Position numbers and translations under genes: made by a program. DNA of 64,000 bases, taken from positions 1-64,000 of the forward strand of contig RHPI01001327.1 of the NCBI GenBank assembly GCA_009103225.1, written 5' to 3'. This DNA comes from Chlorokybus atmophyticus (lineage: Eukaryota; Plantae; Mesostigma and Chlorokybus algae). Below are positions 1 through 64,000 of the stretch, piece after piece. The notes under the pieces were generated by a model that was not told the origin of the DNA, searched no databases, and was given only the letters and a program-made list of their open reading frames with translations. Each line of letters begins with the position of its first letter. Position 1 is the stretch's first letter.

Positions 1-82
1 CTAACCCTAACCCTAACCCTAACCCTAACCCTAACCCTAACCCTAACCCTAACCCTAACCCTAACCCTAACCCTAACCCTAA
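1..82 (+). repeat. Telomeric repeat array (CCCTAA)n, i.e. TTAGGG type, at the window/chromosome start
   Basis: Perfect CCCTAA hexamers from base 1 to 82, then an abrupt switch to TCCCGCTAAAAG. Confidence 0.98.
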
Positions 83-1794
83 TCCCGCTAAAAGCATGTT
101 GTTGTGCATCTTGCTAGCACGCCTTCTCGCTATGCACCTCACGCGCATGCAGTGCATTGCTGGCAGCTGCGACGAAGCTCACACGCTCATAAACTAGACA
201 CTCACCACGGGAAGAAGCACCAACGCAAGTCATAGCCATACCACCACCTTCTGGGGCAGCAATCAGGCGCTTCCTCCAATTAATGACGGGGTTATGTGTT
301 CAAAGCCAAGGTAGGCCCAATATGCCATCAAAGCCATTGCCGAGCTTGAGGCAGCAAAACTGTAGGCTATCCTTCATCATCCCCACGTGGACTTCAACCT
401 CTTTGCTCAGCTTTGCAGCTCTGGTTGGCGCACGGCCGTCTGCGAGAGTCACGGAGGCATTCGCCCACGAGAGCCACTTGTGTCGACGCGCAACCTCTCG
501 ATTCATGAAGCTGCTATTCGCGCCGCTATCCACCAGGAATTTGCACTCCACCCAAGGCCCATCACCCTCGCGAATCATGGCCGTGACGGTCAGCAGCTAT
601 CTCGCCGCATCGGGCACACGAACCACACCGTTCCACAACACCGTCGCGCACGTATACATGCCGCCAACAGTCACTGACGCATCCACGAAAGTCTTTGAAC
701 CGTCAACATCAGAAAGAGGCTCCATTTCAACCCCAACAGCAACCTCCTTAGCTAATGAGATGAGCCGTTTCCCAACTGCAACATCTCCTCCTCCACCGTA
801 TCCACACGTCCACCGCCGCGCGCGTTGCGTGCATGTGCAGCCGACTCTGCCTTAAAGATGGGGCGGTTGGAGCGCATATGTTCAGTAGAAGAGCACCCAA
901 CACTTCCGAACTGCCTTGGCATCTTCCCGACCCTTCACACCCTTTTTTGAAGCATGGAGAACACCCAACTCTATAGGTGTAGGTAACGAGTCAGTCCCCG
1001 CAGTTGTTGCAGCTCCCGAACCAGCTCCAAAAGGTGTGTATGAGCGATACAAACCTCCCCGTGACCGAGTGAAGCGCCCACAATCAGTGTCTTTGGCAGT
1101 ACCCTTGAAGTACAACACGTCCGTATGCTCGGCGATGCAAATCCTCCGCAAGAGACTTGGCGTCACGAAGCTCAACTTCCTTGCGACAGAGAGTCTTCAA
1201 CCCGCGCGTATAGCGGTCCAGCTGCTCCTCCTCAGTCATGTTGGGTATGGAGAGCACAAGACGCTGAAACGCAAATGTGTAGGCCATCACGGACTGCGTT
1301 TGCACAAGTGTAGAGAGCTGATCGCGTGCCGTCTTCATGCTTTGCACTGGTACGAACGGTTTCTTCACCTCAGCGGCCAGCTCAGCCACGGTGACAAAGG
1401 GGACCTCGAGACCAGCTTCCACACGAGCACAACGATGACACCACCACACAGGTGCAGCTCCCTCAAAGAAAGTAGCAGCCACATCGACATGGAGATGTAC
1501 AGGTACCTCGGTGAGCTTCAACCATGAAGAGGCAGCAAACACCCACTCCTCGACGCAGTCACCATCCCTCTGGCCCTTGAATGGCTTTGGTTTCGGCACT
1601 TTCACGTGACGAGAGGCTGGTGGAAGAGCCACAGGTGCAGCAATAGGCGTAGCCACGCGCGCTTGCGCCAAGACTTCTTGAAATTGTGCCACTTGAGCTT
1701 GGGCAGATGCTTGAACACGTTGCAGCTCCTTATGAACAGCGACCAGCACTTGCTGAAGCTCCACAACACGTGCATCATCCATGGTAGCGTCCAT
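83..1794 (-). pseudogene. gag-protease of the Gypsy element, with frameshifts and in-frame stops
   Basis: Homologous blocks are split over three frames (1794-1084, 1175-882, 578-300), with a stop inside LPWL*THNP. Confidence 0.85.
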
Positions 1795-1867
1795 AAACAG
1801 AAAAATATGTCACACACCAAAGATATAGTTAATACCCCTTAAAAACAAGAAACTCAACTCTACCAAG

Positions 1868-1880
1868 GGCTCCGATAACA
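1868..1880 (-). promoter_or_regulatory. Primer-binding site, tRNA-iMet type
   Basis: Minus strand reads ..GTTACA G TGTTATCGGAGCC, 11/13 to the classical TGGTATCAGAGCC, directly after the LTR-terminal CA and upstream of gag. Confidence 0.7.
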
Positions 1881-1881
1881 C

Positions 1882-2554
1882 TGTAACGATGCTCGTGCTC
1901 ACATACACAACACACAAGTCATACAACACATGTGTGCATCTCAGCACAGTCTTCACACCGGAACCTTGCCTTCTCCGCGCACGTACGCGTCAAGCACGCA
2001 CACGCACACGAACACTGTTACTTCCCACGCCAAGCAAGAACGCAGCAGTGTGCCTTAGATCACGCCTCTCTCAAGCATACACAAGCATACTCACAGCAGA
2101 GAGCAGAAAGCAAGTGTTGGTTGTATTATACACGGTTTCCATTTGTACAAGCACAACAACCAAGCAGCCCAATAACCAGGCGTTTTGTCTATGATGTACC
2201 AATTCCAAAGGACCTGTATAAGCGCAGACTGCTACCACGCGCGTCGGAGTACATGTCACGCGACAGCTAACTGGCAGTCCGCGTCACAAGGTACTGCGCA
2301 GCGGTAGCTGACTATGCAGTCCGCGTCACATGGCAGGTACCGTGTAATCTAGTCAGCTGCGTCACCACTGCCTCAGTAGGTCACATCGCAGGCGGGCGCT
2401 GCCGGGCTGGTCGCAGGCGAAGTTGCGCGCGGAGTCGCGCGCGGCAGCAGAGCACAGCCTGTACAGCTTATAAAAGCCCTAAATAAAGCCTTAATAAAGG
2501 CAAAACACATATTGTACATGTAGTAAATTATGGAAAAAGGTCCAAGCTGTTACA
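1882..2554 (-). repeat. Putative 5' LTR of the Gypsy element
   Basis: TGTAAC at 1882-1887 and its inverse GTTACA at 2549-2554; TATATA-like box near 2215 on the minus strand. The outer boundary is uncertain because no second LTR exists for comparison. Confidence 0.5.
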
Positions 2555-3918
2555 ATCACCGTTCCATAGTTCAAGGGAGCATGTTCAGCCTCCCTCTATC
2601 TGTGCGCGTCTCCCTCTCCATTAAGAAGCGCTATGCATGTGAATATCTGCAATGCTGACTATGCATAGTGGGCATGACTGTTTACAATGTGTGCGGCTTG
2701 TGCACATAGTCTATGCATGACATGTATGGGTCATGTACTTATGCATAATGCATAAGCTCAGAGTTGAAAATGCTAGGCTCTCGTAAGCACAGTGTTACAC
2801 CTTGATTGCAACATAATGTGAGGACAATGTGCTTTATGAATTAACTTTTGAGACGCATGTGTACAGAATACGAAGCTTGGGGGACAATTCATACTATACC
2901 CTATACGTATTGGTACTGGCATGCATGTCCGTAACTTACAATTTGTTCAAGCATAATAACACTTGATATTCCAGCTCTGCACAACCATTGAAGTTCAAGG
3001 TGGAGATGGCGGCGGTGGCAATGGTGGAGTGGAGCAGGAGCATGATAGAGTGACCAATTGCGTCTCTTTGCAAGGTTAGCCAACAGGTTATCCTGAACAT
3101 GCGCAACCTTGAACTGGGATGGGGCATTGTATGAAACCGATGAGGGCGATGAGGAGCAAGGGAGAGGAAATGAGCAGTAAGTTGGAATATATTAAGGGAG
3201 CGAACATGGAGGTAAGGGAGCACGGTGGGAGTGGGAGAAATACTACTGTGACACGCGCCGCTAGGCCCCCCAGGCGCAGCTTGAATCTGTGTTTGAGTTG
3301 GTATCTTACATACAACACAGGCAAACAGTTTCAGCTCTGATGCTGATGATGGCGCTGGCGACAGCGTCGTTAGTCACAACAATAGCAATAACAACCACAT
3401 CGTGCGCACCATCTACATAACAGCAGTCACCACCTACACACAACAACAGCACACATACCAGCAGGTATGCACCGCAAAACGGCAACATCAAACTACAACA
3501 TCTACCATGACAACAAACAAAATAAACCACCTTTAGCGCAAAACCACAACACCTGCAGCACAAGTCCCAATAACAACAACGGCTTCACGCGTTGTGTTCC
3601 AATGCAGTTGGAACAACGACAACACAGCAGCCGTCACAACGACAACCACAGGACAGTTCACATCAACAACCAACACGCAGAACTTTGACAATAAACATCC
3701 ACACCTGCTGTGCTGCACGACTTTACTCACGGCAGCAATCACAACAACCACAACCACAACATACTCCAGATCAACAACACAGAAAACGCAGCTGGAGTGC
3801 GCGGGCCTAACCTAGTGCCCACGTGGAACTCTCCCAGCCACAACCTCAGTGAGTCTTGTATGCTTGGCGGATGCGGAATGACTCCTTTGGTTCTGCAAGA
3901 GCGGTGCGTAAGGCGCAA

Positions 3919-6635
3919 TCATGTTTCTTGCACAATGGCCTTGACCTCCACCAGCGAGGGCACATTAAACTTCAGCCGCGTAAGCTCCACAATCTCGTCC
4001 AAAACCTGCGTCAACAGGCAGTACACATTGCATAGCGTAAGCGACAGGTACAGTTTGTCCAACTCCGGAGCGCCTATATAGACTCAAGCGACAGCAGTAC
4101 CAATGCTGACACTTCAGTAAGAGACCACGGTGCCACCAACAACCACAATGCTAGGCAAATTTTACCTGAAGCGCATAGTCCAAATCTTCACGAGAATGGG
4201 CGGCGGAGAGGCACATCCTTGCGCGTGCAAGCAGCAAAGGTGTTGCTGGAAATCCAACGACCACAACAGCAAGCTGTGCATGCAAAGCCACCAAGGTTAC
4301 CAAACGCGAGGGTTGACAGCCAGCAATGTACCAGGCAATGACTTATAACTCACATTTCGTTTCAGGCACTCTCTAGAGAAGCATGGCAGCTTGGCTGGAT
4401 GATAGAGCATGATGGGGATGATTGGAGAGTCTTCATCCCCTAGCACTTCACAGCCCATAGCTCGCAACTGTTCTCTGAAGTAGTTGGAGTTTTCGTGTAA
4501 TTGCTGGATCTTTTGCGTGCCTGTTTAGACAGCTGTCTGTGATTACTTGACAAGGCATGCGCCCTCATCACGCACGCAACTCACTTGAACCCACGGAACT
4601 TCCTTCTTGCCAACAGCAATGAGCTCACCTCGCATTGTTCCGTCCTCACCCATGATGACTTGTAAGGCACTCAATGCTTGCTCCACAGCTGGGACAGACA
4701 TAGATTCCGCATACAAAGACGCCGGACATGCATGCCTTATGTAGGCAATTAGTTCCTGAAAAACACGACTGGTCACAATTACTCCCAATTACCAGAATGT
4801 GCATAGCGACACACCTCTGACCCAGCAATGTAGCCACCGCAAGAACCAAACGACTTGGTAAAGGTGCCCATCATTATATCCACATCAGCTGGATTCACGC
4901 CGAAGTATTCGCAAACGCCTCGCCCCGTTTTGCCCATGCATCCTATGCTGTGCGCCTCGTCCAAGTACAGGTAAGCCTGGATACAACGTCGCATTTGCAG
5001 CCAATGGACTTGTACCAGCTGTTCGTGCCAAACAGCGTGCATGACACAAGTACATACACGCAAACACACTTGCAAGCGGACCTTGTACTTCTTCTTCAAC
5101 TCCACAATCTCCGGCAAACAGCAGCACTCGCCCTCCATGGAATATACACCCTCGACAACTATCAAGATCTTTTTCCATGGCCTGTGTGATCGAGGCTGAC
5201 CCTCAGCGACTGCTTGCCGCAGCACCCTTTCCAGATCTGCGGGGACTGCAAGCAAGTAGAGCAAATTGTCAATGCCAGTTGTGGTACGCATGCAAGAACA
5301 TCTTGTGGTAGTTGTTTGAGACCGACATCAACCACTTCCTCACACCACATGTTAAATGCATGCATACCGTTATGTCTGAAAACTTTAATCTTTGCTCCAG
5401 AGGCAGCTGCACCACTGCGAATGGAAGCGTGATTCAGGGAGTCGCTTATAATCAAGCTACCCTGCAACATGTCCGACACAGTCAGATTCGACAGCTTGCA
5501 TCACACTTGCAAAGCAGCAACCGCTGTCACCTTGCCAACGAGTGCTGGTATGACTGCTGAGTTGGTGGCAAACCCCATGCCAAACGTAATCGCGGCGGGC
5601 TTGCCGACAAAACGTGCGACCAACTTCTCCAACTCCACATGCCTCTCTGTCGTGCCTGTTGAATGCGACATGAGACTGGTGTTGCTGACACTTGGTTGTG
5701 ATACAAGCAAGCCGCCATCATCTGGACGCGGATTATCTGAAAAGCTACCAAGTTCGGGCGTCTGCTGAGGACATGCTTGGCCAGTACACTTAGCAAGCTC
5801 TGAACTCAGGTGCATGTATGTACAAATCAGCACAAGCAGCATGCACCTGCATCCATGCGTGGCCCGCATGTCCCAGCAGAGTACTGCTGCAAAGCCTTCT
5901 GAACGCGGGACGTGCAGTACTCGTCCTGAGCAGCGAAGCCCAGGTAGTTGTAAGAGCCAAGGTTCAAGCAGCGCCTCCCTTCACCAGTGCGACTGCACAG
6001 GTTACACAACACTCAGCAATGGCCATGCTGCTCACAGGAACCGAGGGTAAGCATGCAATCCGCACAACAAGGCCTGCACTTGCTTGTTGCTCACTTGTCA
6101 GCTTTGTCACGCAATTCCACAGTGATCCACGCATCCGGCGCACTTGAAATGGGACGGTTCCAGCAGTCCTAAAGTTTACGACGATTGCCTCAGTCGCTAG
6201 GGCAGCGGTTTTGCCTGTGCTGCCGTTGCACGAACAAACACGTGTACCTACCTTTATTCTGCCATACAGACGGCGAGTGTAGAAATCCTCATAATCACGG
6301 CAAATTGGAGCATATCCCTGCAACGCACAGACCGTACGAATGAACGAGGTTGGCATGCTACGCAAAGCTACTGACGGCAAGGCAGCCATGCGGCATCCAG
6401 ACGAGCATCACCCAACATGTTATCTGTCCGCATGGTTGTGCACAGCACAAACAAGAAAGCGGTTTCATGTTGGCAATGACATGGTTCACTCAGGTTGTCC
6501 TGAGAGACGTGCCTTGGGCGGTTGGTTTTGGTCACTGAAGCCTCGGAAGAAGTCGCGCAAGTGCCCAAACACGAACAGCAGGCCGTAGCTGAGATACGTC
6601 GTCAAGGCGGCAAAGTAGGGTATGGCAAGCGCCAT
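3919..6635 (-). CDS. LCB2: Serine palmitoyltransferase long-chain base subunit 2 (multi-exon)
   Basis: Joined exons give [111 protein letters not shown] (PLP lysine)..[19 protein letters not shown], colinear with plant LCB2. Confidence 0.97.
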
Positions 6636-7074
6636 GATGGCGCCAGCGCCTCGCCTGACAAGCTATTAACCCCTACCCCGCCCTCAATACGCTATTGACC
6701 CTGAACCCACTAGCGCTGGGGCGGCTGCGGCGACAGGCTGTCGCCGCCGCCACAGCCTCACCAGCGCCACTATCAAAGGAGTTCGGTGGCAGTCTGTCCC
6801 GCTGTGTAGCAACACCGCCACGGCCCCCGCCTACCCCGCCGACGCCACCGTCGCCACAGAGGCTGCCAAGTGGCGCCAATCTGCTGCGCAACAGGCCTAG
6901 GCCTAGTTTCAGACTGTGGCAGCGACCTTTTCGCGCGCGAAATTTGTGTTGCGAATTGCAATGAGTGAGTTACAGTGTCGTGTTAGTAACACGGTGTTAC
7001 TTTACAATGTTCTTGTACCGTACAAGTTGTACGTAATGTACTTGGTACTGTACCAAAGTACAGTACAGGCTGTA

Positions 7075-7292
7075 CTCTCTCTCGATAAATGCATATACGA
7101 TAAGTGCATGGTTTTGCCCGACACCAATGAAATCTGTCGTTAGTATAAGGCAGTGTAAGTGCATATCCACGATAATAGAACAAGGTGTTCCCGATGGTAT
7201 ACTAGCAACAGAATGCATGGGTTTCGGGCAAAACCATGCACTTATGGCGGATATGCACTTATCAAATATGCATTTATCGAGGATAGACTGTA
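7075..7292. mobile_element. Small inverted-repeat element (MITE-like, Tc1/pogo-type end)
   Basis: CTCGATAAATGCATAT..GATAAGTGCATGGTTTTGCCCGA (7081-7121) is inverted at 7224-7281. The right end reads TA-CAGTCTATCCTCGATAA on the minus strand; the left end has decayed to (CT)n. Confidence 0.6.
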
Positions 7293-8281
7293 GTGTCGTT
7301 TCAAAAGCCGATTTTGCATCATAACACATCGGCGAGAACAATGATGAAGTGTACCACCATGTAATGCTGACACCTTATTGCGCCCTTACTTAAGCAGAGT
7401 CCGTTGAAATCTAATGAGGCATAACTGTCTTCAGTAAAATCAATGATATGTGAGCGGCCTTGCAGAAATGATATCGCAAACTGTAATATATATGAGCCTA
7501 TAATATAAATAGGTACATGTAGTTGTGGTCGCTGACTGCTTGGTGTTGAGTTGAGTGGCAAGTTGATACAAGTTTGAACATAGCGCCTTGATTATCTGAT
7601 GACTAATGCTCATATAAGTTGCTTGCATATTGCATGTACCCCTTTTTGGTGTTAATATATCACATGCTCAGCAAACCGCAAACACAATGCGGCCCATTCC
7701 TTATGCCCTTGTCGTGAACTAGAGCGACTAGCTGGAAGACGATGATGTTCCGGTGTGCAGGTGTGGTGGGTACCATCAGCAAAGACCGTTGCATGAATCG
7801 GCTTGTATGTAATGCGGAGCAAGCATATCGCATCATGCACTTGCCTATTAGTGGACCATAGTGTAACCTAACATGATTTTACATGCATCCTGAGGTCAGG
7901 TATACCACCATCAACCGCCGCTGAAATGTATCGGAATTTAACACTTGTCAACCATAAAGCATGAGGCACAGCATCTCATCTACTAGTTGAAGGTGGGGAC
8001 AAGTATTGATCATGCTAAGTGATGATATGTAGGTGCAATGGCATCACACCGGCATCACAAGGCGTGTGACACAAGACATTAACGCCCAACCCCACCACCC
8101 ACACCTAACCGCCAACAACCGCACAGCTGCTGCACCATGCAGTGCGCACAATGGCACTGCACACCAACAGTGCAGTGAGAGAAACAGATACAACAGAGGG
8201 GCGTGGTAGGGGGGCAGAGCAAAGGGGCCCTGCCTGACGAGTCAACAAAGGTTACAGCGTCTGCATGCGGTGACAGGCGTG

Positions 8282-8284
<3 letters not shown>

Positions 8285-8368
<84 letters not shown>

Positions 8369-8721
8369 NNNNNNNNNNNNNNNNNNNNNNNNNNNNNNNN
8401 NNNNNNNNNNNNNNNNNNNNNNNNNNNNNNNNNNNNNNNNNNNNNNNNNNNNNNNNNNNNNNNNNNNNNNNNNNNNNNNNNNNNNNNNNNNNNNNNNNNN
8501 NNNNNNNNNNNNNNNNNNNNNNNNNNNNNNNNNNNNNNNNNNNNNNNNNNNNNNNNNNNNNNNNNNNNNNNNNNNNNNNNNNNNNNNNNNNNNNNNNNNN
8601 NNNNNNNNNNNNNNNNNNNNNNNNNNNNNNNNNNNNNNNNNNNNNNNNNNNNNNNNNNNNNNNNNNNNNNNNNNNNNNNNNNNNNNNNNNNNNNNNNNNN
8701 NNNNNNNNNNNNNNNNNNNNN

Positions 8722-8769
<48 letters not shown>
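8285..8769. repeat. (AG)n microsatellite spanning an assembly gap (N 8369-8721)
   Basis: Pure AG dinucleotide on both sides of the N run. Confidence 0.97.
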
Positions 8770-8774
<5 letters not shown>

Positions 8775-9380
8775 GGGCCTGACTGCGCATGTTTCTGGGT
8801 TACTGCATGCCGAAGTTGTTGTGAAGAACAACCAAGGCTGACGCTGTTGCTGCGTGCTGTACAAATGATTGACACTTGCATGCATGTGTGGCTAACGAGG
8901 AAGGTGAGTAGCATAGAGGCAGTGTACAAAGTATAGCCCGATGGTGAACTCTATATGCCATGTGCTGTCTTTAGTTGATAACACCGTGTGTATGCATAGC
9001 ACCATTGCATGCAACATATGAAGTATAACATCTTTGTACACAAGACGCATGCGCAGGTAACCGTTATTGCTATGCATGCATATGTGCATGTCTAACAAGG
9101 GGCAGTAGCGATAGAGGTAGAATTAGTTGGTAGATAGCATACAGACGCATGCCTTAGCCCAGTGGTTAAGTTGGTGAGTAGTTGTTGTGGTGGTGCATGG
9201 CATGTTCATGTAGATTTGCATGTACGATTTCCACCTTGCATCTTTTGTACACAGTGTGGTTGGCATGTGCTGTCTCACTCTGCGTGCTACTGACTGTCCA
9301 TGCCACTATGCATGTGCATTTCCGTTTCACATTGTTTGTACACAGTCAACAAGCACACATTTGCCCGCGCACTTGCACTA

Positions 9381-9499
9381 TCAGTGCACGCTGCTTGCGC
9401 AATGCTTCTCGTACACAGCAGCTTCAAGGAGGTCGTCGAGCTCCCCCTTGTTGCTGAGCTTCACTTTGACGAGTCGTCCTCAGATGGACCTGGGATGAC
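9381..9499 (-). pseudogene. Degenerate tandem copy of the last GCSH exon, with upstream intron copied to about 9650
   Basis: cag|GTCATCCCAGGTCCATCTGAGGACGA-CTCGTCAAAGTG... is 119 nt versus 123 nt for the functional exon 9663-9785; the 4-nt deletion removes the GW codons and shifts the frame. Confidence 0.85.
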
Positions 9500-9662
9500 C
9501 TGCGTTTGTTGTGTCAATGAGTATGCTACCACACGCCGCAGTCTGACTTTAGTGCACCTGACTGCCCAGCATTTGCCATGAAGTTGGATTCACGTACGGT
9601 GGATGCTATCAGGGAAAACGGCCAGACAGGAAAACACACTTGCAACCCGCACACGCGCGCTC

Positions 9663-10622
9663 TCAGTGCGCGCTGTCTGCGCAATGTTTCTCATATGCAG
9701 CGGCATCAAGGAGGTCATTGAGCTCCCCCTTGTTGCTGAGCTTCACTTTGACGAGCCAGCCGTCCTCAAACGGACCGGAATTGACCTGCATTTGTTGTGT
9801 CAATGAGTAGTCTACCAAACGCCACAGTTTGGCTTTGGTGCCCGACTGCCCAGCATTTGCCATAAAGTTCAATTCACGCGCGGTGGATGTTAACAGGGAC
9901 AACGGCTAGACAAAAACACACACTTGCAACCCTCTATCGTGCGCTCATAAATGTCAATCACAACCGCACATGCATTGCCACGGATATGCAGACAGATGCG
10001 CATGCACTATGCATGCTAAGTCGTGCAATGCAAGGGCAGCTTCATGGTGGAACGGCTGGCAAATGTATGACATGCCAATACATACTGATCCAAGCTTCAC
10101 ATTACCCCGGTTGTAATAGAAGGCACGCAGTGTGACAATTACCATACATTATGTTGACAGCAGATGACACTCGGTCAGCTGCCGTCCCACCCAAGCGGAA
10201 ACCATATTGTGAAATGCAGAAAGAAATATGGTTGTGGTGACAACACATGCAACCTTAACCCTAACCGTAACCCTGTAGCTTACATTTGCGGGTGAGTCGG
10301 CGAGGGTGGTGTTGACCTCCGTGACGGTGCCTGTGACGGGTGAGTAGATGTCGCTGGCGGCCTTGACGCTCTCGACGACGCCGAGAGTCTCGCCCTTCTT
10401 GAGCTCCGTGCCGACAGCGGGTGCGTCCACGAAGACGACGTCTCCAAGCGCCTCCTGGGCGAAGTCGCTGATGCCCACTACGCCCTCATCCCCGGACACC
10501 TTCACCCACTCGTGGCTGGGCAGATACTTGCAGGACTGGTTAACCGTAGCGAACGGCCTCACCCCGATGCCGCCAGACAGCAGCCTCCCGGATAATGCAC
10601 TGCACACGCTTCTCAACGCCAT
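9663..10622 (-). CDS. GCSH: Glycine cleavage system H protein, mitochondrial (2 exons)
   Basis: Transit-like [15 protein letters not shown], then [43 protein letters not shown] (lipoyl lysine)..|[16 protein letters not shown]; intron about 9786-10282. Confidence 0.97.
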
Positions 10623-10766
10623 TGCCGCCGCCGCCGCCGCCAACCACCACAATGGGATAGGTTAGGATGATATGTGGCTCCCGCTGCCTCACTGTCTCGC
10701 TTCCCCAAGCGAAGTTCGCTTTGGCTTTGTTGTTTCTGTTTTCCCCTTCAATTCGAATTTCGGGAA

Positions 10767-10774
10767 TAGGGTTT
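10767..10774. promoter_or_regulatory. Telo-box (AAACCCTA) in the GCSH/WDR44 divergent promoter
   Basis: TAGGGTTT between the two opposed ATGs (10622, 10863). Confidence 0.5.
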
Positions 10775-10862
10775 GCTGCGATCTCTAATACGCTGTCTGC
10801 CAGTCAGTGCACGACAACGACGGTGACGGCGGCGGCGAGGAGGAGTCGGAGGATCAGGGTGC

Positions 10863-13800
10863 ATGGATTCCGATAATGAGGAGGATGAGTTTTTTGAGGC
10901 GCATGACACTCTGGAGGAGGCCGCCGCCGCCTCCACAAGCGGTCAGTCAGGGCACCTCCTCTATGCCCGCAGCGGCTCAGGCTACTCGGGGTTGCGGGCA
11001 GGCACTGCGCCCGCTCTCTCCTCAGGCTTGCCCCTTTTTGAAGTGCCCAACTTGAACAGCACCATTGCCGCCGCCGACTTGGGCTTGAGGCCATCTCTCT
11101 CCGCCCCGAAGAACTCCCTGCCCATGCCCATTCCCATCCCCATGGCCATGCCCATGCCCCCAACGCCCACCTCCGTCCCAGCCACCCCCATGCACCAAGC
11201 GCCGCCTGCTCAGGCCACCGTCGTGCGCACCCGATCCCGCTCTGGAGAGTGGGACAGCCTTCAGCAGCAGCGAGCAGCAGCTGGAGCTGTCGCAAATGCG
11301 CAGATGGCGCACACCAGGTACATGCTTGCTTACAAAGGCATGCTTCGTCGCTGCACACTGAGAATGTGTCAACAGCAGTTTTTTTCGGTCCTTGCACACT
11401 CCAAGTTTGTCGTGTACGCTTGTGAGAAGCCTTTCTGTGTAAGCTTCTGCGGTAGTTGCGACACGCTGCTGCTTGCATTGCATTGCATTGCATGTCCTCT
11501 GTCTGGTATCAGCTTTGCTAGGTGTTGTCCATGAGTTGCTTCACAAGGCTGGTCAGAGCATTCCTTCACAACCCTCACAATGCATGCATGCAGGGCGATG
11601 TCCGCGCCAACTGGTGCTGGCAACGAGCCGCTATCTTCGCACTGGGACTTGCACTTGCAGAAAGTTGCGCATGCGCGTGGATCAAGTGAGAGTTCCAGTA
11701 GCGCAGACAGCAGTATCGCCGGCGGGCGAAGGTACGACACTCAATACGTAGTTGCCTCTTGATGTTAAACGCTTCTTGCGCATGATAATGCTCTATAGTA
11801 TGAGGCCAATGGCGATGACGTCTTCAGGACCGGGCGCTATTACCATGGGCGCGCGTGGACGATGGGTGCGGGAGGCGGCGCAGACTTGGCTGCTGGAGAC
11901 ACGACTGTGCGGTTGGGACACCTCGAGCTATCCGAGTCCGAGTCGGAGGGCGGGTCCGGTCTGCTCCGGGTGAAGGACTTGGACACCGGCAAGGAGTACG
12001 CCTTAGACAAGGCAAGCCACTCCAGTAGGGTTGACACTGCACAATCACGTCTGACACAGTTGCAACCACAACGCATAACACTTCATCTGCATTTCCTTCA
12101 GGTGTTCCGGATAAAGGACCTTGACACCGGGAAAAAGTTTATTGTTGACGAGGGGGCGGGGGGTGAAGAGTTGAACTGGGTCAAGGACTTGCAAACGGGT
12201 CAGGAGTTCTCTCTCAAAGAATTTGAGCAGTCCCTTGGTCTCTCTCCAATACTGCAGGAGGTGGAGCGGAGAGAGCGGCTGCGCGAATATGGTTACCGTA
12301 GCGAAGGTGCGGTGCACAGCACACTGAGAACTGATTTTTGCTCATTCGATTGAGATGAAATGGACCACTTGGTAACACAGTCAACGCGTGGCCTGCTTTT
12401 TGGTGTATGTAGTCAGTTCATTGCTATTGCAACCATGCTATACTATACTGACGTGAGTGAGACAATGTCTGTATTGTAGGCGAGCACGTGCTGGCGTTAG
12501 AGACACGCGGGGACTCTGCGTCTGACAGTGAGCCTCATGGTACAGTATGTTGAACGTGCACACTTCTGATTGTGCTTTAGTGTACCATGTAAGTTGGATG
12601 TTGAGCTGTCATGGCTTTTGCTCGTTTTGTCACAATTGCGAGATATCTTACCTTTCCAAGGTGACTCTGCTCATAAGAAGAAGAGGCGATTTACCCTAAA
12701 GGGCATGCGCAAGAAGCTGGCAAACGTCAGTGCGGCTGCCAAGCACAGGAGCAGAGGCACAGGCAGCCTTCCCTCTACTTCTCCTAAATCATCATTCCAC
12801 AGTCCGCCGCTGGATCCCGCCCCTGGGCCGGGCATAGCTCCCAAGCCGATAGACATTGGCGGCAGGGTGGATGACATCCGGGAAGAAGAGCCACCATCGA
12901 CCGCGCGACCTTACAGCCCGCCGCCGCAGCGCAAGCCGCCCCCGCCACCCCCTGAAGACACTGCACAGCAGCCTGCACCGTCCACTTCAGCACCTACACC
13001 ACAGCGCGCGCCCCCGCATGCACCCAAGGTACCTCGTCGTGAGCGTTGTATGCGGTTGCGCAAACTCCAGTTGAGGTAGTGACCATGTGGGTGTGGTTGT
13101 TCTGCATGCTGCTAGGTGCATCAATGTTGACAGCAATGATTATGCCCAGTTCTACCCGTTGTTCGAACACGCAGCGCGACTCGCTAAAGTGCTAATGCAA
13201 TGCGTGTGGCCTCAACAGAGCAACTCCAGCAGCATCAAAGTGTCTGTCAGGAAAAAGAACTTCAAGGAGTTTACGAATCTGCAATTGATGCAGGTGCGCT
13301 TGCTTGTTTCTATGCGCAAACAAGCGACATTATCTGGATGTGCGCCAGAAGCTCAGACTCGTGATGCAGGAGTTGAAGGAACACACCGGCCCTGTGTGGA
13401 CCATGAAGTTCAGTCTGGATGGGCAGTATTTAGCCAGTGCAGGGCAGGATTTTGTGGTAAGGGTGTGGTCCGTTGCGTATCGTTCTCCTATGTTGGGACG
13501 AGGACGCGCAGGCCACACAGAGGCTGCAACTGCTAACCAGCAAAACTCGGTACGCACAGGATGGCCACCTGTGTATATGAGCGACTTGGTGGTATGCACC
13601 TCACATAGCATCTCGCATAGCAGCTTCCTTATTTCGCGCACAGTATGCATCTCACACAAGAGCACCCATTGCATGCAGGGCAGTCCAGGGAGCAGCGAGC
13701 ACCTGTTGCAGTTTGCGGAAGAGCCTCATCGCGTTTATTTTGGCCACAAAGCTGATGTGCTGGACCTGTGCTGGTCCAAGACCAACTTCTTGCTGTCTGC

Positions 13801-15093
13801 GTCTATGGACAAGACCGTGAGGCTATGGCACATATCCATCAATGAGTGTCTGCGCATCTTCACGCACAACGACTTTGTCACGGCGGTTGACTTCAACCCA
13901 GTTGACGACAAGTACTTCCTGTCCGGCTCGCTTGATGAGAAGATACGTATATGGAACATACCTGACCACCATGTCACGGACTGGCTCGACGTAAGTGAGA
14001 TGATTACGGCAGCCACTTACGCACCCGATGGCAAGGTGAGCTCGTTGTGCGTGCGCGTGCCAGCCAGGTCATTGATGTGCTTGGCATATATGGGTTTGTC
14101 TCATGTGGGTCGTCTGGGAGCTTCATGCACTACAAATGATCTGAGTTTGGCGTTTATTGCTGCTGACAGGTTGCGGTAGTTGGCACTTACAAAGGCAAAT
14201 GCCGGTTCTATGGCACGGAAGGCAACAAGTTTGAGTACGTTACACAAATCGATGTTAGAAGTACGCGAGGGAAAAATGCTCGGGGCAAAAAGATTACGGG
14301 CCTACAGGTACTGACTCATGCATGTCTTGTGTGCTGCATATGACGATGCAAGTATTGGCTGACCAGGCCTGACTGGTATTGCAGTTCATGCCTGGCGACA
14401 ACAATGCCAGCCAGTTGTTGGTCACCTCAAATGACTCCAGATTGCGGATATACGATCGTTACACACTGCGATGCAAATATAAAGGTACGGTAAGGCTGTG
14501 CATATCTGGCCTGAGAGACTGACGAGGGCTTGTTGCAGGCTTGCGCAATGCAGCTTCTCAGATTCGAGCGTCTTTCAGCGCATTTGGCGATTACATCATC
14601 AGCGGGAGCGAGGACGAGCACTGTTACATATGGAGTACTGCCAATGCGTACATCCCCAGCTCTATGAACCCTGTACACAGTTCGTACCGAAAAGTAAGCA
14701 CAGAAGTTAGTTTGCTGTCAGCGAGCAATGCAGTTGTTATTGTGCACAGACAACCTGTTTGCTTGGTGCTATCGACAGGACAAGAACAGCTCATACGAGT
14801 GCTTCACCGCCCACGACAACATTGTGACAGTGGCGATCTTTGCCCCACCGGCGATGATTGGGTCGCGCCCAAAGTTTGTCACGGCTCCAGACACATTGGG
14901 TGTGGGTTCGCCAAGCACGAGGGGCCGGTTTAGTCTGGTGGGCAAGGCCGCGGATGAGCAGATTCGCGCAGCAGAGGCAGCGGGCCAAGCCGCGTTCTCC
15001 CATGGCATGGGCGTCAACCAGGTCATCATCACAGCCGGGTACAATGGCGACATAAGGACATTTGCAAATGTCGGGCTTCCGCAGACGCTGTAA
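10863..15093 (+). CDS. WDR44: WD40-repeat protein, WDR44/plant WD-44-like family (multi-exon)
   Basis: Acidic MDSDNEEDEFFEAHD start; three KDL(D/Q)TG(K/Q) motifs; WD blades QELKEHTGPVWTMKFSLDGQYLASAGQDFVVRVW, GHKADVLDLCWS, SASMDKTVRLWH, FNPVDDKYFLSGSLDEKIRIW, SQIRASFS, ECFTAH; ends FANVGLPQTL*. Confidence 0.9.
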
Positions 15094-15798
15094 CAGCGGC
15101 ATGCCTGCCTTTCAGAGTCGTCAACATATTTCCATGGCATGTACTTTGAGTCCGACTGGCGCATTGGTGCATCTACAGCCGTTGAGACGCGTGCGCAGTC
15201 GTGTGCATATATGTAGTAGGGATTACGCGTGTGGCTGGCTTCTTCACAGGAACATGGTGTGGATAGGTGGGCGTGCGTTTAGCGGGGATTTTTCCACATT
15301 GGCGTATGTAGTTTAGGTTTGTAACATGTGTACAATCGCAGCATCCTGACACGCTGCGGAAAAGCTGCCTTCATTTGCAGATATCTATCATAATTGAATT
15401 AGAAATCCCGGTTGCTCTTCTACTTTGCTCATTACATCATGCATGGCTACATGGCTGCAGTGCTGCACTTAGTTGTGTGGTTGTTCTGCCCATGCCAGTG
15501 TCCTGACCTGGTGTGCACCGGGCAGGAGACACTGTGCTAGTTGATTTTGTACTGCTGGCCGGCGGTATTGCTGTCTGCGTTGTGGTTGGATAGATATAGA
15601 CATCGGGCTGCGTTTGTCTCTGTTTTAGCAGCAAGAGGAGTGAGAGGCCTCTTCTCACTCTATAGCCAGTATGTTGCTTATGCTTTGTTGCGCGCGCAAG
15701 TGTTGGCTCTGCAGAGCGGGCGCTGTGCGGTTGGCAACTGTAGAGAGATGCCCTGGATGGCAGCTTCTGCACTTGACGCGCCCTGCCACTGTCGCCGA

Positions 15799-15924
15799 TG
15801 AGAGAGAGAGAGGGCGAGGGCGAGGGCGAGGGCGAGGGCGAGGGAGCGAGGGAGCGAGGGAGCGAGGGAGCGAGGGAGCGAGAGCGAGAGAGCGAGAGAG
15901 CGAGAGCGCGAGAGCGAGAGAGAG

Positions 15925-15999
<75 letters not shown>

Positions 16000-16000
16000 N

Positions 16001-16088
<88 letters not shown>
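15799..16088. repeat. Compound (GAGGGC)n/(GGGAGCGA)n/(AG)n microsatellite
   Basis: Direct reading; single N at 16000. Confidence 0.95.
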
Positions 16089-16091
<3 letters not shown>

Positions 16092-16229
16092 ATACCAATC
16101 CAATCACCCAACCCGACCGGCCATGCTTAAAGTGCTAGAATGCAAGAAATGTGCGAGGCAACAGTAGTAGCCTAACTGCGAGTGGCGGCACAGCACTGCA
16201 CAGCGGGCCTGTGCTGAGGTTAGAACTCC

Positions 16230-16400
16230 ATTGCACTGCGACGGTTAGGGTAGCGGGAGATGACGCAGCGTGGGCTGCGCGACAGAGAGGGTGGCGGGGG
16301 AGAGGGAGAGCAGGAGGGAGGGAATTGTCGTCCTTGCTGTTGGCGTGCTTGCCATTGCCAACAACAACGACTAACCGCGGCCCATGTGGGCAGGTATGCC
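16230..16400 (+). repeat. Diverged solo relative of the Penelope-like element terminal repeat
   Basis: CCCATGTGGGCAGGT at 16381-16395 is identical to 58373-58387 and 61981-61995. It is preceded, as in those copies, by a GCCAAC/AAC-rich stretch and a purine-rich GGAG tract. Confidence 0.45.
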
Positions 16401-18261
16401 AATGACTCTGTGCTTGTTTTGGTGCTGTGCATGCAGAGGGTAGCTATACTAAGCACATAGTCTGGCGGTGGTGGTGTATTTATGATGATGATGGTGAATG
16501 CTTAGGCGTGTGCATGTGACAGTTGCATGTGCGACAACAGAATGTGCATATGTCAGCATGTATAATGCAGCACCCCGTATACATATAATTATACCTTATA
16601 CATAAACTTGGTCAGCCTATATACATATTGCGGTAAGTCAATTGGCGCCAATGTGGGCAAATGTGTGTAAGTGTTAGTATTAATGATAGAGTTCACATAC
16701 TTTTGCCCACATTGACGCTAAGCGGTTTGCACCTAGAGGTTGTGAAATGCATGTCTAGTTTATCACTTGCGTTAGGCACGATGCTGCTATGATTGGTTTT
16801 ATTACATTGTATTATATTTAATGTGTTTTGCATGATTATGTGATGATACTTGCGTGACATTCATGTAAATGTTGCCAACATGTGTACTAATACTAATCAC
16901 CCGTTGAGATAATTTAACATGTCACAATAAATCGTAATAATTGATTTGATTACTATTGATGTGTTTGCAGCTTATAGCCACATGGTGTTTCCGCCCGTTT
17001 TTGGTATAACAACAACACACATGCACAGTGCCGCACTGTATTCATTACACACGCGCATGATGTGCATGGCTTGCAGCCGCGTGTATCTGTAGCATTTAAT
17101 ACACGAAGTTTGCAATGGCTTTCAACATCGGTGCAAGTGTGTAAACGCAGCAATGATTGACGCTATGGTAAGCTAAATGATGTGGTTATGATGATGATGA
17201 TTCACTATGCGCGATGTGAATACATCATAATGTTGTCGTTGCTATGATACCAAATCAGTACAGCAAAACATAAAAGGTGATACAAAAAGAGTAATTGTGT
17301 TATCATTACGCAAGATTTGCGCTGCATTGTCATCGTTTTGAGCTGTATTATCTTTCTGCTATGTTATGGTTAAACTATTGAATACTTATCCCCTTCAGCA
17401 TATATGCCGAAAAAAATGAAACGATCAATTATTGACAATGCAGCTTACGGTGGTATAAGCTACAAGAGTCGTGATAAGTTACCTTGCATATAAAGTTCAT
17501 TAAGTTATTCACGAGATTATTGATTGAACACATGAAGACCAGCCTGGCAGTTATGGGATATAACTTTCCCTGCACCATGCCATTTTTCCAGGCGGTTTTT
17601 GGTGGGGAAATGAGGGCAAACACGCGGGGCGACCAATAAGCATAGTAATGTAGTATTAAAAATTGGTCTTTAATTAGCATACCATTATTTAACTTTTCAC
17701 CGCGCCGCATTTCATGCCCCAACCTTCAATTTTTCTCTGTACCTGTAATCTTATATCACATTATGTCCCCCATATTGACTGCTGGTCTTCATGTGAATGT
17801 TTGTTAATAATTGCATTTTGTTATGGGACCGGTTATGATATAACATTACATACAGATTTTATATTTGTTGTGTTAGACGCAACTTGAATTAATAAAATGC
17901 GCACATGACGTGCACAAGGCGTTGTGCATGCGGTGGCTGGCTTTCAGCGAGCGATTGACGTGATTTTATTAGCATGTCTGCAATTGCCATATGGCGCAAT
18001 TTAAGTTACGCAAAGCACTTGAAATGTACACTGCATCGTGTATACAGTGGTTGGCTTCATATAAATGTTTAATGTATATGTTGAAAAAAGTGTATTTACG
18101 TGAATCATCACACTCGTCTCAAGTCTCATGCACTCTCTCTATTGAAGCTGGCTCAAAGCCATACATGATTGCGAGCTCCAACTTAAGGCCCCCTTGCAAG
18201 CCCTAACTGTCATTTTCACGGCTGAAATGCTGTGAGTCATGACCCCATCACCCATGTGAAC

Positions 18262-18266
18262 AAAAA
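18262..18266 (-). terminator. T5 run, candidate Pol III terminator of U3
   Basis: TTTTT on the minus strand about 23 nt past the U3 3' stem; plant U3 is a Pol III transcript. Confidence 0.5.
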
Positions 18267-18288
18267 GAGAACGGGTTGGGGGGGAGTG

Positions 18289-18518
18289 ACCCGTCAGAAC
18301 GCTTCCTACCCATCACCGCCGGCGGAATGATGCGCGGCGGGACGTTCATCAAGCGTCGGAGCTGTCATACCTAGCCTTGCGGCCGAGGCGCTCCGCCGCG
18401 GGGTTTTCGCGCTCAGGGCAGGAAGCCTATCTTCTTCCGGGCTGGAAGGCCTGTCTCGTTTGGTCAGCATAGACAGTGTGTACGAACTATAGAACAGATC
18501 CTGTTCAAGTATAGTCGT
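18289..18518 (-). ncRNA. U3: U3 small nucleolar RNA (SNORD3), about 230 nt
   Basis: 5' ACGACTATACTTGAACAGGATCTGTTCTATAGTTCGTAC matches the plant U3 5' end (boxes A', A). Then C' CCGGAAGA, B GAGCGCGA, C TTGATGAA, D TCTGA; stem GCTTCCTGCCC/GGGTAGGAAGC and terminal stem GCCCG/CGGGT. Confidence 0.93.
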
Positions 18519-20344
18519 AGACACTGCGCGTTGATAAGCCGAAATCGATCCTGCTTGGGAGCAGGCTTGCTCGACCGCTGGGCTGAAGGCTTACGAGACC
18601 ACTCTCACCGTTGCGAAAAATCCAATCCGGACGGTCCAGATCGCTGTGCTTGAGGTTGGGGCCCGAGAAAATTCGTTCTTCAGCGAACAAGCTTCCTTTC
18701 CAGAGCTGGCAAGCGGTGCATGTTGGCGAAGGCCGAGACGGCGGTGAGTATGTGCAAGCATGTTGTTGACTGCGTCTTGAAGACCAGACGGAGGCCAACT
18801 CCATCACATAGCACGCCAAGCGGACGCTTGATGTTGTGGCAACGCAGCTCGGATATGGCGTGTGTACCAACAGCAATAGGCGTTGTCGTCACCGTCTTCA
18901 CCATCTTGCCTGTGTAGGGTGATTATTGGGATAACCTCAACCACTAGCGACTGACCAGCTACGGGCTGTGCTGGCAGCTCGCATTCACTGGGGTTATTGT
19001 GGCAGCCGCTACTACTGTTGCTACTCACGGTGGGTGTGCGTGCGCGTGCGTGTGCCTGTGCACGTACGTGCATACGCACACGCACACCCCATGCAATACC
19101 ACGCAAACACGCACGCACACACGCATACAGTTGTATTGCTGTTGCCCATGAGCGGACCAATGTACGTCACTTGGCAGACTTACTATGCATGTCTAACAGC
19201 ACGACGCGCATCCCCTCCCCCCTGATGTGCATGATTGGAGCGGTCCATCTACACAAACGTGAACGCACGCACAAGTGCACACATGTACACCTACACGCAC
19301 ACTCATACACATGCGCAATAAGCTTGCAGTACTAGCAGCAGCTACTAGCCAAGGACATGCATGCGCACCCACACACGTTGGCACGCGCTGACACGCCAGC
19401 CATTTAGCAGTAGCTTCCGTGGCAGCTGCTGCTGGCAAGGACACATACGCACGCATGTTATGTATCCGCACGCGAGACATGTATTCGCGAAAATATGACC
19501 GCGCGCGCACACGAACTCGCACAATTTCTGCTGTCCACATACGCATGCACGCAAACAAGTAAGCACGCCACTTGCGCTACGTGCGCACATGCGCACGCAC
19601 GCACGCACACCCACCACTTGTTACCGCCATGAGTGCATGCTGTTGCCAGTGATGCACCTCATGCGCGCGCGTGCACGTGCATGCACACACACGGGTATCA
19701 GCCCAACAGCTTATCCATTGATGGCTGGAGTTGGATCTGCAGCCGAACTTGAAGTTTGAGAGAATTATGCATACACATGGTGTTGTAGTAAACTCTGCCA
19801 TGCCTGGACAGTTGATGTGCGTCCTGTCGTCCATTAACACAGGTGGTCAAGACATAGTGTTAACGATGCTGGCGCCACTATTATTCGACATGGATCAAGT
19901 TTCCATCGATCAGAGTGTCGGTAAGTATGCACGCTCATCAGCATCTCAACCTGCAGCGTGGGTTTTTTTTTAGAGCAGCAACATTAGTTGAGTATGGGAA
20001 GCTGGGCCTCATACAACCGCTGTACAAAGACATAAAATTCGCGCATGCAGACAAGCCTGGTCTATTGTGTGCCGGCTGTTTCAGTTTCTTCATGTTCTCT
20101 GTCGCGCCACACATGTAGTAGCGCTGGATTATTGCTGGACCGGATTTTCGCACCCACGCAAAAGCTCTGCCTGCTTGTGGTGCTACTGGGTTCTGCACTG
20201 CCTGATATAAACATGCATGCATGACCATTGGTGTGCTGGACCCCTTTTCCAGCCTGGTCTCAGCACCTTGACGTGCTGTGCGTTTACAGTGTCGGTATCA
20301 CTTCACATGATTGCCGAGTAAGTGCGTGATACGCGATCAGTGCC

Positions 20345-23300
20345 CTAGTTGTCTTCATACAGCGAAGCCTTCATGTGGCTTGCTCCGTGCGTGTCCGTGA
20401 CGAGGCTGAAAAGAGTCCCTTCAATGACCAGTTCCGCCAGCTCCTCAAACTCTGCTGTGTGCATCAGCATCCCATCCACTTGCATCACATTGCTCAACAT
20501 CTCACTGGGCTCCAATCCCACAGACGACGCGTGCGAAGCACCAGTCGCACTCATCGAACTCATTAATCGAACACTGGATTGCCTCTCCAACATCTTCTCC
20601 TGATGTTGTTGTTGATGCTGCTGCTGCTTCTTGTGTGTCGATTGAGCAACCGTGGCGTACAAGTCCACAGCAGGGATATACACGGGTGCGGGTTCTTCAT
20701 CCAACCCATTGCGCAGCAAGTCATCCATCTCCGGCTCCGATATCACCTCCAGCACAAGTTGAGTAATCACGCTGGCGCATACATCCGCTTCACCCTCCGA
20801 CATCGGCTGCGCGGTGTCGGTATCAGGAGCCAAGCTTGGTATGCATGCGGGTAAGGGCACGAATGTGGTTATAGTGTCTGTCGGGTGCTTCTCTGCATAG
20901 CGCTTGGCGCTCATGACGCTGGCTTGCATGGTAAGACTGAGTGTCCAGGGCTTGCACGGCTGCTGCTGGCGTGCGTTCTCACGTTGCATATCGTAGAATG
21001 TTCTTTGCGATACAACTTGAGACAGCCGCGGCAACCTGCCCACCGTCGCCTGCGTCATGGCCGACACCACCGAGGTGTGACGGCTGCGAGTCCTCACGGG
21101 TGCGGTCTCCCGCTTGTCGGCAAGGATGACCTCCTCGCTTGGCTCAGGAATGAAGCTGCTGAAGCTCCTGTGGTGTAATGTACACAGCAGTTAGCAGTTT
21201 GAGTACCAAGAGCAGCTTTGAACATGATGATGATGCCCACCTCGTGTCGTTGGAGTTGTGATTGATTAGGGAGTCAGGGATCTCCTCCACGTCGACACTG
21301 CACGTGATGCACGCTTCCCAGCTTTGTGGCTGCCCGGACGCCGTGTACACAAGCTTCACCACCGCATGCGCACCCGGAAGCAGCCTGAAAAGCAGACAAC
21401 GCATAAGAAGATGACAAACAGAGCACGCAGGGGTAACTCTCACCTGCCGGACATTGGCTCAATGGACAGGCTGCCTTGTATGATATCCGTGTTGAACATG
21501 CCCGCGTTCCACTTGTAAGTGACAGGCAGATTGGAGACGTTCTTCACCACGACAATGCGTCGCGTGATGGACGAGACGGGGACGTCTCCCAGACACATGA
21601 GGTCATACGACAGCGTGGCTGGCTGCGACGGTGGGACTAGCGTCTGCTTGCTGCCAAGACCCGAGACATCGTGGTACGGCCTCTGCGTGGTGGCGTGCAT
21701 GCGAGACACGCCGTCCACGTATCTAGTGTCAAAACCCGATGCTCGAAGCGTCACCGTGCGCGTATCTATACCATCTACCGTTATCGGCAGCAAGACAGAG
21801 TACTCCTTTGCCTCCAAAGGCTGGAAACACATGTTCACGAGAGCTTCTTCACCCGGTTGGATCACGCCTGCAGGGTTGATGCACTTGAAGACCTCAAAGC
21901 CATAGTTGCTCTCCTTCGTCCTGTCAATGTCAGACGTGTCCACGGCGTATTCGATGGCGGACAGCCCGGCGTTGTGGAGCTCGATGGCTTGGAACGGAGG
22001 GTCAGCATCGCCAATGGGAACCGTGCCGAGGGGCTCCACCAAATGCGTTGAACTGGATCCGGATATCAGCCAATGCCTGTCATCCTCGGCCAGCGTGCGA
22101 CCTCGCAGATCGATGTGTATCCTCTTTCCCTGTGCGCACAGAGATGAGCGATTCAGTACACGTATTGCTGGTCATGATGCAGCACCAAGTGCAACAGCCA
22201 GTCACACACACCTTGCTGATGTCGAGGAGGACGTCTAGGTGGTGGTCCCCTACGTCCTGGTGTAGGTATGTGAATGCGATCGTGGTGGTCTCCCCCACCT
22301 TGAGCGTGCCTGCTCGCGGTTGCACCGCCAGCACGCCTTCCTCCAATATCACCGCCTGCGCCTTCTCCTCCGCGGTGCATCCCACGTCCGCCTCCTCCAC
22401 CCAGCTCTCCAGGTCCACCTCGCGCTCGCCCGTGCAGTTGAAGCGCCACGACACGTCCACGCTGCCGGGGTTCCTCACCTCCACGTACACCACGCTGGGC
22501 TCGGAACCAGCGGACGAGGCACCGAGAGTCAAGGCGTGAGGGGACAACCGTGACAGCGCCGCCGCGGTTGATATCAACCGCGTGGACCTGAGAGGGAAGG
22601 ATAGTCCTCAGAAACTTGTAATCTGTATCGACAAGATAATAGTTGGCTCTCTCTCACCTTCGCATGTGCAGCTCGGCGTCGGTGAGGTCTGAGGCGAGTT
22701 CTTGGTTGAGGTCGTGGAGGAGTAGCTGGCGCCACAGCCTGGCTTTGCCCAAGCCTCGGTTGCTGCGGCAGTCGGTGATGGTGAACGTTGGGTGCTGCCC
22801 GCTCGCCAACACCTGTGGCATAGAGCAGAGTGTAAAAAGGTGAGATCTCACTCACGCATTCTCTCAGTGCATGCGTGGTATGGATGCAGACGTATTGTGC
22901 TCCGATCTGCACCTGTGCGGTGGTTGTGATGATTGAGGAGGAGTGGGGTTCCAGACGCGAGGGTGGGAGCGCCGCGGAGAGGGAGAGCGTCGTGGAGTCC
23001 CGCTGACCGTTGACGGTCGTCAGCTCTGTGTGTGCGGAAGTTGTGTCATAAGCCAGCAGGTGGGGTTCACAAGCAGCACTTGCATGCATAGACGAGTTAG
23101 GAGTTGCACTACAAAGAAAGAAACCCTCTCTCCGTGACTGTACCCGCGGGGCCTGGAGCACCGCCAACCGTGCACGAGAGCCGGAAACTGTACGCTCCTC
23201 GCCTGAACAGGATTGGGGCGATGTCAACATGATCAGCAGTACCGCAAGCACAGGCTCCCTGATGCACTCACACGCGCACACACATGCGCAAACAAGTACA

Positions 23301-26300
23301 CATACCTAATGGGTTTGAAGCGCAGTGTCACGGTCTGCGTTGCTCTTCCAGCGAGCGAACCGCTGGCGGGCGTGATGGTGAGGCACTCGGCGGCCGCGTC
23401 CATCAACAGCGACCCGCTCGTGCCATACTCCTCATCCTCGGTTGGCTCTAGACTGCATGCAATAGTGTAATATAGGTTGCCATCACTCCTGTTGACCACC
23501 GTCACGGTGCGCTTGGCCTCTGTATCCACGACGACGGGTCCAAAGTCCACGCGCGTGGGGTCGATGTCCACGCGGCCGGAGGTGCCCTCGCCCAACACCG
23601 ACAGGTGGAGCCGCATGTTGTTGTTGTGTTCTTTGGGTCCAGCGGTGTTGTCGGCCATGGCAAGCGCGCATGGCACGCGCAGGGAGTAGCGACGGCTCTC
23701 CTGCGGGCTGAGTGCAAACACAACCTGCTTCGCTTCGTTGCCGCGGATGATGCCGGAAGGCGGGTTGATGCTGATCAGGTCCTCCATTGTGCGGGATATC
23801 ACCCAGTCGAAAGCAACGGGTATCCTGCCAAGATAACACTTGTGAGCAGTCGTCCACAAGCGTCTACTGCTGCATATGTGTAAGTGTATTGTGTATCACC
23901 TTGAGGCATTCTGCATGATGAGTGTGCGCTCGGAGCGTGCACCGACGCATGTGGGCTTGAAATAGAGCAAAGACTCCGAGTCACCTGCGCGATGCACAAG
24001 TGGTGATAAATGTACACACGCTTGTGGACGCAAGCACATATGGATCTCAGGTGTGATAAGATGTGTGTGATACCAAGTAATCGAACGGAGGGAGAGAAGC
24101 CGCATGCGCGCACGGGGACCTCCATCGCATTGGCGTGAGAGTGGTTCAGGACGCACCGCAACTTGCCCTGATAAGGTGGGACAATAATAATGTCATTGTG
24201 TGTATGCACGCAGTTGAGCAGGGAAGCAACGCTGCTTGTACCTGGAACGGTGCATTGTCGCGGGCGTCGTACTGAAGCGCCACGACTGTCGTCGACTGCG
24301 GCGGGACCACACCCCTCTCAGGCACCACGCGCAACCTCCCACCCTCAACTACAAGTGAGACACGTGAGACATGCTCGCAGCGGCAGCCAGGGCTTCTCAT
24401 GCTGCATCAACAACATGTACGCTGCGAGCAAGAGTCCCCAAGCGTGCCTGGCAGGAAGTCGAACTTGACGGGTGTGTCGCCGTGGTTGGCGAGCGCGGCT
24501 GTCTGGTAGCTGCGGGCGCCCACCTGGCACGGGGCGAACAGGACGGCGCGGCCAGTCGGCTCAAAGGAGGCTTTAGGCATGAACTCCTCACTGGCCAGAA
24601 GACAAGCAAAGCGTGCAGTTGGCTGGGTGTGTTTGATGTGTTGGCTGCTAGTGTTGGGTGGATTTTGACTTCTTACCTGGTGGGAGTGTATGTGTGGCCC
24701 TGCACTGTGACGGGCAGTATCCACGGAGGACAGATGGAGTTCTCACTCACAAGGCGAAAGTTGCGCATCGTCTACAGTATTGTGTACGCGTGCACGCAAA
24801 AGTTAGAACATGTTGTTATTACATGCAACCAATGTTGCTGCTACAGTGTACAAGTGCACATCACCTTGACGTAGGCGACGCACTCCAGCTCTGCCCAATA
24901 GTAGCGATTGTCGCGCTCAGGGATGAACGCCAACTTGAATGCCACGCTCGCCCCGGGCCTCACGTCCACCTCATCAGGCACAACCTGCATTCACCACATA
25001 TGAACAACATGACCCAAACTCAGGTTATCATTGTGCGTTTGTGGTTACCTGAAAGGCGGACTGGGCTTGTTTGTCGGTCTGCGATGCGGGGACCCTCCAG
25101 AACACGGTTACTTTGGCATTGGTGTTGTTGGTCACGTACACAACGCGCGTGTCCGCGCCTCTACGCACGGCCAACTGTTCAGCAATCTGCTCAATCAACG
25201 TCAGTGACAAACACACACACGTCTTTGCGCACCGAGAGCGCGAGCTGGCGCCAAAGTCCACGTCAGTCAGCGACACCGCAATGGGGTTGCTGTTAGATGC
25301 AGCGTCGGCAAACAACGCGGCCCACAGCTCCAGCGTAGGGTCCTGATGCAGTTTAGCAGACAAGGTGATGATAACAACAACAACAACAACAACATCAACT
25401 CTATTACTAGCAGTATACTCGGGTGTGTGAAAACACCTGGGACGTGCTGGACTCAGAGTAGCGTGGGGATGCGAGCGGGAGCGTGTCGATGCCGCTGCTG
25501 TTGTTGTGCGTGTTTTCGGTCATGAGCTGGGTGGCGTTGGTTGCAAGAGGTTCGGCGATGCTCGCAAGTGCACGCAACCGAAGGTTGGACTGGTGCTCAG
25601 GGTCTGAAGACAAATGCGGTGTGCTCAACCGATCAAACGTTTTGGAAGAGCATTCTGTGCAAGTACACACACCTGCAGAAGAAGGTGGAGCGAAGATGCC
25701 TTGAGACTGCCTCTGCCGCTGCGCTTCGACGTGCCTCTGCGCAGGATTGGAGACTTGAACATCACAATCTTACTGGTGTTGGCTGGGATGTCCAAACGAT
25801 CGCCCAGCAAGACAGACCTGTGCTAGGGAGGGTGGTCGCCGCCTATCATCCCAACATGTGCCCACCAAGTCCACCGCCACGGGAGCGCCGTCCTTCACCA
25901 AGCAAGTCACCCTCCTGTCATTGTGGAGAACAATATTGACATTACTACAAAGCAGCTCGCTATCGGCTGGTCCCCGATATGCAGTGAGTGTGTGTGTGTG
26001 TGTGTGTGTGCGCATGCATAAGCGCGCGTGCATGCGTGGGCAGCGTGCATGCATGTGTGGGCGGTTGTGCGCGTGGGCGGTGGCATGCCTGTACATAAGC
26101 TTTTGCATGTGCGTGCGCGTGTGCATGTGGTGTGTGACTGACCTGTGGTAGCATGCGGCGTAGGCGGGCTGGAAGGTGACAGTGACGTGTGACGCCGACC
26201 GCGGCGGCACCACCCCCGCCGTGCGCGAGAACCCAAACGTCCCGCATGGATCCGCCGCAAACTGGAACACGGCCGGCACGTGGAACGAGTTGTACAGATG

Positions 26301-28038
26301 AAGCACCCTCGATGCCACATCACCTCTCTTAACATCCCCGAAGGTGATACTCTCCCCTCCAAACCTGATACTAGGTCCCAACGCACTCCCGCTACACCTC
26401 ATCACCTTCCCCCCTCCTCCCCCTCCCACAGCACTCGTCGCCGACCCCGCCACATCCAACGTGAACGCCTCGCTGCTCCACGCCCCCGCGGCCGAGGGCG
26501 CGTACGTCACGCGCAGGGCGAGGGAGGCGCGGGGAGGGACGAGGCCGCGGGAAGGGGAGACGGTGAAGGAACGGTCGTAGGGGAGAGGGAAGGATGGGGT
26601 GAGAGAGAAGGAGGCGGGGACGAGAGAGGCGTTGCGTAGGACGACCTGAGGGTGGGGGTGGGTGGGGGATGAGTTTGCGACAGAGGGGTTGCGTAGCATA
26701 TGAGAGAGTGCGTGTCTCGGACCTGGTGTTCGGCTGTGGTGCCTGTGTACACCTCGCCAAAGTCGAGGGTGTCGGGGTTCATCGATAAGAACGCGTACTT
26801 GCCGACCCCGCGCAGATCGATGGAGTGCGGCGCCGCACCATCAATCTCACATACCGCCTGTGCATGTACTATGATCACTCCACTGCACACTCGTCAGCGA
26901 AACAACAGCACGCAACTCACCTTGCCAATGTACACGGCAGCCTCGGTGGGCTCGAACCCGACACGGATCTCCGTGCTCTGTCCCCTCGCCAGCACCATCG
27001 TCTCCTCCTGCTGCTCCTTGTGTTGAGCCGGTTGCTTCTTCAACCCTGAACCCACGCGGAAGGGGGGAAGAGCGGACCAGCGGCAGCGGAGAGGCAAGTC
27101 ACCAACATTGCGCAGCAGGAAAGTCTGCGCGCGGGAGTGTAAGTGTGGGTGTGAATGTGCATGTGTGCCCAAGTGTGTGCCGACAACACACTCCCTCTCC
27201 CTCCCTCACCTTCACCGTGAGTATGTTCGCCGGGCAGTACCCGAACTCCACCTCTCCCGGCGTCTCCATCCTCACCGCCGGCAGCGTCGCCACGACCCTC
27301 ACTCTGAACTCCCCCTTCCCCGCCACCACGATCGCGACGCCGTCCTCGTAGGCCTCGCGGCGCACGGGGCGGAAGGTCACGGGGAGGAGGGTGGAGCAGC
27401 CGGGGGAGAGGGGGACCGAGAGGGAGGGGGGGAAGGGGAGGGCGAAGTACTTGGTCTCGGGGAGTCTGGGAGCGAGGGGAGAGAGAGAGAGAGAGTGTGT
27501 ATGGTGTGCGGGTTGGGGTGGGTGACTATCAGAAATGAACTCTTGAGCATGTGCGTGTGCGTGCACCCACCCGTGCGCGCACCCGCACACGCAAGCACAC
27601 ATGCCGTACGCACTTGCATACGCATGTCATGCGTGCGCGCGTACATGCATGCACGCACGCAAATGTATGCACACATACACATACACGCGCACACGCACAC
27701 GCACCCACTTTGCATGCACATGCGCACCTGTATTTGATGCGTACGATCTGCGTGGATACGTTCTTGAGCAGCAGTCCGCGCTCGTATTCCCCACCTGGCT
27801 CCCACGCCCTGCATTCGTCCCAGCAACGCAACCTCACGAAAGGCATTCCATGTAGTGTATATCATCAATTTATCAACTCTCTCCCTCCTGCTGCCACGCA
27901 CCTGAACTCGACGGCATCGGGGCAGTCCACTCCGTACTTGGCGGCGCGTTCCGTCCTCAACGAGTTCGTTGTAGGGGTGTCGTGGTCGCGGGGGTCATCG
28001 TTGTGGCTTCTCAGGGTGTCCGTGAACTGGACGCCCAT
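20345..28038 (-). CDS. CFAP65: Cilia- and flagella-associated protein 65 (many exons, tandem ASH/Ig-like domains)
   Basis: MGVQFTD..DCPDAVEFR|AWEPGGEYERGLLLKNVSTQIVRIKYRLPETKYFALPFP..LSPGCSTLLPVTFRP..FRVRVVATLP is colinear with the CFAP65 N-terminus; repeated Ig-like blocks (DFGEV, DFGPVVV, TFQPAY, CFQPLE); C-terminal QLVLEVISEPEMDDLL..YEDN*. Confidence 0.9.
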
Positions 28039-28388
28039 CCTGCCTTGATACAAGATGGAATATAAGATTATAGACTACGGAGCAAAGCTAGAATATTGTA
28101 TGCTTCAACACCAGCTAGACTACCAATAAAAACGATGTACAATAAAATTTACAACTACACTACACTATCGTTGTAAGCGCAGCAACATCCGCCAGGCCGC
28201 CCTTGTGAACAGAGTCCTTGAGCAGGCGGGGCTGATTATTATTGTTGTATACACTGACTGTGTGTACACTGTATATACCAAGCCACGTACTCAACAACCA
28301 GACCAAACACAACCCTAACGTTGCCCACGTGGCTCTCCCAGCGGCGTCCACCACACCCAACAACCACATCCCCGCCAACGCCCCTCAC

Positions 28389-28396
28389 AAACCCTA
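28389..28396. promoter_or_regulatory. Telo-box in the CFAP65/TSP1-gene divergent promoter
   Basis: AAACCCTA between ATGs 28038 and 28797. Confidence 0.45.
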
Positions 28397-28796
28397 ATCA
28401 CTTCCTTGCTTGGCGCAGACATCACGTGACTTCCCCCGGAACGAGTCCCCGTCGAAAATGATTATAACCGACCATAACCGCCGCGCACACTTGTTTGTAG
28501 AGGAAATAACAATAACAATCATGGTGGAGCAGAATCGGGACAGGAAAACCGACCGAAATGGATTTTTAACCCATGGGGAAGCGAAACCGCCGTGACGGTC
28601 AGCGGTCAGACTTCCCTGGGGCAGAACCATGAGACAAGTCTCTGGCCTTGAAAAAGGCTCTAACTTGGGGTTTCTTGACTTGACAGAGTTCATGACGCTT
28701 GGGTCTTTTGACTGCCGGTTCTTATGCCGCGGGAGGTCCAGCCAGATAAAGCAGGCTGGTCAGGCTCAGAGCATCAGCAGACCCATCCCCATCCCC

Positions 28797-31700
28797 ATGG
28801 CGGCGGCGGCGGCGGCGGCCGGCAGCGGCGGTGGAGCCAGGCGGCTGCCGCTGCTCGTCATCACCCTCTTGGCTGCGGCTGTTCTTTCTCACGCCGCAGC
28901 GGAGACTTGCCTAGAATGCAAGGAGACCAAGTCAAATCAAGGTAAAGAAGGCGGTGGTGACTTTGGATGGTTGACCGACTGTTGTGGACTCAGTAGCGTA
29001 TGTGTCGTGTGTTGGGGTGGGCAGTCATGGAGTCACGGAAGCATAGCGTTGTTGTGGCCGTTGTGTTTCTGGTCTGACCCCCCTTTGCGCAGGTGACATT
29101 GACTCCGCCGTTGAAGTGTCCCACGTGGCCTGGCAAGCCCCCGGCCAAACATCCCGCAGGACACTCTGGCTAACACCAGGTAAGACCGAAAAGAGCGAGC
29201 AGCAATTCACACATGACATAACACCATCACACAACTTAGCCAGAGCAGCCCGCACAACGCACATGTCCACACAAGTCATGTACCACTTTCTCACTTTCAA
29301 CCACTTGTACCAACTCCCCACCCCCCTCAGGCACGAGTCTTCCTGCGCCCCCCACTGCTCGCACCACTGACGAGCCTCAGGAGGAAGATGCTGCGTCTGA
29401 GGTCGACGACAACACGCCCGCATCCCCCCCACCTCCGCCGCGACAGCTGAGGCCGGGAGTGTCGTGGCAGACAACCAGCTGGAGCGATTGCTCGGTGCCA
29501 TGCGGATACGGAAACAAGGTGGGACACTAGGAGATACAAGTTGTTGTTGTTGTTGTTGTCGCCATGGTTGTGGTTGTGTTGCTTAACGAAGTATCCTCTC
29601 TCTGCAGACGCGTGTGGTGCGCTGCGTCGACGCCGACGGCCAGACCCTGAGCGTCTCCGAGTGCGACGACTCCACCCAACCCAAGACCACAATCTCCTGC
29701 CGTCGCCACCCTTGCAGCACCTTCCACATCGCTTCCGGCGCGTGGGGCCCGTGCTCTGCACAATGTAACGGCGGCGTGCAACGCCGACAAGTCTTCTGCG
29801 CTGACCCACGTGGACTTCGCGTGTCGGACGCTTATTGTGACGCTGCTGCGTTGAACGACGCGCGGGAAGGCGAGACAACGCAACCGTGTAATGAGGAGAC
29901 GTGCGCAGATTATTACTGGCAGCTCGGGTCGTGGAGTGAGTGTAACAAGCAGTGTGATTTTGGTATCAAGACTCGTACGCGTACGTGCGTGTTTGCGGGT
30001 GATAATGGTGGACCTGTTGCGGATGCGTATTGTGCCGACGTGGTCCCCGAGCCCAAGACCGAGCAGCTGTGCAACACGTGGGCGTGCGTCACGTACGCGT
30101 GGGACGTCACGCCGTGGGGAGACTGCAATGCCACGTGTGGCGAACACGCCTTCGCCAAGCGTGACATCGCGTGCAGGAGCTCACTCGGCGAAGAGATGGG
30201 TGAGACCGACACATTCCGATGCGGGGAGGGACCACCCGAGAGCGTGATGCGTTGCGTGGGTTTGCCTGCGTGCGAGGGGGTGGAGCAAGTGGTCGACGTG
30301 TGCGGGGAGCATGGGTTGGCTGTCGCAGCGGGAGGGTGCGCGTGTTATGTTGGGTGGGGTGGACCCACGTGCGCGGTCCCGTCCGCGTGCGGTGGCACCG
30401 TGGCGGTGGATAGCACGTGTTGCATTGGGCCTGTGGAAGCGAGTGGTCGTTGCTGCGAGGAGGGCGCGTTGCTTGACAAGCGCGGCGCGTGCTGTCCCTC
30501 GGGCGTGTTGGACGCGTGCGGCGTGTGCGACGGGCAGGGCAAGAGCGTGGACCTGCGTGGGGAGTGCTGCGAGAGTGGCGTCCTCGACGAAGAAGGCGTG
30601 TGTTGCCACAGCGGGGTCGTCGACGAGTGCAACGTGTGCGACGGGGACGGCTCCGCGTGCGGCTTCCAGGTGGTTGTCACCGCATACGTCAAACCCGACG
30701 CCGCCACGCCAACCAGCAGCGCCCTCGCCCAACAACTCACCGCCGATTGCGACGAGCTTATCCCCGACGCCGCCAACAAGGCCACCCTCACCCTGGAGGA
30801 TGTGGCCACGCTGCCCGCCTCGCACGATTACGCGTCTTCCCCCGAGCACGGCTTGTTGGTGTCCATCACGCTGTCTCTGCAAGCGCGTGGGCGCGGATTC
30901 CCCACGTCGTGGAGCAAGGCCACGGTGTCATCGTGGCTGCGGGCCCTTGCCCACGTCAGCCACGTGCGCCCGCCCATCAACCGCTACATGGCGGTGACCT
31001 CCGTGGCGCGCGAGGGCGTGTGCGGCAACGGCGTGTGCGAGGCCGGGGAGCGTTGTGTTGCCGCGGCCGAGGGAAGCAACACGCCTTACTATGACGATTG
31101 CTGTGACATGGATTGCCACTATACCGTACACGCCTGCCCCGTACCCGGCATCGGCGAGCCCGAGTGCGCCCTACGTGGACGTTGCCTCGCGCGCAGCGGA
31201 CAGTGCGACTGCCATGTTGGGTATGCGGGCGTGGCGTGCGAGGGATGCGCCGACGGGTGGCTGCGTGGGGCCGACGGCGAGTGCGTGTTGGGTGTGCCCA
31301 TGTTCAGATACAACGCGTCACTCGATGCCAGCGTCAACGCCAACATGGACAAGGCTGGTGGCCATGGCGGCGCATTGGACGGCCCCGGCCACGCGCGCGT
31401 GTCGTGGTTGTTCGTGTTGTTCGTGTCGGTGGGTGGCGTGGCCGTGGTGGGCCTGGTTGGCGCGGTGGTGGCGGCCCTCGTGCGCGGACGCATTATCAAC
31501 CCCGCCGTGGTTGGGTTGGGCGGCGGCGGGCGTCGTCTCACCCACACGGGGAGCAACAAGCGTCTGTTGGGTGGCAAAGACTCCAACGGCGGGTCGCCCT
31601 CGGCATCAGCACGCGAGCTCGGCATGGGTGCACTCTCCTTACCCATGCGTGCACTCTCACTCGCAGATCTACCCGAACGCCTCGCACGACTGCGCTCACA

Positions 31701-32217
31701 ATCGTGGGTTGGGGCTGCGCGCGCACTCAGCAATGTCCACAAGTTCAGCCACTACAGGCAGCAGGTCGACGAGGACAACAGCGACGGTGATGGCAACAAC
31801 AACACTAGCAACAACCACCACAGCAGCAGCTTCACGGCTGCCAACAACAAGCACGGCAGCAAGAACTTCAGCAACATCGCCGCCAGCATGGTGAGCGGTC
31901 GCGCGCAGTCGTGGGCGGGGCTCGGGGGACGCACCAACAACAAGGACAAGCCCGCCGTCGTGGTGCCCATCCAGGAGGCTGTTGAGCGTGGACTGAGACA
32001 CGCTTATGAGGGAGGAGATGGATATGAGCCAGGCCTCGGCTTCCACGGACACTCTGCACGAGTGCACTCGCCCAACATCACCGAGGTGAGAACCGCAACC
32101 GTGTTGTTGGCATTGGGCCATGCTATTAGGCGCCTTGGCTGTGCATGTTGTGACCATTCTGTTGCGGTGCAGGGTTGCGCTCGCGCCACGTATGGTGCTG
32201 AGGACGAGCGCGTGTGA
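28797..32217 (+). CDS. Single-pass cell-surface protein: signal peptide, 4 ADAMTS-type TSP1 repeats, EGF, Cys-rich repeats, laminin-type EGF, TM, cytoplasmic tail
   Basis: Signal LLVITLLAAAVLSHAAA; WQTTSWSDCSVPCG, SGAWGPCSAQCNGG, WQLGSWSECNKQCDFG, WDVTPWGDCNATCG; CACYVGWGGPTC; CCxxGxLDxxGxCC repeats and DECNVCDGDGSAC; CGNGVCEAGERC; TM WLFVLFVSVGGVAVVGLVGAVVAALV. Small exons 1-3 splice in frame to the 29610-32085 exon. Confidence 0.88.
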
Positions 32218-34279
32218 GTGGGATAGAGACAGACATCCTGTAGCGGGACCATGTAGCTAGAAGATGAGGAGACAGCCACATTCTTCCATTCTTTTCCGTT
32301 CCTTTGTTTGGCGATCAGAGCCACGACAGCGGTGGTGGTATTAACTGGCATCCGCTGCCAGATATATGCCTATGTCATGCTACATACGTGTGAGTATATG
32401 CGAGTGAGGAGGTGACACACACTCTCACTCTACATTAGTAGTTCAATGTTCAGCCACTATAGCTGATGCTCAGCCAGGGGTAATGCTAGCTTGTGGTAGG
32501 CATTGATGTCGAATAGTGTTGGCGAGTTGTACACTATGCAGTTCGGACTGAGCTGGCGTTGTTTGTTGTAGACATAGGGACCCATTCAGCCCTATGACTA
32601 GCTGTAGCTTACAATATGCAATCATACCATATGTGGCGTTGTCCAAGCGTATGCAAGGACTATGAGTGCGTTGGCATAGTCATTCAGGAAGAACTCCCAC
32701 CATCGCATACTGTTGATTGGTGTTTGTTCATCAGCTGCATTACATGAATGTCATGCACCGCGACATGTAGTGTTCATGAGAATGGCTGCGTGACAATGCA
32801 CATGTTGTTGGTCACATGCATCACCACAAACAATTAAATGTATACGCGAATGGTATATGTGACGATGGTCACATACAATCACCACGAGTCTATTTGATAA
32901 TAACTCAGCTATTGTTGGGGCATTTGCCATACAAGAGCTTTGCATGTGTAATAAATGATGGATGAAAGCTAATCGAGAATGTGTCACACCTAGCGTACAT
33001 GTTGGTTATGCATTGTGACAAGCATTCATGTGCAAATGGGGCATATATGAATTTCACTTCTTATGCGACTTGAAGTGTAAATGAGGGATAAAATGTACAT
33101 CTTCAGCACATTCACCCCTTATAGCTTGGCTGTTAGCAATACACTGTAAGATGTCAACCTGCTTGCATTATAGCTTGAAATTACAATTAAAACAATTATA
33201 GTAAGCATAATCATATATATGCCGTAATAAAAAGAAATAGAATTGAAATTGATCATAAATCAACTTCGCTATTGAATACAAGCTGAGCGCTGCAAGCCAT
33301 ATGCAAGTGCAATCTAGCTCAGATTTTACTGTTATTGTGTGATTCATGTTTGCGTCGGCTCCACGCCGTGGGGGACTTTATAATATCCGGCACAATTAAA
33401 TACATGCAATTGCAACCCCATGTTTTTTCATGTTGACGTGTGACATAACGAAAAGATGTTGATCGTGATGTAGCACACAAGAATACATCATGTGAACTAA
33501 TACTCATTGTTTATTACATATATATATATATATATATACTCAATGCATTGTCTGGTACACTTGAGTTTTGCTCAATGTTATGTGTAATATACCAATAATG
33601 GTACTAAGTTCATCAAGTAACGCTACATACTAGGTAGTACAACGCAGCAAAATTGCAATCTTCTTTGATGATGCGTCATTACACATAATGAATGAATTTA
33701 ATTGAGACGGATAACACAAGCGCGTTTTCAATTTTACTTCTTCTTCTGTACAATAATTGGGCATATAAAATACAATTAATTCTGTGGTAAGTTACCCCTT
33801 GGCTTTTACCATCCTCAATAATGACAGTTCCAAAACTTTTCCTCTTTACATGCAACATAACCATTGCCATGTATTATCTGATCACATTGCATAACATTCT
33901 TGTGGTATGCAGTTTTGCATATATAATATAATGCCATCAACAATTTTAAGGCTGAAACTTATACAGCGTTTACAGTGCTCGAAGATCGTTAATAGGCAAC
34001 CAAGTAGCTAGCTCTGCATGCTTATAATGGCATTTGAGTGAACATGGTAGCCGATTTTTTGTAGAGCCATCTTGTATAATTAATACATTTGTTGTTGATT
34101 TTCATATTAGAATGAAACTCATTATACATAATCCTTGACAGTGTAACATAAATGAGGCATGTACGGGACATTTAACTCCTCCTACAGAGCTGACCCTTGC
34201 GTCCATAATCTAATGGTTAAAGCGCCAAATTACAATTGTACACCTGACATAAAATTTTTATTAAATATCTAATAAAATA

Positions 34280-34610
34280 ATTTCGTTCAGCACAAGTTGA
34301 TCAACTTGTTATTCTGTCGAATAGAACCCCCCCTTACACCCCCCCCCCCCCCCCCNACTTTGACATCATGATCACCGTCGCTCGTTGGAGTTGTCTCACC
34401 TGTTGTATATCAGATGTCAGCGGTGCTGCACTAGGCCAAGCTGGTTTCTTTGATTGCAACAGATGTCATGCATTATACTACTCATTGCCCCCCCCCCATC
34501 AATGGGGGGTGTTGTATTGAGGTACCATCTTGCCCGTAAAAGGGGGTGCCCAACAAAGCCCCCCCCGATTTTCAATGGGGGGTTGTAATAGGGGGGGTAT
34601 TCGACGAAAT
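34280..34610. repeat. Foldback/MITE-like structure with C/G-tract inverted ends, containing a 133-bp copy of 40421-40553
   Basis: GTCGAATA..CCCCCCC TTACA CCCCCC on the left mirrors GGGGGG TTGTAA TAGGGGGGG TATTCGAC on the right; perfect palindrome ACAAGTTGATCAACTTGT at 34292-34309; single N at 34356. Confidence 0.5.
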
Positions 34611-34887
34611 ACGGTGCCGGTAGACTCACGGCAGTAACCTTGACAGCGGAATTCCTTGCTATATAGGAGACTTACCCTTTGCACGATGCAAGTTGCACCT
34701 GAGCATGACTTTAATGCGCAAGTCAACGGCTTTGAAAGCTTGAATGTATATTCGCTTCAGCCAATCAACAAGCGGCTTTTCGATCCTCGCGAAACCTAAA
34801 GTCAAAACTGTCACTCTGGTTTTGCTAGACAGACGCAACACACTTGGCTTCAGCAGATGTCAGCGGATTGTGTCTCGGCTTCATTCA

Positions 34888-34942
34888 TTTCGCGCCCAGC
34901 GGCAGGGTTTTCCCGTTTCCGTTGTGGTTTTTGGAGTTTGAA
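34888..34942 (+). promoter_or_regulatory. Candidate cell-cycle promoter module (E2F-like, 2x MSA core, CHR) upstream of kinesin-14
   Basis: TTTCGCGC 34888-34895; CCGTT (=AACGG) 34913-34917 and 34919-34923; TTTGAA 34937-34942; ATG at 34993. Confidence 0.4.
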
Positions 34943-34992
34943 TCTGACGGGGCGGGTGAACGTTGGCGGCGGCGGGGGGCAGCGCTGGCGTC

Positions 34993-37900
34993 ATGAGCGG
35001 GGCAGGCGGCGGCGGAGAAGGAGCAGGAGCAGGAGCAGGAGGAGCGACTGTCGCTGGTGAGTCAAGTCTCAAAACGCCGTTCCAGACGCGGCTGCCGGCC
35101 CCACCAGGGTCCGCCAGGAGAGCCACAGCGGTGGGTGAGGGGAGAAGGGAGAAGGGGGTGTACAACCCTACTCTTCTGCATGCTCTGACTTTTCTTTCTT
35201 ATTTCCTTCCTTGCCTTTTTTCTTTCTCTTGTGCAAGCGTCGATGTGTTTGTCGCAAGCTCCCATGCACTGTTAACTTAACTTGAGACCGTCTGTTTGGC
35301 CAACGCACCTTGCTTCAGGGCACACTTGTTGATACTTTGTGGGCTGTTGTGTCAACTTCAGCGTAAGGAGAACATTGCGCCAGCAGCAGCAGCTGCGACG
35401 GCTGCAGGCACCGTTGGGCGAAAGAGGAAGCTTTCTCCCACAGACGCCCCCACGCAGATGTTTCACGCCGGAGGGGCCCGCAGCGAGCAGAAGCCTCTGG
35501 CAAAGAGGCCGGCGCTGGCCAGCTCATGCACAAGCCTGAGGGAGCTGAAGGAACGGGACGTCAACGTGCCCAAGCCACTGACCGACTCGTGGGAGTCTCT
35601 CAACGATGACGAGGTCGCCGCCGACGTGGAGGCGCTGCTGGCCAAACGCATTGTCGCCAAGAGCAAGTTCGACTACAAGGCAACGCCAGTCCCCCCGCGC
35701 AGTGTTGTGCATGCTTTGTGTGAAGTGCATGCGTGCGCAGTGCGTGAAGTGCGATGCACTGCCTTGAAAGCTCGACAGAGCCTTGTCTTGCAAGTACTGA
35801 GGCTGATATAATTCTGCAGGGTAAGTGTGAGCTGCAGACCGAATACATCCGCGAGTTGCGAGCATGTGTCAAGTATTTGCAGGTGGGTAGTGGTCAATGC
35901 GTGTGCCAGCGACTATTGCAGTTTGTTGTCGATATCAACGTTCTTGACTTTTGTCCCACAGGAAACAAATAACGCCAATGTCGCGTGCAAGGCCAACTTG
36001 CAGAAGAAACTCGCAATCGAGATGCAGCTGAGCGTGGACAAGGGTAGATGTTTTCTCTTCTGAGTGCTTGCTATGGAAGCGATTGTGGCCGCTAACATAT
36101 GGTGGCATGTTGCAGTTCAGCAGATGAAGATAGCTCAGGACGGTCTGGAGAGGGACATGGAGGCACTGCGAGGTTTGTGCACCGATTTTGAACACAGGCT
36201 GATGGACAGCGATAGAGAGAAGGCCGATCTGCAAAGCGAGAATGATGATGCTCATGCAGCATTGAAGGTGGAGTCAGTGCGCATGGCTTGCTCTTACTGC
36301 TGATATGCTTGACCGAAGCAATCGCACGATTGTTGCTTAGCGAACTCAACACTGCGCACTGACGAAGTGTGCTTCCCTCAGACTGCACAGGATGAGATTG
36401 CTCGTTCTGAAGTTGATCTCCTGCGAGTGCGAGCTGACTTGTCCAAAGCGCAGGTCAGCACCTTTAATGTGCTGACTTTTCTTGTATGTTTGGATACAAA
36501 ACTCTCATGACGTCAACTTTGAGGTTGTGTTTCGGCCATGCAGATCGACAATGGCAACTTGCAAGAGTGCATCCAGAAGCTGCAAGACTACAACGGGAGC
36601 CTGCAAGAGTACAACAGCTCTTTGCAGAAAGACGTCAGCGCCTTCCATGAAGAAAAAGCTGCTTTGCAACAAGACAAGGCAACCCTGCAGGTGCGAGCAC
36701 ATGCCATCCATCAACTTGCCATGCTGCAGACATGCAATGCGTAGCTGAAGGTGGTAATCACAGGAAGAGTTGGGGGCGTTCCGTGGGCAATCAACTGCGC
36801 TGCAAGGCCAGCTGGAACTTATCAAATCTGCCGGTGTTGAAGCAGAACGGGCGCGAGAGGTACAAGCATCATACAGGCGTTATGCCAGTATGTTTGCCAC
36901 TGCCATGCTGGGTGTTTTGTTGTTAGCATCAGCTGTTGCACATGGCAAGAGCTGCATATAATGAAGCCACAATCACTGTAACAGGCACTGGTCGAAGAGA
37001 GGGCGAGGCTCACTGCCGAGTTACGCCGGTGCATCGAAGAGCGAGACAACATGTCGTCCCAACTGCAAACACTCAGCGCGGATAACGCTCGGTACCGTGA
37101 ATGCACGGGCAAATCTGCTGCAGAGATGCAGAGCCTTGAGACCAAAGCAATGGCACTTGAGGTGTGCAATGCAATTCCTGTATGTCAGTCTCTGTGCTTG
37201 CTAAACAGCACGTTGCTACAAGCACAGCTCCTGACATGGTTTCCAACTGCAGGAAAGCTACACCACACAGGCGGACCTTGTCAGCAGTTTGCGGCACCGT
37301 ATTCATGTTGCCAACGCAAAAGTTGAGGTATGTCCTCATGATGTGATGTCGCAGCACAGCATATTTGGCTGCGACATCATGTATCAAGGAGGTGATGCAC
37401 GTGCGCTGCAGCTCGCAGAGGAGAGACTCGCAGACAAGGAGAAGGAGTGCGACCGCCTCAACACCCGCTGCACGGAGCTGGAGGCGGACTTGGTTGAAGC
37501 TGAACGCGTCCGATTGGAGGGTGAAACTCTGCGTCGCAAGCTGCACAACCAGATTCAGGTTTGTTGAGCTGCTCAAGCATTGGCAAGAGGTCTGCACCTT
37601 TGCTGACTCGTTATGCAGTTTGTGCGTTGGAGCAGCATACATTGGGTTGGCCAAAAGACTCCATAGTAACTGAATGTGTCATCTTGTGCTTGTCTTTCTG
37701 GCTACAGGAGTTGAAAGGGAACATTAGAGTGTTCTGCAGAGTGCGGCCAGCTGGTGTTGAGGAGAATGCGAGCTCCAGCATGCAACCGGCCCCCATCCTG
37801 TTTCCTCAAGCAGCAGAGCTGCAAGGACGAGGGATAGAGCTGGTGCCCACTCCAGGTGACCATCAGACAGCGTGAGTGCATCCAGGTGAACTGTTGCTGA

Positions 37901-39400
37901 CCAAAAGTGATCTCATCCACCTCGCAGGTGCTGCCACATATCCGTTCACCTTCGACCGGGTCTTTGACGGCAATGCCAGTCAGGGTGAAGTATTTGTGGA
38001 GATCTCTGAGCTTGTGCAAAGTGCACTTGATGGTTACAAGGTAAGTGCAACAACGGCTGTATCTGCATGGGCATCCTATGAATGGGTAAAGTTCGTCATC
38101 AGCAGCAAGTTGATACATGGAGCACACTCATTTGCATGCTTTGGCAGGTCTGCATCTTTGCATACGGCCAGACTGGCTCCGGCAAGACATTCACCATGCT
38201 CGGCAGCAGCGATGCCCAAGGGCAGGGCATTGTGCCAAGGTCCTTGCAGCAAATCTTTGAGATCAGTCAGGTAACCGTGTCACCAACATTGGGAGCATGC
38301 CATGCGCAGGAACTCGAGCAGAGGCGTACTAACATGACGTGTGTCTACGCAGGCTCTTGCACAGCAGGGATGGAAGTTCTCAATGCAAGCATCGATGCTC
38401 GAGATATACAACGAGAGTCTGCAGGATCTGCTCGGCAACAGTCTGCCGCAAGGGAAGCAGCACATCATCAAGCACGACCCGCTGGGCAACACGGCCGTCA
38501 CGGACCTCACATGCGTGCAAGTGACGAGCGCGGCAGAGGTGTCGTCGCTGCTGCAGCATGCAACAGCACAAAGGTGACATCTGATTATCGCTAGCGTGCT
38601 GTGCGTGAACTTTGTGTTGAGTTCAACCTAATCAGGTCTGTTGGGAAGACGGCCATGAATGAGCGGTCGTCCAGAAGCCACTGTGTTTTCACGCTGCGCA
38701 TCGATGGAGAGAACACGGTATGTGACGGGGTGCCAGGCATCAGTGTGTCATGATGTCATTGAGATGCGGATTCAACAGTGGCGTTATCTAAGTTGTAATT
38801 TCCTTGGCCCTGAGAGACCGTGCTGTTTGCAACAGGTGACGTCCAAGCAAGTGAGGGGCGTATTGAACTTGATCGACTTAGCAGGCAGTGAACGCCTGTC
38901 CAGAAGCCAAGCCACTGGTGACCGGTTGAAGGAAACGCAGGTGCTTCACCAAACCTTGATGCTCTGCATGGAGCAAGACCTATTAACTGACACATTGCAT
39001 CAAAACTGTCTGTTGCAGGCCATCAACAAAAGTCTGAGCAGCCTTGGGGATGTCATATCAGCCATTGCCAATAAGGAACAGCACATCCCTTACAGGAATT
39101 CAAAACTGACATATCTCCTCCAGGTATTTGTGTGTGTTGCTAAATGTTGCGAGATGTCGCAACGAGCTGGTTGTAAGGCACACTAGGTGTTGTCCTTGTT
39201 TGTGTTTTGCCTTTGACATACCGTGTGTGTGGCAGCCATGCCTTGGTGGTGACTCTAAGACCCTGATGTTTGTCAACGTTGCCCCGACACGCGAGTCCAT
39301 GCCGGAAACGCTGTGCTCGTTGCGCTTTGCAAGCAAAGTCAACTCTTGCGAGATTGGTGTGCCGAGGCGCCAGGTGAAAGTAGACAGCAAGTTGGGATGA
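34993..39400 (+). CDS. KIN14A: Kinesin-14A, C-terminal motor (ATK1/ATK5/KIFC1-like)
   Basis: [26 protein letters not shown] and [18 protein letters not shown] match the plant ATK1 stalk; neck [23 protein letters not shown]; P-loop [15 protein letters not shown]; switch I NERSSRSH; switch [11 protein letters not shown]; [14 protein letters not shown]; ends KVDSKLG*. Confidence 0.96.
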
Positions 39401-40647
39401 ACCTGTTGTTGCAGTGCGTGCTCGCTTGCAAATGTAGACCAACACCGGCGCGAATGCTAGCATCCAGTTCATGCTATTGTGTTTGTGTTGAGTCGCTGTG
39501 CAAATTGCATAATGCTGTTGCCATGCCAATTGGCTGCAAACAACTGCAGCCTTACCTTAGACATGGCATGCACATGTGTGTTGAGTTGCAATGCTTGACA
39601 CCAGCACATTGCATGTGCTGTACAAGCTGTAGGCAGATGCCGCATCTGCCTGCAGCTTGTACAGTCGTGCGCTAAGTCACCAGCGCAAGACACTGGCGCT
39701 GTTGACAGCATGGTGCAGGCAGGATGTACTGGTTTGCTGTACTAGTGTTGCACGTGAGTAGTTGTGCATCCCGTCTGGCATCACCCGCCATAGTCGAGCT
39801 TTAGTTTACTGTGCTCACTCCTATCTATGCTATAATTCTCCTCGTATCAGCTGCCAAGTGTGTATGCGCTGGTTGCAGCTTGCATAGTGGTTATGGAGGC
39901 AAAGTGGTGTGTCTACCGTTACTCACGCAGCTTGCCAGCGACCCAAGCATTGTTGACATCAAGTTGATTATCCAGGTTACTATCTAGGCTATAAATTATC
40001 CAGGCAGGTATTATCCAGAACTGCAGCGAGAGCCATAATAACTGTGGCCTGCGCTGCGATGTGACAAATATGCGCTGGCGGAAGGCAGTCACAAAGCGTG
40101 ATAGTTATCATGTCTCCAACTCGCGAGCATCCAACGCTCAGCGCGTAGAAGTGGCCAACAAATGCATCAACGGGCGACCCATTCAACCGTGGGGCGAAAT
40201 TGCCAACGGGATCAGCGTGTCTGTCGGGAAACTTTTGGAGCAAGCTTTCGCCCCGGAATGGACTTGGGCAAGCTTGGCTCTTCGGCAACGGAGTACATGC
40301 TTCCCTTGCTACGCAATTTAGTTTGAGTTGTGCAGCACAACTTGTGCATTGGCTTAGTCGCGGAGAATATTCACCTGGTCAGTTCATGATACATGCAAAA
40401 GCAAGATATGGAGGACGCTCACTTTGACATCATGATCACCGTCGCTCGTTGGAGTTGTCTCACCTGTTGTATATCAGATGTCAGCGGTGCTGCACTAGGC
40501 CAAGCTGGTTTCTTTGATTGCAACAGATGTCATGCATTATACTACTCATTGCCACGACCGGTGCAGCTTCAAGCACCAAGTTTGATTGATAGAATGTATC
40601 CTGCGCACGTGCACATTGGGCCTGTGTGCTTTGCTGATTGAAACCTT

Positions 40648-40746
40648 GCTAGCTTGGCAAGCTCAAGCTACGTCTTGGGCAGCCAAGCAGCAAGCTAGCG
40701 TATGCGGCAGCTAGCTAACAGCTGCTGATGTGAAAGCCAACTCCCC
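40648..40746. repeat. Small palindromic repeat, copy 1 (inverted relative to 42329-42435)
   Basis: GCTGATGTGAAAGCCAACTCCCC (40724-40746) is the exact reverse complement of 42329-42351; shared AGCTTG(G/C)CAAG and GCCGCATRCGCYAGCTTGC blocks. Confidence 0.7.
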
Positions 40747-40859
40747 CTATCGGCTATGCTACAATGGCGCAGTCGCATCACAATCTGCACCTTGTCATTG
40801 TTACCGGTAGAGTGTCAGCCCGACAAACATACGATCCGCACAGCAAGTAGGTACAAGGC

Positions 40860-41600
40860 AATGTCAGCTTGGTCAGCCACCGGGCGGTGTTGCAAATCAA
40901 GCCTGCCACGTGGGTACACCGCGGCTCGAGCCCCTACAATGGGCTGACTAAGTCAAGTGCGGTCCCGCGGCTGGCCAACAGCACGCATTGCTCTATGTGC
41001 ATGTGGGATGAACACCGCATTGCCACTCACGATGCTGTGCGTGATGGATTCGCCACCATTATGAGCGAGGCAGGGTTCGTGGTGCGTTGCGAGGTTGTTG
41101 GTGTGCTGCCTATGCGTGCGCATGAGCAGCAGGGGCGACGTATGGACATTGTCACGTGTGAGCCGTGAAGCGATCAGCGTCTGCTACTGGATGTCACCAT
41201 CACGGAGCCTCACGCCAGGCCAAGAGCAGGCGTGCTGGCAGCAGAGAGAGTGAAGAGGGCGAAGTATGGCGACCATGCAGCAGCTGACACTTTGATACCG
41301 CTGGCAATTGAGACATACGGCTAGATGGGGACCCCAGCTGTTGATCCGTTGGCCATGTGTGCGCGCCGTGTGATTGATATGAGAGAGCTGGAGTTGCGGT
41401 TCATTTCCCGCCTAGTGACACAGTTGCGGCAGCGCATCTCGTTAGTGTTTCAGCGCTCTCAGGCTGCAGCGATCATTGCATTAGTGGCAGCAGCAGTGAG
41501 ATCAGCGCCATCACATGACGCACGGCCGGCACGAGACACTTCATTGACGGACATTGCGGGCCTGACAGTGGCGGACTTGGTGTAGTTGGCTTGATTGTAG
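40860..41600 (+). mobile_element. 3' fragment of a non-LTR retrotransposon with a restriction-like endonuclease (CRE/R2 superclade), degenerate
   Basis: HCSMC..RIATHDAVRD (Zn-knuckle-like), RRMDIV, LLLDVTITEPH, AAERVKRAKY, LIPLAIETYG*MG, LRQRISLVFQRSQA in REL-domain order; two in-frame stops; no RT seen upstream. Confidence 0.8.
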
Positions 41601-42328
41601 CGATTACAATAGTGCAGTATTGTATGGACCCGTGTATTCCCATGTAATACAGTCAACGTTAGCACAACCCACTCCTCGGTTGTGACCAGAGGGAGAGGAC
41701 AAGCATGCACCCTCTGCTGTAGAGGCCTAGCGTAAGAGTTGCGCTGAAGCTGGTAGAACCTCTAACTTACCTAGGCATAGCGCATGCATTGCTTGCTCTC
41801 TCGCTGTACAGAGCATGGGGCGACGCGCTTGCGCCAAGCATAACGCATTGTCATCCCATGATCCGAATTCCTGCAAGCCGCGTGGCTTGCACGGAACGTG
41901 CAAGACTGCACTCCAACGCAGTAGTCACTTCACTTGCCTGAATGGGAACACCCTAGCTGCGTGAGGTGTCTGCACTATTCGATAGAGATAAAGTGTTGAT
42001 ATATCGCAACGTGATGCAGTGCATCGTGGTAGTCTGGACTCAACAATGGACCAGGACCTACCTGTGTTAGGTCGGCTTTCGCACAATCCATCGCACACGA
42101 AGGTACCTCGCAAACAATGTTCGAAATAAGGCTCAGTTAATGTTCGGCCCGCTGTTTCGGCAGTTATGCACTACCCTGGCGCGCAGATGGCAGGTGCTCA
42201 CCTGGGATATGCCATTGGCGACGCTAGTGCAGGCCTACTGCATACCTGATTGGGGTGCTGACAAAGACGTTCACATTTTCATGCGTGCGACTTGGCCAAT
42301 GCAGCGCAGCCGAGCAGAGCCTCTGCTA

Positions 42329-42435
42329 GGGGAGTTGGCTTTCACATCAGCTGCGCAGCTGATGTAAAAGCACGCCGCATGCGCCAGCTTGCCAAGATAA
42401 GAGTAGTAGTATACTGATATCTTGGCAAGCTGCTT
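42329..42435. repeat. Small palindromic repeat, copy 2, with two hairpins
   Basis: GCTTTCACATCAGCTG-CG-CAGCTGATGTAAAAGC (15/16 stem) and CAGCTTGCCAAGATA...TATCTTGGCAAGCTG (15-bp perfect stem). Confidence 0.7.
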
Positions 42436-42760
42436 ATAGTGCGGGGCACATGCTTGCTCAGCCGTATGGGTATAAGAACTCCAGCAGGCACACCCTTACC
42501 GTCAGTCTCTCATCTTCTTTCTCGCCCCAGCTGAAGCTTGGCCGCCTGGCCAGCCTTGGCAAAGGTATGCTGCATCTCTGGCGCTTGTGCAATGCATGCG
42601 TGTGTCTATGTGCGTGTGCGTATGCATACTGGCATGCTGTGTATGAGTGTGAGGTTGCAACAGCTGTCATCCAGACATCTGCTCCTGAGGTGGTCGCTTG
42701 CGTGTGCTACTTCTCAAAACGGTCTACCGATGCTAACTCTCGCTGTGTGCCGTCAGGAGC

Positions 42761-45471
42761 ATGGTGAAGCCAGGCAGAGCGTCAGCAGCATCGACGCCCT
42801 GGTGGTTGCCTTGTTGTCCTTGTTGCGCTGGCCACGCATGCTGGCACAGCCCAAGCCACCCATTTCCGCTACAGCTTCACTTCCTGGCGCAAAGACACCA
42901 GCCCCAACGCTGGCCCCTGCGATGTTGTCATCACCAGCATCCAGGTATGCAGTGCAGTGCGAACCATGCATGCGAACGCTGCATTTATGCACACGACACC
43001 CTTACAATTACAGTTACATTGTGCTTCAACCCCTGAGCTGGAGATTGAGCTACTTCTTCAAGAACCCTGCCAACCCGCCCTCCGTCGGCGACACCTTTAA
43101 GATACAAACAGCCCTTCTCTCTCTTGGCGACCGATCCAAACCCCGTAGTCTCACACTCGTTGTCACAGATGGGACAAACGCTGAGCGAGACATAGTAGAA
43201 GGCCAGGCTCAGGTATGGCACACACACGCACGCGCACACATGTGCCCCCACCCACGCATGCATGCGCGCTCGGGCTGACTTGCACATTGCGTGGCAGATC
43301 TCCAGGAGTTATAGCGGGCTTGGCCCGTACACGTTGTCCATCAACGACTGCTGCAGGTTTGGCAAATTGAAGAACTCCCCGAACAGCACCTTCACGGTGC
43401 AGACCGTCATCGACATGCACAATGGCAACACCAGCGGCGTGGTCTCCACCTCGCCAGCCATCGTCCAGGTGGTCCGCCGGGGGCACGACAACACCATCCA
43501 GCTGCCTGTGCTTGACCCAGACGTGGACTCCTTCACTTGCCGGCGTGCCACATCACTCGAGTCCGGCATTCTCAGTGACCCGAGCGCGATAGACACCCTC
43601 ACAGCATCCCCCTCATGCGAGCTCAATTGGCGCACGGACGGGACCGTTGTTGGGAGTTGTACGCCGTGCAGGTAATCATCAAGGAGAACCACGACGGCAG
43701 CGCCCCCGCCAAGCACGCGCTGGACTTCATCGTGGAGATCGTGAGCCCGGTCCCGCAGCCACCCCTGTGCAGCATCCAGGACCCACTCCCGTCGCAGCGC
43801 ATGCTCGAAGCCACGGGAGTCCAGTGTAACGTCCCCGTGGCGGATACCCTCACCCTCGGCATCAATGCTACGGCTAACGCGGACATCACTCCTCTCTACT
43901 CCATCACGCCTACCCCGGACGGCACCTTCGACATCGCCCCTCCCGCGGGTGTTGCGGTGCCTTCACCCCGACCACCGATAAAGGGCGTGTACTCACCGTG
44001 CAGGAGACCTTCCAGATCAGCTCGGGGGCCGATCTGCTGGAGACCGTCTGCTCCTTCACTGTCATCATCCAAGGTGAGCGTGTGTATGAGTTTGCCTGCT
44101 GTTGCGTGCGTGCGTGCTCGTGTGTGGTTCTTGTGCCACAGTGTGTGGTGTCTCCTTGTGCTGTGGGTCTCACCCCCAAGTCCTTCGTGCAGGATTTTGT
44201 TTCAGCAAGCCGGATGAGACGCCCTGTCCGGACGGCGTGTGCCGGGCCGCTGTTTGTGAGGTGCGTTTGTAGTCGTGTCGGCTACTAGCAAATGCACTAG
44301 GCTTGTGCGGCTGCGGTTGATTCATGCTCCTTTGTGCTTCTTGCTCAGCCACTGCCGCCCCCGCCCCCATCACCCCCGCCCCCACCGCCATCACCCCCAN
44401 NNNNNNNNNNNNNNNNNNNNNNNNNNNNNNNNNNNNNNNNNNNNNNNNNNNNNNNNNNNNNNNNNNNNNNNNNNNNNNNNNNNNNNNNNNNNNNNNNNNN
44501 NNNNNNNNNNNNNNNNNNNNNNNNNNNNNNNNNNNNNNNNNNNNNNNNNNNNNNNNNNNNNNNNNNNNNNNNNNNNNNNNNNNNNNNNNNNNNNNNNNNN
44601 NNNNNNNNNNNNNNNNNNNNNNNNNNNNNNNNNNNNNNNNNNNNNNNNNNNNNNNNNNNNNNNNNNNNNNCCCCATCCCCACCGCCATCGCCTCCACCCC
44701 CGTCACCACCCCCACCACTGGTAAGTACACACGTGGAGGGGTGTGCAGCAAGTGTGCATGCATGCATGTGGGACTGCATGCCACTTCAAGGCTTACCAGC
44801 ATTAACTTACTCTTTGATTGCGCACACAGTCTGCAAGCCCAACCCTTGTGGACCCCTATGGTCGTTGCAAGCCTGTGACTGGCGGCGGATATCGCTGCAT
44901 CCACCAACATGGATTCTACGAACATGTGCGTGAACTTTGACGTTGCTGTCAGTGTGGCTGCCACGCGTGCATGTGTGCATGCGTGTGTGTGCATGTGCGG
45001 GCGTGAGTGCATGCATGCTTGAGTGCCTGCCTGCACCTTGCTTTCATTCACTGGGCCGCTGCTTGTGCAGAAGCGTCTTGACGGCACCAAGGTGTGCAAG
45101 TCCTTTTGCTCGAAGCCAGTGTCCACGGGGCTGTGGCAGACTCCCCCGCTGCATCGCATCAGATGGTTCAAGCACAGCGTCCCCGACGCCGACACCTGCT
45201 GCCACAAGTGCAAGTCCAACCTCGCCTGCCAGTATTGGTCATACTACACCGGCGACGGTCATTACAGCAATGTGCGGATGCATACATGCAACAGCACACA
45301 CGCACGCACGCATGCACGCACGCATACAAGCATGTATGCGTGTCTCACATCTGCTGCTGGCTGCAGGACTGCAAGCTCTTTGGTCGCGGCAACAATGCCA
45401 ACATATTTTATGGCAACGCTGAGCTTAACACCAGCGACGACGCATGGGTTGCTGGCAAGATGTGCGGCTGA
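42761..45471 (+). pseudogene. Secreted modular protein gene (Sib-like N-terminal domain, Ig-like block, SP3-4 extensin linker, EGF-like, PAN/apple) with 3 apparent frameshifts; pseudogene or assembly errors
   Basis: Repairing single-base slips near 42810, 43655 and 43960 gives signal peptide MVKPGRASAASTPWWLLVVLVALATHAGTAQA, then THFRYSFTSW..INDCCRFGKLKN..STSPAIVQV..LYAVQVIIKE..FTPTTADKG; (SPPPP)n across the gap; CKPNPCGPYGRC; CCHKCKSNLACQYWSY..DCKLF..GKMCG*. Confidence 0.7.
44400..44670. other. Assembly gap inside a Pro/Ser-rich coding repeat
   Basis: N run flanked by CCGCCCCCGCCCCCATCA-type codon repeats. Confidence 0.97.
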
Positions 45472-46236
45472 CCCAACTCTATCCGCACCAACCTCTACAG
45501 CTGCAACCAGCGAATACACGCTTGGCAGCTGGTTTAAGAGTGTATATAGCAGTAGGAATAAGCGCAATCAGCTTGAGCGTATAGTTCAGCTATGATGGGT
45601 GATGAGACACCGCATGCGCCCATGGTTTGTAAGTAGGGTATACAAGGGTGTGTGATGAAAATGCAAAGCGTCTTTGGGTTACTTGCATGTGTTCATTGGT
45701 ACTGTGTTTACCGCAGTCCCAACACCAGTCTCTGGAACAGCTGCTGTCAACGCACTAGCCATGTACACAAGCATGCACTGACACATTTGGTCCAAGGTGT
45801 AGAATTGCCGGGCAATACTTCAACTAGTTATATCTCAGTCAGCAGCAACAATGCGTGTGCATGTACATGTACTGTCCACACCCACACTGTCACTTGTTAT
45901 ACGCACCCTGCAGGAACAGCACACCAATGTGGCCACCTTCATAGATATAGCAGCGTGGTTATGGTGGTGGTTGGTAGCGCTGCTTTCACTCTCCTGCATC
46001 AACTGCTACCTGTGAACAGTACAACTGCGCATATTCACTCGTAGCAACATGGTTGAACAACCTGTTGACTCGCGAGCCAGTGTCCACATTGTCAGTGCTG
46101 TAGCTTTGAAATCCACAATTAGCAAGATGCAGCAGTGTGCTGCCAACTAATGTTGATGCTCCCTCCCTGCCCATCCAACGGCGCAATGTGCGCCATAACT
46201 AGCAATAACACAACAGACCACACTACCATGCAGCAA

Positions 46237-49200
46237 TCAGAAGTGCTTGGAAGTCCTGTCTGCCAGAGGGCTACCGGGCTGCGATGGCGGTGGTTGCTGC
46301 AGCTGCGTGCGCGGGCTGAGCAACATTCCGTACGGTTCCCCCGCAGGACTCCGAGGCGACTCCTGCTGCTGCAGATGCTGCTGCTGTGGTGGCGGCTGAC
46401 TCATCAGCATCATCGACCCCCGGCCCCCACGCCCGCCGCTCCCGCCACTCGCCTTTGCAATGTGGATGGACTGTCGCACCGCCCTGTCCGGCATTGCCAT
46501 CAACACCTCTTGCGCGGTAGCCGCCTGCTTCGGCAACGCAAAGGACTTGCGCCTTCTGCAATGATACAGCAGATGTTATGCGTTGTGAGTGTGACATGTG
46601 TGTTGCAGAAGGCAAAACACATGCTGTCACTCAACTCACCCGCGATCAAGTCCGGGCTGCTGCTGTTGGGAGGGGCCAGGTGGGTCAACCGGCTGCTGCT
46701 GCTGTTGTAGCTGCTGATGTAGTTGCTGCTGTTGTTGCTGCTGCTGCAACTGCTGTTGTTGCAACTGCTGCGCGACGCCCCATATGTCCGCAAGCTCGTT
46801 GCCCACAAGCGAGGGCCGTGTGGCCATCAGCTGCCGCTGCTGGAGAAGGTGCGGTGGCTGCAAGTGCTCGGGGCTTGTGGCCACACGCAAGGAGATGGAC
46901 TTGCGTCTTGTCAACATCTGAGAGCCCTGTGCAACGGGGCGTGAGTCCACATGGCATGACACATGGAGCTCCAAGCGCCAACAACCTCACTCACCCCGGC
47001 GTGTGGTGGGGATGTGGAGGTGTGTGTCGAGGAGGGATCCTGCTGCAGTGGCATGATGATGCCTTGAGGCGCTTGCTGCTGCTGCAACAACATACCTAAG
47101 CTGCCCATGCCTGGGGCGGTGCCCATGTGGCGGGCGCTTGGGAACGCCATCGACTGACGGGGGGGAGCAGAACCTCGTCTACCCCCTCCTCCTTGTCCCG
47201 TTGGTGATAGAGGCGTTTTGGGATACATCATCATGCTGTTGCCCGCAGCATGCTGATCCCGCACAGACGGATGGTCCGGGCCTCCGTTCATGTTCATGCT
47301 CTGCAATGGCGGGGACATCAGGCCGACTGCTATGGAGTCCCTGTGGGACCTTCTTGGTGACTGGAGCTGGGCCATCATGCTCATGGGTGGCTGGGCCCCA
47401 CCGGGCGATACAACGTAGCCCGCAGCAATTGTGTCGGCCAGCACTTGAGGGCTGACAACCCCTATGGATGGTCCTCGGCCGGACCCGCGCCGGGGCGAGT
47501 TGCCGTGCGATTCTGAGCCATTGCTTGCACCTAAGAGAGATATACAACAGATTAGATACACAGTCGTTGTCCTGCAAGCTGGGCAAAGAGGAGAAAGTAC
47601 ACATACCAACGGGGACAACTCCACCTCGCGCTGACATTGGCAGCATCGTTGAAGGCATGTCCAGCTGGTGCGGCTGTGGTTGCGAGGGAGCCGTCTCGGT
47701 GTTGTTGCCGCCATTGATGCCGGCATCGATGTGGCCGGCAGCATTAGACTCGGACCAGCTGCCTTTGCCAGTGCCGGGGACAATGATGCTGCTGTTCCTG
47801 CTGCTGACTTCGGGCTTGCTGTTGCGCTTTTGGTTCTTCTCGGGGGGCATAATGGCCACCGCATACGCTGCGGTGGCGGCATACTTGAAGCTGCGGGACT
47901 TGTGCGATTGGCTCCCTGCAGGCGAAGACAACAACATCGCCTGCTGCCGCGAGCTGCCGGCCCTGCTTACCCGTCGCAGCCAGTTGCGTGTCTTGCTAAT
48001 CACGCCAGCCACGATGCCGCTCTGCTGTTGCTCGTCCAAGTGATGCCCCTGCGTGTACTCGCTTGAGTGCTGAGTTACAGACAAGGAACACACAATGCAC
48101 ACGTGCACCCACCTCTTGCTGGCTCGAACCATTGGATGGCAAGCGCAGCAAGTAATCTCGTGTTGGGGTGTTGGGGTTTGTGCTGTACTCCGTTATCCAA
48201 TCCGCAGCATCGCCAGCTGTCCCCGAGTCTGGCAACGGAGGTAAGCAAGTGCATATCATCAGTCAACCAGCCTACCAACACAACAGCAAGCCCACATGCA
48301 CCGACTTGTACCATGCGCACCTATGGGGGAAAGCTGCGCAGAACGCGTCACAACGGAGCGCTGGCTGGACGTAGAGTTCGTGCGGGACGACACGACCTGC
48401 TGCTGCATGTTGCCGTTCCAGAGGGCAGGACCGGGGATTTGAGTAAAAGACCTGCAGCCCACAGCGGTTGATACAGTGCACGTATGGTGTGAATAGAATA
48501 AGACAAGTTTGCAGGAATGTGTGGTGTACCTTTGAGGAGTTCTATCACCAGTGTGTTCGGATGCAGGGAGGCTGGCGGCGTCATCCCTGGCGGCTTGAAC
48601 CTGCTCTATGTTTTGCTGCTCAACGCCCTCACCGGGCCCGCCGTTGTAGCCAGTGTCATCTACGGCGGTGCCGCCATGCTCGAGGTACTTAACGAACATC
48701 TCGTGGACCTCCTGCTTGGCGACAATGTCAGTGGAAAACTGGAAGGCTACAATGGAGGCAATGACCCACGCAAGGAATGCCCCCGTGATGCGGCCCTGCG
48801 CCTTCATCTCCGCCATGCCGGACCACGTCTGCATCACCGCCATCCCGAGCAAGAAGTACCCCACTGCTCTGTGCAGCCTCCGCCAGTGTATTGTTGTCTT
48901 CTCATGTCGCACTGCGAGCCACCCAAACAGATACTGCGGCAGTGTGGCTGTTACGATGAACACTGACGCGATGCCATGTGTCGTGTAGAAGTGCCGCGAC
49001 GTGGCCGTGTAGCCCAGCACCACACCCGTCACGCCCATCATAAGCACTACAGTCTGCAAAGCCTGATGCGCAAACACCCAATGCTTCCACCCGCGTCCAA
49101 ACCGAGCGATGAAGACTGAAATGACGGATATCACAATCCACGCTACGCTCATGATCACGCCATGCGCTACAAGCATCCTTTTGTGGGCGCTGTTCTGCAC

Positions 49201-52200
49201 AGAGAGCGAGCGCAATGAGCTGCTTTACTGTTTTCTCATATCAAATGACCTGTCCAAGCATGAACACTACCTCAGTAGGTGAACTGGGCGCCGGGGCGGG
49301 AGCGGGTGCCTCATAACTGGTATTGGCCAGCAGGTTTGTCGTGTACATGCCCCTGTTTGAGGTGCCATGATACAAAAGTGTGTCATCCGTGGCGTGCCAC
49401 GCATATATCACCTTGGTGAGCTTTGAGGCAATGTCCCTGTCCTTGGCATCACCCGTCACGAGCTTGCGCATGAATACAATAGTGGTACCGGCGGATGTTT
49501 GCGTCCCCGAGTATGAGAGCACGTCGCTCGTGCCTCCAATGCTGGTGTCGAGGGTGGGAGTGACCGTAGATGTTGACCAGTAGTCACTGATATGTGCGCC
49601 GCTCGCGTCCACGTAGCCAATGTACATGTCCGCATTGCTCATTGCCGTGTCATCAGGGTCGAACCCAACTCCCAGCCAACCGGTGCCTGGGGAGGTCATT
49701 TGGAACTCTATTGTGTCCGTCGTTACCAGCTTCCATGCCAGCTGAAAGCCATCGGCTTTCCCCAAGTGGCCAGTGTACCCGTCTGTAGGCGGGGAAGGTG
49801 CGCTCTGTGGAGAGCACGCACAACCACATGAACACATTTACAAGAGGCAAACTGTTGACATGACGTGGTGCATCGCGCATACCGATGTTGGGGCAGGGGC
49901 TGTTGTATTCGCTCCAAAGGTAACCTGTACCACATGGAGTAACCTTAGTTAAGCCACATTATGAACGCACTTATCAAGTTGGGACTTACCAGTGCACCAT
50001 GCACTGGCAACATGTTATCATTATATGTTGCTCATTGAATCAATACCATGTCACCAGTTACAAGCGACATGTACGCAATCCGCATGGGTCTTTGCATGCT
50101 GTACAGCCTGTGACACTGCTCACCTGTCCGGGTGAGCGGTTAGCAGAGCCATGGTATGTGAGGGTGGTCACAGTGGGGTTGTACGCATAGATGATGTCAA
50201 CAGGGCCGCTCGTGGCTATAACTCGATCGTACGGGTCACCTGTGTCGAGCTTGCGTGCAAAAGATATTGTAGTGTACCCGTCCGCAGTGGACCCGCTTAG
50301 CGCCATAACGCTGTTCTGCCCTCCTCGCACTGTGTCCAACACGGGAGTAGCATAATTGTCGGCCCAATAGTCGTTAACCACAACACTCCCGTCCGATGCA
50401 GAGATGTATCCGATGGTGATGTCCGCGCCAACCATGCCACCTGAAGGCCCTGCAAGCCCGAACCCAACCCAACCTGTGCCGTGCGCGGTGGCATTGATGG
50501 TGATGGTGTCGCCAACAATACGCCACCATAATCGGTACGCCCCATTGAGGAAAGTGGCGGAATTGCCTGTGTCCCCGCCCGTACTGTTGCCGCTCGAGTC
50601 CGTGCACAGGGTGGTCTGATCCTGCCTCACAAACAGATTCCGCGGGAGGTACTGTATGTCGGTGTTGCGCAGAATAACGTCCCGCAAGCGCGTTGAACGA
50701 ATGACCGTCAACTCATCATCGGTAAACAGTCTGCAATGCGGCAAAACAGTCAGTCTCGTACCAACATCAACGCTTGCATCACAACCGTTGTGTACAGCCG
50801 TACCCATTCTCTCTGCTTTCAAAATAATAGCGGTCCCCATCGCGTATGCGTGTGTACTGGTCTTTTAGGGAAGTATAGTACAGCTCGCCGAGGTTGGAGT
50901 CGTTCACATGGTCCTCGGCGGTGCCGGCAATGTATGGATCGAGGTTGTCCACGCTGCCGTACACGTCCTGGAGGGCCTGCTGCGTGAAGGGGTCGGACGT
51001 AATCTCCGCGAAGGATGTGACGGGTTTGAGGCCGAAGGCCTTCCGGCATGTGTTGTAGTCGGGGATGCCGTGATCACGCCCTCGCTGGATGTTGGTTGCG
51101 ACTAGGTCCACTGCACCGGTCCCGGGGTTGCCGAAGAGGTAATCCTTGATGGCGGAGTCGAATTGCGCGTCCACATGCATGGCCACACGCACGGTAAGGC
51201 CACGCACAATGGGCTCAATGCCGGCTGTCATGGTGTGCATGGGCGCGAAGAAAGTCTCACGCAGGAGAAGGTGACCTTCCGGGCACTCGCGCTCGGCATC
51301 ATCGGTGCGGAAGATGATGCCTCCAACCTCACTGTGGCCGTAACGGTACGCCACCGTTGAGAAGAAGAGGTCCACTGTTGGGTTCACGTCCGGTTTGTAC
51401 CCAGTGTACTCTGGAATCACCATCCCGAGGGCAGGGAGGTACTCGTAGAAGCATATCATTTGCAAGAATGCAATGTTCCACTTGCGCGCCTCGTGGTACA
51501 GCTGGTCTTCAGTCCACGTTGGGTGATTCACCTTGAGCTCTGTTGCGAGGCGATTGTGCTCGCGCATGAAGATGGTGTGCAGCACCATGGTGGGCCCGTT
51601 AACATTGCCACGTACGTCTCCCGCCGCCAGCATTACGGGCTCTATGTGTGCAGCGTCCGCCATCACCAACCCAAACAAGTCGCGCGGAAGCAGTCCGTTC
51701 TCAGACTTCACGTGACCATCATGGTATGTGCGCAGCAGGTTTGCGCGTGCGCTGCTCTCCCTGCATCCGCCGACACTTGTCGGCTGGACGCACATGGACA
51801 CGCGCGTGCACACGAAGGACGCACAGACAAAGACGAACACGCACACGCTCTCCCATCGCATCATGTCATCAAAAGTCCACAACAGCGCACGACAATTCTT
51901 ACCCATAAACCATGCTCGCATCAACGAACGCAGTGATTTGATTTTCAAGCCCACGAGGCCGTCCTGCAAGACAAATAAATGAGCGCGAGGTAAAGCGGGA
52001 GGTAAAGGGCCAAACGACATGCAAACGTAGGTGTTGTGCAAGAATGCTTCAGTGCTTTGACACCTTCCGCGGAGTAGTCATGGAACGAAGAGCGCTGAAA
52101 GGCTATGGTAGCGTTGCCTGTACAAGCTCGGTCGAAGTAGTAGTCACATCTAGGCACCGGGATGGGTTCATTTTCCCCGCTGCAAACACACAATGAAGGT

Positions 52201-53410
52201 AAACGCCCCAGTTCCGCTGTGCATGTCTGCATGGCAGCAACTGCTTACGTGTTTGGTCCGCTCGCTCCAGTGTGCGTGATGTCATGATCAAAGAATTGCC
52301 CCTGTATAGGCAGACAACCCTTATCAGATCAAAAGTTGGGCATGTGCTTAGTGTACCAACGGCGTACAATGTATGTGAGCAGGTCGGTGGAGCGTCGAGC
52401 CGACCGCTTTGGGTTAATGACGGCCTGCTGGCTCAACCGGTCTGAGACGGCGCGCGGGCTTGGGCGAGACCCGTCACTGCCGGGCATCTGCGAGATTCCG
52501 TCTAGGTACCCTGCCGGCACCGGGTCCCGAATCTCCTCCGACTTTGCCGCCCTGCAGGTTGAGCGTGTATTTGTACGTGCAGACGAAAATCAATCAGCAG
52601 CATTGTGTTACCACTGGTAGCCAAAGCAGCCAAATCAAACACCACTGGTTGCGTGCCTTAACACGGGCTGCTCAAAGCTTTGTGCGCTGCAGCTTGTGAG
52701 CTTGCTGGTCAGTTGTGCGACCACTAACCAAGACACAAGCTATCCACACGTACATTTCTGGGTGTCAAGTCTTACAGCTTGCTGTGGTGCTGCAGCGGAT
52801 CAGAGGTTTTTCATTTGTGAAGAATTGATCAACAGCTGGCATCCAGGATTGATGCTGGCAGCTAGCTTTCACTGCTGACTGCTGTTGAATAGCGCTACTA
52901 ACAGGTGAAAGACTGCTGTATAATGCCTCATTCCTGCTTATGCTGGTACTGTACAGCAAGCGCAGTGCGAAAATGATTGCAAGCGGACTCTGTGCTTAGG
53001 GCGTGGTTCTTCAGCTGCTGCTTGCTGTCTGCTCGAGTCAGTTACATAAGGCGAGCTGAGCTCACATGGAAGCAGCGAGTGATTGTGGTGTTGTACACGG
53101 TTCCAACAGAAGCGCAAGTGCAGTTATAACACCACGTCAAAGAGAAGACGAACTGGGCACCGAGCTGTTGAACACTAAGCTTGCCAGTGTTGCAAGCAAA
53201 GACACTTAAAAGAGGAGAGATATGAAAACGAGAGATCAGGATCTCATCCAGCACAGCAAGTGATGTCACCCACCCCCACTCGGGATGCCCTATGTTGTTG
53301 CCCCATCCGTCAAAAGCGTAATGGTTGGCTGGATCCACCTGCCCGTCCACCACACGCCAGGAGGCGGCCACCAGCACCAGCAGCACCAGCAGCGCCGCCG
53401 GCTCCCTCAT
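46237..53410 (-). CDS. Heme peroxidase (peroxidase-cyclooxygenase family)-DOMON-DOMON-cytochrome b561 fusion membrane protein with a long low-complexity tail
   Basis: Signal MREPAALLVLLVLVAASWRVVDG; FDGWGNNIGHPEWG; GQFFDHD; NQITAFVDASMVYG; GDVRGN; EHNR; YRYGHS; NIQRGRDHG; DOMON1 GWVGFG..GGMVGAD..DYW..RKLDTGD..YHG; DOMON2 GWLGVGF..AMSNAD..DYW..RKLVTGD..YHG; b561 AHG, AHQ, THG, LHR. All checked junctions are GT-AG and in frame. Confidence 0.92.
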
Positions 53411-53816
53411 ACCGATGATGAACAAGGCGGAGGTACTATCTTACCAGTAGGCGCCTGCGCCTAAGCATTATCTCCGCGCCCAACACCCTCCGCCGCCACC
53501 TGGCCCGCCCTGGCTTGGCCTGGCCTGGCCTGGCTCCACCAGCAGCAGCAAGTGGGAGAAAGCGGACGCCGATACCAGCGGTTTTTGCCGCAGCAAGTGG
53601 CATCATTAAAGCCGTTTCTAACGAGCAAGCGTAACGACCGCCGTATCGCATTAAGGCAATCATACCCTATACAATGCAAGCTATACTTGGTGTCATGAAT
53701 GCAAGTTAGCTGTGGTTAAGACTGAATCGCCGTCACGTGCTACGGCGGCCAAAACGATATCAACTATTTAGGAGATAAGTGCATTCAGCTGGCGATATCA
53801 CTTGCGGACCCAGCAT

Positions 53817-53824
53817 TAGGGTTT
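53817..53824. promoter_or_regulatory. Telo-box in the peroxidase-fusion/NOT2 divergent promoter
   Basis: TAGGGTTT about 95 nt upstream of the first NOT2 donor (53918). Confidence 0.5.
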
Positions 53825-54122
53825 GCGGGTGTTTGCGGATGGGGGTGTGGTCGGCCGTGTTGGGGGCGGTGCTCGTGGAGGCGGCGGTTAAAAGCGCAGT
53901 AGCTGCGCTGAGCTCAGGTATGTGCGTGTGAGTACATAATGACCGCCGCATGGTCGGATTCGCTTCCGCCAGCTGGTGTGGCAAATTGCCCGTGCGCTTT
54001 TCTGGTTGAGTCGCCAGCCATGTCCATTGGCCGGCTTGGAAGCAGCATGCTTTTGGGTTTTTGTGCTATCTGGCTGTTTGTTTCCGTACTTGCGTGCTTT
54101 CACTTTGACACGCAAGAAAATG

Positions 54123-54196
54123 CACTCAGTGATAAATTATTGCCGCCAGCTTAACAACCAACATCTAGGGCTTTACCTGGGAGATCTGCTGAAGTG
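54123..54196 (+). ncRNA. Candidate intronic box C/D snoRNA (U34/snR62-like guide) in the NOT2 leader intron
   Basis: C box GTGATAA 54129-54135; D box CTGA 54189-54192; terminal stem CACT/AGTG; guide TTTACCTGGGAGATCTG pairs 16/17 (2 G-U) with the remembered LSU rRNA segment CAGGUCUCCAAGGUGAA. Confidence 0.62.
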
Positions 54197-54595
54197 AGCG
54201 GCAAGTGTTGCTGTTGTTCGTGTGGTTGATCATCGTTCAGTTGTTGGTGGTGTATGCCGGCGGCGGAGGGGATGAGCGGGTGCCATTCCCTGTGGCTGCG
54301 CTGGTTGTGATGCCCGTTGCAGCCCCCGTGGTGACGGCAGAAGGGCTGTTGCACGGCGGAGCCCCCCAGCGCGATGCGCGGAAGATGCATGATAGTGAAA
54401 ACGATTCTATCATGTATTTCTACAACGCCAGACAGGACAGCGGAAAGGATGTGAGTGGAGCTGCAGTTTGCCATCATCCCATTCATTGTGCTCGTTGCGT
54501 CACAGAGCACTGAGAGTTTCTTGCTTGGTAGTTATCGCTGATGTAGGCACAGTTGTGTATATTACCAAACTCCTAACTTTATGTTCTGACTGCAG

Positions 54596-54792
54596 ATGGG
54601 CGGGTTAGGGTATTCAGGAAACCCTGCGGGCATGTTGAGCGCAGGTAACGCTGCTTAGGCTTATGTTACGCTACCATCCAATCCACTTCGCTGAATTGCG
54701 GTGCACCACCAGGCGCAGCCAGCATGCCAGGGTTGCAAGCGAATTTCAACGCATTGCAGTCACGCATGTCAGGCATGCCTAGTTCACAGCAA

Positions 54793-54824
<32 letters not shown>

Positions 54825-57612
54825 CTCCATGGCACAGCAAGGGCGTTTTGTGTCAGCCAACATTCCTGGTGGCATCCCTCAGGTGCATTTCTGCATACTA
54901 TATTTGTCGCACAGGGTCTAGACAACTTTACGTAAACATATTGTTCCTGTTCTTACAACCGTTGCTTAGATATGCTTTGTTGCAGTTTGCGCAGGGTTCT
55001 CTTCATGGCCCTGGCGGCTTACCTGCTCGAGGGAACCTGAGCAATGTTGGCCCGCATAACCTTGCACTGGGCGGGCTGGCAGGGAATGCAGCAGTTGCTG
55101 CAGCTGCTGCAGCAGCTGCAGCTGCCGGTAATAAGCAGCTTCCTTCTAGGGGCATGTCTCCAAACCTGGTAGCCGCCAATGCTTCTCTTGCGGGGCGCAA
55201 CTTGGGTGGCGCTCCAGGGAGCTCTGTTGGTTTGGGGGCCATGAACATTAGTGCCAACGGCCCTCGAACAATTGCTGGCATGGGCATGGGACAGCTTGGC
55301 GGAGCAGTCACCCCACCACTGCGACCTGTGGACTTGGGCAGCGGGTACAGCCGCTCCAGTGAGCTACTTGCAATGGTCGGAAAAGGTATTGTTGCAGCGC
55401 TGCATAATTGGTGCATGTATGCGGTAATATTCGTTCATGTTGTGGTTTTGACATGTGATGCGAGCCGCCTGTTCAGCATTTCTCATTATGTGTGCATGAG
55501 TTGCGTGTTGCCTCCATAAAGATGTTATCGATGTGAGCAGAGCAATACATTGTCCAGTCCTCCACTTCACCATGGAGGTTGTTTCTGCTTCCATTGTGCT
55601 TACGCTGCAACTCCCTCAGGGCTGCCATCATTGTCGTTGCTGGGCATGTCTGGTGGCGGTGTCTTGCAAACACCTCCCTCCCAGCAGCAACAGCAGCAAC
55701 AGCAGGCGCCGCAGCAGCAACAGCTACAACCGCCCCCGCAGCCGCAGCCCCAGCAGCAGTCGCTGCAGCCACAACAGGCACAGCCACAGCCAGGGAGCCG
55801 GTCAGTCAATCAGCAACGGCTACAAGAAAACCATGAACCCAGCAGTGAAGCCCCGTTTGACATGAGCGAGTTTCCGTCTCTCTCATCACGGGCAATAGGT
55901 TCCAACTCAATGCATGGCCATGCAATTGCTGGGAGTCTGGGTGAGGCAGGCGACTTCTACAGTAGTTTAGGTGCGTGGTTGTTGCATTACTTGGAATTGT
56001 GGGTGCAAGTGGCATTCCACTTTGTCAGCAACTCTGAATTGTCTGTTGGTTTATGCAGCGTTGCAGCACAAAGTGTCACAAGTTGTGCAAAGCAACCAAG
56101 AGTTCAGCATTCAGAATGAAGATTTTCCTGCTCTCCCTGGTTTTAAAGGTAACTGACCTGTTGTCTTGCTATAGTGTGACAGGGTTAGGTCACGTCGTAT
56201 AGTCTTTGAACCTTTGCATGTGATTAGCGAGTGTCCGAGTTCTATCAGTATTGTGACATGCTGGTGTCTTGCAGGTGGGTCGGATCAGATGCACAATAGT
56301 TTGATGGGCGACTTGCATCATCATGATATGGAGGGCTCTCTTGGCAGTCTGCAGCAGCATTACTCGGTATGTCAGTTGCGTGTACATAACAGCGCGCTAC
56401 AGTTGATCTGCAGAGCATCGCACAGCATGCTGTTTGTGGTATGCAAGTGGTATTCAGCTCGTGCTGTTTGTTTGGCTGTAGAATCAGCTCTCAGGTTCAT
56501 TGAGCGGGTTGCGAGCGAGTTCACCAGCTGGGTTGCCAATGTACGAGCAACTTCTGTCACAACACCATTTTCAGCAACAGCAGTTGAGGCTAGGGCAGCA
56601 GCTCTTGGCACCCACAACGCAACAGCAATTGCAGTCACAGCAGCAGCAGCACCAACAGCAGCCGCAACTGCAAGCGCCCCAGCACCAGCCAGGCCCATTG
56701 GTTTCACAGAAGCCAGGCACCGCTGGCCAGAAAAATGCGCCTGCACCCGATCGCTTTGGCCTGCTGGGGTTGCTTAGTGTCATAAGAATGAGTGATCCCG
56801 ACCTCACAACATTGGCTCTGGGAACCGATCTCACAACACTTGGGCTCAACCTAAACTCTCCTGACAATCTATACAAGACTTTTGCCTCGCCCTGGGCGGA
56901 GGGTCCAACACGTGGAGAACCTGAGTTTACTTTGCCATCCTGTTACGTGCAGCCGGCACCCAGGTTGCAGGTATGTGGTGATGTTTGCCATACATGGTGG
57001 CTACCCAGTCATTGCGACTGCATCTTATCAATTGCTGGTGTTCACCTATTTTGCACTGCAGCCTGGGTACTTTGCCAAGTTTCAGCTGGAAACTCTGTTT
57101 TACATATTCTACAGGTATGCTTGCCGCTGCCGGTCGGTGTGTCTGTCACTGCCTATCAATGGGTAGAACTTCTCATGAACTCATCTGCATGCTGTATGCA
57201 GCATGCCAAACGACGAGGCGCAACTTTATGCTGCTGAAGAACTGTAAGCCTTAACCAGCAACCGCATGCAATAAGCTCTGTGTCCTTGAACTGCTTCTGA
57301 CTGTTGCGGTCTTCTGTGTGCAGGTCAAATCGAGGATGGTGGTTCCACAAGGAGTTGAAACTGTGGCTGACACGTGTTCCTGGTGTTGACCCCTTGGTGA
57401 AAACCAACTCGCTGGAGCGGGGCTCCTTTTACTTCTTTGATACAAGCCAATGGGATCGAGTGCGAAAGGTGCTTGCAAAGTGCATGTGGCTTTGACTGCA
57501 ATGTTGTCTGCATGCATGGCAGGTTTGGTGACTTCTGGCTTTTTCCTCGCAGGACAACTTCATCTTGCAATATGCCGATCTGGAAGCAAGGCCTTCTGTC
57601 CCCGCAAGATGA
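54596..57612 (+). CDS. NOT2: CCR4-NOT subunit NOT2 (VIP2-like); possible in-frame 47-aa extension from ATG 54310
   Basis: G/Q-rich N-terminus; NOT box DRFGLLGLLSVIRMSDPDLTTLALGTDLTTLGLNLNS..FASPW..LETLFYIFYSMPNDEAQLYAAEEL|SNRGWWFHKELKLWL..ERGSFYFFD..WDRVRKDNFILQYADLE. Confidence 0.95.
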
Positions 57613-58160
57613 TGCTTGTGTGCAACTGCATGTATAGCTGTAACCGCAGTGATTTCACACCAGTTGCTTTCTTTTATGCCTGCAAGTTACATGCACCCGC
57701 CCAGGCTGTGTTTTGCAGCCACTGAGTATGAGATGTGTTGATATAGTATTGTTGTACCATCCAGGTAACGGTGCACAGACTGACGTGTACATGCGGTCTG
57801 TGCACAACGGTCTTGTTAGCATCGGAGGTTTTGCTACAGCAGGACTATTTGATCAGTTAGGCAGGCGCAGTTGTAGATGTATATTGCAGATGGGGGGAAA
57901 TGTAGCGTACAGAATTTCAGTGTTGAACTTCTGCGAACTGTCTTAATGCCGACATTGCGTGACTTGTTTGTAAAGTTGGAGGTAGTTTCCGCATTACCAT
58001 CAGTTGCGTGCGGTTGGGTAAGGCGCGAACTTGCAGGCATGATATATGGTGTATTATGTTGAGAGATCACAATGGTGCATGCACATGCCGCGAAAGCACA
58101 ACTAGGGGTGCGGCTAATTGGGCGTGTGAATGGGTCGGCTGGCCGGCTGGCAATAGGGCA

Positions 58161-58562
58161 CACAAACACAACCTGTGCGGAGGGCACTGGACCAGGCACT
58201 GCTGATGTCGGCAGTGCCTGGTCAACGCAACTACGACACAACCCAGCAAACCCTGCTGCGTCGCTAGCAGAGGGCGAGGAAGGAGGCGGAGCCAGGGAGA
58301 GAGGGAGGGGGAGTCCTGGTCGCCAATGTGCATGCTGTCTGCGTGATCGAAAGCGCCAACAACCAACCAACGCCCATGTGGGCAGGTGATTACCAACTGC
58401 ATATTGACTGCTGCATGTCTAACGGGGTAGAGGCAGTGGATTAGCGTGCTAGTAGCCCGGTGGTCAACTAAATGTCATTTGTACGACACCTTGCATGTGT
58501 TGCTGCGTGCTGACTGGACTACACGTTGTGCATGCGCATGCACGTCCTGCATTTGATGTACA
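58161..58562 (+). repeat. 5' pseudo-LTR direct repeat
   Basis: About 400 bp aligning with 61777-62172 with few substitutions and small indels; contains the hairpin GACCAGGCACTGC-TGATGTCG-GCAGTGCCTGGTC. Confidence 0.92.
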
Positions 58563-61500
58563 CCGCACGCCCTGGCAGGCCACACTGTGACCGTTCCAGG
58601 CCAGAGGCAAGTTGGGTTAGCCCACGCTTGTAAAGGTGTGCGCCCAACTACCCTATGTCAAGGCATAGGGAGATAGTTGAACCCTTGTACATAGCGTTAG
58701 GTGATGCATGACAGCCGCTAAGTATGCATAGGGTGCGAGACCGGGAGCACCATGCATGTGTAGACAAGTAGAGACGAGTTGGGCCCCCACCCCGTTGGCC
58801 ATGCAGGGCAACACAAGACGCGGACAACACAATGGCGCGGCCATCATGGAACTGGCAGCACATACAAGCCCATTTGCTGGATGTACATTGCCACTGGCAA
58901 CTGCCCATACTCAGAAGCATACGCCATCACATCCACCGTGTTTTGGGCGTCACAACTCCACTGTCGCCTGTGACTGAGCACCACATCATCTACGCCATTT
59001 ACTTACTGACTGGCTCCCGCAAATGCTACGTTGGAATGACTGTGCAGTCCGCTTTCCAACGCTTCCAAGGACACTGCAGAGCTGCTCACCACGCCCAAGC
59101 CACGCTGCTGGAGCGCGCCATGCGCACAACGCCAGTGACCTCCTGGGGAGTTTCACCGCTGGAATCAGTGCCGTTACGGCCCAATGAGACGCAGGCAGCT
59201 TGGCACAAACGCGCCTCGCACAAAGAATGGTTGTGGGTGAAACGCTTACGTACCTCAGCCCCAAGAGGTTACAAGGTGGAGCCCTCGCCATACGGGCGGC
59301 CTCGCCTGCCAGCATGGAGACGTGCACACGGGCACGCACAGCCACAACGTGCACCGAACCCAGCCACACAGCCAGGCAGAGTGTTTGGGTATCGTGATTT
59401 CTTCCGGCGTATTCGTGACCTGACTGTGCGCAGCAAGCGCGGTTTGCGTTGACGGACTTGCTGCGATTCAAACTGACCAACCTGTACAAGATGCTCCGCA
59501 TCCTGGAGTACACAGCGCCGGGAGACATTCATGTGCAGCCAGCACATGCTGAAGCACTGCTGGCGACGCTGTGGAGGCTGCTCAGCAATTATGCAACCGC
59601 CTTGCCTCAGATTCGCAACCCCCGCCTACTCGTCACCTGTGCATTCAACAACGCAGCGGCAGACGAACTACAACTGCAACAACTGCTGGCGCAACCCGCA
59701 GTGCGAGCGGCCCTGCCACCACATGCCAGACCACGCATGGGAGTGCCGCTAGTGGTCTGGCGCTGTAGTAAAACGGTGGGACGCACAGTGTGTAACCGCA
59801 CCCGCAAGGTGCTGCAGTCGTCGGCACAGCAGCAGGCACGACTGTTGTCGGCACCCTGCACATGCCCTAAGCTAGCGGGGACAACCATAGTACATCCACA
59901 GCTAGGCCACGTCGTGACCTATGACTACAGCAGTGTCACGACCTCGGAGGTCCTGCGGAAGATACTCAGGCGAGGGACCAAGTTTTGCAGCCCGGTATCA
60001 GCCGATATTCGCGTTTGTGTACCAACGGTGACAGCATCAGTGTACGATTTCGCACACCGCCTGGAGGAGCAGTGGGAACAGCCAATGGCAATGCAAGCAT
60101 GGGCAACAACACTTTTGACTCTGGTGCGCAACCGTGCTGACGCCATTGCCGAGGTACTAAACAACCAGCGCCATTTGGATTCAGATGTGGTGACTGACAG
60201 AGATGCCGCGGCTTTAAGACAACTGCAGCAGCGATACATCCTCACCGAGGTCGACAAGTGCAATGGCACCATTGTGGTGGTGTGCAAAAAGAACTACGTG
60301 ACATGCTTGGTGACGGAGCTGTTCACACCCACATATGAACGCGTGGACATGCCAAGCCATGTACTGCTGCAACAACACGCCACGTGCAACATTGAACACG
60401 GCTTTCGTGCAGCTGCAGAGCCACGCCTGCCTCATCTATATCTGCTGTTGAAACTGCACAAAAGTCCACCGACACCACGATTTATCGCTGCTGCCTATAA
60501 TACCTCGCTGACAGATGCTAGTAGGTGGCTCACCCACGCATACCAAGTGATTCCGCTAGTGTGGCATGAGTGGTGGGCAGAAACAGTAGGGCTACCAACT
60601 TTACGACATAAATGGATCATGGCAGATGTGAAGGCAGTTGCCAAATTGCAGTGTTTTTTTAATACCACACGCACTGCACTACAAAAGCGCCAGCACCTGT
60701 ACCAGTTATCTTTTTACTTTACAACGATCTATACTTCCATCAACCACTACGACCTGCTGCAAAGATTTGATGATCTGGTCCATGCCACTTTCGGGCTACA
60801 ATGGCGACGTCACCGTGCCACGCATCTGCATATGAGCATACAGCCAGACGCCTCGGTGCTGCATTAGTGGACGGCAGCCTCAACGTTTAGAACAAATGAC
60901 AGTGGTAGCTGGCGCACCTTTTCACCGATAGCGCTGCACGACACCATGGCGTACCTGTTGCAGAACTTGTACATCTAAACAGCATCCGCTGAAGTCTATC
61001 GCCAACGAGTAGGGGTGCCTATGGGAAACAATGCAGGAGCACATCTGACGAACGGCTACTCCCTGACCTACGAACAACAGTTCGTGCAGCAGCTGCGCCA
61101 AGAAGGAGACACGTTGCTGCTGCAACGTTGTACACAGGGGATTCTGCGCTACATTGATGATCTCTTTGTAGCAGACCTAACGGAGTTCCGAGAGCTGTTG
61201 TACAAGGCACCAGGGACACCAGGCGGTGGTGTGTACCCGCGGCACATTGTGACAGTGTCACGTACAGCAGAAGGTACCACGCTACCATTCTGGATTGCAC
61301 AGTGTTCCATACGGCGGATGGCATATGCACCAAACTGTACTGCAAGCGCGACCTACCGGCGTAAAGTGCTGCAGCATGTCACCGCGCACCACTACTAATT
61401 TTCAACGTGGCCCGCCGTCTCAAGCTGGGCGTGGAATCGCAGTACGTGAGGTTTGTGCGAGTTTGCACTTATCGCATGCACTTCATCCAAGCCATGGTGG

Positions 61501-61776
61501 ACCTGTTGGTGGCAATGCACAACGACGGACTTCCTCTGAAACGTCTGTTGGCCACGCTGAGGCAGCATATGCTACGCATCGGCAGCTACGCGTACTGTAC
61601 ACCGTCTCCACTGCTGTACCAGTTTGTGTATCAGGCGTTCAAGCGTCGCACCCCGCAAAGACCGCATGGGGAGCACAATGTGTGGTAGCACAGCTTGCCC
61701 ATGCCGGAGACGCAGGAAACCAACCCCACCACCCAACCCCCAACCAGCACCTAACCAGCCCAGCACCCAAACCGAA

Positions 61777-62172
61777 CACAGCACAACATGTGCGTAGGGC
61801 ACTGGACCAGGCACTGCTAATGTCGGCAGTGCAACGCAACTACAACACAACCCAGCAAACCCTGCCACGTCGCTAGCAGAGGACGAGGAAGGAGGCGGAG
61901 CCAGGGAGAGAGGGAGGGGGAGTCCTGGTCGCCAATGTGCATGCTGTCTGTGACCGAAAGCGCCAACTACTAACCAACGCCCATGTGGGCAGGTGATTAC
62001 CAACTGCATATTGACTGCTGGATGTCTATTGGGGTAGAGGCAGTACGTTAGCGTGCTAGTAGTAGCCCGGTGGTCAACCAATGGTCATTTATATAACACC
62101 TTGCATGTGTTGCTGCGTGCTGACTGGACTACACGTTGTGCATGCGCATGCATGTCCTGCATTTGATGTACA
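61777..62172 (+). repeat. 3' pseudo-LTR direct repeat
   Basis: Copy of 58161-58562; 6-nt deletion in the 3' arm of the hairpin. Confidence 0.92.
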
Positions 62173-63257
62173 TTACACGCGCATCACACAAGGGCCAACA
62201 GTGGCCATCACAAACGGCACCCACGACTGTTGGGCTGCGCGGTATGCGCGGCCCGTCAGCCTCTCATTTGCTAGACGGCGACTATCTGCTGGCCGTTTGA
62301 TCTGTTCTTAAACAGATCACGACCGTTCAAAGCACATCCCCATATCATGCAACCGCTTAGAATATATGCGCATAAGTGAAAACCCTGAGCACAACATGTT
62401 GCACATTTGGCAGCCCATTATTTTATATGGCCTATATGTTATGAGCATGTACCACATTTATTAGTAGATTAAGTACAAGCGTTCCTGCCACGTCACGTGC
62501 GCAATTTTCTAGTAAGTAGCACAAAGGTTAGGATACAAAATAATGCTAACCCTAAACTCATTAACGTTAAGATTCTTGTAAACAAAACTTATCTTAGTTA
62601 TGCCACCGTTTTAATAACCGCGCGCATGATTACATGACAACGGTAACAGCCGCCATTGCCTAGAAAGGCAAAAGAGATGTCAATCATTGCAAAGTTGCTC
62701 ATGAATATGTCAGCGGCAACGACATTTCAAAAGCAAGTCGAAACCTAGCGCTTTTCGGCGCCTTAATAACAGTTTGCGGTTAAAACGCGCGCGTCTTGGA
62801 AGGTAGGAGGTGGGGGTGGGCCTTATACCCCAAACACATGCCGCCATCATTAACCATCACTTTAACAGATTCGCTCACTGCTACTTAGCATTAATTGATT
62901 GCACATCTCAGCTACAGTCCGGCAACTATGGTCTTTAGCCGAACAACACACGCGTTTAAACATGACAATCAGCCATGCTTATTGCATTCGATCAAACAAG
63001 GTTTGAAAAAATATTCACAGATTGTACTTACTAATAATGGGTGAGTACTCTTGCCATAAGCCTCCGTTAATTTTATGCTTTGTGAGTAGTTGCTTGTCAT
63101 GCACAGATTGTGGCAAGACTCAATGCATGCATATGCCCCTCCTGCGGAATATAGATCCGAGCAGGCTGCGAGATTGAACAGCACGCAATATGAACGCAAG
63201 GTAAGCAGGACGTTATGAGGGTAACGAGCGCGCGGGGGGCGGGGGATGGCGCCAACA

Positions 63258-63492
63258 NNNNNNNNNNNNNNNNNNNNNNNNNNNNNNNNNNNNNNNNNNN
63301 NNNNNNNNNNNNNNNNNNNNNNNNNNNNNNNNNNNNNNNNNNNNNNNNNNNNNNNNNNNNNNNNNNNNNNNNNNNNNNNNNNNNNNNNNNNNNNNNNNNN
63401 NNNNNNNNNNNNNNNNNNNNNNNNNNNNNNNNNNNNNNNNNNNNNNNNNNNNNNNNNNNNNNNNNNNNNNNNNNNNNNNNNNNNNNNNNNNN
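63258..63492. other. Assembly gap with G-rich flanks
   Basis: N run. Confidence 0.97.
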
Positions 63493-64000
63493 GGGGGGCG
63501 GGGTGTCTCTTTTTAATTTTGCCATATCTTAATGATGTGATTTCTTTGCTCGATGTTAATGCCGTACGGTGTCATTCATATTAAAATTACTAGCATATTC
63601 GTTTTAATATACTTCGTAACATATGGGCCTAACATGTATGTTTTAACATTGCGCATGTTTATCACTTGCAGACTTACCACACTCAGATCCTCGGTTACGC
63701 AGGTGTTGCGGTAAAGTATTAATGTATTGCAATTATGTTCTTCAATTAATGAATGCATACAAGCACATGCAATCGACAAAGGTGCATACAACATGAAAAC
63801 GATGCTTCACATGCAGCATGCATATCCAAGACGTGCTAGCTACTATGGCGATCAACACTCATGATGAGTTGCATGGTGCAGTGCGATGTGCGCTGTATTT
63901 GGAATAATGCTATGAGTTGCACACGTATTTGCGACTGTGACTCAGATTTGACCCGTCATCATCCACAATGTCACATTCAACACCACGTATACTTCTCTGA

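Follow-up and report, generated by a model that had tools for sequence, protein, structure and literature searches.

Is the long minus-strand reading frame on contig RHPI01001327.1 of the green alga Chlorokybus atmophyticus a single gene, and could the protein that it predicts carry electrons from the cytosol to a peroxidase outside the cell? The window analysed here comprises 64,000 nucleotides, and a sequence-only reading of it had described a fusion of an animal-type haem peroxidase with two DOMON domains and a cytochrome b561. Here we show that the gene is real and expressed, and sequence and transcript confirm one protein that joins a peroxidase, predicted to face outward, to a membrane-crossing chain with ligands for four haems, along which electrons would be carried.

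Results

A single spliced transcript encodes the fusion

The exon model was built manually from GT..AG sites and the reading frame and was then compared with Logan contigs of RNA run X1. It starts with an ATG at 53410, ends with a TGA stop at 46239-46237, and has the following structure.

46237..53410, minus strand: whole coding region, 16 exons, about 1728 amino acids
Exons 1-8, minus strand, high to low: 53410-53274, 52551-52368, 52301-52249, 52179-52064, 51963-51903, 51760-50804, 50730-50124, 49924-49883
Exons 9-16, minus strand, high to low: 49804-49271, 49194-48530, 48451-48321, 48228-48113, 48048-47607, 47530-46995, 46926-46640, 46555-46237
RNA-supported junctions 1-7 (last exon base/first base of the next): 53274/52551, 52368/52301, 52249/52179, 52064/51963, 51903/51760, 50804/50730, 50124/49924
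RNA-supported junctions 8-13 (last exon base/first base of the next): 49883/49804, 49271/49194, 48530/48451, 48321/48228, 48113/48048, 47607/47530
49883..49924, minus strand: micro-exon 8, 42 nt, part of the Pro/Ser/Thr-rich linker between the two DOMONs

Spliced contigs of run X1 reproduce exactly all of the introns between 53274 and 47530 (13/13). A 4643-nt contig starts at 51481 in the peroxidase exon and continues through DOMON1, DOMON2 and b561 into the tail, while the five 5' exons are covered by a 961-nt contig that overlaps it by 29 nt. The claim that one spliced, in-frame ORF joins all of the domains is borne out by these thirteen junctions and by the first thirteen exons, which encode 1348 amino acids with no stop and keep the peroxidase, the two DOMONs and b561 in a common frame on spliced RNA. 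Two regions had been put forward for a cDNA check, 50640-50840 and 49200-49300, and the corresponding junctions (50804/50730 and 49271/49194) are both present in the RNA contigs. For micro-exon 8, both flanking joints are found in RNA, and the 40 nt of contig that lie between the adjoining pieces are consistent with the exon. The last two introns (46994-46927 and 46639-46556) are predicted from GTGAGT donors, CAG acceptors and a frame that remains open to the TGA; read placement on the cytosolic tail was limited to positions above 47470.

An artefact of the gene model, in which the peroxidase and the DOMON-b561 part would be separate neighbouring genes or run X1 would be genomic DNA, is close to refuted. 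It could be argued that a contig may span two genes without proving a single transcript, that the RNA nature of the runs is only a guess, and that the word depth of the 5' contig is half that of the 3' contig (13.1 versus 25.7). However, thirteen canonical GT..AG introns are missing from the contigs, with a depth of 0 for intron 1 in run X1, the frame is unbroken over the same 1348 codons, and exon 7 carries both the C-terminus of the peroxidase (the last 33 profile positions of An_peroxidase) and DOMON1. The same fusion is, moreover, found in relatives from independent transcriptome assemblies.

The peroxidase retains its catalytic residues

The encoded protein has the following features.

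53342..53410, minus strand: signal peptide, residues 1-23, MREPAALLVLLVLVAASWRVVDG
50595..53329, minus strand: animal-type haem peroxidase domain, residues about 28-548, exons 1-7
50130..50552, minus strand: DOMON domain 1, residues 563-703 (PF03351, 2.4e-26)
50435-50433 and 50153-50151, minus strand: Met602 and His696, candidate haem ligands of DOMON1, spaced by 94 residues
49346..49762, minus strand: DOMON domain 2, residues 734-872 (PF03351, 4.2e-24)
49642-49640 and 49369-49367, minus strand: Met774 and His865, candidate haem ligands of DOMON2, spaced by 91 residues
48694..49188, minus strand: cytochrome b561 core, residues 900-1064, five transmembrane helices, with His908/His970 for the outer haem and His940/His1005 for the cytosolic haem
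46240..48660, minus strand: cytosolic tail, residues 1076-1728, Q/S/G/P-rich, with poly-Q runs and five RRxS motifs

The Pfam family An_peroxidase (PF03098) matches exon 6 at 2e-88, and exons 2 and 7 add partial matches (profile positions 26-66 and 498-530). Among solved structures the domain lies closest to 8s6c_A (3.4e-75) and to 6erc, Dictyostelium peroxinectin A (3.1e-70). The domain had been described as complete, and all of its catalytic motifs are indeed in place: Q109, D112 and H113, followed by D114, in the distal motif GQFFDHD, the distal R234 in GDVRGN, the proximal H326 in YRYGHS, and N407 in NIQRGRDHG together with R412. The Ca-binding loop T-x-F-x-D-x-S is also kept (T174/F176/D178/S180). 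What is missing is the second Glu that links the haem, since Val237 (GDVRGNV) takes the place of the Glu in the GDVRSNE motif of 8s6c; Val is likewise present here in the relatives from Edaphochlamys and Cymbomonas. This second covalent ester (through Glu242 in MPO and Glu258 in LPO) is typical of the mammalian enzymes and is not required for the superfamily. With Val237 at the Glu position and Asp112 kept, the haem could be ester-linked once at most.

Alignment of the family shows an invariant proximal His and, in most members, a conserved distal His and Arg, so that H2O2 chemistry is apparently under selection. In some relatives the distal His or Arg is gone but the DOMON-b561 wire is retained, so that the wire may serve a different acceptor.

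Five sets of haem ligands lie in one chain

The Met and His haem ligands that had been claimed for each of two DOMON domains are present (M602/H696 and M774/H865) in regions that match PF03351. Both columns are invariant in 22-23 aligned family copies; the non-haem DBH DOMON is without the Met and has Leu/Glu around this column. The best PDB folds for an AF2 model of DOMON2 (pLDDT 90.6) are the DBH DOMON 4zel and the cytochrome domains 6jt6, 4qi3, 1pl3 and 1d7b, with a probability of 1.00 for the shared beta-sandwich fold in the case of 4zel, 6jt6, 4qi3 and 1d7b. Profile, fold and Met/His ligands are those of haem-binding, cytochrome-type DOMONs, and each domain would be expected to hold haem b.

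Scanned as an isolated exon, the membrane domain matches Cytochrom_B561 (PF03188) at 7.7e-6, with 26.6 bits against a cut-off of 23, a match that is marginal on its own and that disappears when a longer ORF with intron read-through is scanned. A family profile searched against the PDB recovers Arabidopsis CYB561B (4o6y) at 5.4e-9 with all four His aligned, and these residues are invariant in 13 relatives. Five long helices make up the AF2 model (pLDDT 82), and the five PDB folds that match it best are all b561 (4o7g, 4o6y, 5zle), with a TM of about 0.54 and weak Foldseek E-values of about 0.04-0.2. Three basic residues that might contribute to a cytosolic ascorbate site, R928, R931 and K934, are located in the cytosolic loop ahead of H940. 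The family has the consensus AR-x-x-R in this loop, whose counterpart in the alignment with 4o6y is rich in Lys. The b561 with all four His (H908/H940/H970/H1005) is as had been described, and so is the overall anatomy, with five sets of haem ligands in one ORF and a consistent predicted topology.

The protein is predicted to place its peroxidase outside the membrane

The signal peptide was called heuristically, from a Kyte-Doolittle hydrophobic segment at residues 3-26. Domain order and hydropathy point to a type-I-like membrane protein with the peroxidase and DOMONs outside, either in the extracellular space or in a vesicle lumen, and the tail in the cytosol. The inter-domain linkers are about 25-30 residues long and rich in Pro, Ser, Thr and Ala, and haem-haem distances are consequently not fixed.

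The tail of 653 residues is disordered and makes up 38% of the protein; this Q/S/G/P-rich, domain-free region had been left out of the earlier account. No Pfam family was found in it, and comparison with the b5/reductase C-termini of longer relatives showed no likeness. It is probably phospho-regulated.

The fusion is widespread among eukaryotes

The sequence-only reading knew of no such architecture in green-lineage organisms and, although it allowed for database precedents, had implied that it was rare. This rarity did not hold, as there are many precedents in the databases: 16 of the best 150 representative clusters have the same architecture, and they come from green algae (Edaphochlamys, Tetradesmus and Cymbomonas), CRuMs protists and chytrid fungi. 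The ESM Atlas contains clusters of 179 and 75 such proteins, and in the cluster of 179 An_peroxidase is present in 100%, Cyt-b5 in 97% and DOMON in 88%. All of the precedents are unnamed or annotated as hypothetical, and no description of the architecture was found in the literature searched; the family is apparently widespread and has apparently never been studied. In a peroxidase tree the 15 fusion proteins found and the protein of this gene form one well-supported clade (SH-like 99), indicating that the peroxidase-DOMON-b561 combination has long been kept together.

Relatives from Cymbomonas, Rigifila, Cladochytrium and Nowakowskiella continue after b561 with Cyt-b5, FAD_binding_6 and NAD_binding_1 domains. 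Examples of these long forms are KAK3239360.1 and KAI8802574.1, and that of Rigifila is a de novo assembled transcript. Neither Pfam analysis of the tail nor comparison with long-form C-termini revealed any of the three domains after b561 in the Chlorokybus gene, whose peroxidase domain is sister to two Cymbomonas long forms. Relatives have from 1 to 4 DOMONs, which always lie between the b561 and peroxidase domains. No change is seen in the Met and His of any DOMON copy, or in the four b561 His, among relatives drawn from three eukaryotic supergroups. A Spizellomyces relative has the peroxidase and DOMON joined to a 7tm_3 receptor domain, with no b561.

Discussion

We propose a route by which cytosolic ascorbate would pass electrons through four b-haems to the oxidised intermediates of the peroxidase, so that external H2O2 is reduced, and on the sequence features described above we consider this proposal evenly poised between right and wrong. 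According to the model, a cytosolic one-electron donor, likely to be ascorbate as in the plant CYBDOMs, would reduce the inner b561 haem, from which the electron would move to the outer b561 haem, to DOMON2 and on to DOMON1. On arrival at the peroxidase haem it would reduce Compound I and Compound II, formed with H2O2. The net effect would be conversion of external H2O2 to water at the cost of a cytosolic reductant, that is, a trans-membrane ascorbate peroxidase in which the peroxidase serves as the electron sink.

The order of modules along the chain (membrane, DOMON2, DOMON1, peroxidase) is the spatial order expected for such a relay. Electron flow is likely to be from the cytosol to the outside because the b5 reductase module of the long-form relatives is an obligate donor; as the present gene is without that module, ascorbate is only assumed as its donor. 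Haems of the b561, AIR12 and CDH types have potentials near +50 to +190 mV, far above the O2/superoxide couple, and for LPO-like peroxidases Fe(III)/Fe(II) lies at about -130 to -280 mV and Compound I/II at about +1 V. On these values, the peroxidase offers a single strongly downhill step, the reduction of its oxidised intermediates. Several considerations count against the proposal, among them the flexible linkers, the absence of the b5 reductase module from this gene and the relatives that keep the wire after loss of the distal His or Arg. Since H2O2 crosses membranes, a reductase for external H2O2 would meet an unusual need, and a short-circuited Compound I would abolish the halogenating or cross-linking chemistry that the fully equipped distal pocket otherwise suggests.

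A complete distal pocket is what substrate oxidation needs, and would also suit a true DUOX analogue, in which the b561/DOMON chain or a ferrous peroxidase haem makes superoxide or H2O2 outside and the peroxidase uses the product for halogenation, for tyrosine cross-linking of the wall, or for prey killing in a food vacuole. An enzyme analogous to DUOX but built from other parts had been suggested for this locus; the topological part of that suggestion stands (outer peroxidase, two-haem transmembrane module) and is strengthened by the b5, FAD and NAD(P)H domains at the cytosolic end of close relatives, and several carriers are phagotrophic (Diphylleia and Rigifila). The electron route is another matter, and we consider it improbable that the protein works in this way. 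Six-coordinate Met/His and bis-His b-haems of this type lie about 300-400 mV above the O2/superoxide couple, with NOX haems near -250 mV, and taking the peroxidase haem from ferric to ferrous would be uphill; local production of H2O2 had been left open for this locus, but on textbook redox potentials O2 reduction by such b-haems is unlikely. Pfam analysis of all exons found no Ferric_reduct (FRD), FAD_binding_8, NAD_binding_6 or EF-hand domain; the gene is an analogue of DUOX and not a member of that family.

It is also conceivable, although we give it little credence, that two activities share one anchor with no electron transfer between them, a CYBDOM-like ferric/cupric or monodehydroascorbate reductase and an independent peroxidase acting on halides, phenolics or Mn(II), the fusion providing co-localisation only. 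CYBDOMs alone do reduce Fe(III) and Cu(II) chelates (PMC10784544, PMC10784552), contact is not enforced by the long flexible linkers, the wire persists in some relatives with a degenerate peroxidase pocket, and in the Spizellomyces relative a 7tm_3 receptor domain stands in place of b561. However, the fusion is monophyletic and has been retained in green algae, CRuMs and chytrids, and co-localisation alone leaves unexplained why the DOMONs, in 1 to 4 copies, are constantly placed between b561 and the peroxidase. Conservation also speaks against a non-catalytic peroxidase domain, whether one that served in adhesion or matrix binding, like peroxinectin, or one that sensed haem or peroxide and signalled via the tail. 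One of the two nearest solved structures was deposited as peroxinectin A, and the long tail with its five RRxS motifs would suit signalling, but intact catalytic residues and Ca site, together with four further conserved haem-ligand sets, are hard to fit to a purely structural role, and we judge such a function very improbable.

On the most far-reaching reading, the gene may belong to an ancient and so far unrecognised eukaryotic class of trans-membrane peroxide reductases built as single chains, in which at least four b-haems pass cytosolic electrons on to an animal-type peroxidase haem outside the cell and NAD(P)H supplies the long forms by way of FAD and cytochrome b5. Such a class would match DUOX and the bacterial quinol peroxidases by convergence, and the present member would have swapped the built-in reductase for ascorbate dependence and a phospho-regulated tail. 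We advance this combination of claims tentatively, and hold it a little more apt to fail than to stand. Were the peroxidase haem the true end of the wire, the protein would be the first known case of a eukaryotic peroxidase supplied with cytosolic reducing equivalents from across a membrane. It would hold five redox centres in a single chain, against seven to eight in the long forms, and would provide a natural model for long-range multi-haem electron transfer. An arrangement of peroxidase outside, two-haem module in the membrane and flavin inside would then have evolved twice from unrelated parts, in DUOX and in this family, and the family would become a molecular candidate for the consumption of H2O2 at the cell surface, or for signalling by peroxide, in algae, chytrids and phagotrophic protists. 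As the family is large (clusters of 179 and 75 proteins), phylogenetically coherent and annotated throughout as hypothetical, one biochemical study would annotate hundreds of genes. The gain for this locus is more modest, namely one expressed member of that family.

Comparison with known systems

The peroxidase shares its distal Gln, His and Arg, proximal His, Asn and Ca loop with 8s6c and DdPoxA (6erc), which, unlike this fusion, are soluble single-domain enzymes of the peroxidase-cyclooxygenase superfamily (short bacterial/protist). The cytochrome domains of cellobiose and pyranose dehydrogenases (1d7b, 4qi3, 6jt6) share the beta-sandwich fold of DOMON2 (TM 0.55-0.62, probability 1.00) and its Met/His ligation, Met65/His163 of CDH being the counterpart of the DOMON pairs. 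These dehydrogenases also show that a flexibly tethered haem domain can deliver electrons to a second metalloenzyme outside the cell, although their electron source is a fused extracellular flavin or PQQ dehydrogenase instead of b561 and their acceptor is a separate LPMO. In bacterial membrane-linked multihaem cytochrome c peroxidases of the quinol peroxidase or E. coli YhjA type, a membrane-anchored haem relay feeds a peroxidatic haem on the outer face and external H2O2 is reduced at the expense of cellular reductant. This analogy is functional only, since there is no homology and the bacterial systems are periplasmic, with c-type haems and quinol as donor.

Plant CYBDOMs mediate ascorbate-dependent trans-membrane currents through three b-haems, which are held by Met89/His180 and two His pairs in CRR and with M90/H174 as the DOMON pair in HYP1, and the outer b561 iron is 20.9 A from the DOMON iron (PMC10784552, PMC10784544). 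By the published definition of CYBDOMs and the DOMON ligand pattern of CRR (PMC10784552), the Chlorokybus protein has the sequence features of this group, and shares with Arabidopsis CRR and HYP1 and mammalian SDR2/FRRS1 a signal peptide, an outer DOMON with Met and His, a five-helix b561 with two His pairs and a predicted cytosolic C-terminus. It differs in its N-terminal 520-residue animal-type peroxidase, its tandem DOMONs with Pro-rich linkers and its long disordered tail, and its presumed final acceptor is its own peroxidase haem, whereas that of CYBDOMs is Fe(III) or Cu(II) chelates.

DUOX proteins (DUOX1/2 and Ce-Duox/BLI-3) have in common with this protein an N-terminal extracellular peroxidase of the same superfamily, the peroxidase exon matching DUOX1 at 2e-28, and a two-haem transmembrane carrier, and the long-form relatives resemble them further in their cytosolic FAD and NAD(P)H domains. 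The transmembrane module here is, however, a b561 and not a NOX ferric-reductase domain, the DOMONs (and b5 in the long forms) would act as extra relay haems, and the full catalytic pocket of the peroxidase is kept. Haems of the DOMON and b561 kind are poorly suited to O2 reduction, unlike those of DUOX. The sequence suggests that the fusion is a variant on CYBDOM and DUOX-like themes.

Results

Peroxidase, DOMON and b561 domains lie in one spliced frame

An exon chain assembled from GT..AG sites and reading frame places the start ATG of the peroxidase-DOMON-b561 gene at 53410 on the minus strand, and its exons 1-13 translate without a stop into 1348 residues. The predicted full product has 1728 residues and ends at a TGA at 46239-46237, with which the lower limit proposed in the sequence-only reading (46237) coincides. 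Three inferred exons complete the chain; they use GTGAGT donors with CAG acceptors and represent the best frame-preserving solution:

47530-46995, minus strand, exon 14
46926-46640, minus strand, exon 15
46555-46237, minus strand, exon 16

An assembly gap at about 44400-44700 (the window holds 861 N) lies a short way downstream of the gene, inside a neighbouring feature. The 5' UTR carries a short upstream reading frame of about 10 codons (53438-53470, minus strand; ATG CTT AGG ... TAG), roughly 55 nt ahead of the main ATG, and since an RNA contig reaches past the mapped stretch, this region is transcribed.

Three public sequencing runs of one study, X1, X2 and X3, which were guessed to be RNA, hold 60%, 7% and 1%, respectively, of the words sampled from the gene (region 48200-53450); expression may vary with condition or stage. 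Contigs were obtained from X1 only, and when these Logan contigs were mapped on 47470-53460 they showed 13 joints, all CT..AC on the plus strand and so GT..AG on the gene strand, which match the hand-built exon model base for base. A contig of 4643 nt extends from 51481, within the large peroxidase exon, into exon 7 (the peroxidase C-terminus and DOMON1) and on across exon 8 (a micro-exon of 42 nt), DOMON2, b561 and three tail exons, continuing for about 1.4 kb past 47605. It overlaps by 29 nt with a 961-nt contig that takes in exons 1-5 and the beginning of exon 6; the first intron (722 nt) has zero depth in X1. Two junctions that had been flagged for checking, 50730/50804 and 49194/49271, are both present in these contigs. 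The RNA nature of the runs was a guess, but nothing other than processed mRNA can yield contigs from which 13 canonical introns are missing. The spliced contigs led us to reject both DNA contamination and separate peroxidase and DOMON-b561 genes, and the anatomy originally claimed, a peroxidase, two DOMONs and a b561 domain in one spliced frame, is confirmed. Assembly of the transcript is interrupted within the peroxidase exon, at 51453-51481, and word depth in the 5' contig is half that in the 3' contig (13.1 vs 25.7); the break and the halved depth could reflect 3' bias, a variant or an isoform of reduced length.

Domains and candidate haem ligands

Pfam assigns An_peroxidase to exon 6 (2e-88), places fragments of the domain's ends on exons 2 and 7, and recognises both DOMON copies (2.4e-26 and 4.2e-24). 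The Cytochrom_B561 match on exon 10 is marginal (26.6 bits, the cut-off being 23) and is absent when a longer ORF is scanned. Single-sequence searches of the PDB with the DOMON1 and b561 exons gave no match; a family profile of 13 b561 segments retrieved Arabidopsis CYB561B (4o6y, 5.4e-9) with all four haem histidines aligned, and the DOMON family profile retrieved the DBH DOMON. Five long helices appear in the AF2 model of the b561 segment (pLDDT 82), and the top five PDB folds for this model are all b561 structures, with weak Foldseek E-values. The AF2 model of DOMON2 (pLDDT 90.6) resembles the DOMON of DBH and the cytochrome domains found in pyranose and cellobiose dehydrogenases. Among solved structures the peroxidase is nearest to 8s6c (3.4e-75) and then to peroxinectin A of Dictyostelium (6erc, 3.1e-70), followed by mammalian peroxidases, with DUOX1 at 2e-28.

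The peroxidase has the distal pocket residues Q109, H113 and R234, with D114 also present, a calcium loop (T174/F176/D178/S180) and, on the proximal side, H326 together with N407 and R412. D112 corresponds to the Asp that makes an ester link to haem in LPO and MPO, and Val237 occupies the position of the second linking Glu. Candidate DOMON ligands are M602/H696 in DOMON1 and M774/H865 in DOMON2; the Met and His are invariant in 22-23 aligned family copies, and the non-haem DOMON of DBH differs in lacking this Met. The four b561 histidines, invariant in 13 proteins, lie on consecutive helices, H908 and H970 near the outer ends and H940 and H1005 near the cytosolic ends. The pattern of b561 and DOMON ligands is that described for CYBDOM proteins, for example Met89/His180, His220-289 and His256-325 of CRR (PMC10784552). 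Judged by its residues, the protein thus carries five sets of putative haem ligands.

Topology, linkers and tail

The N-terminal hydrophobic signal, the seven NxS/T sites of the ectodomain and the five helices together predict a cytosolic tail. The linkers between peroxidase and DOMON1, DOMON1 and DOMON2, and DOMON2 and membrane measure 15-30 residues, with a high content of Pro, Ser, Thr and Ala, and being flexible they suggest an ectodomain that resembles beads on a string and not a rigid stack. The tail itself (46240-48660, minus strand) comprises 653 residues, is rich in Q, S, G and P with poly-Q runs of up to 8, and contains five RRxS motifs (residues 1226, 1362, 1466, 1534 and 1624) against about 0.35 estimated from composition, which are possible basophilic-kinase sites.

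Relatives of the fusion protein

With the peroxidase exon as query, HMMER searched 1.84 billion cluster representatives exhaustively and matched 9431 proteins. Among the best 150 of these, 15 contain DOMON, most of them also with b561 after the peroxidase, and all are named hypothetical or uncharacterised with the exception of one 'heme peroxidase'. The DOMON-bearing relatives are distributed as follows:

Green algae: Edaphochlamys debaryana KAG2488140.1; Tetradesmus obliquus WIA19191.1; Cymbomonas tetramitiformis KAK3239360.1 and KAK3282883.1
CRuMs protists: Diphylleia rotans and Rigifila ramosa (assembled transcripts)
Chytrids: Cladochytrium, Nowakowskiella and Spizellomyces
Others: several metagenomic contigs

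In a FastTree phylogeny of peroxidase domains the gene and the 15 relatives fall in one 21-row clade (SH-like 99), whose remaining five rows are short proteins ending with the peroxidase domain; two Cymbomonas proteins are sister to the gene. Two ESM Atlas clusters add 179 proteins (An_peroxidase 100%, Cyt-b5 97%, DOMON 88%) and 75 mostly Mucoromycota proteins with An_peroxidase and DOMON. Word-indexed protein searches with the DOMON-b561 parts of the relatives P0003 and P0006 returned almost only the queries and are uninformative on family size. The architecture is old, widespread and present in databases, and the rarity that had been hoped for is contradicted by its occurrence in green algae, CRuMs, chytrids and both Atlas clusters. 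Full-text searches of the literature available without subscription found no description of the fusion.

Several relatives vary the plan. In the Spizellomyces sp. protein TPX72624.1 the peroxidase and DOMON are accompanied by a class-C GPCR transmembrane domain (7tm_3, 7e-42) that replaces b561, and a Logan contig (P0021, 1445 aa) has four DOMON domains between peroxidase and b561. A EukProt entry (P0007, 853 aa) has the scrambled order b561, DOMON, DOMON, peroxidase and is probably a mis-assembled or tandem model.

Long forms, with Cyt-b5, FAD_binding_6 and NAD_binding_1 after b561, occur in Cymbomonas, Rigifila, Cladochytrium and Nowakowskiella; that of Rigifila is a transcript and so cannot be a gene-prediction artefact. 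Their b5 reductase module takes the same position as the cytosolic tail of the gene. The gene lacks this module: its tail gave no Pfam domain and, in phmmer, no resemblance to the C-termini of the long forms, and descent of the tail from a decayed module was rejected on these grounds. An ESM Atlas neighbour of the Cymbomonas long form (P0006) is a 54-protein, mostly ciliate cluster (Cyt-b5 85%, DOMON 50%, FAD_binding_6 41%) that looks like the same wire without the peroxidase. The P0006 locus (Cymbomonas LGRX02033942.1, L001 10001-31197) spans 21 kb and is split into numerous exons averaging some 40 codons, whereas the gene occupies 7 kb and includes a peroxidase exon of 957 nt; close paralogues or orthologues thus show very unlike intron densities. 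Compared with the window, this locus has a similar GC content (0.56 against 0.54) but shares no repeats.

Discussion

Because the b5 reductase module of the long forms only donates electrons, electron flow in the family would run from the cytosol to the outside. Haems of the b561, AIR12 and CDH types have potentials of about +50 to +190 mV. At such values they could reduce neither O2 to superoxide nor a ferric LPO-like haem, and they lie about 0.8 V below Compound I/II. On these values the strongly favoured last step would be reduction of the oxidised intermediates of the peroxidase, with the wire reducing Compound I/II, and we put at about even the chance that the product is a trans-membrane peroxide reductase. 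The same potentials make a DUOX-like generator of reactive oxygen species improbable, as superoxide formation from O2 would be out of reach.

The peroxide-reductase model has points against it: the flexibility of the linkers, the retention of the wire in relatives whose distal pocket is degenerate, and the competition that electrons fed into Compound I would offer to any halogenating or cross-linking chemistry. That the modules are electronically independent we regard as just as unlikely as a DUOX-like generator, and an artefact or a non-catalytic role we give little weight.

All sequence criteria tested place the gene in the CYBDOM and peroxidase-cyclooxygenase families; it lies outside the NOX/DUOX family. 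Of the earlier interpretation, the DUOX-like logic of the arrangement survives and its uniqueness does not, the family being uncharacterised but widespread. In plants, CYBDOMs relay electrons from ascorbate along three b-haems to external acceptors (PMC10784552, PMC10784544); compared with these, the protein described here has two DOMONs and a peroxidase that would prolong the haem line.
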